Source of the DNA: Anaeramoeba ignava BMAN | Lineage: Eukaryota; Protista; Anaeramoebae | Assembly: GCA_028826165.1 (NCBI GenBank) | Contig: JAPDFW010000082.1 | Span: forward strand, 62,001-126,000 | DNA: 64,000 nucleotides | Direction of reading: 5' to 3' | Part shown: positions 1-64,000 of the stretch, in pieces | Position numbering within the stretch: the stretch's first letter is position 1 | Layout: each line of letters starts with the position of its first letter | Made by a program: the position numbers and the translations under genes | Notes under the pieces: model-generated | The model's database searches: none | What the model saw: the letters and a program-made list of their open reading frames with translations, nothing else | What the model was told of the DNA's origin: nothing

Positions 1-3000
1 ATTTTTCCATTTGTTTTTTGATATTCTCAACTGATTGAGAGAATTCTCTCTGTTTTTTCAAGTAAAGAATGAAAATTTGGTTCAGAATTTCCTTCTTTTC
101 TTTTTGAAATGAAAGGCAATTTTTCGCTAATTGTTGGATTTCCACATTTTTTGTTGTAATTTCTTGAATTTTGTTTTGTGAAGGATGAATAAAAGTATTC
201 TTGATTAAATTGAACGTTTGTGTAATATTCTTATCAATTTGAGTAAATAAATTTGTTAATATTCCCCATTCACTAATGATTTCATTTTCACTCATTTTCT
301 TCATTAATATATCGTTTTTTGGTCTTGTTATTATTGGTTTCGGAGCAGATATTCCAACTATTTCTTGATTTTGACCGTTTGCCAATTCTTTTGAAAATTT
401 GATCATTTTAGAATGGACAGTTTTCAAATCCTGTTTTAATTGGGTTGCAAATAATCCAAGTTTTTCTCGCAAATCTTCTCTTTGCGAAATTAGCATATTC
501 AATTCGTTTTCAGACATGATTTTCCCACTAGAGGAATAACTATCGATATCTGAAGAATCAGACTCGATTGTAGAATCAAATTCGACATCGTCATTTTCAT
601 CAACATCGTAATCATCAGATGAATCACAAATGTTTTTGAAATCGTTTTCATCTTCACTTGAAAAATCGATATTAAAATTGATTTTTTTCCTTTCTTTTAA
701 TGGAACAATTTGATTGGAATTTTGATTAGAATTTTGCTCTAAATTCAGATTAACATTCAGATTAATGTTTTGATTCAGATTTCTCCCAAAATTCATTGTT
801 AAATTTCCTTTATTTGGTGATTCCAAAAATCTTCTGCATGTTTTAATAATTTCTTTCCGAATCTTCTCGCTTAAATACTTTAATTTACTTAATAAACTAT
901 CAAATTTGAAAAGTTGCTTCTTGATTTGTGTTTCCATTTTAACAACTTCAAAAAACTCTAAATCTTTAAGCTTTGGGTATTTCAAAAATATATTTATATC
1001 TATTGCTGCGAATTCTTGCTGGTTTTTCACAAGAAATTGGCATTGCTGGAAATTTTGCAGAATTGTTTCCTTGCTTTTTTCTTGATTGTTCACTGTTTCA
1101 ATTAAATTTGTCCATTTTTTTCTGTCTTCCATAATCTTCATCCTTTCAATAGCAACTTTGGATATGCTTTTTTCCCATCCGTCAAAAATTGAGTTGTATT
1201 TCGAAGAATTAATTTCTATCATTTTATTTTGCGATTTCTTGATATTTAAGTCGTTTCCAGTGATATTTTCCTTTTCTTCCTCCAAATTTGGTTGAGATTT
1301 CGGGAATTTTTCAAAAAAATTTTTGATAAATAAATAATTTTCCATTTCTTGACTAAATATCCCTTTTTTGTTAATATTCATATCATTTTCATTCTTTGGA
1401 TAAACAATTTCTTTCATGTTTTCAACAAGAATTTGCTTTGCGTTATAAAAACTCATCCACAAATCAAGCTTTTCAGAAATTTTAGAAATTGAATCCTGAG
1501 ATAAAATGAGTGAAATCAAATCATCCATTTTGCTTTTTTTTTCGAGTTCTTGATATTGCTGGAAATATTTCTCAACTTCTAAAATTTTCTCTTCATTCCA
1601 GTAATTTGCTTCCAAAATATCTTGAAACAAATTCATTTTACGAGAAAATGTATTAAATATTTCAAAATCAGCATTTTGGAGTTTAATTGTTTCTTTGCCT
1701 TGAATTTCGTGTGTGAATTTGCGATAAAGAATTTTGAATTTTAGTTCATACAAATTTCCAACATTCAAATTTTCATATCGAATAGTAACTCTTTTTTTCT
1801 CATATGTGATCATTTTCTTTGAATAAAAATGATCAGGAGCAATTTCAGTTGTAATTTCAGTATCATTTGGATCATATATTTTTGAAAGAAAAACACAACA
1901 AAATGAATCAAATCCAATATATTGAATAATAAATTGATATGTCGGTATTTTTTTGGTTTTAAAAGAAACAATTGGCTTTTGAGATTTATTCAGATAAACA
2001 TAATATTTTCTTTCAGGAATTAATCCTTCAAATTTCACAAACTCTTGCAAATTTTTCACATGAAATTCTTCTTCAAATTGTTGTTTGTTTTCATAATCTT
2101 TGATAACCAAAATTCCATAATTAATATTCACTCCTCTTTGTAGTTTGAGTATTACTGAATTGAATGATATCATTTCAATGGAAATTGCTCCTTTCTTTTA
2201 TTAAGACGCAAACGAATTAATTTTTAAAATTTTTTTAATATAAATTAAAATGGAATGAACAATTTACCTGAATTTTTTCAAAATGTTTTTGGATTTTTTG
2301 TTGATTTTTTTGTGATGTAAGATCTGTTGGAACTTGATTCTTTTTTTTTTTTAGATTTAATTTATAAATTTGTTTTTTTTGAAAAAAAAAATATTTAAAT
2401 ATTTACTTTCTATATTTTTATATCAAAATCATTTTAATTCAATATTATTTTGTTTTTTGAAAATTTTAAAATTACATTCTATTCAATAAAAAAAAAAGCA
2501 ATAAATATTTTATAAAATTGATTTGATTTTGTTTTAAAACATTTTGAATAGAATTATCAGCTCCAAATTGAATAAGAATTATTAAAATATCTTCTCCACA
2601 TGAACTTTGGCAAGCTAAATGAAATGGAGTATTTCCCTTCAAATGAATGGAATATTATTATTAATACAAAAAAAACAATTAATTCAAAACCAAAAAATAT
2701 TATCAATTAAATTTTTTCTCTTTTTGTTTTACATCCTTTTAAAAACGATTTAATTAATTTTTAATTTGGATAAAAATAATTGATAAAATTACTTTCTATT
2801 TAATTGGATTTGAGTTGATTTTTTAAAAAATATATTTGAAAATGGGCTTTTTTTTTGTTGATTGTTTATACATCTTTGCGATTAACTTGAACATTTGAAC
2901 CAGCATTTAAAAGATATAATAAGGATTGTTTGTCTGGTTTTTTAGAGCATAAATAATGTAAAGGAGTTCGTTGCTTATATTGAAATTTAAACAAAATGAG

Positions 3001-3504
3001 TAATTTAACAAAAAAAATTTAATTGAAAAATGAAAAAGTTGAAAATTTACTTTCTAAAAATTAAAAATTTAAAAATTAAATTAATAATTTCAAATTAAAA
3101 ATTACATTCTAAATATAAAAATTTTTTAAATTATTAATAAAAATGAATTGATTTTTGTTATTTTTTTTTTAATAAAAATGAACATCAGTTCTTGATAAAT
3201 CAGCTCCTGATTCTATCAAAATTTTCAGTATATCTAAAGAAAGAGGACGACAAGAACAAGCAAAATGAATTAAAGTTGTTGACTTTTATAAAAGAATTTA
3301 TTAATATTTTTATTTTTATTATTATTATTTTTTAAAAATGAATTACGTTCTTAATTTAAAAAAAAAATTTTAAATTTAAATAAAAAGAAAAATGTTTTAA
3401 AAAAAATAATATTTTACATATTCTGCATTAATATCTGAATTTTGAAGAAGAAAATGTTGTACAAATTGGATATTATTATTTTGAATTGCTTGAAAAATAT
3501 CCAT
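1..3504 (-). CDS. Ankyrin-repeat protein with single-codon microexons, possible FN3-like segments and a long C-terminal region (3' end beyond window)
   Basis: Hand-spliced exons (minus): 3504-3418 MDIFQAIQ..DINAEY; 3349-3347 N; 3282-3184 STTLIHFAC..GADLSRTD; 3108-3106 N; 3053-3051 K; 2973-2872 QRTPLHYLC..NRKD; 2795-2793 K; 2735-2733 D; 2636-2541 GNTPFHLAC..GADNSIQN; 2478-2476 N; 2409-2407 K; 2339-2268; then 2194 to the window edge, open in the stretches I translated. All introns are GT-AG, phase 0. FEGLIPERKYYV and YENLNVGNLYEL resemble FN3 motifs (weak). Confidence 0.85.
2407..3349 (-). other. Seven 3-nt (single-codon) microexons in ankyrin beta-hairpins
   Basis: AG|NNN|GT on the minus strand at 3347-3349, 3106-3108, 3051-3053, 2793-2795, 2733-2735, 2476-2478, 2407-2409; flanking introns 52-96 nt; restores D-x-x-G-x-T-P-L-H spacing. 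Confidence 0.8.
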
Positions 3505-3586
3505 TTAAAAAAAAAATGAAAAAGAAAAAAAAGAAAAATGAAAAATGATTTTTTCATTTTTTTTCATTAAATATTTTTATTTTTAA
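3505..3586. promoter_or_regulatory. 82-bp bidirectional promoter with back-to-back TCATTT (initiator-like) motifs
   Basis: AATGAAAA copies face the minus-strand ATG at 3504 and TTTTCATTT copies face the plus-strand ATG at 3587. The same arrangement occurs at 46995-47122 and 52413-52490. Confidence 0.5.
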
Positions 3587-6500
3587 ATGGATGAAGATGA
3601 AAAATTAAATAATTTTTTTACTTGTCCGATTTGTTATAATATTTTTAAAGATCCAAGAATTCTAAATTGTGGTCATACTTTCTGTTTTGATTGTTTAGAA
3701 AGAATGTTTAAAGAATCACAAGGAAAAATTAAATGTCCTTTATGCAGAAAAAAAACATTTTTACAATCAATTAATAATTTACCTAAAAATTTTACAATTA
3801 ATGATTTTCTTGAGAATTTTTTAGAAAAAAAACAGAAAGAAAAAGAAAAACAAAAAGAAGATGAAGAATTTTTCAAAAATTTAGCAAGAAATCGGAATAT
3901 ATATAGAAATAGAAATCAAAATTTAAATCAAAATCAAAATTTAAATCAAAATCAAAACAGAAATCAAAATTTAAATCAAAATTTAAATCAAAATTTAAAT
4001 CAAAACAGAAATCAAAACAGAAATCAAAATCAAAATTTAAATCAAAACAGAAATCAAAATTTAAATCAAAACAGAAATCAAAATCAAAATCAAAATCAAA
4101 ATTTAAATCAAAATCAAAATTTAAATCAAAATCAAAATCAAAATCAAAATCGAAATCAAATTCAAAATTTAATTCAACAGGAAATTCGAAATCAAAATTT
4201 AGTTGAAAATTTATTTCAAATTTATGAAGGAAATTTTGTTGATGAAAATGAGTTATATTCTGAAGAATGGATTCAATTTAATCAAAATAGAGAACAACGT
4301 GAATTAGATTTATTTAATATAATTCAAAATTTTCAAAATCAAAATCAAAATCAAAATCAAAGTGAAAGTCAAAGTGAAAGTCAAAATGAAAGTCAAAGTG
4401 AAAATGAAGATGAAAATGAAGATGAAGATCTTATTTTTTTTGAAGAACAAAATAGAAACAGAAATAGAAATAGTAATAGAAATAGAAATAGAAATCAAAT
4501 ATCAAATGATTCAAATTCATTAATAAGTGAAAATGAGGATGAAGATGAAGATGAAAACGAAAATGATCTATTATCATTTCATTCTATTTCATCAATAAGC
4601 GAAAATGAAAATGAAAGTCAAAATGAAAGTGAAAATGAAAGTCAAAATGAAAGTCAAAATGAAAGTCAAAATGAAAGTCAAAATGAAAGTCAAAATGAAA
4701 GCGAAAATGAAAGCGAAAATGAAAGTCAAAATGAAAGTGATATCGAAATTCAAATTCAAAATGAAGATGAAATTCAAATTCAAAATTTAGATGAAAATTA
4801 TGAAGTTATTTTTCAAAACGAAAATGAAGATGAAAATTACAGTGGAAATGAAAATGATCTATTATCATTTCATTCTATTTCATCAATAAGCGAAAATGAA
4901 AATGAAAATGAAAGTGAGAATGAAAGTGAAAGTCAAAATGAAAATGAAAGTGAAAATGAAAGTGAAAATGAAAATGAAAGTCAAAATGAAAGTCAGAATG
5001 AAAATGAAAATGAAAATCAAAATGAAAATGAAAGTGAAAATGAAAGTCAGAATGAAAATGAAAATGAAAATGAAAGTCAAAATGAAAATGAAAATGAAAG
5101 TGAAAATGAAAATGAAAGTGAAAATGAAGATGAAAATGAAAATCAGAATGAAAGTGAAAATGAAAGTCAAAGTGAAAATGAAAGTCAAAGTGAAAATGAA
5201 AGTGAGATTGATTTAATTAATTTGGAAGATGAAAATCAAAATCAAAATATAAATCAAAATCAAAATCAAAATCAAAATCAAAATCAAAATCAAAATCAAA
5301 ATATAAATCAAAATCAAAATCAAAATATAAATCAAAATCAAAATCAAAATCAAAATCAAAATCAAAATCAAAATATAATTGAAAATCAAAATATAAATCA
5401 AATTCAAATTCAAAATGAAATTGATTTAATTAATTTAGAAGACGAAAATGTTGAAGAACAAATTCAAAATTTTGGATATTTTCCAATAAATGAAAATGAA
5501 AATCAAATAAATGAATTATTACAATCAGATTCGATCTCATCCTTAAATGGAATTAAAAGTCAAAGCTATTCTGAAAGTGAAAGTGAAAATGAAAGCGAAA
5601 ATGAAAATGAAAGTCAAAATGAAAGTCAAAATCAAAATGAGAATGAAAATCAAAATGAGATTGATTTAATTAATTTTGAAAATCAAAATGAAAGCGAAAA
5701 TGAAAATGAAAGTCAAAATGAAAGTCAAAATGAAAGTCAAAATGAGAATGAAAATGAGATTGATTTAATTAATTTTGAAAATCAAAATATAAATCAAAAT
5801 CAAAATTTAAATCAAGATGAAAATCAAATTCAAAATCAAAATCAAAATCAAATTCAAAATCAAAATCAAACTGAAGATGAAAATCAAATTCAAAATCAAA
5901 ATCAAAATGAAAATGAAAATGAAAATGAAAACCAAAATGAAAATGAAAACCAAAGTCAAAGTGATTTTGAAACTGAAAGCGAAAGTGATTTAATGAATTT
6001 TGAAAATGGAAATGAAATTGAAATTGAAAATGAAAATGAAAATGAAATCCAAAGTCAAAGTGATTTTGAAACTGAAAGTGAAAGTGATTTAATGAATTTT
6101 GAAAATGAAAATCAAAATCAAGATGAAGATGAAAATCAAATAGAAAATGAAATAGAAATTCAAAATCAAATACAAACCCAAATTGAAAAACAAATAGAAA
6201 GTGATCTAATTGATTTAGAAAATTTTGCTGAATTTATTTCTTTAAATAAAACACAAAACGAAATGAATAATCAATTAGATTTTCAATCAAATGACAATCA
6301 ATCAGAATTATTTCAAAAATTTTTAGATGATTTCAAATATTCTAAGGATAGAGTACTTAAATTAATTGATATAAATGGATTTAACAATCCTTTAGATAAT
6401 ATAAATGATTTGAAAAATAAAAATCAAAATATAAGTCAAAATATAAATCAAAATCAAATTCAAAATCAAATTCAAAATCAAAATCAAAATATAAATCAAA

Positions 6501-6739
6501 TTAAAAATCAAAATCAAAATCAAAATGAAAATCAAAATCAAAATATAAATCAAAATATAAATCAAATTCAAAATATAAATCAAATTGAAAATCAAAATCA
6601 AATTCAAATTGAAAATCAAAATCAAATTGAAAATCAAAATCAAATTCAAATTGAAAATCAAAATCAAAACATAAATCAAAATATAAATCAAAATATAAAT
6701 CAAATTCAAAATCAAAATCAAAATCAAAATCAAAATTAA
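3587..6739 (+). CDS. RING-HC (C3HC4, TRIM-like) protein, probable E3 ligase, with ~950 aa mostly N/Q/E/S low-complexity tail
   Basis: CPIC..DPRILNCGHTFCFDC..CPLCR..LPKNF; single-exon 1050-aa ORF. Confidence 0.85.
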   Translation: MDEDEKLNNFFTCPICYNIFKDPRILNCGHTFCFDCLERMFKESQGKIKCPLCRKKTFLQSINNLPKNFTINDFLENFLEKKQKEKEKQKEDEEFFKNLARNRNIYRNRNQNLNQNQNLNQNQNRNQNLNQNLNQNLNQNRNQNRNQNQNLNQNRNQNLNQNRNQNQNQNQNLNQNQNLNQNQNQNQNRNQIQNLIQQEIRNQNLVENLFQIYEGNFVDENELYSEEWIQFNQNREQRELDLFNIIQNFQNQNQNQNQSESQSESQNESQSENEDENEDEDLIFFEEQNRNRNRNSNRNRNRNQISNDSNSLISENEDEDEDENENDLLSFHSISSISENENESQNESENESQNESQNESQNESQNESQNESENESENESQNESDIEIQIQNEDEIQIQNLDENYEVIFQNENEDENYSGNENDLLSFHSISSISENENENESENESESQNENESENESENENESQNESQNENENENQNENESENESQNENENENESQNENENESENENESENEDENENQNESENESQSENESQSENESEIDLINLEDENQNQNINQNQNQNQNQNQNQNQNINQNQNQNINQNQNQNQNQNQNQNIIENQNINQIQIQNEIDLINLEDENVEEQIQNFGYFPINENENQINELLQSDSISSLNGIKSQSYSESESENESENENESQNESQNQNENENQNEIDLINFENQNESENENESQNESQNESQNENENEIDLINFENQNINQNQNLNQDENQIQNQNQNQIQNQNQTEDENQIQNQNQNENENENENQNENENQSQSDFETESESDLMNFENGNEIEIENENENEIQSQSDFETESESDLMNFENENQNQDEDENQIENEIEIQNQIQTQIEKQIESDLIDLENFAEFISLNKTQNEMNNQLDFQSNDNQSELFQKFLDDFKYSKDRVLKLIDINGFNNPLDNINDLKNKNQNISQNINQNQIQNQIQNQNQNINQIKNQNQNQNENQNQNINQNINQIQNINQIENQNQIQIENQNQIENQNQIQIENQNQNINQNINQNINQIQNQNQNQNQN

Positions 6740-6825
6740 ATTGAAAATCAAAATCAAAATGAAAATCAAAATCAAAATTAAATTGAAAATCAAATTGAAA
6801 ATCAAAATAATAAAAATTAAAATTA

Positions 6826-6885
6826 TTTTTTCATTTTTTCATTTTTCATTTTTTCATTTTTCATTTTTCATTTTTCATTTTTAAA
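6826..6885 (+). promoter_or_regulatory. Tandem (TTTTCAT)n initiator-like array immediately upstream of deoC
   Basis: About 7 consecutive TTTTCAT units followed by TTTTAAA-ATG; the same motif precedes most ATGs in the window. Confidence 0.45.
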
Positions 6886-9251
6886 ATGAATTTTTCATTA
6901 ACTTATGATAAAGAAACAAAAGAATTAATTCAAAATCGAATAAATTTTACATCAAAAAGAATAAATATTTTACCTGAACAATTGAGAGCTGTATTTCCAC
7001 ATCTTTTGGAAACTGAAATGAAATTTAAAATGAATGAAGATATTTCCAGTTATATTGATCATACTTTATTAAAACCCGATGCAACAAAAGAGCAAATTAA
7101 ACAACTTTGCCAAGAAGCGATTGATAATAAAGTATTTTATTGAAGAAATTTAATTAAAATTTAAATTAAAAATCCAAATAAATTTAAATCGAAATCAATT
7201 CCAAAAATAATCCAAATAAAAATCAAAATTAAAATCAAAATAAATATTCAATTCAAAATTCAATATTCAAATAAAATTCCAAATAAAAATCCAAATAAAA
7301 ATCCAAATAAAAATCAAAATCAAAATCAAAATTAAAATCAAAATAAAAATCAAAATCAAAATTAAAATAAAATTCCAAAATAAAAATCCAAAATAAAATT
7401 CAAATAAAAATAAAAATAAAAATAAAAATTAAAATCAAAATAAAAATTCAATTAAAAATTAATATTCAAATAAATTTAATTATAAATTAAAAATTTAACA
7501 AAAAACAGTTTTATGCTGTTTGTGTAAATTCAAATCGAGTGAAAGAAGCTTTTGAATTTCTTGGAAAAAATTCAGTTCAATTAGCAGCTGTTGTTGGTAA
7601 AAAATCAAAATATTAGAAAATCAAAATATTAAGAATGAAAATATTAATTATTAAAACAAAAATCAATAAAGGTTTCCCACTTGGAGTAACTGATACAAAT
7701 TGTAAAATTTTTGAAACAGAAACTGCAATTGATAATGGCGCTACTGAAATTGACATGGTTATAAATGTTGGAAGATTAAAAGATGAAGAATATTTTGAAG
7801 TTTTATCTGATATCAGAGAAGTTGTAAAAAGTGTTGATGAATCAGTTAAAGTCAAAGTTAGTTCAAAGATATTAAAATATAAATCAAAATCAAAATTAAA
7901 ATGAAAATTAAAATCAAAATCAAAATTAAAATCAAAATTAAAATAAAAATCAAAATCAAAATTAAAATAAAAATCAAAATTAAAATTAAAATTAAAATCA
8001 AAATCAAAATTAAAATCAAAATTAAAATTAAAATCAAAATCAAAATCAAAATTAAAATCGAAATTAAAATTAAAATTAAAATTAAAATTAAAATCAAAAT
8101 CAAAATTAAAATTAAAATTAAAATCAAAATCAAAATTAAAATCGAAATTAAAATCAAAATTAAAATCAAAATTAAAATTAAAATTAAAATCGAAATTAAA
8201 ATTAAAAATTAAAATCAAAATCAAAATTAAAATCAAAATTAAAATTAAAATTAAAATTAAAATTAAAATTAAAATTAAAATCAAAATCAAAATTAAAATT
8301 AAAATCAAAATCAAAATTAAAATTAAAATTAAAATTAAAATTAAAATTAAAATTAAAATTAAAATTAAAATTAAAATTAAAAATAAAAATCAAAATCAAA
8401 ATTAAAATCAAAATCAAAATTAAAATTAAAATCAAAATCAAAATCAAAATAAAAATCAAAATCAAAATCAAAATCAAAATCAAAAATTAAAATTAAAAAT
8501 TAAAATAAAAATTAAAATTAAAATTAAAATTAAAATTAAAATCAAAATCAAAATCAAAATTAAAATTAAAATTAAAATTAAAATTAAAATTAAAATCAAA
8601 ATCAAAATCAAAATTAAAATCAAAATTAAAATTAAAATTAAAATTAAAATTAAAATCAAAATTAAAATCAAAATCAAAATTAAAATCAAAATCAAAATTA
8701 AAATCAAAATTAAAATTAAAATTAAAATTAAAATTAAAATCAAAATTAAAATTAAAATTAAAATCAAAATTAAGGTAATTCTTGAAACTTGTCTTTTAAC
8801 AAAAGAATTAATTGTTGATGCATGTATTTTGAGTGTAATTGGAGGAGCATCATTTGTAAAAACATCAACAGGATTTTCACAAGGAGGAGCAAAAGTAGAA
8901 GATGTTAGATTAATGAAATTAGTTGTTGGAGATCTAGCAGAAGTAAAAGCATCAGGAGGAGTAAGATCATATGAAGATGCAATGAAAATGATAGCAAATG
9001 GAGCAACAAGAATAGGTACAAGTTCAGGTGTCAAAATTTCAAAAGAAAAAAATGATGTAAAACAAAATCAAATCGATTCAATTTCAGATCAAAATTTAAA
9101 TCGTAATTCTTCTTCTTCTTCTTTTGTAAATCCAAAAATTGCTCTTTGTGGTGCTTTTTTAACTGCTGCTATTTCAGGTTTCTTTGCTGGTTATGTCTAT
9201 CAACAAAACAGTCAAAATTCCAATAAGAAAAATCCAAAAAAAAAGAAATAA
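6886..9251 (+). CDS. deoC: Deoxyribose-phosphate aldolase (bacterial DeoC type), 4 exons, with C-terminal hydrophobic tail anchor
   Basis: Exons 6886-7131, 7509-7596, 7672-7856, 8775-9251 give [66 protein letters not shown]. Confidence 0.95.
7870..8772 (+). repeat. (AAAATT/AAAATC)n hexamer array filling deoC intron 3
   Basis: About 900 bp of a 6-bp unit read directly; it generates the spurious IK/IL/FN ORFs. Confidence 0.95.
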
Positions 9252-9298
9252 ATTTTTTTCATTTTTTCCTTTTTTTTTCATTTTTTTTCTTTTCAAAA

Positions 9299-11146
9299 AT
9301 GAATGAAATTTTATTTTTTGGTTCAAATCAAAAACCAAAACTTTTCAAAAATGAAACAAATAAAATAACAAAACCAATTCAATTTAAATTTGAAAATGAA
9401 AATGAAAATGAAAATGTAAAACAAAATCAAAATGAAAATGAAAAACAAATTAAACAAATTTCATCAGGTTTATTTTCAACAATTTTCCTTTTTAAAAATG
9501 GAAAAGCAATAGAATATTTAAAAGATTCAAATCAAAATCCTCAAAAAATCCAAATTGAAAATATTCAAAAAGTAACTGTTAGTTATCAAAATGAAGCTAT
9601 TTTAACAATAGAAGGAAATGTATTTGCCAAAGGAATAGATATTAATCCAAATAATCTAAAAGAATTTATCAATATTTCATCATTAATTAAAGATAAAAAT
9701 GATAGAATAATTCAAGATATTGTTTCTGGATATAGTTCAATTTATTTATTAACTTCAAATCAAAATGTTTATGGAATTGGTTCAAATAAATTAGCACAAC
9801 TTGGTTTTGATTCTGAAACACTTCCAAAAACAGAAAAACCAATTTTAATAATGAAAAATGTTTCTAAAATATTTTCAGGAAATTCTTCAGTTAATGTTTT
9901 TCTTTTAAATTCAAATCAAGAATTATTTGGATGCGGATTGAATGAATATGGCCAACTTGGATTAGGAGAATCAAGAAGAAGAGAAACAAAAATTCAAAAA
10001 TTAACCAAAATCAAAAATATTCCAAAAGGTAAAATAATTTATATTCAATCTGGAAATTTCCATTCAATAATGTTAATTGAAAATGAAAATGAAAACGAAA
10101 ATCCAAAAAGAAAACTTTATTCATGTGGCCGTTCTCAATATAATGGACTTGGTAAACCAAAAATTACTTATGAATTTACTGAAATCAAATCATCTTTATT
10201 TGAAAATGATGATATTCTTGATATTTCTGTTGGAGATAAACATACTTTGATTTTAACATCCAATTCAAAATTAATTGGATTTGGATATAATAATTTTGGT
10301 GAATTAGGAACTGGAGATACATATTGGAATCAATCAATTCCAATTCAAATTGAACTTCCTAAATTAAGATTTAATGAAAATATTTCCAATTATCATATTT
10401 CTTGTGGAGATTTTAGTTCATTTCTTTATTATTCTACTCCTTCTTTTTCCAATCTTGAAGAAGATTTGATAAAATTATTTAGAAGAAAAGAATTTTGTAA
10501 TATTTCATTTAAAACCGAAAATGGAGAAATAATTGAAGCTCATAAATTAATATTGAAATATAGATTAAATCAAAATGAAAATCAAATTGAAAAACTTCAA
10601 GAAATTATTTCAAATAAATCAATTAAAGAATCAAATCAAATATTTGAAATGATTTATTCAAACAGAATAATAAATCCAAAATTATATTCAGAAATTAAAG
10701 AAATTATAAATTCAAATGAAAAAATTGAAGAAACAATGAAAAGAATTTATTTAAATGAAAATGAAAATGAAAATGAAAAAGATTTTATAATTGAAAGAAA
10801 AGAAAAGCAATATAAATTTCCAAAATTAATATTAATAATGAGAAGTGAATTATATCGAGGAATGTTTTTATCTGTAACTGAAGATAAATCTAATAAAGTT
10901 ACAGATTATAGTGAATTAAGTAATAAATCATTTCAAATATTTGAATATTGGATTTATTCAAATCAAATTAAAGATGAAATTGAAATTACACAAGAAATAA
11001 TTGAAGAAATTAAAATTGGAATTGATTATTTTCAATTAAATCAAACAAATCCAAATTTATTTGATTTATTAATTAACAAATTTAATAACCAAAATTTAAT
11101 TCAAAATTCTAATCAAAAAAAGAAAGAAAATTGTTTAATATTTTAA
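9299..11146 (+). CDS. RCC1-repeat + BTB-like protein, paralog 1, with C-terminal CaaX (CLIF)
   Basis: RCC1 motifs (GCGLNEYGQLG, ISVGDKHTLIL..GFGYNNFGELG); BTB-like FCNISF..IEAHKLILKYR and second BTB-like KDFII..LILIMRSELYRGMF; ends KKKENCLIF. Confidence 0.9.
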   Translation: MNEILFFGSNQKPKLFKNETNKITKPIQFKFENENENENVKQNQNENEKQIKQISSGLFSTIFLFKNGKAIEYLKDSNQNPQKIQIENIQKVTVSYQNEAILTIEGNVFAKGIDINPNNLKEFINISSLIKDKNDRIIQDIVSGYSSIYLLTSNQNVYGIGSNKLAQLGFDSETLPKTEKPILIMKNVSKIFSGNSSVNVFLLNSNQELFGCGLNEYGQLGLGESRRRETKIQKLTKIKNIPKGKIIYIQSGNFHSIMLIENENENENPKRKLYSCGRSQYNGLGKPKITYEFTEIKSSLFENDDILDISVGDKHTLILTSNSKLIGFGYNNFGELGTGDTYWNQSIPIQIELPKLRFNENISNYHISCGDFSSFLYYSTPSFSNLEEDLIKLFRRKEFCNISFKTENGEIIEAHKLILKYRLNQNENQIEKLQEIISNKSIKESNQIFEMIYSNRIINPKLYSEIKEIINSNEKIEETMKRIYLNENENENEKDFIIERKEKQYKFPKLILIMRSELYRGMFLSVTEDKSNKVTDYSELSNKSFQIFEYWIYSNQIKDEIEITQEIIEEIKIGIDYFQLNQTNPNLFDLLINKFNNQNLIQNSNQKKKENCLIF

Positions 11147-11312
11147 ATAGAAATTAAAATTAAAATTAAAATAAAAATTAAAATTAAAATCAAATTAAAA
11201 ATTAAAATTAAAATTAAAATTAAATTTAAAATTAAAATTAAGATTAAAATTAAAATTAAAATTAAAATTTAAAATTCAAAAATCATTTTTTCATTTTTTT
11301 TCTTTTCAAAAA

Positions 11313-13094
11313 ATGAATGATTGTTTATTTTTTGGTGAAAATGAAAAACCAAAACTTTTCAAAAATGAACCAGATAAAATAACAAAACCAATTCAATTTA
11401 AATTTGAAAATGAAAATGAAAATGAAAATGAAAATGAAAAACAAATTAAACAAATTTCATCAGGTTTATTTTCAACAATTTTCCTTTTTAAAAATGGAAA
11501 AGCAATAGAATATTTAAATGATTCAAATGAAAATCCTGAAAAAATCCAAATTGAAGAAAATATTCAAAAAGTAACTGTTGGCGCTAACAATGAAGCTATT
11601 TTAACAATAGAAGGAAATGTATTTGCCAAAGGAAAATATATTAATCCACAAAATCTAAATGAATTTATCAATATTTCATCATTAATTGAAGATACAAATG
11701 ATAGAATAATTCAAGATGTTGTTTCTGGATACAGTTCAATTTATTTATTAACTTCAAATCAAAATGTTTACGGAATTGGTTTAAATTATTCTTCTCAACT
11801 TGGTTTTGATTCTAACACACTTGATAAAACAAAAAAACCAATTTTAATGATGAAAGATGTTTCTAAAATATTTTCAGGAAATTCTTCAAGTCATGTTTTT
11901 CTTTTAAATTCAAATCAAGAATTATTTGGATGCGGAAATAATGAATCTGGTCAACTTGGATTAGGAAAATCAAGAAGAAAAGAAACAGAAATCCAAAAAT
12001 TAACCAAAATCAAAAATATTCGAAAAGGCAAAATAATTGATATTCAATGTGGAATTAATCATTCAATAATGTTAATTGAAAATCAAAATCAAAATCCAAA
12101 AAGAAAACTTTATTCATGTGGAGGTTATGGATATAATGGACTTGAGAGATATGGAAACGATACTTACAAATTTACTGAAATCAAATCATCTTTATTTGAA
12201 AATGATAATATTATTGATTTTTCTTGTGGATATGAACATACTTTGATTTTAACATCCAATTCAAAATTAATTGGATTTGGATACAATTATTATGGTCAAT
12301 TAGGAACTGGAGATACATATTGGAATCAATCAATTCCAATTCAAATTGAACTTCCTAAATTAAGATTTAATGAAAATATTTCCAATTATCATCTTTCTTG
12401 TGGATATTACAGTTCATTTCTTTATTATTCTCCTCCTTCTTTTTCCAATCTTGAAGAAGATTTGATAAAACTATTTCAAAGAAAAGAATTTTGTAATATT
12501 TCATTTAAAACCGAAAATGGAGAAATAATTGAAGCTCATAAATTAATATTGAAATATAGATTAAATCAAAATGAAAATCAAATTGAAAAACTTCAAGAAA
12601 TTATTTCAAAAAAATCAATTAAAGAATCAAATCAAATATTTGAAATGATTTATTCAAACAGAATAATAAATCCAAAATTATATTCAGAAATTAAAGAAAT
12701 TATAAATTCAAATGAAAAAATTGAAGAAACAATGAAAAGAATTTATTTAAATGAAAATGAAAATGAAAATGAAAAAGATTTTATTATTGAAAGAAAAGAA
12801 AAGCAATATAAATTTCCAAAATTAATATTAATAATGAGAAGTGAATTATATCGAGGAATGTTTTTATCTGTAACAAATGATAAATCAAATAAAGTTACAG
12901 ATTATAGTGAATTAAGTAATAAATCATTTCAAATATTTGAATATTGGATTTATTCAAATCAAATTAAAGATGAAATTGAAATTACACAAGAAATAATTGA
13001 TGAGATAGAAAGAGGAATTGATTATTTTCAATTAAATCAAACAAATCCAAATTTATTTGATTTATTAATTAAAAAATTTAATAATCAAAATTAA
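11313..13094 (+). CDS. RCC1-repeat + BTB-like protein, paralog 2 (tandem duplicate, no CaaX)
   Basis: Colinear with 9299-11146; BTB half nearly identical; ends NNQN* at the start of an AAAATT array. Confidence 0.9.
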   Translation: MNDCLFFGENEKPKLFKNEPDKITKPIQFKFENENENENENEKQIKQISSGLFSTIFLFKNGKAIEYLNDSNENPEKIQIEENIQKVTVGANNEAILTIEGNVFAKGKYINPQNLNEFINISSLIEDTNDRIIQDVVSGYSSIYLLTSNQNVYGIGLNYSSQLGFDSNTLDKTKKPILMMKDVSKIFSGNSSSHVFLLNSNQELFGCGNNESGQLGLGKSRRKETEIQKLTKIKNIRKGKIIDIQCGINHSIMLIENQNQNPKRKLYSCGGYGYNGLERYGNDTYKFTEIKSSLFENDNIIDFSCGYEHTLILTSNSKLIGFGYNYYGQLGTGDTYWNQSIPIQIELPKLRFNENISNYHLSCGYYSSFLYYSPPSFSNLEEDLIKLFQRKEFCNISFKTENGEIIEAHKLILKYRLNQNENQIEKLQEIISKKSIKESNQIFEMIYSNRIINPKLYSEIKEIINSNEKIEETMKRIYLNENENENEKDFIIERKEKQYKFPKLILIMRSELYRGMFLSVTNDKSNKVTDYSELSNKSFQIFEYWIYSNQIKDEIEITQEIIDEIERGIDYFQLNQTNPNLFDLLIKKFNNQN

Positions 13095-13470
13095 AATTAA
13101 AATTAAAATCAAAATTAAAATTAAAATTAAAATTAAAATCAAAATTAAAATTAAAATCAAAATTAAAATTAAAATCAAAATCAAAATTAAATTTAAAATT
13201 AAAATTGAATTTAAAATTAAAATTAAAATTGAATTTAAAATCAAAATCAAAATTGAATTTAAAATCAAAATCAAAATTAAAATTAAAATTAAAATTGAAT
13301 TTAAAATCAAAATCAAAATCAAAATCAAAATTAAAAACAAAATTTAAAATCAAAATTAAAATTAAAATTAAAATTAAAATTAAAATCAAAATCAAAATCA
13401 AAATCAAAATCAAAATCAAAATTAAAATCAAAATTAAAATTAAAATTAAAATTAAAATTAAAATTAAAAT
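13085..13470 (+). repeat. (AAAATT/C)n array downstream of RCC1-BTB paralog 2
   Basis: Read directly from the sequence. Confidence 0.9.
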
Positions 13471-13587
13471 TTTTTTTTCATTTTGTTTGGCTTTTTTTTA
13501 AGAATAAACAATAAAAAAGAAATTGGAAAAGAAAATGAAAATTCAAGTAAAATTAAAAAAATGTTGTTTTTATAGTTTTGTTTTTGA

Positions 13588-16500
13588 TTAAATTAAATCG
13601 GAATCTATTTGATCAATCCCTTTTATAAGTTGAATATTTTTTAAATTTTCTTCTTTGAATTGATTTTCTTGTGATTTTAAATTGACAATTTTTAATTCCG
13701 CTTTTTTTCTTTCTTTAATCAAATCTTTAATTTCATTTTCTAATTGAAAAATTTTTGCAAGATCTTCAGCAATTCCATCAACTTCAGATTCAAGAAATTG
13801 AGCTGAAATACAAGTTGATTTAATTGATTGAAGAACCGATTGTTCTGAATTTTCTTTTTGCATTATTAATGAATGCATTGAAATTTCACTTTGAAAACGA
13901 GTTGCTTGTTTTGGAGTTAAAACAGCATTTCCTGTTTCTTTTTTTAATTGTTTATTTTGGAAATCAATTTTCTTTGTTATTTCCGCTAATTTTCTTTCAA
14001 TTTTGCGGATTTCTTGTAAATTTTGCGGATTCATAAAAACTTCTGTTTTTTTTTGTTCCAAACTACAAAGAGTTTTATCATGTTTTGAACGAACTTTTTT
14101 CAATTTGGTTTCTAATTTATTTTTTTCTTCTTCCAGTTCTTCTTTTTGCTTTTGAAGTTGCTCTAAAATTTTTTGTTTTTTGTTATAAATTTCAAGAAGT
14201 TTCGAAAAATCGTTTTTGGATTGCTCAATTTCAATATTTACTTTTGCAGATTCAAATTCTTTTAACGTATTTTTTGCAAATTCCAAAATTTTTTGGTCAA
14301 TTTGGCTGATTTTTTTGGGTTTTGAGATTTTCTCAATTAAACTTTCAATTTTTTCTTTCAAAGAATCGATATTGAATAAAAAATTCATGCAAAGTTCTTC
14401 TTTTTCTTGAATTATTTTTTGATTGTCTTGAGTATTTTTTGCAATATTTGATTCTTTTTCCTCAATTTGGTTGTGAATTTCCATTTTTTGCTTTTCAATC
14501 ACTTGTTTTTTGTTTTGAATTTCCTTTCTTTGCTTCTGTATCATTGATTGTATTTCCAAGTTCTGATTTCGAATTTTTTCAAAATCAGAATTGAGTGTTG
14601 GGAATTCTTTGTTGAATTTCTCATCATTTTCTTCAACTTGCTTTTTTATTTCTTCAATTTTTTCTTTGTCTCTTTGAATGCCAATTTGCATTTGAAGTTT
14701 TTGGTCTTCTAAAATTTTTTTTTCTTCCTCGATATTTGCGCGTTTTTCTGAGTTTGTTAATTTTAAATTCTCGAATTCTTTTTGATTTTTTTCAATCGAT
14801 TTTTGCAAGTTTTGTTTTTGGTTTTCGAGATTCATTTCTTCAAGAATAGATAACTGATTTTGGAGTTGAGAAATCTTGTTCTTTTTTTCATAATAAGATT
14901 TAAAAATTGAGGAATTTTGAATTTTGGGGGAATTTTGCATTTGCTGGAAATCATTTATAAGTTGTTGATTTTTTTTCTCCATTAACAAATTTCTTTCTGA
15001 GAATTTTGCATTAAATTTTTTGGTTTCCTCAGATTGCTCATATTGCATATCACTAATTTTATTCATAAGCTCTCTGATTTCCAACTTATAATTTTCTATG
15101 ATTTTTTCATCTTTCTTCATTTGAATTTCATTTGCTTCTTGTATTTGAATGCTCTTTTCATATTTGCGATTGTTTGAATCGAATTCGTTTGATAAATCCT
15201 GGATATTCTCATTCAAATCTTCGAGTCTGCTTTCCCATTTCTGAACTCCTTTTCCTTCATCAGTGAGCTTTTGTATTTCAACCTTTGTTTGTAAAAACTC
15301 GCTTTTTTGCAAAAGAGATGAATTTTCCTCCTCAAGTTGTTTTTCTTGCAGAAGATATTCTTGTTTCCGATTTTCCGTTTCTTCTTGATGTTTTGATAAT
15401 TGCTCGATTTTGAGTTGGGAAATCGAGTCTCGATTTTTGATTAAATTTATCAAATCCTTTTTATAAAATTCTTTTTGTGATTTTTGGTTGCTTTTCAGCT
15501 TTTCAAATTGAGCCTTTAATTTTGTGTTTTGCTTCTCGAGAAATTCTTTGTCGTTTGATTTCTGTTCTTCTTCCCAATTTTCTAGTTGTAATATTTCTTT
15601 TTTTTGCTTTAAATTTTTTTTCAATTCTTCTGTTTTTTCTTCTTTTTTTTTCATTTGCTCGTAAATTTGTATGATTTTTTGTTCATATTGATTTTGCAAA
15701 TTTTTTGTGATGATATCAGTAAGCTTTTCTTGCTCATTCAAATCAAAATGGGATTCATCAGCTGTTTGACTCATTAAATTTTCCATTTGGAATTCAAACA
15801 TCATTGTGTTATCATCGAATAAATTTGTGATATCATCGAATTGTAAATCTAAATCTAGTTCTAAATTTTCTTCTGTTAGAACATCAGTTCCATCAGTTTC
15901 CGTTTGAGTTTGAGTGTCATCATCACTGGATTCATTGTTTTGATTTACTGGTTTTTTATCTTTTGATTTCTTTTTGGGATTTTCTTCATTGTTATTATTG
16001 TTTGGTTTTGGTGGTGATGTACAAATATAATATAATTCTAGTAGAAATAAAAGTATTTCAATTTCACCTGCTCGTTTTTCTGTAATATCTCTTGCTTCAA
16101 TAATAAGTGGAATGCCGATATATTGAGATTCTCTGATTATTTGTCTTATTGTAATATTTGTTTCCTTGAATTATTTTAATTTTTAATTTTTTTATGCAAT
16201 TTTTAATTTTTAATTTTTAATTTTTATTAAAAATACTGGATTTTGTTTTTGTGTTTGAAAAGAATTTGGGAAATGATGCATGATTATTTCTGAAACTTGT
16301 TGGAAGTGTCTATTGAAATTTTTTTGAAAATTCATTTATAAAATTAAAATATTTAATATTTAATATTTAATATTTAATATTTATATTTATATTTATATTT
16401 AATATTTATATTTAATATTTATATTTAATATTTAATATTTATATTTAATATTTAATATTTATATTTAATATTTAATATTTTATATTTAATATTTAATATT

Positions 16501-17573
16501 TATATTTAATATTTAATATTTATATTTAATATTAATATTTAATATTTATATTTAATATTTTATATTTAATATTTAATATTTAATTTAATATTTATTTTAA
16601 TATTTATATTTATATTTATATTTATATTTTTAATATTTAATATTTTATATTTAATATTTATATTTATATTTAATATTTAATATTTATATTTAATTTAATA
16701 TTTATATTTATATTTATATTTATATTTATATTTATATTTAATATTTTATATTTAATATTTGAATAATGATTTCAATTTACTCTATCTTGGGTTCAAATTC
16801 ATTTGTATTTAAAGTCCAATTACACCATTCAATTATTCTGTCTTTAATTTGAGGAAAAGATTCATTATTTTTTGTTAAACGAAAATAAACAGCTAATTGC
16901 CAAATTATTTGAATAATATATTTAGAATTCTTTTTAAAAAGTTCTTTTGGTTTAATTTCAATTGGAATTCCCAATTTTTGTGCAAATTTAAATGAAGAAT
17001 AAATATTTTGTTGAATTTCTTTTTTAGTTTGAGGTTTTGGAAATAATTTAAATTCATTTCTAAAAAAAAAAAGAAAAGAATTGAAAAGAATTGAAAAGAA
17101 TTTTTTTTTTCAATTAAATTTTTGTTTTAAATAAAAGAATAAATTTCAATTCTTTATTTTATATTCACTTTTTTCCGCTTAAATTTTGAATTAAATCAAC
17201 TAAAATATTTCCTTCTTGAAATGCTTGAAAAATTTCAGGAAATTGTTTTGTTTTTGAAATATTTGCTTGAACCCAAATTGAAAAACTTTTTACAGTCTTT
17301 TTGTTTTTGTTTTATTTTTATTTTTATAAATAAATTTAAATAATAAATGTTTATTTTATTTTGTAAAATTTTTTTTTAAGTAATATAATGTTATTGCCAG
17401 AAAAAAAAAACAGTAAAATTATTCTTTGCTTTTTTTTCTTTTGAAAAAGATTATTGTTTTCTGGCAATATTTTGGGGATTTTTTTTTCGTTATTATTTAT
17501 TTATTTTTTTATTTATTTTTGGAGAATTTATTATTAATCTTACTTGTCTTGTAATTTCAATAGGAAAATTCAT
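13588..17573 (-). CDS. Tandem calponin-homology (actin-binding) domain protein with long coiled coil, multi-exon
   Basis: Exon 1 17573-17544 MNFPIEITRQ; exon from 17296 TVKSFSIWVQ..FQEGNILVDLIQNLSG (CH1); later IIQIIWQLA..RIIEWCN and IGIPLIIEARDI..EIEILLFLLELY (CH2); 738-aa K/E/Q coiled-coil terminal ORF. Confidence 0.75.
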
Positions 17574-17924
17574 TTTAAAAAATGAAAGAGAAAAAGAAAA
17601 ATAAATGAAAAAAAAAAAGAAATAAGTTATTTTTGCAAAGAATAGAAGAGAAAAGAAAAGAAAAAACCAAAGAAACAAAATGAGAAAAATGAAAAAAATT
17701 TTAAAAGAAAAAAAAAAAATTTTTTTAATTTATATTTTTTTTTCCTTTTCTTTTTCTTTTTTTAATTTCTTTTTTTCTTAAAGGATCTTTTTTGGATCTT
17801 TTCAATTTTTAATTTTTATTTCAATTTATTATTTTGAATTAAATTGGAATTAAATTGGAATTAAATTTTTTTTTTTCATTTTTTTCTTTCATTTTTTTTC
17901 ATTTTATTTTATTTTATTTTATTA

Positions 17925-19558
17925 ATGATTTTATTGAAAACAACTTTTAATAAAACTATTAAAGAATGTTATAAAATAATTTCTGCAAATTTATCAATAA
18001 AAATATCTGATAAAAATGATAATAATAAAAATGATAAAAATAATAAAAATAATAAAAATAAAAAAGATTATACAAATATTCCAGAAAAAACAATTAAAGA
18101 AAATAATATTTTTTTAAATAAAGAATTTAATGAATCAATATTAATTGTTCTTTTTGGTTGGCTTGCTTGTGAAGATCATCATCTTAATAAATATGTCGAT
18201 ATGTATAAAAAAATTAATTCTGATGTAATTCCAATTAAATCACCAAGATATTCACTGTAAAAAAAGCCCCAAATCACAATATATATTTAATTCAATATTT
18301 AATTTAATATTTATTTTAATATTTATTTTAATATTTATTTCAATATTTATTTTAATATTTATTTTAATATTTATTTTAATATTTATTTTAATATTTATTT
18401 TAATATTTATTTTAATATTTAATATTTTAATATTTATTTTTAATATTTAATTTAATATTTATTTTAATATTTAATTTCAATATTTATTTCAATATTTATT
18501 TTAATATTTATTTCAATATTTATTTTAATATTTATTTCAATATTTATTTTAATATTTAATTTAATATTTAATTTAATATTTAATTTAATATTTATTTTAA
18601 TATTTAATTTAATATTTTTTATTTTTTAATATTTAATTTTAAATATTTATTTTAATATTTATTTTAATATTTATTTTAATATTTATTTTAATATTTAATT
18701 TAATATTTATTTTAATATTTATTTTAATATTTATTTTAATATTTATTTTAATATTTATTTTAATATTTATTTTAATATTTAATTTAATATTTATTTTAAT
18801 ATTTAATTTTAATATTTGATTTGATTTGAATATTAGACTTTTTCCTGTTAGTTTAGGGAAAAAAATGGGACAAGAAGTAACACAAGAAATCGGAAAGGAA
18901 TATAGTAAAAAACAGCATATTTTCTTACATTGTTTTTCAGCAAATGGATTTTATAATTGTGGACATCTTCTTCGAGAACTTGAAATAGAAAAAAAAAAGA
19001 ACAATAAATTAGCAATTGATATAAGTAAACGAATAAAAGGTGTAATTTTAGATTCAGCACCACCTTCTCCTTCAAAAGAGCTTCTTGTTACAGGAATTAC
19101 TAATTCATTTCCTCATTGCCAATTCTCAACTAGAAAAGTTATTCAATTTGGTCTTAATTTATTTACTTCTTTTAATCCTTCAATTCTTCAAGATTCTTTT
19201 AATCTTTCAGAACAAACTAAAAATGGTTTTCTTCCTTTTAATTTCCCTCAATTATATCTTTATTCTTCTGATGATAAAATTGTACCTCCAGAACATATTG
19301 AAAATTTTTATCAAAATCAAATTAAAGCAGGAAAATTTGTTCAATATGTAAAAATTTTAAATCAAAATTTTAAATCAAAATTAAAATTAAAATTAAAATT
19401 AAAAATAAAATAAAAATAAAATAAAAATTAAGTTCCGTTGGGATAAAGTTCCTCATGTTCAATTGTATAGATATTTTCCTGAAAAATATAAACAACTTGT
19501 TGGTTCATTCATTTTTAATTTTGTTACAAATTTTCAAAACAAAAAAAATTTCATTTAA
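17925..19558 (+). CDS. TMEM53/DUF829-family alpha/beta-hydrolase-fold protein, 3 exons
   Basis: LFGWLACEDHHLNKYVDMY; HCFSANG; GVILDSAP; PQLYLYSSDDKIVP; last exon 19433-19558 FRWDKVPHVQLYRYFPEKY. Confidence 0.85.
18295..18815 (+). repeat. 12-bp (AATATTTATTTT)n intronic array
   Basis: Read directly; lies in intron 1 of the TMEM53-like gene. Confidence 0.9.
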
Positions 19559-19766
19559 AAAAAGAAAAAGAAAAAGAAAATAATTTAGATTTAGATTTAG
19601 ATTTAGATTAAGATTTAGATTGAGATTAAGATTTGCTTTTTTTTCTTCAATTTTATTTTTTGGATCAAAATCAAAATCAAAAAAGAAATGAAATGAAAAG
19701 AAAAAAAAAGAAGAAAATTTTTTGATATTTTTTTTTCTTTTTGAAATCAAAGTAAAAGAAAATTAA

Positions 19767-22112
19767 TTAAGAAGATGGACATTGGATTTCTTTTAAAATA
19801 ATAACTGTTTTTGTATTTCTTGTGAAATAAATTTTCTCTTTCAAATCATCTTCAATCAAATTCAAATCATCTGAAGAATCTAAATAATGAATAGAAAGGA
19901 AAAGAGGATCCAAATTTTCTTTTTGATCAACAAAAAGGAATTTTTTGGAAATTTCAAAATCAGAAGAAAGACCAGAATAGAAATTATAAGAGTAAGAAAC
20001 AAAATCTGAATCAGTAGATTTAATGAGAGAATCGCTCATTATAGAAACTTGGAAAGCATTTGGCGAATGAAGATCAATTGAGATTTCATTTGAATCATCA
20101 ATTTTTTGACAAGATATTTTGAAATTTAAATCAGAAGCAAATTTTGTGGGAAAGATTGATTTTTCTTGGGGAATTTCCTTGAAAAACGCGCCGAAAAAGT
20201 TATATCCGAAAAGACTAGAAGTGTGAATATTTGGGAATTTCTTTTTCCAACGGAATCCATGTTTGAGAGCAATTGTTGACAATGAGCGTGATTCGCCATC
20301 ATTAGGCGTCATAACAAGCATCTCAGAGTAGTTTGGTTCAATCTCTGGGGATAAGGTATTGTCTTTGATGTCTATCACGTGTTGGATGTTCACGTGCTTT
20401 GGGGCTTTGCTTGAATAGGGAAGTGTGAAAAATGAGAAGAAAAAAAGAACCAAAAAAAGACCCAATAAAATAATCGCAAGAGGAGCGAAATAAGACCTAC
20501 GGAAACCAAAGAGAAGTGCTTGGAATGTGAGTATGATTATGATGCAGACGAATGCTGCGATGATAATATCCGAATGTGATCCCATTTGCATGGGGAGTCT
20601 TGAGACGAGATAAGCGAAAAATTTCAAAAATGGGATAATTGTAATTAAAGCAGAAAAAAGATGCGAAGATACAATGATTATGAATGCAAGAAGGGGGAAG
20701 CGTGAATCGAAAGTGGTGTATGATACTCTTACAGACGAGACTGCAAATCCAATAAGGGATGTTATTGTCCAGATCAGGAATAGATAGCTTGAGCCTAGTC
20801 TGTAGAGTGATGCGAAGAAGAGAGCTATTGCCCAAATAAACGTCAAAAGCGCGTATACTTCGCTGCGTTGGTTGATTTGCGGTACAAACACAAACAAAAC
20901 CATGAACAAAAGTCCATAGTATACAAGTGCATATTGCCAACTGAAATAACTGGCAAACGGTCGATTAATCAAAAATTCAACTAAAAACGTAATTATTAAA
21001 ACACCTCCAATTGTTATCAAATCTGCTAAAAGAAGCTTCATAAAATTATACATTAATCTTTTTGCTCGAGAGTATTTATAGAGAAGTAAAGAGGCGATTG
21101 TGAGAACAAATGATGCGATGGAGACAAAGTAACTGAAAGGAATGTTGACAGTGAAAAATCCAATAAAATCAAAAAAAATTGGTTGAAATTTTTTGTCTTT
21201 TTGCTCATTGATATTTTCCTTTTGCAAAAACATTTTGGGATCGTCTTCCATCATTTCGAGCCCGTAAATCAAGCTGATAATATCACGTGCGAAATTTTCC
21301 AAAACACCTTTCTGGATATTATCAAGAGAATCAAGCCAAGTATGATAAATATAAGTGTCATCCAAAAATGCGAAGTCAAAACCAAGTGCAATATTTTTAA
21401 GCACAGTGAAATCAGTATCAGACCGAATGAGCCCAAAACTCTGTATGTCGTCAATTAGCGAGGATGTAAATGGATGGGCGAAATGCTGTGAATACACTTG
21501 CATCATATGGAATTTCTGGTACGCATTACCGTTCAACCTGAAAAGAACAGGTCTACCTTTTATTTTTCCTGTGGCTTCCAAGTTGATGAAGAACTGAACA
21601 TCCTTTGCCCATCGATGCTTAGCCGCAAACAAATCTGCTCCCAAAAGTCCCAATTCCTCTCCATTGTCGAACAAGAAGATCAGATCCTTGGTTAAGTTCT
21701 TACTATTTGCTGAAAAATATGACAGCATTTCAATCATTGTCGCAATTGCATGTCCATCGTCAGCAACTCCAGGACCTGCAATTGCTGAGTCGAAGTGGGC
21801 TAATACTAACACAGCGTTGTTCTTTTTTGATCCCGAAGTAAACAATCTCACAACTACGTTTTCTAAGTTTTTGTAAATGTCAGTTGCTCGTTCGTTTCGT
21901 TGTATTTCTCCCTCTCCTTTCTGCTCCTCAATTTCTATGTGCACATCCTTGTTCTTCTCTTTTATTTCGTTGAGTTTTTTCAAAATGTATTCTTTTGTTT
22001 CTTTATTGTTTTTTGTTGTTAAAGCTCTTGTTTCTTTTCCTATTATTTCTAAATGCTTTATTCCTTCTTCATATTTTTTTTTTGTTTTCTTTTTAAATTG
22101 TTTTTGTTGAAT
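19767..22112 (-). CDS. ERMP1: Endoplasmic reticulum metallopeptidase 1-like (M28 peptidase, multi-pass membrane); true start not resolved
   Basis: AHFDS, PGVADDG, FDNGEELGLLGA, FINLEATG, SDTDF, YIYHT..D, followed by multiple TM segments. The frame stays open upstream of the called TTG to 22112 (YEEGIKHLEIIG..) without an ATG. Confidence 0.85.
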   Translation of the reverse strand: MQQKQFKKKTKKKYEEGIKHLEIIGKETRALTTKNNKETKEYILKKLNEIKEKNKDVHIEIEEQKGEGEIQRNERATDIYKNLENVVVRLFTSGSKKNNAVLVLAHFDSAIAGPGVADDGHAIATMIEMLSYFSANSKNLTKDLIFLFDNGEELGLLGADLFAAKHRWAKDVQFFINLEATGKIKGRPVLFRLNGNAYQKFHMMQVYSQHFAHPFTSSLIDDIQSFGLIRSDTDFTVLKNIALGFDFAFLDDTYIYHTWLDSLDNIQKGVLENFARDIISLIYGLEMMEDDPKMFLQKENINEQKDKKFQPIFFDFIGFFTVNIPFSYFVSIASFVLTIASLLLYKYSRAKRLMYNFMKLLLADLITIGGVLIITFLVEFLINRPFASYFSWQYALVYYGLLFMVLFVFVPQINQRSEVYALLTFIWAIALFFASLYRLGSSYLFLIWTITSLIGFAVSSVRVSYTTFDSRFPLLAFIIIVSSHLFSALITIIPFLKFFAYLVSRLPMQMGSHSDIIIAAFVCIIIILTFQALLFGFRRSYFAPLAIILLGLFLVLFFFSFFTLPYSSKAPKHVNIQHVIDIKDNTLSPEIEPNYSEMLVMTPNDGESRSLSTIALKHGFRWKKKFPNIHTSSLFGYNFFGAFFKEIPQEKSIFPTKFASDLNFKISCQKIDDSNEISIDLHSPNAFQVSIMSDSLIKSTDSDFVSYSYNFYSGLSSDFEISKKFLFVDQKENLDPLFLSIHYLDSSDDLNLIEDDLKEKIYFTRNTKTVIILKEIQCPSS

Positions 22113-22239
22113 TTAAAGCTCTTGAAATTTTCTTTAAATTAAAAAGCAAAAATAATTAAAATCAATTTTTATTTTTATTTTTTATTATTTATTCCTTCTT
22201 AATTTTTTCTTTAATTTTTTTTTTAATATTTTATTTAAA

Positions 22240-25060
22240 TTCAAGAAATTTATTAAAAAAATATTATTATTAAAATTATATTTTAATAAAAAAATATCGA
22301 AAATGTATAAACAATTATGCATTTTTTTTAATAATAGAGATTTATTAAATAATAAATTTATTTCTGAAAAATGAATTTTAATTTTTAATATTTCAAAAAT
22401 ATTTTTATTTATATTAATAATTAATTCATTTTTAATTAAAAATAATATTATTAAAAATATTAAATTATATTTTAATTATTTTTATTTTTATTTAAAAATA
22501 TTTTATTCCACTTTTTAATTTATATTAATAATTAATTCAATTTTTAATTAATATTTATATTATATTTCTTTTTAATTATTAAATAATAAATTTATTTCTA
22601 AATAATATTATTATTAAATTATATTTTAATTATTTTTATTTTTATTTTATTTCACTTTTTTTTTTTATTTAAAAATATTATATTCTTTTTAATTTTAAAT
22701 ATTCCATTTTAAATAATATTATTATTAAATTATATTTTAATTCTTAAAATAATATTATTAAAAATATTTTATTCCACTTTTTATTTATATTTATAATTAG
22801 TTCAATTTTAATTAATATTTATATTATATTTTTATTTATTTATTAAATAATAAATTCATTTCTAAATAATATTATTATTAAATTATATTTTAATTATTTT
22901 TATTTTTATTATATATTTTATTCCACTTTTTTTTATATTAATTTTTCATTTTTAATTAATATTTATATTATATTTCTTTTTAATTATTAAATAATAAATT
23001 TATTTCTAAATAATATTATTATTAAATTATATTTTAATTCTTAAAATAATATTATTAAAAATATTTTATTCCACTTTTTATTTAATAATTAATTAATTTT
23101 TAATTAATATTTATATTATATTTCTTTTTATTTATTAAATAATAAATTTATTTCTAAATAATATTATTATTAAATTATATTTTAATAATTTTTATTTTTA
23201 TTTTAAAAATATTTTATTCCACTTTTAATTTATATTAAAATTAATTATTTTATTAATTATTTATTTATATTTATATTTATTTATTAAATAATAAATTTAT
23301 TTCTAAATATATTATTATTAAATTATATTTTTTAATTTTTAAAATAATATTATTAAAAATATTTTATTCCACTTTTTATTTATATTAATAATTAATTTAT
23401 TATTTATATTATATTTCTTTTAATTATTAAATAATAATTTTTTAAAAATTAAAAATATTTTATTCCACTTTTTAATTTATTTATATTAATTAATTAATTT
23501 TTAATTAATATTTATATTATATTTCTTTTTATTTATTAAATAATAAATTTATTTCTAAATAATAATATTATTAAATTATATTTTAGATTCTTTAAATAAT
23601 ATTATTAAAAATATTTTATTCCACTTTTTAATTTATATTAATAATTAATTCAATTTTAATTAATATTTATATTATATTTTATTTTTATTTATTAAATTTA
23701 TTTCTAAATAATAATATTATTAAATTATATTTTCATTATTTTTATTTTTATTTCATTTTTATTCATTTTTAAATTATATTTATATTTATAATTAATTCAT
23801 TTTTAATTAATATTTATATTATATTTCTTTTTATTTATTAAATAATAAATTTATTTCTAAATAATATTATTATTAAATTATATTTTAATTCTTAAAATAA
23901 TATTATTAAAAATATTTTAAATAATTATTATTTTTAATTTATTTTATTATATTTTTTTTATTAAATAATAAATTTATTTCTAAATAATATTATTATTAAA
24001 TTATTTAATTTTTATTTTTATTTAAAAATATTTTATTCAATTTTTTATTTATATTATTAATTAATTCATTTTTAATTAATATTTATATTATATTTTTATT
24101 TATTAAATAATAAATTTATTTCTAAATAATATTATTATTAAATTATATTTTAATTCTTTTTATTTTTATTTTAAAAATATTTTATTCCACTTTTTATTTA
24201 TATCAATAATTAATTCAATTTTAATTAATATTTATATTATATTTATTTTTAATTATTAAATAATAAATTTATTTCTAAATAATATTATTATTAAATTATA
24301 TTTTTAATTCTTAAAATAATATTATCAAAAATATTTTATTCCACTTTTTATTTATATTAATAATTAATTCATTTTTAATTAATATTTATATTATATTCTT
24401 ATTATTTATTAAATAATAAATTTATTTCTAAATAATATTATTATTAAATTATATTTCCATTCTTAAAATAATATTATCAAAAATATTTTATTTATATTAA
24501 TAATTAATTTTTTAATATTTTATTAATATTTTTTTTATATTTTTTTTATTTATTAAATAATTAATTCATTTTTAATTAATATTTATATTATATTTATTTT
24601 TTTTATTTAATAATATAATAAAAATTTATTTCTAAATAATTATTATTAATTAATTATATTTTAATTATTTTTATATTTTATATTTCTTTTTATTTATTAA
24701 ATAATAAATTTATTTTAATTCTTAAAATAATATTATCAAAAATATTTTATTCCACTTTTATTTATATTAATAATTAATTCAATTTTAATTAATATTTATA
24801 TTATATTTCTTTTTAATTATTAAATAATAAATTCATTTCTAAATAATATTATTATTAAATTCTATTTTCATTATTTTTATATTTATTTCATTTTTTAATT
24901 CATTTTTAAATTATATTTATATTAATAATTAATTCATTTTTAATTAATATTTATATTATATTTCTTTTTATTTATTAAATAATAAATTCATTTCTAAATA
25001 ATATTATTATTAAATTATATTTTAATTATTTTTATTTTTATTTCATTTTTTAATTCATTT
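22240..25060. repeat. Degenerate ~150-bp tandem satellite, almost pure AT
   Basis: Anchor TTTATTTCTAAATAATATTATTATTAAATTATA recurs near 22591, 22999, 23147, 23296, 23548, 23697, 23850, 23973, 24115, 24268, 24421; TTATTCCACTTT recurs with similar spacing. Confidence 0.85.
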
Positions 25061-25079
25061 TTTAATTCATTTTTAAAAA

Positions 25080-25679
25080 ATGTCTTCTATTGAAGCAACT
25101 CTTGAAATGACTTACATCTGCTTTGAAACATTATTAGAAATATTTGATTACAAATATGAACCAACAAAACTTACAGAAAAAGAAAGCAAAAGCAAATTAC
25201 CATTATTTGTTTCATTCCACAAAATAAAAGAAAACAAAAATACATTAAGAGGATGCATTGGAACATTTGAAAAACAAAAACTAGAAGAAGGACTTAAAAA
25301 ATACACTAAAAAAGCTGCATTCCATGATTCAAGATTTAAACCCTTAAAAAAATCAGAACTAAAAAATCTTGAATGTTCAGTTTCTCTTTTAACAAATTTT
25401 GAAAACGCAAAAAATTATCTTGATTGGGAACTTGGCAAACACGGAATTAGAATTGAATTTCTTAATTATCATGCTACTTATTTACCTCATGTCGCTCCAA
25501 ATCGTTCTTGGGATAAAATTACTACTATTCAACATCTTGCTAGAAAAGCTGGATTTAAAAAAGATTTAAATGATAATATCCTAAATCAAATCAAATTGGA
25601 AAAATTTCAAGCTTCAAAAATTTCTTCTCTTTTTCTGGATTTTTTAAAAGCAAAAAAAATGGATAATTTCGAGTTTTAA
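25080..25679 (+). CDS. AMMECR1: AMMECR1-domain protein
   Basis: PLFVSF..LRGCIGTF, AAFHDSRF, CSVSLL..FE, DWELGKHGI, ATYLP.VA. Confidence 0.95.
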   Translation: MSSIEATLEMTYICFETLLEIFDYKYEPTKLTEKESKSKLPLFVSFHKIKENKNTLRGCIGTFEKQKLEEGLKKYTKKAAFHDSRFKPLKKSELKNLECSVSLLTNFENAKNYLDWELGKHGIRIEFLNYHATYLPHVAPNRSWDKITTIQHLARKAGFKKDLNDNILNQIKLEKFQASKISSLFLDFLKAKKMDNFEF

Positions 25680-25781
25680 ATTATTTTTTTTTCCGTTTTT
25701 AATTCAACAAATATTTAAATGGAAAAAAAAATTTTTCATTTCATTTCATTGTTAAATCAAATTATTATTTTTTTTTAAATC

Positions 25782-28700
25782 TTAATTTAAAAAATTTTTC
25801 ATAATTAAATCAACTTCTTCAAAAACCGAAACAAAATTTGTTTCTTTTGATGAAAATATTTTGGAAATTAAATTATGATAGAATTCATGAAACAAGGGAA
25901 TCGATTGAACTTTTTCAAATAAAACAATATATTCGTCAACAACACTTGAAAATTCCATCAAATCCGTTTCATTTTTACTAAATTTGGCAAATGAAGAACG
26001 AATTTCATTTAAAGTTTTTTCACTTAAAACCAAATCATTACTTTTGTTGTTGATATTATATTTATGAATTTCATATAAATTTATATATTTCTCCATAAAT
26101 AACCCAAATAAAAATTGGCAAAGTTCAATTTGTTTGTAATTAACATGATAAATTTCATCTTCAACAAATTCGTAATTGATTTTCCCACTTTTTTCTAAAA
26201 GAGATCCAACTAAATCCAAACTGAAGTTTCTCTGTTTCGTCATAAAAACTTCAGATTCAATTGGTAAGATTGATTCCAACAAAACAATCCAAATATCAAT
26301 CAAAAAGAATAGCTTGATTTTCTCAAATCCTATTAATTTCGTTGCAAAAAACCATTGCACAATTTCGTCAATAAAAAAATGAACCAATTCTAACTTGCTT
26401 TCTTTCTTTGATCTTGATGATTGTTCTTCAAGTTTTTTAATAAGAACTATGAGCAATGTGAAAATTGATCCTGTTTTGAAAAAAAATTCTAATTTTTGGA
26501 AATTACTGAATTTCTTCTCGTATTCTTTATCAATCATTTCGTTTAAATTCTTGAAAGATTTTTTGTAGCCTAATAAATATTTTGTTGCACAAGCCTCGAA
26601 AAAAATGGCAAATGTTGCTTCTGATTCTATTTTGGTCTCAAATAGAGATTTAATCGCAAGTTCCATATCAAGTTTTTCTGATAGCTCAATGCATTTTTTC
26701 GTTGTTCTTGTAATGAAAACCAAATTCGATCCTGAGAAGTAGTTTAGATGCGAGAAAAAATGGTTATAAATGTTAATGTTCCAATAATGAAGTGAATTTT
26801 GGTATTCAATAAATCCCAAAACATCTGAGATGATTAAAGAAACATCTTTTGAATTGATGTCGTAACACGATTTGAACATGAAATGCTTCTGCTCATTTTC
26901 CTGTTCTTCAATCTCGTTCTTTTTGTTAAAAACGAGAAACTTAGGCTCCATTTTCGGTTGGTTGCTTTCTTGTATTTCCTTTTCGAGAGAATACTTGATG
27001 TTCGGATCTTGAGACAGCAAACGAGAAGGTTCTTGATAAATTATCGAGAAAGAAAACCGGATGATGTTCATCACAAATGAAAGATAGGCAAAGAATTTAT
27101 CACTGTTTTTTTCCTGATCAACCATGCCAACCAATTGTATAAACTGAAGAGAAAATGGAAGCTCATTTGAAAAAGGCGCGTTTTCTTGAGTATTTTTTCT
27201 GTTTTCAAACAATGTGAATCCAGCAATATTATCAGAAATTTTCTTCAACTGTATTTGCTCAAAATTTGTGAAAACATCCTGTAGAGTTTTTGTATACATT
27301 TCGGTTTCCATATTTTCCCAGTTATAACTATTCACAAGTCTTGAGAGAAAATAAAAGTATGTTTTTTGTGAGGATTTTTCCACTTTCTGGTTTTCGAAAT
27401 GAAGCAAGACATATAACACTAATCTGAAAAGAACACCATCTAGTTTTGGCTTCGGGATTTGAGAGTGTTCAATATTTTCCCACTCAAACAGAGTGATGAT
27501 CCCAGAAATTAATGAGAACTGGATGTGTTTGTGGCGTTGGAGCATTTTGATGAGCAATTCTTCCGATAGTATCACCTCTTTCCATGGCAGTTGTTGAAGC
27601 ACAATATTCACAAACGCATCTGAAAAGACGTAATCTTCGTTCATTAAATCCAAGAACTTGAACAAGAATTTAGTGATGATTTTTGATTCCTTGTATTTGA
27701 ATTGCAATCTCGAAAGAAAATTACAAAGCAACTGGATCATTGCTCGCTGATTTTTCTCAATTCTGCGAATAAAAGATGGATTGATTTTGTATTCTTCAAT
27801 CTTTTTCTGGTTCGATGCAATGATGAACCACTTGAAAACCTTCCAGATAAAATGGAAATAGAAATTGAATTTCTCGTTTATTCCTGAAAAACCGAGAGTT
27901 GACTGAGTGATACTTGAATATTCTTGCTCGAAATAGCCGAGAATCTTGTTCAGCAGAGAGACAAAATACTTGATGTGCTTGGATAAGTAGGAATAAATCT
28001 CAATACGAATGCGAATTTTGCTAAAGCATTTTTGCACAAAATTTTCAAACATTTCTGCAAGTTGATTAAGAGTTGCAGGGAAGCAAATATAATGGATATA
28101 GTCTTGCATAAACATCCAGGTTTCTGGGATAATCAGCTTTTCTGCTGTTTTCTCGAAGAGAAACTGGAAAATATCAACCGATTTCGATCTGATAATTCTC
28201 TTAATAAGGTGTTGAATACTTTGTGAGATGTGATTAAATAAAGAGGGAAATTTCTCCTTAACATCCAGAGTGAGAGTAGAAAGTAAATTCTTCGTCACTT
28301 CGAAATAGAAATCATCGTCCATTTGGCTTTTTTGGATCCATTGCTTAAACTTGAAGAAATTCCACAATGTGCCTAATGCGCTTGAGTTTGCGGTTTTGGG
28401 TCTTTGGATCACAGAATCAATCAAAATTCGATAAAGCTGGAAAAACTTTTCGCCTTCATTTTGTGGATCAAATTCCGTTATTAGATAGGGAAGCGAATTT
28501 GGATACTGGATCACATACTTCAAAATTTGACTGGAATCATTCACAAATATCTTGTAGAGCTTGGGAATGGATTTGTGGAAAAGAATATCGAAAAGTGGAT
28601 CACAAAGTGCAACATCTTTCTGGTATTCAAGAAAAATTTTGAACCATTTCAACCCAACTTCCTGAAGATCTTTCATTTTCTCTGAAGTGTTAGTGTTGGA

Positions 28701-31700
28701 TAATGGATTATATCCTTGCTCTCTTTGCGGATGAGTCTTGAGTTTGACGATTTTGGTCAATGAACGGAGGAAAAGCTCAATTTGAATGATCGCTGCAGCA
28801 ATATGTATCGGGAACGATTTGTTTGGATTTGATTTAATTTGGACAAAGTCTCGGATATTTTTTCTGTTATTGCGGAGGATTTCGGCAATAATTTCAACAG
28901 GATAATATTCGATCGAGCGTACGATATTCGACTCTTTTTCTGGTTTTTTTGATGGTGTCATCCCGATTTGCGTTTTTTCTCGTGTTGGAACTTTGATGAA
29001 CAAATTCGAAATGAGCTTTAAATAAACATCATCTGATTGTATATGGAGTGACAAACCGTCTTGGAAATGCTTTGATGCAATTTGTATCATTTCTAAATAT
29101 TGTGTGATTTTTTGTTCAATTTTCGACAATTTGAATGTTTCAAATTTGAAAGAAAGAATTTCAGGATCAAACAGATATGGAACAGAAATCAAATCAAGTG
29201 GATTAAAAGATGGGCTAGACTGCAACAATTTTCTAACAGATTCGCTATCCTGTTTTTTTTGGTGTGTCCGTATATTATTCATTTTGTTATTCTTTCTATT
29301 CTTTGTTTGAATGTTGTTATTATTATTGTTATTGTTATTGTTATTGTTATTTTTTTTATTTGCTTTTTTCGGATTGACAATAGATTTAGGAATTTGTTTT
29401 TTGGGGGTATTTATCTTCATTTTTGCTTGTTCTTCCTTGTTATATGTGACAATTTTGCCGTCGAATGTTTGAATTTGCATCTCTTCTAAATCACTTTCAG
29501 GATCAACAAAATTATTATTTTTTTCAGTATCTAATAATAAAGGTTTTCTAAAGTTGAGCTCAGGATGGAAAAAAACAGATGTTTGCTCCTCAAGTTTCAT
29601 GGAGATCTTATTTTTTTGAAGCATTTCCCACCAACAAGCAGAATCAAGAAATAGCAAACTTTTTAATTGCTTGAAGTTGTAAACATCCATGTTTTTGCGG
29701 TAATATTCTTCGGCAGTTTGGAACAGCTTTTCAATATCATCTGTTAACCATTGTTTCATTGCCGAAAATAAAACAGCCATGTCACTTCTCTTTCCAAAAG
29801 CTAAGCCGTTTTTGAGAAAAGACAATCTCTCATAAAGTAAGTCAAATACATTATCAGAATAACCACACAGCTCAAAGACTTGTCTTCCAAACCAAGTTTC
29901 GTTACTTGGTGTTGATGAGGATTTTTTGGAGTGGATATCAAACGAAAAATAAAGCTTGAAAAGGGACTGCCAGATCAACGGTAATAACTCAGAGGTGCTT
30001 TGAAGCGCAAACTCAATCCACCAAAACAAATAATTTAGATGTTTAGTTATTGCTTTGTCTTTCTTTAAGTCTTGTATTGATTTACCGGATTTCTTGATAA
30101 TTTCTCCAATCATTTGCAATATATCTCTTTCAATTTCAGTTTCTGTGCGAAGAAATTCAAATAAAAAATATGGAGAATCTTGGATAATTTGCAGTCGTAA
30201 ATTAGTGTGTGTTTTTGAAAATGGGAACAAAGACACATAGTCAACTAAAACCGAGTAAATTCTGGGCTTTTCGATATGATAGGCTTGCAACCAGAAATCA
30301 AGCAGATTTTTTTGGCTTCCTTTTTTGGGATAAACAACATTTTGGAAGTTGAAGAACTGGCAGTATAAAAAATCATGGATGATTTCATGATATCCAAAGA
30401 CAAACCCAATCTGGAAAAGTGTGTTTAGTGACTTCAAGCAAGTCTCTGTTAAATACCATTGAGGAATTTGAGAAAAGAGATTCAGCCAAAAACGGAATAT
30501 ATCTGAAGATTGGCAGAGAATTCTGTTGTTAAAGAGTTGCTTTTCTTTCTCGAGCTTTGGGTTTTCTTGGGATAATTTTTCGATTCTTATTCTTTCTCTC
30601 TCTCTTCTGTAAATCATGGAAACTGTCATTTGGGCGAGTATTTCAAAGGGATGAGAGGAAGAATTATTGGAAAAAGTACTTTTGATAGTATTGCTTGGAT
30701 GTGTGTTAGACTGAGAAGGATTATCACTATTATCAACTACTTGCTCTGTCTTAATTTCTCGAGGATGACTCTTGATTTCGTCCAGTTGATAAAAACCTAA
30801 TGCTTGATAAAGATATTCATTCAGAACTTTCAAAATCCAAAAGGGTTCTAAACAAGTATATGCATATTCGCTTGCTCGGATTATGTTAATTAAATTCTCA
30901 TTAATTTTTCGTTTCTTTGTGTAAATTTTGTCAGTTATCTTTTTGCGTTGTTTGGGAGCTATTGGTGGTTTTTTATCAATGAATAAATGTATAATTCGTG
31001 GAACAAAAGGATAAAATATTTTGGCAAAGTGAATAAATTCTCCATATTGAACAAAAGATTTGAAGATTTGTTTGCGTAATTTTTCAAGATTGCTGTTCTT
31101 CAAAGTTTCTGTGCTTATTAAATTTGTTGATACAAGAATTGCATAAGACGTCAAAGCATCCGGCTTTTTTTTACCACTTACAAAATTTCTCAGAAAATTT
31201 ATTTGAGAAGTTTTTTCAATTTTTGTGGAAATATCAAATAATGGCAAACGAGATTCTCCAAATTCTGTAAATAAATTTAATGAAAAGATTATTTCTTCGC
31301 ATTCACTAAACACTTCTTTTGTTTGTTGTGAAAAATTTTGTGGTTTTTCTTTGGTAATATTTATGAATTTGATCCAAAATTCTGTGATAATAAATAATGA
31401 AAGTCTATGAAAAATGGGATCAATAAAAAGTTTTTTGTATTTTCCTTCTAAATATTCAGTAGATTTTTGCCATAAATTTTGGTTTTGATTTTGATTTTGA
31501 TTTATATTTTGATTTTGATTTATATTTTGATTTATATTTTGATTTATATTTTGATTTATATTTTGATTTATATTTTGATTTATATTTTGATTTTGATTTG
31601 AATTTTGATTTATATTTTGATTTGAATTTTGATTTTCATTCTTTTCTATTGTTGTTTCAATTAATTCTGGAGATTCAAATAATCGGGAATCCTCTTGATC

Positions 31701-33950
31701 ACTTTTTGTTTTTTTAGCTCTTTTTGAAAACCCAAAATTTAGTTTGAGCAAAATGTCTCTTCCTAATTTTGATGAATACTTTCCATTTATATCTAAAATC
31801 CATTCTTTCAAGAAAAGAAATTCTTGTTCAGTTGGAATCCATTGTTCAATTGGTAAATTCAAGAATTCTTTTAATCGTTCGTTATCTATAATAGATTGGA
31901 AATGATAAAAGAATCTGAAAATTTGGGATGTATATTTGGGATGTCTTGCACAAATATCCTTCAAATTTTGTTTGATGGAGGAAAAATAAACATCCTTAGT
32001 TTCACGGAAAACAAGACCAACAAAACAAAGCTCATGGATAATACATTGGGTCAACTCTCCATGGCTTTCTGTGGCTATTTTACCGAGTGAAAAGATGATA
32101 AAATGACCATTATTACTAAGCGAATCAAGAAACCATTTTCTTCTTTCTGTTCTATAGAAAGATTTAGATGAGATCATCCCGTTTGAGAATTGGAATGTTA
32201 TTGAATGTGTTCTGCTTTTACGAAACCTTGTGCCTTGAAAAACATAAATCTCCCATTCCTTGAAAGTGGTGATCTTGAAATTTGAATCACCGGAATAAAG
32301 AAGAAGAAAAATTTTCCACAACCCATTTTCTGATAAAAATTGGTAAGGGAGATTTACGAGTAATGACCATATTTCGTGATTTTTGCAATGAAGAATATGA
32401 GAAACACCCAAAACCATGATATGCTCCATGAGATCACTTCGTGAAATATTGAGTTCTGTGATGAAAGAAGGTGAGGTTGGCTTGTTGAGAAAGAAGCCAA
32501 ACTGCGAAATTGTTTGCGCCATTAATTTTGCGACTTGAAGCAAGTTCATTTCTTCTTCGATCAGAGAAAGAAGGTTTGCAGATAGGTTGAATAAACGGTA
32601 AATCATTTGTATAGTTGTTAATCTGTTAAATGGAGATTTTGGAGAGAAGATGAAATCGAAGAAATCTTTGAGAGGCAGTTTCTGGAAAACATGGAAAAAT
32701 ATAGCCTCAAATTGAGCAGGACTTTCGGATTCAAGAAGCAAGACCTTTTCTGTTTCTTTTTCGGTTTGTTTTTCTTGTGATTCGTTTTCGTTTTGGTTGT
32801 CGAATTTGCGTTTGTCCTTGTTTTGTTCTTGGAAGCTTTTGTCTTGGAGATTGAATTCTTGGCTTTGCTTCATTTTTGAGAACTTTGTTTCGGATATTGG
32901 CTTGATCTTAAAAGAAGAGTTGTGCTGTATCTTTTCTTTGATGTTTTGATAAAAGGCCTCAAAAACAATCAAAAAGAAGTTTGTTGACTCTTGTTCCCAA
33001 TTAGAAGGGGATTGAATAAGGGATTTAACAAAAGATGAAGAGGAAGAAGGAGAGGCGAAGTTCATCATGCACATTTGAAGAAAAAGCAGCTCTGTTCTGA
33101 AGTGCATTTTGATTAGGACACTGGAGATTTTTTTGATCCAGTTCTGGATATAGTCGATAATTTTCTGGTAACTAATTTCTGTTTCAGCTTCTATTCGTTG
33201 ATACTCTTCGGATTTTGTGTTGTTTTTCTGTGAATTTAGATGCGCCTCTAATTTCGTTTTTTTCTCAATAGTGTATTGTTTTTCGAGTATAAAAAGCTCT
33301 TTTGTCAGGCTCATTATGAAATATTGCTTCTTTGTGGCCTCAATCTCACTTTGGAAACCGTTTTTGTGTTGGTGCATAAGTTTACTAAAATATTGAGCAA
33401 TATAAATCTCAATTCGGATGCGAGACATTTTTTTTTCTGCAGAAAGCATAAGAAGTTCTGTATGGACCTTTTGCCGAAAAAGATCCATCATGCTTTTGAA
33501 TTGGTCAAGATTTGTTAAAAGAAAAGTCTCTTCTGAACTCAATTCTGTGTCAACAGTTGGAAGAGACTCGAAAGAACGCATGGAATATTTCTGTTCTAAA
33601 TTTTCAATTTGCCACAATTCACTTGATAAAGCTAAAATTTCTTGATATAATTGTGGGATTTCATTTTTAAGTTTCTTTCTAGCAAGAATAGCTAAAAATA
33701 ACGAGCGGATAAGTTTTGTAAGTTTTGTTTTTGGGGTTTGTTTGATCTATATTTTTATATTTTTAATTTTTTATATTTAATTTTTTAATTCCAAACTAAA
33801 AAGAACAAGAACAAGAACAAAAAGAAAAAGAAGAGAAAAAAAATTTTTTTTATATAATTTTTGGTTTACATTTCGATATGAAAGTAAAGCTGTACGAAGA
33901 ATTGCTTGAAAAGGATTTTGGTATTTTAATTTTTCTTCAAAATTCTCCAT
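25782..33950 (-). CDS. EPG5: Ectopic P-granules protein 5 homolog (autophagosome-lysosome tether), ~2,680 aa
   Basis: Size and motifs (LVNLPYQFLS..LWKIF, LPIEQWIPTEQEFLFLKEWIL, LLKLNFG, LLPLIWQSLFKLYF) recall EPG5 from memory. Short first exon from ATG 33950 (MENFEEKL..), intron, then the long exon from about 33746. Confidence 0.7.
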
Positions 33951-34083
33951 TTAATTAAAAGAAAAAAAAAAGGAAAAAATGAAAAAAATGAATTTTGATT
34001 TTAGAAAAAATTTTTTTAATCTTGTTTTGTTTTGAAAAAAAAGAAAGAAAATAAAGTCAAATCTAATTTAATTTTAATCTAAT

Positions 34084-34521
34084 TTAATTTTCTTTTTCTT
34101 TTTTTGAATTTGGTTCAAAGTCTTTTCTTTTAATCATAATACATAAATCATGAATACAATCAATGCCATTTTCTTTACAAAAATCAATTGCTGTTTGATT
34201 TTCACTTCCAGGTTGCATCCAAATTTTTTTAACATTCATTTCATGACATTCTTTAACAACTTTTTCAGTAATTTTTGGAGGAACAATTGTAATAACAACA
34301 TCAATGTCTTTTTTTTCTGTTTCATGAAAGTTTCGAAGACTTTGATAGGCTTTTTTACCCAAAATTTCTTTTTCATTTAAATTAATTGGAATTAAATTTT
34401 CAAACCCAGCAGTAATTAAATCTTTAAGGACAATATAACCATATTTAGATTGATTATTCGAAGCACCAATAATTGCAATTAAATTTTTTTTATTAAGAAA
34501 AGAAGAAATCAAATCAGACAT
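34084..34521 (-). CDS. CoA-binding domain protein (YccU/CoA_binding_2 family), prokaryotic type
   Basis: IAIIGASNNQSKYGY..LIPIN..EILG.KAY.SL..DVVITIVPP..KIWMQPGSEN..CI; intronless. Confidence 0.9.
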   Translation of the reverse strand: MSDLISSFLNKKNLIAIIGASNNQSKYGYIVLKDLITAGFENLIPINLNEKEILGKKAYQSLRNFHETEKKDIDVVITIVPPKITEKVVKECHEMNVKKIWMQPGSENQTAIDFCKENGIDCIHDLCIMIKRKDFEPNSKKEKEN

Positions 34522-34755
34522 TTTTTTTTATAAAAAATTAAAAAAATGAAAAATTAAAAAAATGAAAAAATTAAAAAAATGAAAAAATTTGGATTTTGGA
34601 TTTAAGTTTCCTTTTATTAAAATTCTTTTAATAATTTGTTTTTTTTTTTAAATTAAATATTTTTAATCCACCACTATTAAAAACATTTAATTTAAAAACA
34701 AAAAATTAAAAGAGATAAAAGGAATTAAAAGAAAAAAAAAACTTCAAATTGATTT

Positions 34756-35475
34756 TTAGTTGTTTTTTTGATTTTTTGGTTTAAGACTGAATCGATCTTT
34801 TGTTAATTGATGTTTTGATTCAGTCTTTTTTTCTTTTTCATCTTTTTGATTATCCTTTTTTTCTTTTTCTTTTTGATTATCCTTTTTTTTTTGATTATCC
34901 TTTTGTTCTTTATCTTTTTGTTCTTTTTCTTTTTGTTCTTTTTCTTGTTTTTGTTTTTCTTGTTTTTGTTTTTCTAAAATCTGACGAGTATAAGGAAGAA
35001 GTCCACCAGCATCTCTAATTCTTAGAATCTCATCAGGAATTTTTGGGAAAGTGAATTTTTTTTCAGAAACTGTCACAATTCCATTTTCCAAATCAAGTGA
35101 AACTTTTGCTCCCTTTTTATATTCATCAACAGCTTCAGGACATTCGACAAGTATTAAACCTTGATTAATTGAAGCTCTGTAAAAAATTCTCGCGAATCCT
35201 TTACCTATTATTGCTTGTATTCCAACACTTCTGAGCCCTAAAGCTGGTTGTTCTCTTGATGATCCACATCCAAAATTTTTGCCAACAAACATAATGTCAC
35301 CTGGTTTGACATTGACAGTGAAAGTTGAATCAAGATCTTCTAAAAGATGTGGTCGAATTTCTTGAACTGTTGAGCATGTGTAAGTGTATTTACCTGGAAA
35401 GAGCATATCAGTATTAATGTTACTGTCAGGATAATACCAAATGTTAATGTCTGATGTTTGTTCTTTATTTTCCAT
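34756..35475 (-). CDS. leuD: 3-isopropylmalate dehydratase/homoaconitase small subunit with K/E/Q-rich tail
   Basis: NINTDMLFPG, GKNFGCGSSREQP, FARIFYR, AGGL. Confidence 0.9.
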   Translation of the reverse strand: MENKEQTSDINIWYYPDSNINTDMLFPGKYTYTCSTVQEIRPHLLEDLDSTFTVNVKPGDIMFVGKNFGCGSSREQPALGLRSVGIQAIIGKGFARIFYRASINQGLILVECPEAVDEYKKGAKVSLDLENGIVTVSEKKFTFPKIPDEILRIRDAGGLLPYTRQILEKQKQEKQKQEKEQKEKEQKDKEQKDNQKKKDNQKEKEKKDNQKDEKEKKTESKHQLTKDRFSLKPKNQKNN

Positions 35476-35583
35476 TAATGTTATTTATTATTTTAATGTT
35501 GTTTTTGTTTTTTTGTTTTGTTTTTTTTTTTTGATCTTATTTTTTTGATCTTATGTTTTTTGCAATTATTTTTTTCTTTGCAA

Positions 35584-36885
35584 TTATTTCTTTTCCTTCT
35601 CAGTCAAAGATTGAAGAGGATATTTTCTTGGATCTGTGATCACACCTGTAATTGCAGTAGCAGCAACAGCTGCAGGACTTGCAAGATAGATTTCTGAGTC
35701 TTTGCATCCCATTCTGCCTTTGAAATTTCTATTTGCAGTTGATAAGCACTTCTCTTTTGGAGCAAGTGCACCTAGATGAGCACCTAAACAAGGTCCACAA
35801 CCAGGAGGTAAAATGACAGCACCAGCTTCAACTAAAATATCGATGCTTCCGTTTTTGAGTGCTAATTGATACTCTGCTCTTGAAGAGGGAGCAACAAGAA
35901 ATCGAGTTGATTCGTGCACTTTGTGGCCTTTTATAATTTGAGCTGCAATCAAAAGATCGTCGCTTCTTCCGTTTGTGCATGTTCCCAAAAAGCACTGATC
36001 AATAGGAATTCCTTCCACTTCTGTAATATTTTTGACGTTATCAACGGAGTGCGGACATGCAACAACAGGCAGAATTTCTGAAAGATCGTATTCCAATTCT
36101 TTGACATATTTTGCATTTTGATCTGCCCAAATAGGTTCATATTCGGATCTTTTAATGCCTATGTTTTTGAGATAGTCATGTGTTTTTTGGTCAACTTGGA
36201 AAACTGCTCCTTTGCCATCCATTTCAATTGCCATGTTTGCAAGTGTGAATCGCTCGCTTATTGAAAGCATTTCTGCGCCGTGGAATTCCAAAAACATGTA
36301 TGAAGCACCTGAAGAAGTAAGATCGCGAACAATTGACAGAATCAAATCTTTTGCGTAAATCTGAGTTTTGAAGTAATTTTTCAACGATATCTTGATCGAT
36401 TGCGGAACTTTAAGCCATGTCTTGCCCATAAGTGTTAATGCCGATGATTCTGTGCGGTCAACACCTGTAGAAAATGCTCCCATAACTCCATATGAGCATG
36501 TGTGAGAATCTGAGCCAACAATTAATTGTCCTGGCAATGCAAGTCCCTTTTCGACAACAACTTGATGACAAACACCAGTTCCAATATCGTAAAAGTTTTT
36601 GACTCCAAAGCGTTTGACGAATTCACGAACTTTCTTGTGTTCATTTGCTGTTTTTTCGTTTGCTGCTGGTGAAACATGATCAAGCACAATTATGTTTAAA
36701 TCTTTTGAGTAAATGCCAAATTCATTAAGCTCATCAGAGATTTTTCCGATAATGGCAGCTGTGTTGTCGTGAGTAAGGAGATGTTCGGGATAGACAGTAA
36801 CGATTTGTCCTGGAACAACTGATTCCAAACCAGCTTTTTTAGCAAGTATTTTTTCTGCAAAGGTCATTGGTTGTTTCTTTTCCAT
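35584..36885 (-). CDS. leuC: 3-isopropylmalate dehydratase/homoaconitase large subunit (LeuC/HacA type)
   Basis: MTFAEKIL, HDN, LDH, GVCHQ, GSDSHTCSYG, ANMAIE, GTCTNGR, GCGPCLG, STANRNFKGRMG, LASP. Confidence 0.93.
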   Translation of the reverse strand: MEKKQPMTFAEKILAKKAGLESVVPGQIVTVYPEHLLTHDNTAAIIGKISDELNEFGIYSKDLNIIVLDHVSPAANEKTANEHKKVREFVKRFGVKNFYDIGTGVCHQVVVEKGLALPGQLIVGSDSHTCSYGVMGAFSTGVDRTESSALTLMGKTWLKVPQSIKISLKNYFKTQIYAKDLILSIVRDLTSSGASYMFLEFHGAEMLSISERFTLANMAIEMDGKGAVFQVDQKTHDYLKNIGIKRSEYEPIWADQNAKYVKELEYDLSEILPVVACPHSVDNVKNITEVEGIPIDQCFLGTCTNGRSDDLLIAAQIIKGHKVHESTRFLVAPSSRAEYQLALKNGSIDILVEAGAVILPPGCGPCLGAHLGALAPKEKCLSTANRNFKGRMGCKDSEIYLASPAAVAATAITGVITDPRKYPLQSLTEKEKK

Positions 36886-36957
36886 CTTATTTCAAATTTG
36901 TTGCTTTGTTTTAATTATTTCTTCTTTTCTTTTCTTTATAAAAAAAAAAAGGTGAAT

Positions 36958-38883
36958 CTACCAATTTAAGGATTGCGATTTTACTCCAGAAACAAGTAAA
37001 CCTCCGCGATGATAAATTTCAAGCTGAGTTTTGGAGCAGGGATTTGCTTTGACAACAACATTTGTTCTTTTATTGAGAATGTTGCCATTAATCAAATCAA
37101 CAGAAATAACATCAGCATCACTAATATCAAGTTCTTTCAAATCCAAGACAGGAAGAGTAAGAATGGGTAACCCTGCATTAATAGCATTACGTTCATAGAT
37201 CGCACCAAAGGACTGTGCGATAATAACACTAATTCCAAGATTGATAAAGCAATCAACTGCTTGTTGACGAGAAGATCCGCATCCGAAGTTTTTGCCTGTA
37301 AGAATAATATCTCCTTTTTTAGCGTTTTTGGAGAAATCGGTCCAACCCTCTAAATTTCCGAAAGCATATTGACCCATTTGGTTAATGTCTGTGATTGTTA
37401 AATGTTTGTTGTGGAAAATCATGTCAGTATCAATGTTATCTTTTGGTATAACCCAAACACGACCAGTGAATTGTGTTGGTTTGGCAATTTCTTTCAATTC
37501 TGAATCCTGTGTTTGTATTTGTTGTTGTGTTTGTGTTTGTGTTTGTGTTTGTGGTTGTGCACAATTTTCGCATTGAGATTGAATATTATCAATCTGTCGG
37601 ATATTTTTTTCTGGTTCTGGGAAAAGTATAGGCTTTTCGAGAATATTATCAACAGTTGTCATAACACCAGAAATAGCAGAAGCAATTACAGTTTGGGGTG
37701 AACAAAGAAAAACTTTTCCCTTGCCTTGTTTTCCAATAAAGTTTCTGTTTCCTGTGCTGAGTGTAATCTCGTTCACTCCAGTCATACCTACTTGACCAGC
37801 AGCGCAAGAAGAGCATCCTGGATTACTCACAAGAGCGCCTGCCTCTACAAATATCTGGATAATTCCCTCGCGAAGACAGCGCAGATATATTGCCTGTGTC
37901 GATGGAACAACTTTGAGAATTACTCCTGGAGCAACTTGATTTCCCTTGATAATATCAGCTGCTAATTTAAGATCCTCGTAGCGTCCATTTGTGCATGATC
38001 CAAGAATGCAAGAATCAATTTTTGTGTTGAATAAATCTTTGACTGCAACAACATCTTCGGGATGGCCTGCACGTGAGATCAAAGGTCCGATATTTGTGAT
38101 ATCAATATCAAATTCCTTCTCATATTTTGCGTTAGGATCAGCCTCGAAAAGCGAGAGATCGAATTCTTTTGGATCGAAACCAAGCTCTTTGAAAATGGAT
38201 TCGTTTGGAGGGAAAAGAAGGATAATTGCGCCCATTTCTGTTGCCATTGAAGCAATTGTTATTCTGGAAGACAGATTAAGCGTATCAATATACTCTCCAT
38301 AAATTTCTGCGGAATAACCAAGCAGGGAGTTTGCACCAAGAACTTGGAGAATGCGAAGAGTAACATCTTTAGGAGTTGCGTATTTACCGGGCATTCCTTT
38401 GAGATTAACCTTGACGGAATGAGGGATTTTGAACCATACTTTGCCTCTAGTCCATGCTGCAGCGATATCCATGTCTCCCATACCTTGTCCAAATGCGCAT
38501 ATTGCGCCCATAATGTTTGCATGAGAATCTGTTGAGACGAAAACATCTCCTGGCTTGACAACTTTCTCATCAATCACAATATGTGTTCCAATACCCTTGT
38601 CGATATCAAAGACCTTAATCCCTCTCTCGCGTGCAAATACACGGCATATTTGCTGGTTATTTGCGTAGTTCATATCGCTTCCTGTGGGGTTGCAATCAAA
38701 TGTGAAGAATGTTCTTTTGTTGTCTTCAATGGTGAGTCCGTTATTACGGATATTTTTCACAACATTTGCTCCTGCAAAATCTCTTGCTGCGCGAACATCC
38801 ACAAAAACATCACAAATTTCACCTGGGATGACCTTTTGGTCTGTTTTTTTACTTAAAATTTTCTCGATTATTGTTTGGCTCAT
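36958..38883 (-). CDS. Fused aconitase-family large+small subunit (LeuC-LeuD fusion), divergent substrate motifs
   Basis: MSQTIIEKIL..STDSHAN..GSCTNGR..CSSCAAG..STGNRNFIGKQG, (QT)n linker, then DNIDTDMIF..NFGCGSSRQQA..FGAIYERNAIN..GGLL. The frame stays open upstream of this Met to 39111. Confidence 0.9.
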   Translation of the reverse strand: MSQTIIEKILSKKTDQKVIPGEICDVFVDVRAARDFAGANVVKNIRNNGLTIEDNKRTFFTFDCNPTGSDMNYANNQQICRVFARERGIKVFDIDKGIGTHIVIDEKVVKPGDVFVSTDSHANIMGAICAFGQGMGDMDIAAAWTRGKVWFKIPHSVKVNLKGMPGKYATPKDVTLRILQVLGANSLLGYSAEIYGEYIDTLNLSSRITIASMATEMGAIILLFPPNESIFKELGFDPKEFDLSLFEADPNAKYEKEFDIDITNIGPLISRAGHPEDVVAVKDLFNTKIDSCILGSCTNGRYEDLKLAADIIKGNQVAPGVILKVVPSTQAIYLRCLREGIIQIFVEAGALVSNPGCSSCAAGQVGMTGVNEITLSTGNRNFIGKQGKGKVFLCSPQTVIASAISGVMTTVDNILEKPILFPEPEKNIRQIDNIQSQCENCAQPQTQTQTQTQQQIQTQDSELKEIAKPTQFTGRVWVIPKDNIDTDMIFHNKHLTITDINQMGQYAFGNLEGWTDFSKNAKKGDIILTGKNFGCGSSRQQAVDCFINLGISVIIAQSFGAIYERNAINAGLPILTLPVLDLKELDISDADVISVDLINGNILNKRTNVVVKANPCSKTQLEIYHRGGLLVSGVKSQSLNW

Positions 38884-39566
38884 TGCCAATTTGTGTTTGT
38901 TTTTCTTGTTTTTGTGAAGTGTGTTTGAGTGTGAGCTTGAAGAAATGCCATTTTCGGCAGAGAGTAAACATTCATTGCAGTGTAATGTTGTTGGTTGATT
39001 CGGGTTGCGCAAGGGAATCGTGCTGGATGATAAAGCATAAAGGATAATTTCTTGCCAGTTTCCTGCTGAATTTTTTCGAATTTCGATTTGGCTTTCAAAG
39101 AAAGATTTTTTCTAAACTGGAAATTCTTTCTTGATTCAAAACGTAATTTGGACATGAATGCCTCTGTCAACTTAATAAATCTTCCTGAAGTGCGTTTTAT
39201 GTAACGAATATTGTGGTTGTTATTTGAGTGTAAAAATGCCTTTGATTCACCTCCAAGTTGCTGCATTTCAGTGAGTTTTCTTTTACGTAATTCCGGAATT
39301 GAGAAATTAGAGGAATGATTGTTTTTCTTTAGATGGGAAATGTTTGAGATTTCTTGAAGAGAATTTGGATCACATTGAGCAGCTTCTAGATAATTCAACG
39401 GAGCTTGCGGTGGTGGTGGCGCAAGCTTACGTTTTTGTGGGTTTTCATCAATTTGAGACATGATAATCTCCTTGTTTCCGAAGAAAACGGAAACAAATTT
39501 GATGTTTTGCTCATGTTTTGGTTTGAGAATGGGCACTTCTGTGTTTTTTGTTGCAATTGGTTCCAT
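38880..39566 (-). CDS. Hypothetical basic protein (228 aa) whose TGA overlaps the ATG of the LeuC-LeuD fusion
   Basis: Non-repetitive ORF with coding-like composition; frame open further upstream to ~39707; no recognisable domain. Confidence 0.45.
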   Translation of the reverse strand: MEPIATKNTEVPILKPKHEQNIKFVSVFFGNKEIIMSQIDENPQKRKLAPPPPQAPLNYLEAAQCDPNSLQEISNISHLKKNNHSSNFSIPELRKRKLTEMQQLGGESKAFLHSNNNHNIRYIKRTSGRFIKLTEAFMSKLRFESRKNFQFRKNLSLKAKSKFEKIQQETGKKLSFMLYHPARFPCATRINQQHYTAMNVYSLPKMAFLQAHTQTHFTKTRKTNTNWQ

Positions 39567-40357
39567 TTTGGGAAGTTCGGGAAATTCTTTTAAACTTTGA
39601 AGTTTGATTTTTTTGTGGTTTCTTTTACGAAATCTTTTTTTTCTGCGATTTTCTTGAGAGCCGAGTCCTACAACGTTCTTTAAATGAACGGAGGTTTTCT
39701 CATTGCCTAAAAAATTAATGAAAAATTAATGAAAAATGAAAAATGAAAAATGAAAAATGAAAAATGAAAAATTTAAATTATTTACTCTCATTTCTTCTTC
39801 TTCGGAAATATCTTTTTCTTTGTGGAACCCAAAAAATAGGGTATACAATATAATACCAGTTTCCGAGTTGCGTTGTAAATTACTTTTTAATTTGTTTTTG
39901 TTTAACTTTTTTCTGCTTTTTACTTTTTTGGATCTTTCAAATAAAAAAAAGTATTGAAAGTAATAAAAAAATTTGCGATTTGTTTTGTTTTTTTGCTTTT
40001 TGGTTTTTTTGCTATTTAATTATTAAAAATGGTTAATTAGTTGATTAATTTGATTTAATAAATTAAAAACTTACTTTCTAAAATGTAAAAAAAAAAAAAT
40101 GAAAAAAAAATGAAAAAATGAAAATAATTCAAATAAAAAAACTTAATTGATTGATTTTAGATTTCATGACAAAATTGATAAAAAAATTTTTTTTTTTTTT
40201 TTATATAAATTTTTTTATTTTTAAAAGAAAAAAAAAATGATAAAAAAGAAAAAGAAAAAGTGGCAAAAAAAAAAAATAAGAAAACAAAATTCAAACATTT
40301 CTTTGTATTTTTATTTGTATTTGTATTTGAATTTTACTTTCTTTTTTTTTTTTTTTC

Positions 40358-43300
40358 TTAACAACATTTTTTTTTAGGACGAGGTTTAAATTCTGTCAAA
40401 TTTATTACTGGATCATTTCGTTCTTCTTTTTTTTTTATTTTTTGATCATTTTCTAAAATTTTTTTAACAAGAAAATTTACAGATTCATCAATATTTTCTT
40501 TAGTTTTTGCACTTGTTGTGAACCTTTTTTTTTTTTTTAAAAATTTTAATTTAAAAATTTTAATTGAAAAATTTTGATTGTTTTTTTTTACCATCCTATA
40601 AATCCAAATTCTTGACATATATTATCCATATCTTCTTTTGTTTTTTCAAAAATATCTGAACCTAAATCAATCTATAAAAAGAAATTTTTTTGATTAATTG
40701 AAAAATTTTTTTTAAAAAAAAATATATACTTTATTTGCAAGAAGAACAACAGAAATTGGTGAACCATCTGATAAATAAACTTTAGAATCAATATCACTTT
40801 TCCATTTTTTTGCATTTTCAAAAGTGTTTGGTCTTGTAACATCAAATATTACAAATGCTCCAGCTGCTCCATTATAATAAACTCTTGTTAAATTTCCATA
40901 TCTTTCTTGTCCTAATATTATAAATAATTTTATAAATAATTTTATAAATAATTTTATAAATAATTTTATATTTAATTTTATAAATAATTTTATAAATAAT
41001 TTAATAAATAATTTTATAAATAATTTTATAATTAATTTAATAAATAATTTAATAAATAATTTTATCAATAATTTTATAATTAATTTTATATTTAATTTAA
41101 TATATAATTTTATAATTAATTTTATAATTAATTTTATAATTAATTTTATAATTAATTTAATAAATAATTTTATAAATAATTTTATAAATAATTTTATAAT
41201 TAATTTTATAATTAATTTTTATATTTAATTTTATAATTAATTTTATAATTAATTTTATAATTAATTTTATAAATAATTTTATAAATAATTTTATAAATAA
41301 TTTTATAAATAATTTTATAAATAATTTTATAAATAATTTTATAAATAATTTTATAAATAATTTTATATTTAATTTTATATTTAATTTTTTATATTTAATT
41401 TTATATTTAATTTTATATTTAATTTTATATTTAATTTTTATAATTAATTTTATATTTAATTTTATATTTAATTTTATAAATAATTTTATATTTAATTTTA
41501 TATTTAATTTTATAATTAATTTTATAAATAATTTTATAATTAATTTTATAAATAATTTAATAAATAATTTAATAAATAATTTTATAAATAATTTTATATT
41601 TAATTTTATAATAATTTAATAAATAATTTTATAAATAATTTTATATTTAATTTTATAAATAATTTTATAAATAATTTTATAAATAATTTAATAAATAATT
41701 TAATAAATAATTTTATAAATAATTTTATATTTAATTTAATAATTAATTTTATATTTAATATTATAATTAATTTTATAATTAATTTTATAAATAATTTTAT
41801 AAATAATTTTATAAATAATTTTATAAATAATTTTATAATTAATTTTATAATTAATTTTATAAATAATTTTATAAATAATTTTATAAATAATTTTATAAAT
41901 AATTTTATAAATAATTTTATAAATAATTTTATAAATAATTTTATAATTAATTTTATAATTAATTTTATAAATAATTTTATAATTAATTTTATAAATAATT
42001 TTATAAATAATTTAATAATTTTATAAATAATTTTATAAATAATTTTATAAATAATTTAATATTTAATTTTATAAATAATTTTATATTTAATTTTATAAAT
42101 AATTTTATATATAATTTTTATAAATAATTTTATAAATAATTTTATAAATAATTTTATAAATAATTTTATAAATAATTTTATAAATAATTTATAATTAATT
42201 TTATAAATAATTTTATAATTAATTTTATAAATAATTTAATAAATAATTTTATAAATAATTTTAATAAATAATTTTATAAATAATTTAATAATTAATTTTA
42301 TAAATAATTTTATAATTAATTTTATAAATAATTTTATATTTAATTTTATAAATAATTTTATAATTAATTTTATAATTAATTTTATAATTAATTTTATAAT
42401 TAATTTTATAATTAATTTTATAATTAATTTTATAAATAATTTTTATATTTAATTTTATAAATAATTTTATAAATAAATTTATAATTAATTTTATAAATAA
42501 TTTTATATTTAATTTTATAAATAATTTTATAAATAATTTTATAATTAATTTTATAATTAATTTTATAAATAATTTTATATCTAATTTTATAATTAATTTT
42601 ATATTTAATTTTATAAATAATTTTTATAAATAATTTTATAAATAATTTTATATTTAATTTTATAATTAATTTTATAAAGTAATTTTATAATTAATTTTAT
42701 AATTAATTTTATAAATAATTTTATAAATAATTTTTATAAATAATTTTATAAATAATTTTAAATTGAATTTTATATATAATTTAATAAATAATTTTTATAA
42801 ATAATTTTATAAATAATTTTATAAATAATTTAATAAATAATTTAATAATTAATTTTATAATTAATTTTATAAATAATTTTATAAATAATTTTATAAATAA
42901 TTTTATAAATAATTTTATAAATAATTTTATAAATAATTTTATATTTAATTTTATAAATAATTTTATATTTAATTTTATAAATAATTTTATATTTAATTTT
43001 ATAAATAATTTTATAAAATAATTTTATAAATAATTTTATAAATAATTTTATAAATAATTTTATAAATAATTTTATAATTAATTTTATAAATAATTTTATA
43101 AATAATTTTATAAATAATTTTATAAATAATTTTATAAATAATTTTATAATTAATTTTATAAGTAATTTTATATTTAATTTTATAAATAATTTTATATTTA
43201 ATTTTATAAATAATTTTATTAATAATTTTATAAATAATTTTATAAATAATTTTATTAATAATTTTATAAATAATTTTATAAAATAATTTTATATTTAATT

Positions 43301-44500
43301 TTATATTTAATTTTATATTTAATTTTATAATTAATTTTATATTTAATTTTATAAATAATTTTATAAATAATTTTATTAATAATTTTATAAATAATTTTAT
43401 AAATAATTTTATTAATAATTTTATAAATAATTTTATTAATAATTTTATAAATAATTTTATAAATAATTTTATAAATAATTTTATTAATAAGTTTATAAAT
43501 AATTTTATAAATAATTTTATAAATAATTTTATAATAATTTAATAAATAATTTTATAATTAATTTTATAATTAATTTTATAAATAAATTTATTAATAATTT
43601 TATAAATAATTTTATAAATAATTTTATAAATAATTTTATATTTAATTTTATAAATAATTTTATTAATAAATTTATATTTAATTTTATATTGTGTTTTATA
43701 TTTAATTTTATTAATAATTTTATAAATAATTTTATATTTAATTTTATAAATAAATTTTATAAATAATTTAATAATTAATTTTATATATAATTTTATAAAT
43801 AATTTTATAAATAATTTTATAAATAATTTTATAAATAATTTTATAAATAATTTTATAAATAATTTTATAAATAATTTTATAAATAATTTTATAAATAATT
43901 TTATAATTAATTTTATATTTAATTTTATAATTAATTTTATAAATAATTTTATAATTAATTTAATAAATAATTTTATAAATAAATTTATATTTAATTTTAT
44001 ATTGTGTTTTTAGTTTATATTAAATTGTAAAAAGAATTGAAACAAAAGAAAAAACTTGGAAAAAAACCAAAAAAATTTTTTTTCCTAGTTTTAAAAGGAC
44101 TAAATAGAATAATAAAAATAGAAAGAAATTTTGAATAAATAAATGAATAAATAAAAACCTGCAATATCCCATAATTGAAGTCTAACAACTTTCTCATCAA
44201 TTTTCATAACTTTTAAAGCAAAATCAACACCAATCTTTTTTTTATTTTATAAAATTAAATTAAATTAATTTAAAAAAAAAAACAAAATGAAAATGTTGTC
44301 AATTTTTTTAATTAATCAATTAATCAAATTTTTTAATTATTTAATTAATTAAATTTTTTAACTGTTGATTTATATTTAGTAGAAAAAATTCCATGAACAA
44401 ATGAATTTATATAAGAAGTTTTTCCTGTTCCACTGTCTCCAACAACTAATACTTTATAAGGAAATTCGTGATCCTCTTGTTCATCATCAACTTGTGACAT
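40358..44500 (-). CDS. Rab32/38-family small GTPase, paralog A (5 exons, one 3.2-kb intron)
   Basis: MSQVDDEQ..YKVLVVGDSGTGKTS; IGVDFALK; LQLWDIAG|QERYGNLTRVYY; VVLLANK; FTTSAK; C-terminal KKKCC. WDIAGQE is the Rab32/38/29 signature. Confidence 0.92.
40915..44010 (+). repeat. ~3.1-kb 12-bp tandem array (TTTTATAAATAA)n inside a Rab32 paralog A intron
   Basis: Read directly; roughly 250 units with variants TTTTATAATTAA and TTTTATATTTAA. Confidence 0.95.
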
Positions 44501-44883
44501 TTAAAATAAATGTAAAAGAAAAAAAAGGAAAATAAAAAAATGAAAAAAAAAAAGAATAAAAAAATTTTAATTTTAATTTTTAATTTTGTTTTTGTTTTTG
44601 TTTTTGTTTTTATTTTTATTTTTGTTTTTGTTTTTGTTTTTATTTTTTTTTTGTTTATTGTTTTTGTTTATTATTTTTCTCTTTTCGAAAAATTTTCCTT
44701 CAAAAATCTCGTTCAATAAAAAGAAGAAAAAGAAGAAAAAAAAAGCAAAAAAAAATGTGAATGAAAATGAAAATGAAAATGAAAAAAAAGTTTGTGTTTT
44801 GTTTTTCATTTGTTTTCTTTTTTTTTTGATCTTCTTAAAAATTGAGAAACAAGTTATTGATTGATTAATTGATTTTTTTTTAA

Positions 44884-46994
44884 TCAACAGCAACCGTTTC
44901 CTCCTTTGGATTGTGTAGTGAGTGGTTCTTCCAAATGGATTGCTTGTTCTTTTGGTTTTTTATTTTGTTTCATTTTGAGATCATTTTCTAAGATTTTGTT
45001 AACAAGAAATTGTGCACATTCATTTATGTTTAATTTAGTTTTAGCACTAGTTGGAAACCTTTTAATTTTAATTTTAATTTTGATTTTAATTTTAATTTTA
45101 ATTTTAATTTTAGTTTTAATTTTAATTTTAATTTTATAAATGAATTTTGATTTTGATTTTAATTTTAATTTTAATTTTAATTTTAGTTTTAATTTTAATT
45201 TTAATTTTAATTTTAATTTTAATTTTAATTTTAATTTTAATTTTAGTTTTAATTTTAATTTTAATTTTAATTTTAATTTTAATTTTAATTTTAGTTTTTT
45301 AATTTTAATTTTAATTTTAATTTTAATTTTAATTTTAATTTTAATTTTAATTTTAATTTTAATTTTAATTTTAATTTTAATTTTAATTTTAATTTTAATT
45401 TTAATTTTAATTTTAATTTTAATTTTAATTTTAATTTTAATTTTATAAATGAATTTTGATTTTTAATTTTAATTTTAATTTTAATTTTAATTTTAATTTT
45501 AATTTTAATTTTAATTTTAATTTTAATTTTAATTTTAATTATTTTAATTTTAATTTTAATTTTAATTTTAATTTTAATTTATAAATAAATACCATCCTAA
45601 AAATCCAAATTCTTTACAAAATTCATCCATTTCTTTATCTGTTTTTCCAAAACCTTCTGGAGTTAAATCAAACTGAATTGATTAAATTCAAGAAAAGAAT
45701 AAGAATAAGAATAATAAAAATAAAAATAAATTTTTTTAGAATAAGTTTCTGAGTTTAATAAAGATAATAAATACTTTGTTTGCAAGAAGAACAACAGGAA
45801 TAACTGAACCATCTGGAAGAAAAGTTTTAGAATCAATATCATTTTTCCATTTTTTCACATTTTCTAAAGTATCCATTCTTGTAACATCGAAAACAACAAA
45901 AGCACCAACAGCTTCATTATAATAAACTCTTGTCATATTTGTATATCTTTCTTGGCCTAATTTAATTTTAATTTTATAAATGAATTTTAATTTCATTTTA
46001 GCTTTATATTTAATTTTATAAATGAATTTTAATTGAATTTTCATTTTAATTTTATAAATGAATTTTAATTTTAATTTAATTTTAATTTTATAAATGAATT
46101 TTAATTTCATTTTAATTTTAATTTTATAAATGAATTTCATTTTAATTTCATTTTAATTTTAATTTCATTTTAATTTTAATTTCATTTTAATTTTAATTTC
46201 ATTTTAATTTTAATTTCATTTTAATTTTAATTTCATTTTAATTTTAATTTCATTTTAATTTCATTTTAATTTCATTTTAGCTTTATATTTAATTTTATAA
46301 ATGAATTTTAATTTTAATTTAATTTTATAAATGAATTTTAATTTTAATTTTATAAATGAATTTCATTTTAATTTTATAAATAAATTTTAATTTTCATTTA
46401 ATTTTATAAATGAATTTTAATTGAATTTGAATTTTAATTTTATAAATGAATTTTAATTTCATTTTAATTTTATAAATGAATTTTAATTTTATAAATGAAT
46501 TTTAATTTTCATTTTAATTTTATAAATGAATTTTAATTTTCATTTTAATTTTATAAATGAATTTTAATTTTCATTTTAATTTTATAAATGAATTTTAATT
46601 TTCATTTTAATTTTATAAATGAATTTTAAAATGTTAAAATAAATAGAAAGAAATTTTGAATAAATAAATGAATAAATAAAAACCTGCAATATCCCATAAT
46701 TGAAGTCTAACAACTTTATCATCACTTATATTCATAACTTTCAAAGCAAAATCAACACCAATCTTAATTTAAAAAAAAAGGAAAAAAAAATTTCAATTTT
46801 AAATAAAAAATTTTTTTCTTATTATTATTATTATTTTTAAAAATAAATTTTTTTACAGTTGCTTTATATCTATTAGAAAAAATTCCATGAACAAATGAAT
46901 TTATATAAGAAGTTTTTCCTGTTCCACTGTCTCCAACAACTAATACTTTATAAAGATAACCTTTATCATCTTCACCTTGAAAATCATCAGCCAT
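44884..46994 (-). CDS. Rab32/38-family small GTPase, paralog B
   Basis: MADDFQGEDDKGYLYKVLVVGDSGTGKTS; IGVDFALK; WDIAG|QERYTNMTRVYY; FPTSAK; ends GGNGCC*; same intron positions as paralog A. Confidence 0.92.
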
Positions 46995-47122
46995 TTGAAA
47001 AAAAAAAATAAAATGAAAAAAAAAAATGAAAAAAAAATTAAAAAAAAAAAAGTTTTTTCTCCTTTTAAATTTTTTTCTTTTTCATTTTTTTTCTCCTTTT
47101 TTTTTTTTAAATTAAATAAAAA

Positions 47123-49710
47123 ATGAATGAAAAAAAAATTCCTCATAAAAAATTTTTTTGTATTGAATTTCCTGGTTATGTTAAAGATACAGAGAAAGCA
47201 TTAAAAATGTTAGGAGGAATTTCGAGGATTAAAAAATATGCTATTGAAGGGAATTCTACTGATTCATTTACAATAAAAATAATTCCAAATGCAACTCCTC
47301 TTTTTGGAGAAAGATTGACTTCAAATAATTTATTTCTTAAAGTTTCAAAACAAAAAATTTCACAATCTTTTTCTTTTGAACCTGAAATAATCGGTTCAAT
47401 TCCTGAATCTGTTTATTTTAAAGGAATGTTTGATTTTCAATTTATTCAACCTGAATTTTTTAAAAAGGATCAAATTTTGAAAAAATTTAATGAAAATTCT
47501 GAAAATTTGTTTCTTCAACCAAAAAGAATTGATTCTCATGATATTCCTGTTGATTATGCGTATTTTTTACTTTTAAATTCTTTTAATTTTTTTAAATCAA
47601 AAATTTTTTTTTAAAATTATAATTTAAATTTTATTTTTAGTTTTAAAGAAAATCCTTTTTTTCAGTTTTTTAAAAATCAAGATGGAGTAATATATTTATT
47701 TGTTGATTTATTTCCTTAGATTCTTTTAAAGTCTCTTTTCTTATTTTTTATTTATAATTTTTAATTTTAAAAAAAAAAATTAATTTTAGGAATTTGAATT
47801 AAAAAGCAAAAAAACTAAAAAAGTTACTCAAATTTTATTTAAAGAACCGTAATTCAAATTCAAATTTAAATTCAATTCAAAATCAAAATCAAAATTCAAA
47901 TTTAAAAATCAAAATCAAAATCAAATTCAAATTCAAAATTAAAATCAAAATTAAAATTAAAATTAAAATTAAAATTAAAATTAAAATTAAAATTTAAAAT
48001 TAAAATTAAAATTAAAATCAAAATTCAATTTAAAATCAAAATCAAAATCAAAATCAAAATCAAAATTAAAATCAAAATTAAAATCAAAATTAAAATTAAA
48101 ATTAAAATCAAAATTAAAATCAAAATTAAAATCAAAATTAAAAATCAAAATTAAAATCAAAATCAAAATTAAAATCAAAATCAATTCCAAAATCAATTCG
48201 AAAATCAAAATTAAAATTCAAAATTAAAATCAAAATTAAAATTCAATTCCAAAATTAAAATCAAAATCTAAAATCAAATTCAAAATTAAAATCAAAATTA
48301 AAATTAAAATCAAAATTAAAATCAAAATTAAAATTAAAATCAAAATTCAATTTAAAATTAAAATTAAAATTAAAATCAAAATCAAAAAAAAAGAATTCCA
48401 CCAATTCTTCCATTTGATCCAAAAAATGATATAGAAAAAAAAATTCATAATTTATTTGAACGTCGTCCAGTTTGGTCAAGAAGAGCACTCGAATTAATAT
48501 TAAAAAAACCAATAACTAACTTTAAAAAGTAATAAGGAAAGAAAAATTGAATCAAAAAATTTCCAAAAAAAAAACATTAAAAATAATAATTTTTCATCTT
48601 TATTTAATTTAAGTACACTTGAATTATGTGCTTTTAATTATAAAACAGGTCCTTGGAGATCTTTATGGGTTCGTCGTGGTGTTAATTTACTTGAAAATAA
48701 ATCAAATGCAATTTATCAATCTTTAGATTTTCGGATTAGTCGAATTTCTTCTAAAGAGAATACTAATAATAAACAAACTCAACCAATAAGATTTCAAAAA
48801 AGAAAAGAGTAAAAAATTCCAAAAAAAAAAAAGTGGAACAAAAAATTTTTTTAATTTTAAATTAATTTTTTTTTAGAATCGATAAAAATCAAAATGAAGT
48901 TATTTATGATTTTGATATTGCTAAACTTCTTAAACTTCCAAAAAAAAGACAATTTATTTATCAAATATGTGATGTTATTGAAGGTGTTAAATCAATAAGA
49001 GAATTTTATCAAAAAATTGTTTTGAATGAAAATTGTGAAGTAAAAAAATCAAAACATTTAAAATAGTTTTATTATTTAAATTATTTTTATTATTTTTTTA
49101 ATTTAAAAAGGAAAAATCAGGATTTTTAAAAGCAAATGATATTTTAAAAATTAAAAAATTAATGAGAGAACAAGTAGAAAAATTACAAAAAAATCAAAAT
49201 CAAAATCAAATTGAAAATCAAAATCAAAATCAAAATCAAAATGAAAATGAAAATCAAATTGAAATTGAAATTGAAAATGAAAATCAAATTGAAATTGAAA
49301 ATGAAAATCAAAATGAAATTGAAAATCAAAATCAAAATCAAATTGAAATTGAAAATCAAAATCAAAATCAAATTGAAAATCAAAATCAAAATCAAAATCA
49401 AAATCAAATTCAAAATGAAAATGAAAATCAAATTGAAAATCAAAATCAAAATCAAATTGAAATTGAAAATCAAAATCAAATTCAAAATAAAAAAAATCAA
49501 ACTCTAAGTCAAATTGAAAATGAAATCGAAATTGAAATGGAAGAAGAAAATAAGGTTAAAGAATCAAAAGAAGAACAAATCAGAACTCAAAATTTAAATT
49601 TTGATTCTCAAAATATTTCGGAATCAAATTCAAATTCAAATTCAATTTCAGATTCAAATTCAAATTCAATTTCAAATTCAAATTCAGAATCAGAATCAGA
49701 TTCAAATTAA
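47123..49710 (+). CDS. GTF3C5: General transcription factor IIIC subunit 5 (Tau95/Tfc1), multi-exon, N/Q/E-rich tail
   Basis: [20 protein letters not shown]; FKGMFDFQF; [13 protein letters not shown]; [14 protein letters not shown]; YQSLDFRI; YQICDV. Confidence 0.85.
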
Positions 49711-49878
49711 GATTAAGAATCAAATAATAACTAGAATCAAATTTTGTTTAATTTCTTTGTAAAAAGAATAATTTTAAATTTCAAAATAATTTTCATTTTT
49801 TAGAAAAAGAAAAAAATTGAAATAAAAATTGAAATTAAAAACAAATTTCTGTTTGTTTTTTAAGTAAAAAAATTTAGT

Positions 49879-52412
49879 TTAATCAGAATCAGAATTGGAA
49901 TCAGAATCAGAATCAGAATCAGAATTAGAATTAGAATTAGAATTAGAATTAGAATCATCTAAGTGAAAATCAATTTTAAAATCTTTTTGAAGATTATTAT
50001 TATCATCATCAGTAATTTCAATTTCATCATCACTTTCCTTTTTAATTTTAATTTCTTTTTCATCATCACTTTCCTTTTTAATTTTAATTTCATTTTTAAT
50101 TTCTTTTTTAATTTCTTTTTTAATTTCATTTTCAATTTCTTTTTCATTTTCTTTTTCATTTTCATTTTCTTTTTTAATTTCTTTTTCATTTGAAGTTAAA
50201 AATTGATTCAAGTTTTCATTCAAATTTTCTTCTTTATCATCACTTAAAAAATCACTAAAAAAATCATTTTCATCAATTAAATTTTCATCAATTAAATTTT
50301 CATTTTGATTTTTCTGATTAACTTCAATTTTTTGAAATTCTTTAATTGATTTTTGAAGAAATTCATTTGGTTTAAAAATTGTAACACTTTCAATATATCC
50401 TTTTAAATCCATAACTTCAAATATAATATTTAAACCTGGGAATATATAAAACTTGCTTTGAACAAATTTTGCCTTATTTTCAATATAATGCTCAATAGAA
50501 AATGGTTTATTTCCTAATATTTTGCAAATTTGATCAAACTAAATCACAAAAATGAATATTTCATTTATTTATAAAATCAACTTTTTTTTTTATTCTTTTT
50601 TGATAAAATTGTTAAATATCATACTTTCATTGTTGAATTAATTTCTAATTTGTTTGCAAAAATTTTATAGTTGCATTTTTTATATCTATTATTTAATAAA
50701 AAGATACAATTTTTTGATTTTAATTTTTTGATTTGAATTTTTTGATTTTAATCTAATCTAATTTGATTTACTTGTTAAAGTTAATACTTATAGGTAAATT
50801 TGAATAAAATGTAAATTTTTTGATTTTGTGATTTTTTCCATCAAATAAAATATCAATTCCTTTTTCGAAATATTGATAAAAATAATCTGAATTGGATAAT
50901 TTTAAATTTTGAGAATTTGAATTTTCTTTATCTTCTTTATCTTCTTTATCTTCTTTATCTTCTTTATCTTCTTTTTTTTTTGATAATTTTATCAATAAAA
51001 AAATTCAAATTTTGTTTTTTCAAATAAATTTTTTTTTACGAATTTTTGAATAAATTTTATTTGGTGATCCAAATAAGAATAAAGTATCTTGAACAGAATC
51101 TCCAAAATTTAAGTGAGTATTCTTAAAAGTCAAACCATTTAAAAGCTTAATTTATTTTGAATTTAAATTTTAATTATAATTATTTTTATTTTTGAATTTA
51201 AATTTTAATTATAATTATTTTTAAATTTGAATTTAAATTTAGTTTTGAATTTAAATTTTAATTATAATTATTTTTAATTTTGAATTTAAATTTTAATTAT
51301 TTTTAATTTTGAATTTAAATTTAGTTTTCAATTTAAATTTAGTTTTGAATTTAAATTTTGTTTTTCAATTTAAATTTTATTTTTCAATTTAAATTTTATT
51401 TTTCAATTTAAATTTAGTTTTTCAATTTAAATTTAATTTTAAATTTAAATTTAATTTTCAATTTAAATTTTGTTTTCAATTTAAATTTAGTTTTGAATTT
51501 AAATTTTGTTTTGAATTTAAATTTTGTTTTGAATTTAAATTTAATTTTCAATTTAAATTTAGTTTTGAATTTAAATTTAATTTTCAATTTAAATTTAGTT
51601 TTCAATTTAAATTTAGTTTTGAATTTAAATTTTGTTTTCAATTTAAATTTATTTTGAATTTAAATTTTAATTATAATTATTTTTATTTTTGAATTTAAAT
51701 TTAGTTTTGAATTTAAATTTAGTTTTTGAATTTAAATTTAGTTTTGAATTTAAATTTAAATTTAGTTTTCAATTTACTTCGACAGTAAAATCAAATTTTG
51801 TAATGAAACAATCATTTGGAAAATTATCAATAATTGGATAAATCAAAAATTCTGAAAAATTAATTTTAGTTTGATTTTTTAAAAAGAAATCAATATCCTT
51901 TTTATTTTGTGAAGATTTTTCAGGATTATAAGATATTAAAGTAATTCCTGGTCGACTAAATTTAAATATAATAAATAATTCAAAAAAAAAATAAATAGAA
52001 AACAATTTAAAAAAAAATACATTTCATAATAAATATCTTTTCTTTCATCTAAATCTGCTTTATTAAAAGCACCAAAAAATTCTGATGCCTTTTTAATTGT
52101 AAAGAATATTTTATTTGGTTGTGATAATATAACTTCTTTTTTGTCTTTTCCTTGAGAAATTGAGAAAGTTAATTGAGAATTATTAAAAACATTTATTGCA
52201 AATAATAATTGATTTTGAGCTGAAAAAATAAGTCTAATTCCAATTTGTTTAATTATTATTTCTATTGAAGTTTCAAGAAGATTCTTTTCATTGAAAATTA
52301 ATTCAACTTCTCCATAAATTGAATATCTTTTTTCTATAATTTTTATCGCTTCATTAATTGTCATTCCTAAAAAAAAATCTCCTAAAGATTTTCCTGTATT
52401 AATTTGAAACAT
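49879..52412 (-). CDS. PHAF1: PHAF1/C16orf70 (UPF0183) family protein, multi-exon, acidic tail
   Basis: GKSLGDFFLGMTINEAI; GIRLIF..NQLLFAINV; FGDSVQD....GSP.KIY.K; DYFYQYFEKGIDILFDG.NHKIKKF....NLP. Confidence 0.8.
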
Positions 52413-52490
52413 TTTTATTCAAACAAAAAAAAGAAAATTGGAAAAAAAAATGATTTTTCATTTTTCATTTTTTTTTCTTTCTTTTAAAAA

Positions 52491-55400
52491 ATGAATAATT
52501 TTTTTGCTGATTTTACTTTAAAAAATAAAGATTTCATTATCAAACATTTAGAATCAGGAGTTGATGTTAATTCACAAGATGTATAAATAACTCATTCATA
52601 TAACAAATTTATATAACAAATTTATAATTAAATTTATAAACAAATTTATAACTAAATTTATAAACAAATTTATAACTAAATTTATAAACAAATTTATAAA
52701 CAAATTTATAAACAAAATTATAATTAAATTTATAATTAAATTTATAATTAAATTTATAATTAAATTTATAAACAATTTTATAATCAAATTTATAATTAAA
52801 TTTATAATTAAATTTATAATTAAATTTATAATTAAATTTATAAACAAATTTATAAACAAATTTATAAACAAATTTATAAACAAATTTATAATTAAATTTA
52901 TAATTAAATTTATAATTAAATTTATATCAAAATTTATAATTATATTTATAATTAAATTTATAATTAAATTTATAAACAAATTTATAATTAAATTTATAAT
53001 TAAATTTATAATTAAATTTATAAACAAATTTATAAACAAATTTATAATTAAAATTATAATTAAATTTATAATTAAATTTATAATTAAAGTTATAATTAAA
53101 TTTATAATTAAATTTATAAAACAAATTTATAATTAAATTTATAAACAATTTTATAATCAAATTTATAATTAAAATTATAATTAAATTTATAATTAAATTT
53201 ATAAACAAATTTATAATTATATTTATAATTATATTTATAATTAAATTTATAAACAAATTTATAAACAAATTTATAAACAAATTTATAATTAAATTTATAA
53301 CTAAATTTATAAACAAATTTATAAACAAAATTATAAACAAAATTATAAACAAAATTATAAACAAATTTATAATTAAATTTATAATTATATTTATATTTAG
53401 AATGTAAAAGATCTTATTATTTTTTAATTAAATAAATAAATTATTTTTTTTATTATTAGAATGTATTTACATTTTTTTTTATGAAATATTAAAATTTGAA
53501 TTAAAAATCATTTTTATATTGAAATTAGGGAAATACTGCATTACATATAGTTTGTAATAAACACCCAAATTTTGAAATTATTCAAACCCTTCTTTCTTAT
53601 GGAGCTGATCCAAATATTCGAAATGTGAAAAAATTTCAAATAAAAACAAATTAAAACAAATTAATAAAATATTAATAAAATAGAAAGTAAAAAAATCCTC
53701 TTTAAAATTCATTCCATTTTCTTAATTATTTTTTTTTGTAATTAAGACTGTAATTTTAATTTTCAATTTCATAAATGAATTTCAATTTTATAAATGAATT
53801 TCAATTTTATAAATGAATTTCAATTTAAATCTAAAATTAAGAATCATATTCCATTACATTATGCTTGTAGAAGTTTTTCAAGTGAAAAAGTTATTGAAAA
53901 ATTAATTGAAGTTAAATCTGATCTTCTTGCAATAAATGTATAAAAAAGAAAAGAAAAGAAAAGAAAATAAAGGAATTTCTTTCTTAAATTCAAAATAATT
54001 CATTTCAAATTTTTTTTTGTAGAATGTAATAAATATTTAATTCAATTTTGAATTGGAAATTTAAATTGGAAATTTTTTAGTTGGTATTTTTTTTTTTTGA
54101 ATTAATTTTGGATTGTAAAAATTTTAATAAGTTGAAAATATATATAAATAATTAGGGAAATACACCATTACATGTCGCAGCTTTTAATCATTTTATGACT
54201 GATAAAATATTCCAATTATTACTTTCTTCTGGTTCAAATGCAAACCTTCAAAATGTAGAAAAAATTAAAATGAAGAAAAATTAAATTTATTTGAAAAAAA
54301 TTTAAAATGAAAAAAAAAAAAGATCGTAAACAATTTTCTTTTAAAATGGAAATATTATTTAATTTAAAAAAATTTTTATTTATTTAGAATGTAAATATTT
54401 TAATTTTAAAATGTTTGAATTTTTTAGAAATTGAATATTATTTATATATAATAGAAAGAAACTCCTTTGCATATTGCTAGTCAATCACAAAATGAACAAC
54501 AACCTGTTAAAGTTATTATATCTGCTATTAATGATATAAATATTAGAGATGTTTGTTTTAAAATTGCTTTTTTTTTTCTTAATCATTCAATTTTTATAAA
54601 AATAAATTTATTGTTTTAAAAAATTAGAAAGTAAAATTTTAATCATTTTTAATTTTTCTAAATTAATTTTTCTTATAAAAAAAAATAGAATGTTTGTTTA
54701 TGATATTTTTTTCAATCATTTAGAAAAATTTATTATTTATTATTTATTTATTGAATAGAATAAAACTCCACTTCATTTTGCTTGTTTGAATAAAAAATGT
54801 GAAATTGCTTTTGATTTACTTGAAGCAGGTGCTGATCCAAATGCTTTAGATGTGAGTAGAATGAATATTTATTTATTTATTTATTTCAAAAAAAATTATC
54901 TATTTAATTTAACATTTTCACAAACAAAACAAAACAAATTTTTTTTAGAATGTATTTCTGTTTTTTTTTCAAAAAAAAAACAATTTTAATTGAATTTTAA
55001 TTAAATTTTTTAGATGGTATTTTTTTTTTAATTTTTTTTTAAAAAATTTAATTCAATTCAAATAATAAATTTTTTAGGGAAATACTCCTATTCATTTTGC
55101 AATTAAATTTAATCAAAATCCTAAATTAATTGTTGGATTAATTCAAAGAGGAGCAAGAATTAATATTCCAAATGTAAAAAACAAAATCTTTTTTTTTCAA
55201 TCAATTTAAAAATCTAAAATTTTAATTTAAAAATTTAGAAAGTAATTTATGAAAATTCATTTCCCCAAAAAAATATAAATATTCTATTTTTATTCTTTTA
55301 AATTTATTTATTTTTTAGTTAGTAAAATTTTTTGGATAAAATTTCTTCATTTTTTTTTAATTCTAAAAAATTTCTTTTCATTTTGTTTTTTTTTTAAAAA

Positions 55401-56483
55401 ATAATCAGTTTTGGACTCCATTTCATTTTATTTGTAATTTCAAACAAGATCCTCAATTAATTAAGTATTTTCTTGGCATAGGAGCAAATACAACTATTGA
55501 AACAGTAAATATATAAAACGAATTCTTTTTTTAAAAAAATAAAAAGAACTGAAAAAATTTTTTTAGCATGTAATTTGAATTTTAAGTTACTTTTAAAAAT
55601 GATTTGATTTATAAATAAATTTTTTTTTAGAATGTAAATATTTCATCAAAAATTTTTAAACTGAAAATGATTTAAACTGAAAAATTTTTAAATTCAGAAA
55701 AAAAAAGCAACAGATTTTATTCAAGATGAAATGATTTCTCGAGGAATTGAACTTTATAATAAATTTTGCGAAGATTTTCAAAACTTATTCAAATCAGAAA
55801 TTTTAAGCGATATTGAAATTAAATGTTGTGATTATAATTTTCAAGTTCATAATTTGATTTTAAAAGAAAGATTAACAAAATTTGGATATAAAAGTTTGTT
55901 TTTGGAATCTGAAAAAATTAATCAAGAAGAAATGAATTCGTTTTTAGAGTTTATTTATACTGGACAAGTATTGAATGATAATGAATATTTTAATTGTGAA
56001 AAAGTATTTAGAAAAATTGGAATGTTTAATTTTCACAATCAAATTGGAAAAAAAAACTTGTTATTTACAATGAAAAAATTATTTTTGGATGAAAATTCAA
56101 AAGATATTGAATTTGTTGATTCGAAAAATCAAGTTATTTGTAAAGCTCATAAATTTATTTTGGCAGCAAGAACTAAAAAATATTTTGATTTTTTTAAAGA
56201 AGAAAAAGAAAAATATCAGGAATCTTTTAACATTAAAAATCAATTTGTTGAAGAAAGTCAAACTGATAGTGAAGCTTTTAAAGCTTTTGTTTATTTTTTA
56301 TATCTTGATAAATTCCCAAAAAATTTCCAAAATTTTACTTTAATTCAAGATTTAATGAATCTTTCAGGATTTTATAATCTTTTTCAAAACGAATTTTTTA
56401 TTATTCGTGTTCATTCTCATTTTGCAAAAATTAAAAAGAATCAAAAGAAAAAATTAAGAAGAATTAAAAAGAAACAAAATTAA
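52491..56483 (+). CDS. Ankyrin-repeat (7 full repeats) + tandem BTB protein, 25 exons including 16 single-codon microexons
   Basis: Exon 52491-52580; ankyrin exons 53529-53624, 53842-53937, 54156-54254, 54455-54550, 54759-54851, 55078-55173, 55409-55504 (GNTALH, NHIPLH, GNTPLH, KETPLH, NKTPLH, GNTPIH, FWTPFH); final exon 55698-56483 with BTB motifs (SDIEI..FQVHNLILKER; KDIEF..KAHKFILAAR). All phase 0. Confidence 0.9.
52600..53398 (+). repeat. 12-bp (AATTTATAATTA/AATTTATAAACA)n array in intron 1 of the ankyrin-BTB gene
   Basis: Read directly; a related unit recurs at 57700-58090 and 63445-63858. Confidence 0.9.
53401..55633 (+). other. Sixteen 3-nt (single-codon) microexons, two per ankyrin junction
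   Basis: AG|NNN|GT starting at 53401 AAT, 53460 AAT, 53684 AAA, 53747 ACT, 54023 AAT, 54081 TTG, 54323 ATC, 54388 AAT, 54628 AAA, 54689 AAT, 54949 AAT, 55014 ATG, 55239 AAA, 55319 TTA, 55567 CAT, 55631 AAT. Confidence 0.85.
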
Positions 56484-56719
56484 AGAATAAAAATTAAAAA
56501 AGAAAATTTAATTTAATTTTATTCTTTTTTTTGTTTGATAATTTGATTCTTTATTAAAGAAAAATAGGAATGAAAAGTAAAGTAAAAAAAAAAAAGATTT
56601 GAAGAAAAAGAAAGAAAATTTTGTGTTTTTTTTTTTAAGAAAATTTTCTGATTATTTCGTTTTTTTTTTTTGGAGGAAGTTTTTGTTAAAAAAGCTTAAT
56701 TTCTGTATTGAAAAGTTGT

Positions 56720-59558
56720 TTACAGAAGGAGTTTTTCTGTTTCTTCCTTAATTTTGTTTTTCACTCTTAATAAAATTGTTGTTTTCCAAGCATCTAATTT
56801 AGAAAGAGAATCATAATCGAAAACAACATTAGTAAATTGTTCTAAGTCTCCTTCTTCAAAAGCAGTGATTAAATCCTTTAAAAAATTTAAATTTTTAAAT
56901 TTTGAAATGAATTTTAAATTAAATTTTGAAATGAATTTTGAATTAAATTTTTAATTGGATTTTAAATTTTGAAATGAATTTTAAATTAAATTTTGGATTT
57001 TTAATTGAATTTTAAATTGGATTTTAAATTGAATTTTTAATTGGATTTTAATTGGATTTTAAATTGGATTTTAAATTGGATTTTAAATTAAATTTTGAAT
57101 TGGATTTTTAATTGGATTTTTAATTGGATTTTAAATTGGATTTTTAATTGGATTTTGAATTAAATTTTAAATTGGATTTTGAATTGGATTTTTAATTGGA
57201 TTTTTAATTAAATTTTTAATTGGATTTTGAATTGGATTTTAAATTAAATTTTAAATTAAATTTTGGATTGGATTTAAAATTTAATTTTGAATTGGATTTT
57301 GATTTGGATTTTGAATTGGATTTTAAATTGGATTTTGGTTTAAATTTTTTACTCCAAGAAATTTGCATTCACGTTGACTTTCAAATGTAATATCAACTTC
57401 TTGATATTGTTCATACCCTCTTTTGGCTGCAACAAGATCCTATTAGAAATAAATTTTCAGTTAAAAAATGTTTTTTTGAATTAAAATTTTAATTATAAAT
57501 CAATAAATACTCCTCGTGCTAAATGGCATAAACCTGCACGTAAAAAATTCTCTTTTGCTGAATACTTGAGTAAATTATTCTCTAAATATGCTTTTCCAAT
57601 TTCTTCGTAAAGATTAATTGCTCGTTCATATTCTTCCATTAAAGCTGAATACAATGCAACTTTAAGTAAACATTGTTGTGCAAGACTTTTTATTTTGAAT
57701 TTAATTATAAATATAATTATAAATTTGTTTATAAATTTAATTATAAATTGAATTATAAATTGAATTATAAATTTAATTATAAATTTAATTATAAATTTAA
57801 TTATAAATTTTATTATAAATTTAATTATAAATTTAATTATAAATTTTATTATAAATTTAATTATAAATTTAATTATAAATTTTATTATAAATTTAATTAT
57901 AAATTTGTTTATAGATTTAATTATAAATTTAATTATAAATTTAATTATAAATTTCTAGATAAATTTCTAGATAAATTTGTTTATAAATTTAATTATAAAT
58001 TTCTAGATAAATATAATTATAAATTTGTTTATAAATTTGTTTATAAATTTAATTATAAATTTAATTATAATTTTAATTATAATTTTAATTATAATTTTCT
58101 AGATAAATTTCTAGATAAATTTCTAGATAAATTTCTAGATAAATTTGTCAATAAGAAATACCTTTCAGAATTTTCACTGCTATAAAAATCAGCAGCTTTT
58201 TGGAAATGAGCAAGAGCATTTGAAGAATCTCTTTCTTTTTCATAAATTTCTGCAATTTCTTTATGATATTTTGCAGCCATATTAAAACGACCAACTTCAA
58301 TATAATAATCAATAGCTTGTTTATACATTTCAATGGCAGCTAAAAAAAACAATTTTCAAATAAAATTTTTCAATAAAATTTTTAATAATTTTTTGAATAA
58401 ATTATTTTTTTACATTTTTTATCAACTTTAAGTAAACAAATTGCAGAAGAAATTAAATGTGAAGCTGTTTCATAAGTACTTTTTAATTTTAATTGACAAT
58501 TTGCTGCAGATTGAAATGCTTCTGCAGCTTCTTTCCCTAAATTTTATTTTCAATTTAATTTTCAATTTAATTTTGAATTTAATTTTCAATTTAATTTTCA
58601 ATTTAATTTTGAATTTAATTTTCAATTTAATTTTGAATTTAATTTTCAATTTAATTTTGAATTTAATTTTCAATTTAATTTTGAATTTAATTTTCAATTT
58701 AATTTTGAATTTAATTTTCAATTTAATTTTGAATTTAATTTTAATTTTAATTATAATTTTAATTTTAATTTTCAAGTTAAATTTAATTTTAATTTTAATT
58801 CTAAATCTAATTTTCAATTTAATTTAATTTTAAATTTAATTTTAATTTTAATTTTAATTTTCAAGTTAATTTTCAAGTTAATTTTCAAGTTAAATTTAAT
58901 TTTAATTTTAATTCTAAATCTAATTTTAATTATAATTTTAATTTTCAATTTAATTTTAATTATAATTTTAATTTTAATTCTAATTTTGAATTTAATTATA
59001 ATTTTGAATTTAATTATAATTTTAATTCTGATTTAATTTTAATTCTAATTTTAATTTAATTTTAATTTTAATTTTAATTTTCAAGTTAATTTTCAAGTTA
59101 AATTTAATTTTAATTTTAATTTTGAATTTAATTTTAATTTTGAATTTAATTTTAATTTTCAATTTAATTTTAATTATAATTATAATTTTAATTTTAATTT
59201 TAATTTTAATTTTAATTTTAATTTTAATTTTAATTCTAATTTTAATTCTAATTTTAATTCTAATTTTAATTCTAAATCTAATTTTCAAGTTAATTTTCAA
59301 GTTAATTTTCAAGTTAATTTTAATTTTGAATTTAATCTTAAATTTCAAATTTGAATTTTAATTTTTTGTTATTGGATCTTGGATAATTTATTTGTGTTCG
59401 TTATTCTTTAAATGGTTGTATGTACATTTCTTATCAACTTTAAATAGATTAGCTGCTTTAATAAAAAGATCACAAGCATCTTCAAATTTTTTTGTTCCTC
59501 CAAAAAATGCTTTTAATTTTTTTTCAGCTTTTTGTACAATATCTTCTGGTTTTTCCAT
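56720..59558 (-). CDS. SEC17: Alpha-soluble NSF attachment protein (alpha-SNAP/Sec17), multi-exon
   Basis: MEKPEDIVQKAEKKLK..KFEDACDLFIKAANLFK; GRFNMAAKYHKEIAEIYE; LLKYSAKENFLRAGLCHL; FESQRECKFL; YDSLSKLDAWKTTILLRVK. Confidence 0.93.
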
Positions 59559-60097
59559 TTTACTGTTTGTTTTTGTTGTTTTTGTGTTTTAAAGTTTTTT
59601 ATTGATTAAAAATGAAAAATGAAAAATGAAAAAAAAAATAAAAAAAAAAAAGAAAAAGAAAAAGTATTTTGAAAAAATGTGTTTTGAAAAAAATTAAAAA
59701 GAAACAAAAAAAAAAACAAAAAACGTTAATTGTCAAAATAGATTCAAAATAAAATTTATAATTAATTCCAATTAAAGAAAATTTCATTAAAAAAATCCAA
59801 AAAGATCAAAAAAAAAACAAAAAAAAATTTTTCTTTTCTTCATCAAAAAAACAAATATAGCAAAAATAAAAATAAAAATAAAACTAAAAATAAAACCAAA
59901 AATAAAAATAAAAATAAAAATAAAAAATAAAAATAAAAATAAAAATAAAACTAAAAATAAAAATAAAAATAAAACTAAAAATAAAAATAAAAATAAAACT
60001 AAAAATAAAAATAAAAATAAAACTAAAAATAAAAATAAAAAAGACGAAAAATTTCTTTTTCATTTTTTTCCTTTTTTTCAAAATTCAAAAAAAATAA

Positions 60098-60793
60098 ATG
60101 GAAAAAGAAAAAAGAAAACCAAACAAAAAACTAAAGAAATTAATCAAGAAATTAATAAAAGAAGGAAGAATAAAAACGGAAAAGGTGAAAAAAGCGATGT
60201 TAAAAGTTGATCGAGCCAATTTTTTTCCAGAAAAAAGCAAAAATTCAGCATATGAAGATCATGCACATTCTATTGGATTTTCAGCGACAATTTCAGCACC
60301 ACACATGCATGCAATGCAACTAGAATTGATGCAATTAGAACAAGGATTCAATGTTTTGGATATTGGATCAGGATCTGGAATAATATGTGCTTATGCAGGC
60401 AAAATAATAGGAGATGCAGGCAAAATAATTGGAATTGAACATATTGAAAAACTGGCAAATTGGTCAATTGAGAACATTAAAAAGGATTCTCCTGATCTTA
60501 TTGAAAAAGGAATTGCTAATATTGTTGTTGGTGATGGTTTTCTGGGTTGCAAAGACCAAGTTTTTGATGCTATTCATGTTGGTGCTGCTGCTCCTTCTAT
60601 TCCTCAATCTCTTGTTGAACAGTTAAAAATAGGGGGTCATCTTGTTATTCCTATTGGTAATCCAAAAAGTAGACAAAAACTTTTTGATATTACAAAAAAA
60701 GAAAATGGTGAAATTGTAAAAACTTTTGTATCAAATGTGAGATTTGTTCCGCTTTGTAAGAAAGAAGAACAACTCAAAAAAAAAGATGATTGA
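60098..60793 (+). CDS. PCMT1: Protein-L-isoaspartate O-methyltransferase
   Basis: AMLKVDRANF, ATISAPHMHA, VLDIGSGSG, GIEHI..L, FDAIHVGAAA, L..QLK.GG.LVIPIG, VRFVPL. Confidence 0.95.
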   Translation: MEKEKRKPNKKLKKLIKKLIKEGRIKTEKVKKAMLKVDRANFFPEKSKNSAYEDHAHSIGFSATISAPHMHAMQLELMQLEQGFNVLDIGSGSGIICAYAGKIIGDAGKIIGIEHIEKLANWSIENIKKDSPDLIEKGIANIVVGDGFLGCKDQVFDAIHVGAAAPSIPQSLVEQLKIGGHLVIPIGNPKSRQKLFDITKKENGEIVKTFVSNVRFVPLCKKEEQLKKKDD

Positions 60794-61045
60794 ATTTTTT
60801 AATTGATTTTTTTAATTAATTTTTTTAATTAATTTTTTTAATTGATTTTTTAATTAATTTTTTAATTGATTTTTTAATTATTTTTTTAATTAATTTTTTA
60901 ATTCATTTTCCAATGAAATTCAAGAAAAGAAAAGAAAAAGAAAAACCAAAAAGAAAAACAAAGTTTTTTTTGAAAAAAGCAAAAAAGTAAAAAAGCAAAA
61001 AAGTGGATCAAAAAAAAATTTTTTTTTTTTGAAAATTTCTTAAAG

Positions 61046-64000
61046 TTATTTGAACATTGCATCAAACCCTCTATTATCTAAATCAGATCTTTTCCAAGTA
61101 AAACCAGTATAAATGTTATTAACAGAAGTATTAGCCATTCTATCAAAATCACTGAAATCTTTAGTTTCGTATGTTTGTTCGAAATAAGAAACATCAAAAT
61201 AAGAGATATCCAATTCATCTCTAACATCAGGAACAAAAGGAGGAGTTGATTGTCTGAGGTTTCCCAGTCTATTGGACTTAAAAAAGGATGATCTTTAATT
61301 TCTTGAATTGATTTTGCTCCAATTCTTTTTTCTGGTTTTTGAAATAGTTTTGATATCAAATCCCATGCATCTGCTGGTATTTGCTTCTTTTCTTCTTGGA
61401 TCTCATCAAATTCTAATACTTCTTCATAATGTAATACATTTACAAGTGTTTGTTTGGAATCTTCTCCTGAAAATGGTGGGAATCCAACAAACATTTCGTA
61501 TAAAATGCATCCTTTTTAATTTCAATATTTAATTTTAATTTTGATTTTAATTTTAATTTTGATTTTAATTTTAATTTTAATTTTAATTTTATTTTCAATT
61601 TTGAATTTAATTTTTAATTTTAATTTAAATTTTAAATTTAATTTTGATTTTAATTTTAATTTTAATTTTAATTTTAATTTTAATTTTAATTTTAATTTTA
61701 ATTTTAATTTTAATTTTAATTTTAATTTTAATTTTAAATTTAATTTTAAATTTTAATTTTGATTTTAATTTTAATTTTAATTTTAATTTTAATTTTAATT
61801 TTAATTTTAATTTTAATTTTAATTTCAATTTTAATTTTAATTTTAATTTTAATTTTAATTTTAATTTTAATTTTAAATTTTAATTTACCTAAACTCCAAT
61901 AATCAACTTGAGGACCATATCCTTGTGAATCTAAAATTTCTGGAGACATATAATCAGGTGTACCAACAATAGAAAATGATCTTAATTTTGAAAGTGTTTG
62001 TGTATTAGGACGATTTGGTTTGAATCTAATCATTTCTTTTATTGTATTCCTAAATTCTTGAATTTGCATATGTTTTGATAATCCAAAATCTGTTAATTTT
62101 AAATGTCCTGTAGAATCAATCAAGAAATTTTCTGGTTTTAAATCTCTATAAAAAATATTTGAATATAAATGTAAATATAAATATAAATATAAATATAAAT
62201 ATAAATATAATTATAAATATAAATATAAATATTAATATAAATATAAAATATAAATATAAATATAAATATAAATATAAATATAAATATAAATATAAATATA
62301 AATATAAATATAAATATAAATATAAATATAAATATAAATATAAATATAAATATAAATATAATTATAAATATAAATATAAATATAAATATAAATATAAATA
62401 TAAATATAAATATAAATATAAATATAAATATAAATATAAATATAAATATAAATATAAATATAAATATAAATATAAATATAAATATAAATATTAATATAAA
62501 TATAAATATAAATATAAATTTTGTCCTAAAAATACCGATGAATAACATTCAGTTTATGTAAAGCTTCAACACAAAGAATCATTTCAGCTAAATAAAAACA
62601 AGCAGTATTTTTATCAAGTTTTTTAACCTTTTGAATCAATGCTTTCAAATCTCCACCAATAAGATATTCCATTGCAAGATAAAGGAAATGATTATCTTGG
62701 AAAGAATACATTAATTTCACTAACCATTCTGAAGAATGTTGTGCAAGAATATCTCTTTCGCTTCGAATATTTTTAACCTAATTTTAATTTTGATTTTGAA
62801 TTTTAATTTTAATTTTAATTTTAAATTTTAAATTAATTTTAATTTTGAATTTTAAATTTTAATTTTGTACTTGATCCATTTGTGAAATTTCTTCTTTTGA
62901 CATTCTTTTTAATGCTAATATTTCTCCAGTATCTTTCTTTTTACATAAAAACACCTCACCTCAAAATTTTAAATTGAATTTTATAAATGAATTTTAATTT
63001 TGATTTTAATTTTAATTTTAATTTTAATTTTGATTTTAATTTGAATTTTAAATTTAAATTTTAATATTAATTTTAATTTTAATTTTAAATTGAATTTTAA
63101 TTTTAATTTTAATTTTGATTTTAATTTGAATTTTAAATTTAAATTTTAATTTTAATTTGAATTTTAATATTAAAAAATACCATATCCTCCTTTTCCAATT
63201 TTTGCAATAATTTCAAAGTCTTTCACAAAAAGTCTTGTTCTTTTTAATCTTAAAAAAGTAGTTTCTCTTTCAAAATGTTTTTTGTGCATTTCATCAGCTT
63301 CTTTTTGAGAAATTTTTTGTTGAGAAATTTTATCACGAAGAGATTTTAAACGTTGTTGTCGAGTATAAATGTAGTAAATACGTTCAATTTTCATTTGATC
63401 CATATAACTTTTACAAAGACCAGACTAAATTTTAAAAAAAAGAATAATTTTAATTATAAATTTAATTATAAATTTAATTATAAATTTGTTTATAAATTTT
63501 ATTATAAATTTGTTTATAAATTTGTTTATAATTTTGATTATAAATTTAATTATAAATTTAATTATAAATTTTATTATAAATTTTATTATAAATATAATTA
63601 TAAATTTAATTATAAATTTAATTATAAATTTGTTTATAAATTTGTTTATAAATTTGATTATAAATTTAATTATAAATTTAATTATAAATTTGTTTATAAA
63701 TTTAATTATAAATATAATTATAAATTTAATTATAAATTTAATTATAAATTTAATTATAAATATAATTATAAATTTAATTATAAATTTTATTATAAATATA
63801 ATTATAAATTTAATTATAAATTTAATTATAAATTTAATTATAAATTTGTTTATAAATTGATTTTTCGTATTTTTTCTTTTTTTTTTCTTTTGTTTCTTTT
63901 AAAAATTTTTTGTGGAAAAAGTGAGAAAATTTAAAAAAAAAAATTTAAAAAAAAAAACATTTAAAAACAAAAACCTTTTGTTTTGTTGATTCAGAAATTA
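61046..64000 (-). CDS. NDR/LATS/Dbf2-family AGC Ser/Thr kinase, multi-exon, 5' end beyond window, one apparent frameshift near 61260
   Basis: [26 protein letters not shown]|EVFL; [17 protein letters not shown]; HR|[22 protein letters not shown]; [12 protein letters not shown]; DYWSLG; PPFVP; hydrophobic motif IYTGFTWKR. Confidence 0.9.
62160..62520 (+). repeat. (TATAAA)n hexamer array in a kinase intron
   Basis: Read directly; source of the KY/IN/IF ORFs. Confidence 0.9.

What the first reader, a model, noticed from the sequence alone, without database searches (positions are those of the whole stretch)
52491..55697. Ankyrin gene in which the two variable hairpin residues of every repeat are each encoded by their own 3-nt exon
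Seen: at all 8 junctions between ankyrin exons there are two AG|NNN|GT units separated by 55-97-nt introns (one intron is repeat-expanded). They encode N,N; K,T; N,L; I,N; K,N; N,M; K,L; H,N, and none is a stop. Repeat exons are 93-99 nt and end at the hairpin D/N/T; the next begins at the G-x-T-P-L-H position. Including both codons gives the canonical D-x-x-G-x-T-P-L-H spacing (SQD-N-N-GNTALH, ALD-N-M-GNTPIH). G is rare in these introns, so an 8/8 double occurrence is unlikely by chance. Established: these x-x positions are target-contacting residues, among those randomised in designed ankyrin (DARPin) libraries. Inference: this is a systematic single-codon exon architecture with ~300-bp genomic periodicity that gene predictors and read aligners would miss.
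Basis: partly seen in the sequence, partly recalled or inferred. Interest (0 to 1): 0.95.

Follow-up and report, generated by a model that had tools for sequence, protein, structure and literature searches.

The report
One-codon exons in ankyrin loops
In the anaerobic amoeba Anaeramoeba, this gene and roughly a hundred relatives put the two loop-tip amino acids of each ankyrin repeat on separate three-base exons; transcript-derived proteins of sister genes contain these residues, while the public gene models leave them out.

Summary
Confirmed. This Anaeramoeba ignava ankyrin-BTB gene has two AG|NNN|GT units at each of 8 junctions (shuffle p about 1e-26). The deposited model KAJ5072152.1 (515 aa) is the 531-aa reading minus exactly these 16 residues. 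Genome-wide, paired 3-nt units give 261 matches against 2 (4-nt), 2 (6-nt) and 30 (2-nt, mostly tandem repeats); stops are depleted. Transcriptome-derived proteins of three sister genes carry the extra residues, and 16 of 18 match genomic units in order; one pair was not located. A. flamelloides homologues have the units where their models are short. Some loops hold about 10 single-codon exons. Every transcript model seen includes the codons, so combinatorial skipping is unshown. Closest precedent: codon-sized microexons of Tuber melanosporum NACHT-ankyrin genes, hence a new variant of a known kind. The scan noted this layout before on other DNA of this genome, once with transcript support.

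The parts
52491..52580 (+). Exon 1: ATG and N-terminal capping repeat, ends at the hairpin Asp
   Evidence: matches the N-terminus of the deposited model P0001
52581..53400 (+). Intron 1, 820 nt, expanded by an AT-rich tandem repeat
53401..53462 (+). Single-codon exons N (53401-3) and N (53460-2)
53529..53624 (+). Ankyrin repeat exon, 96 nt
   Evidence: Pfam Ank E 6e-9
53684..53749 (+). Single-codon exons K (53684-6) and T (53747-9)
53842..53937 (+). Ankyrin repeat exon, 96 nt
54023..54083 (+). Single-codon exons N (54023-5) and L (54081-3)
54156..54254 (+). Ankyrin repeat exon, 99 nt
54323..54390 (+). Single-codon exons I (54323-5) and N (54388-90).
54455..54550 (+). Ankyrin repeat exon, 96 nt
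54628..54691 (+). Single-codon exons K (54628-30) and N (54689-91)
54759..54851 (+). Ankyrin repeat exon, 93 nt
   Evidence: Pfam Ank E 8e-7
54949..55016 (+). Single-codon exons N (54949-51) and M (55014-16)
55078..55173 (+). Ankyrin repeat exon, 96 nt
   Evidence: Pfam Ank E 8e-5
55239..55321 (+). Single-codon exons K (55239-41) and L (55319-21)
55409..55504 (+). Ankyrin repeat exon, 96 nt
55567..55633 (+). Single-codon exons H (55567-9) and N (55631-3)
55698..56483 (+). Last exon: final partial repeat plus BTB/POZ region, to the stop codon
   Evidence: Pfam BTB E 1e-8, two stretches; 100% identical to residues 255-515 of P0001

Best explanation
The 3-nt units are real exons that are normally included. 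Each ankyrin repeat is one 93-99-nt exon from G-x-T-P-L-H to the hairpin D/N, followed by two phase-0 single-codon exons for the two hairpin-tip residues. The product here is a 531-aa ankyrin-BTB protein with canonical 33-35-residue repeats. SHOWN: the units; their enrichment and stop depletion; inclusion in transcript-derived proteins of three sister genes; presence in A. flamelloides DNA; omission from public models. INFERRED: inclusion at this locus; splicing by intron definition, where each short AT-rich GT-AG intron is removed on its own so the codon joins a longer neighbour; spread by duplication of the roughly 300-bp repeat unit and of whole genes; gain or loss of an intron-plus-codon unit as a frame-safe way to change loop length (0 to about 10 codons per loop across paralogues); and a role as a substrate-binding adaptor of Cullin-3 type, from the ankyrin plus BTB domains alone.
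For: Genome-wide paired-unit pattern: 3-nt 261, 4-nt 2, 6-nt 2, 2-nt 30, mostly tandem repeats. In 26 ankyrin spacers not selected by that pattern: 47 3-nt units, at most 5 of any other length, 0 stops. In the wider set, 1 stop in 180 against about 15 expected, p about 4e-6. Length compensation: the N-to-T spacer is 7 in 65 of 68 intron-less repeats of this genome; in split genes it is 7 with the units at 27 of 35 auto-anchored junctions (38 of 42 after correcting the anchor by eye), and junctions whose large exon carries one more residue have one unit. Transcriptome protein P0093 versus genome model P0008: two extra residues at each of 7 junctions. In G000:C56 the predicted codons lie in AG|NNN|GT units in order at 6 of the 7 (gene located). 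P0091 K,S matches one unique place. P0072 has a single exact spliced alignment to L045, and it needs two 3-nt exons that the NCBI model lacks. A. flamelloides L066 and L067 have units where the deposited protein is short, and the short introns at complete junctions hold none. The AlphaFold model of P0093 is an ankyrin solenoid, pLDDT 91, with the residues in the inter-repeat loops.
Against: One of the seven P0093 junctions (D,A) was not found by the pattern search. Two second codons are only partly visible in the printed matches. Transcript evidence comes from assembled proteins, which show the major path only. A few junctions in paralogues (L040/L041) have no unit and a short hairpin, so the residues are not always required.
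Confidence: 0.88

Rival explanations
1. The exons are real and are also skipped in combination, so each gene yields many binding-surface variants, as reported for Tuber nank genes.
For: Every unit is phase 0, so any subset keeps the frame. x1 and x2 are highly variable (3.2 and 3.5 bits). Loops of about 10 single-codon exons differ completely between paralogues C2a and C20. There is a precedent in Tuber.
Against: All transcript-derived proteins seen (P0093, P0091, P0072, P0200) include the residues, and no skipped transcript model sits in those clusters. Loop length is held at the canonical value, which argues for a fixed product. Skipping one codon of a two-residue turn probably destabilises the repeat (inference).
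Confidence: 0.2
2. The units are not exons at this locus; each spacer is one intron of about 200 nt and the deposited 515-aa model is right.
For: The public model joins the repeat exons directly. No RNA was seen for this locus. A few paralogous junctions really lack the units.
Against: Joint p about 1e-26 for chance. The same kind of public model is contradicted by transcripts in sister genes. The skipped form would give 31-33-residue repeats with a 5-residue spacer, never seen in 68 intron-less repeats.
Confidence: 0.04
3. The units are recursive-splicing or other intron-internal signals, not coding exons.
For: AG followed closely by GT is the signature of recursive splice sites (own knowledge).
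Against: Recursive sites have zero bases between AG and GT; here k = 0 is absent from the unselected spacers and k = 3 dominates. The triplets avoid stops and appear as amino acids in transcript-derived proteins.
Confidence: 0.02

Closest known systems
Tuber melanosporum nank (NACHT-ANK) genes (Iotti et al. 2012, PMID 22289772; not held, known here through PMC4986451, PMC10197012, PMC13449251, PMC3689799)
   Same: An expanded ankyrin-containing family with tens of codon-sized (3-bp) microexons, described as diversifying the sensor domain.
   Different: Here the partner domain is BTB, not NACHT, and the host is a metamonad. The exons sit at a fixed place (after the hairpin D/N, usually two per repeat). 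The transcripts seen include them, whereas Tuber is reported to splice them alternatively. Whether the Tuber exons occupy the same hairpin positions could not be checked.
Brown-algal ROCO-LRR and NB-ARC-TPR genes (PMC3341825, PMC11378527)
   Same: One repeat per exon, expanded families, candidate recognition proteins.
   Different: The modules there are whole repeats that are shuffled or alternatively spliced; the abstracts describe no single-codon exons.
Isolated 1-3-nt microexons in plants, flies and mammals (PMC8831610, PMC7392893; cytohesin-1 PMC6314551)
   Same: Real exons of 3 nt or less that annotation and aligners miss.
   Different: Those are scattered single events; here they are consecutive, periodic and spread over about a hundred loci (estimate).
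Ankyrin-BTB proteins and DARPin scaffolds
   Same: Fold: best PDB match is a DARPin, TM 0.78 (model of sister protein P0093). The hairpin x-x positions are among those randomised in DARPin libraries (own knowledge; PMC8229355 confirms only that randomised positions lie on the concave binding surface).
   Different: The gene structure, not the protein, is what is unusual. Cullin-3 binding was not tested.

Membership tests
Ankyrin-repeat protein | 33-residue repeats with TPLH motif matching Pfam Ank | tested here: met
   Three exons tested singly pass the PF00023 cut-off; sister protein folds as an ankyrin solenoid
BTB-domain protein | PF00651 match above cut-off | tested here: met
   35.8 bits against 20.5, two stretches
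Cullin-3 substrate adaptor | Binds Cullin-3 through BTB and recruits substrates | not testable with these tools
   Inferred from domain architecture only
Coding microexon | Flanked by canonical GT-AG introns of normal length, frame kept | tested here: met
Coding microexon | Present in mature mRNA, sister genes | tested here: met
   Transcriptome-derived proteins P0093, P0091, P0072 against genome
Coding microexon | Present in mature mRNA, this locus | tested here: inconclusive
Tuber nank-type microexon system | NACHT domain with ankyrin repeats | tested here: not met
   Only Ank and BTB families found in the exons tested and in P0008/P0093
Tuber nank-type microexon system | Many codon-sized exons in an expanded ankyrin family | tested here: met
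Tuber nank-type microexon system | Extensive alternative splicing of the microexons | tested here: inconclusive
   Only inclusion forms seen, in assembled proteins that show the major path; no raw reads

The most novel reading that the evidence does not exclude
The single-codon exons form a diversification system for a family of about a hundred ankyrin-BTB recognition proteins: loop length and sequence change codon by codon through gain and loss of intron-plus-codon units, and the long loops are spliced in combination to give a repertoire from one gene, in an amoeba that houses bacterial symbionts.
Probability: 0.2. Interest if true: 0.92.

Novelty: new variant of a known kind. Interest (0 to 1): 0.78.

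Why it matters
It shows a spliceosome routinely joining consecutive one-codon exons, in loops of up to about 10, in a whole gene family and in two species whose orthologues are only 37% identical (PMC11550330). That gives a natural test bed for the lower limit of exon size and for the order of intron removal. It means the public Anaeramoeba ankyrin proteins are wrong at the loop tips of their binding face. It also offers a second, probably independent case beside the truffle of codon-sized exons in ankyrin genes, which makes the link between this gene layout and recognition diversity testable.

Tried and rejected
After that I asked genome search for counts only; L061 and L062 came from a call sent in the same batch. 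The joined spliced model was not sent to any search tool; exons were searched by reference. The search for homologous proteins with the BTB exon found nothing (length window). The look-up of encoding contigs had no record for P0008. The tool's reversed-pattern control is uninformative here because the reversed pattern resembles coding repeats, so spacer-length controls were used. Intron similarity within the window gene is weak (top z 4.4 among 253 pairs), so no recent unit duplication is visible there. Three A. flamelloides homologues (L063-L065) have phase-0 introns at or near the hairpin but no convincing units. No paper holds both 'Anaeramoeba' and 'microexon'; the Iotti paper is not held.

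Full report
Observation. Joining exon 1 (52491-52580), seven repeat exons of 93-99 nt, the 16 units and a last exon (55698-56483) gives 531 codons without a stop. All 24 introns are GT-AG and phase 0; 23 are 55-97 nt and one is 820 nt. No unit of 1, 2, 4, 5 or 6 nt occurs in these spacers, and the joint shuffle probability of two units at all 8 junctions is about 1e-26.

Identity. The last exon is identical to the C-terminus of KAJ5072152.1 of Anaeramoeba ignava, 515 aa. That is 531 minus 16, and its repeats join directly, so the public model omits every unit. Repeat exons tested singly match Pfam Ank and the last exon matches BTB. The joined model was not sent to any search tool.

Genome-wide controls. 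A strict pattern for two consecutive units gives 261 matches with a 3-nt spacer, 2 with 4 nt, 2 with 6 nt and 30 with 2 nt, the last mostly in tandem repeats. The first 100 rows fall in about 45 loci, so roughly a hundred loci is my estimate. All 14 distinct loci fetched from that search are ankyrin genes. In 26 spacers that the pattern did not select there are 47 3-nt units, at most 5 of any other length, and no stop. In the wider set 1 of 180 triplets is a stop against about 15 expected.

Length compensation. In intron-less ankyrin genes of the same genome the spacer from the conserved N to the T of TPLH is 7 residues in 65 of 68 repeats. In split genes it is 7 once the units are counted: 27 of 35 junctions by automatic anchoring, 38 of 42 after I corrected the anchor by eye. 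Without the units it is mostly 5. Where the large exon carries one more residue there is one unit, not two. At last junctions, where the next exon starts at or just before the T position, there are four.

Transcript evidence. EukProt holds proteins from A. ignava transcript assemblies (TransDecoder headers). P0093 has two more residues than the genome model P0008 at each of 7 junctions: EF, ND, IR, DA, RG, NN, KS. Its gene lies on G000:C56, minus strand. A pattern built from E,F and the next exon matched once in the genome, at C56:321929. N,D and I plus a compatible partial codon follow at 321609 and 321293; R,G, N plus a partial codon, and K,S follow at 320060, 319776 and 319248. The D,A pair was not found by the pattern. 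P0091 has K,S beyond P0004, and that pair matches one place. P0072 aligns to locus L045 in exactly one way when any exon length and phase are allowed, and that way uses two 3-nt exons absent from the NCBI model. In all, 16 units were located: 14 fully determined, 2 partly visible, none in conflict. P0200 also has K,T beyond P0047, not located in the genome.

Second species. In A. flamelloides, L066 has E and N units 104 and 109 nt apart exactly where the deposited protein is two residues short. L067 has an I,K pair and further units with GTAAG donors at short junctions. Three other homologues have phase-0 introns at or near the same hairpin site, mostly with complete loops, and no convincing units. 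The layout thus appears to predate the split of two species with 37% orthologue identity. This rests on DNA only.

Range of the architecture. Loops vary from no unit to about 10 consecutive ones; one gene on C2 has two 10-codon loops and its paralogue on C20 has different ones. A triple-unit pattern gives 386 matches, among them long arrays on C1 in which nearly identical introns alternate with changing codons. That suggests tandem duplication of an intron-plus-codon unit.

Mechanism. Most likely the codons are included constitutively, each short AT-rich intron being recognised on its own (inference). Phase 0 throughout lets a unit be gained, lost or skipped without a frameshift. The model of P0093 places the residues in the inter-repeat loops of a normal solenoid. 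x1 and x2 are variable (3.2 and 3.5 bits), but so are several positions within the large exons. An adaptor role of Cullin-3 type is inferred from the domains only. Combinatorial skipping is possible but unshown: every transcript model seen includes the residues.

Comparison and novelty. Codon-sized microexons in ankyrin-containing genes are reported for the Tuber melanosporum nank family, with alternative splicing (PMC4986451, PMC10197012, PMC13449251, PMC3689799; the primary paper is not held). An earlier scan note gave me that lead. The present case lacks NACHT, has a fixed position in the repeat, and so far shows inclusion only. It is not a member of that family but resembles it in gene layout. 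No searched paper reports it in Anaeramoeba. The scan has noted it on other DNA of this genome. Verdict: real, a new variant of a known kind, interest 0.78.

Noticed in passing
window 3504 down to about 2300, minus strand: A second ankyrin gene in this window with seven 3-nt units (3349; 3108, 3053; 2795, 2735; 2478, 2409), followed by a long C-terminal region not examined.
   Followed up: partly
G000:C1:409311-413129, C1:942332-942792, C1:1058079-1073173 (minus strand): Long arrays of near-identical introns alternating with variable single codons; the last two are rich in I, M, L and G codons. Host genes not read.
   Followed up: no
L034-L039 (G000:C2:5602-10186) and L051 (C20:70384-73545): Paralogous ankyrin genes whose loops are built from up to about 10 consecutive single-codon exons with unrelated sequences.
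   Followed up: partly
P0200 versus P0047; G000:C57:614290-614700, C76:414250-414659, C45:435, C123:165062: The transcript-derived protein P0200 has an N-terminus mapping to C57/C76 and a C-terminus equal to P0047, whose repeat exon appears to lie on C45 or C123. Chimeric assembly or recombinant allele; unresolved.
   Followed up: partly
L040/L041 (G000:C2:418451-422052): Several junctions have one intron, no unit and a hairpin two residues short, so units can be lost.
   Followed up: partly
L061 (G000:C82:712348-715491) and L067:8576-8581: Occasional 6-nt (two-codon) exons at the same junctions.
   Followed up: partly
window 34756-39012, minus strand: Three adjacent intron-less ORFs that look like isopropylmalate isomerase / aconitase-family subunits (by eye from the translations); GC is higher than the surroundings, possibly a bacterial-type cluster.
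   Followed up: no
window 9299-13094, plus strand: Two tandem, similar intron-less genes that look like RCC1-repeat plus BTB proteins (by eye).
   Followed up: no
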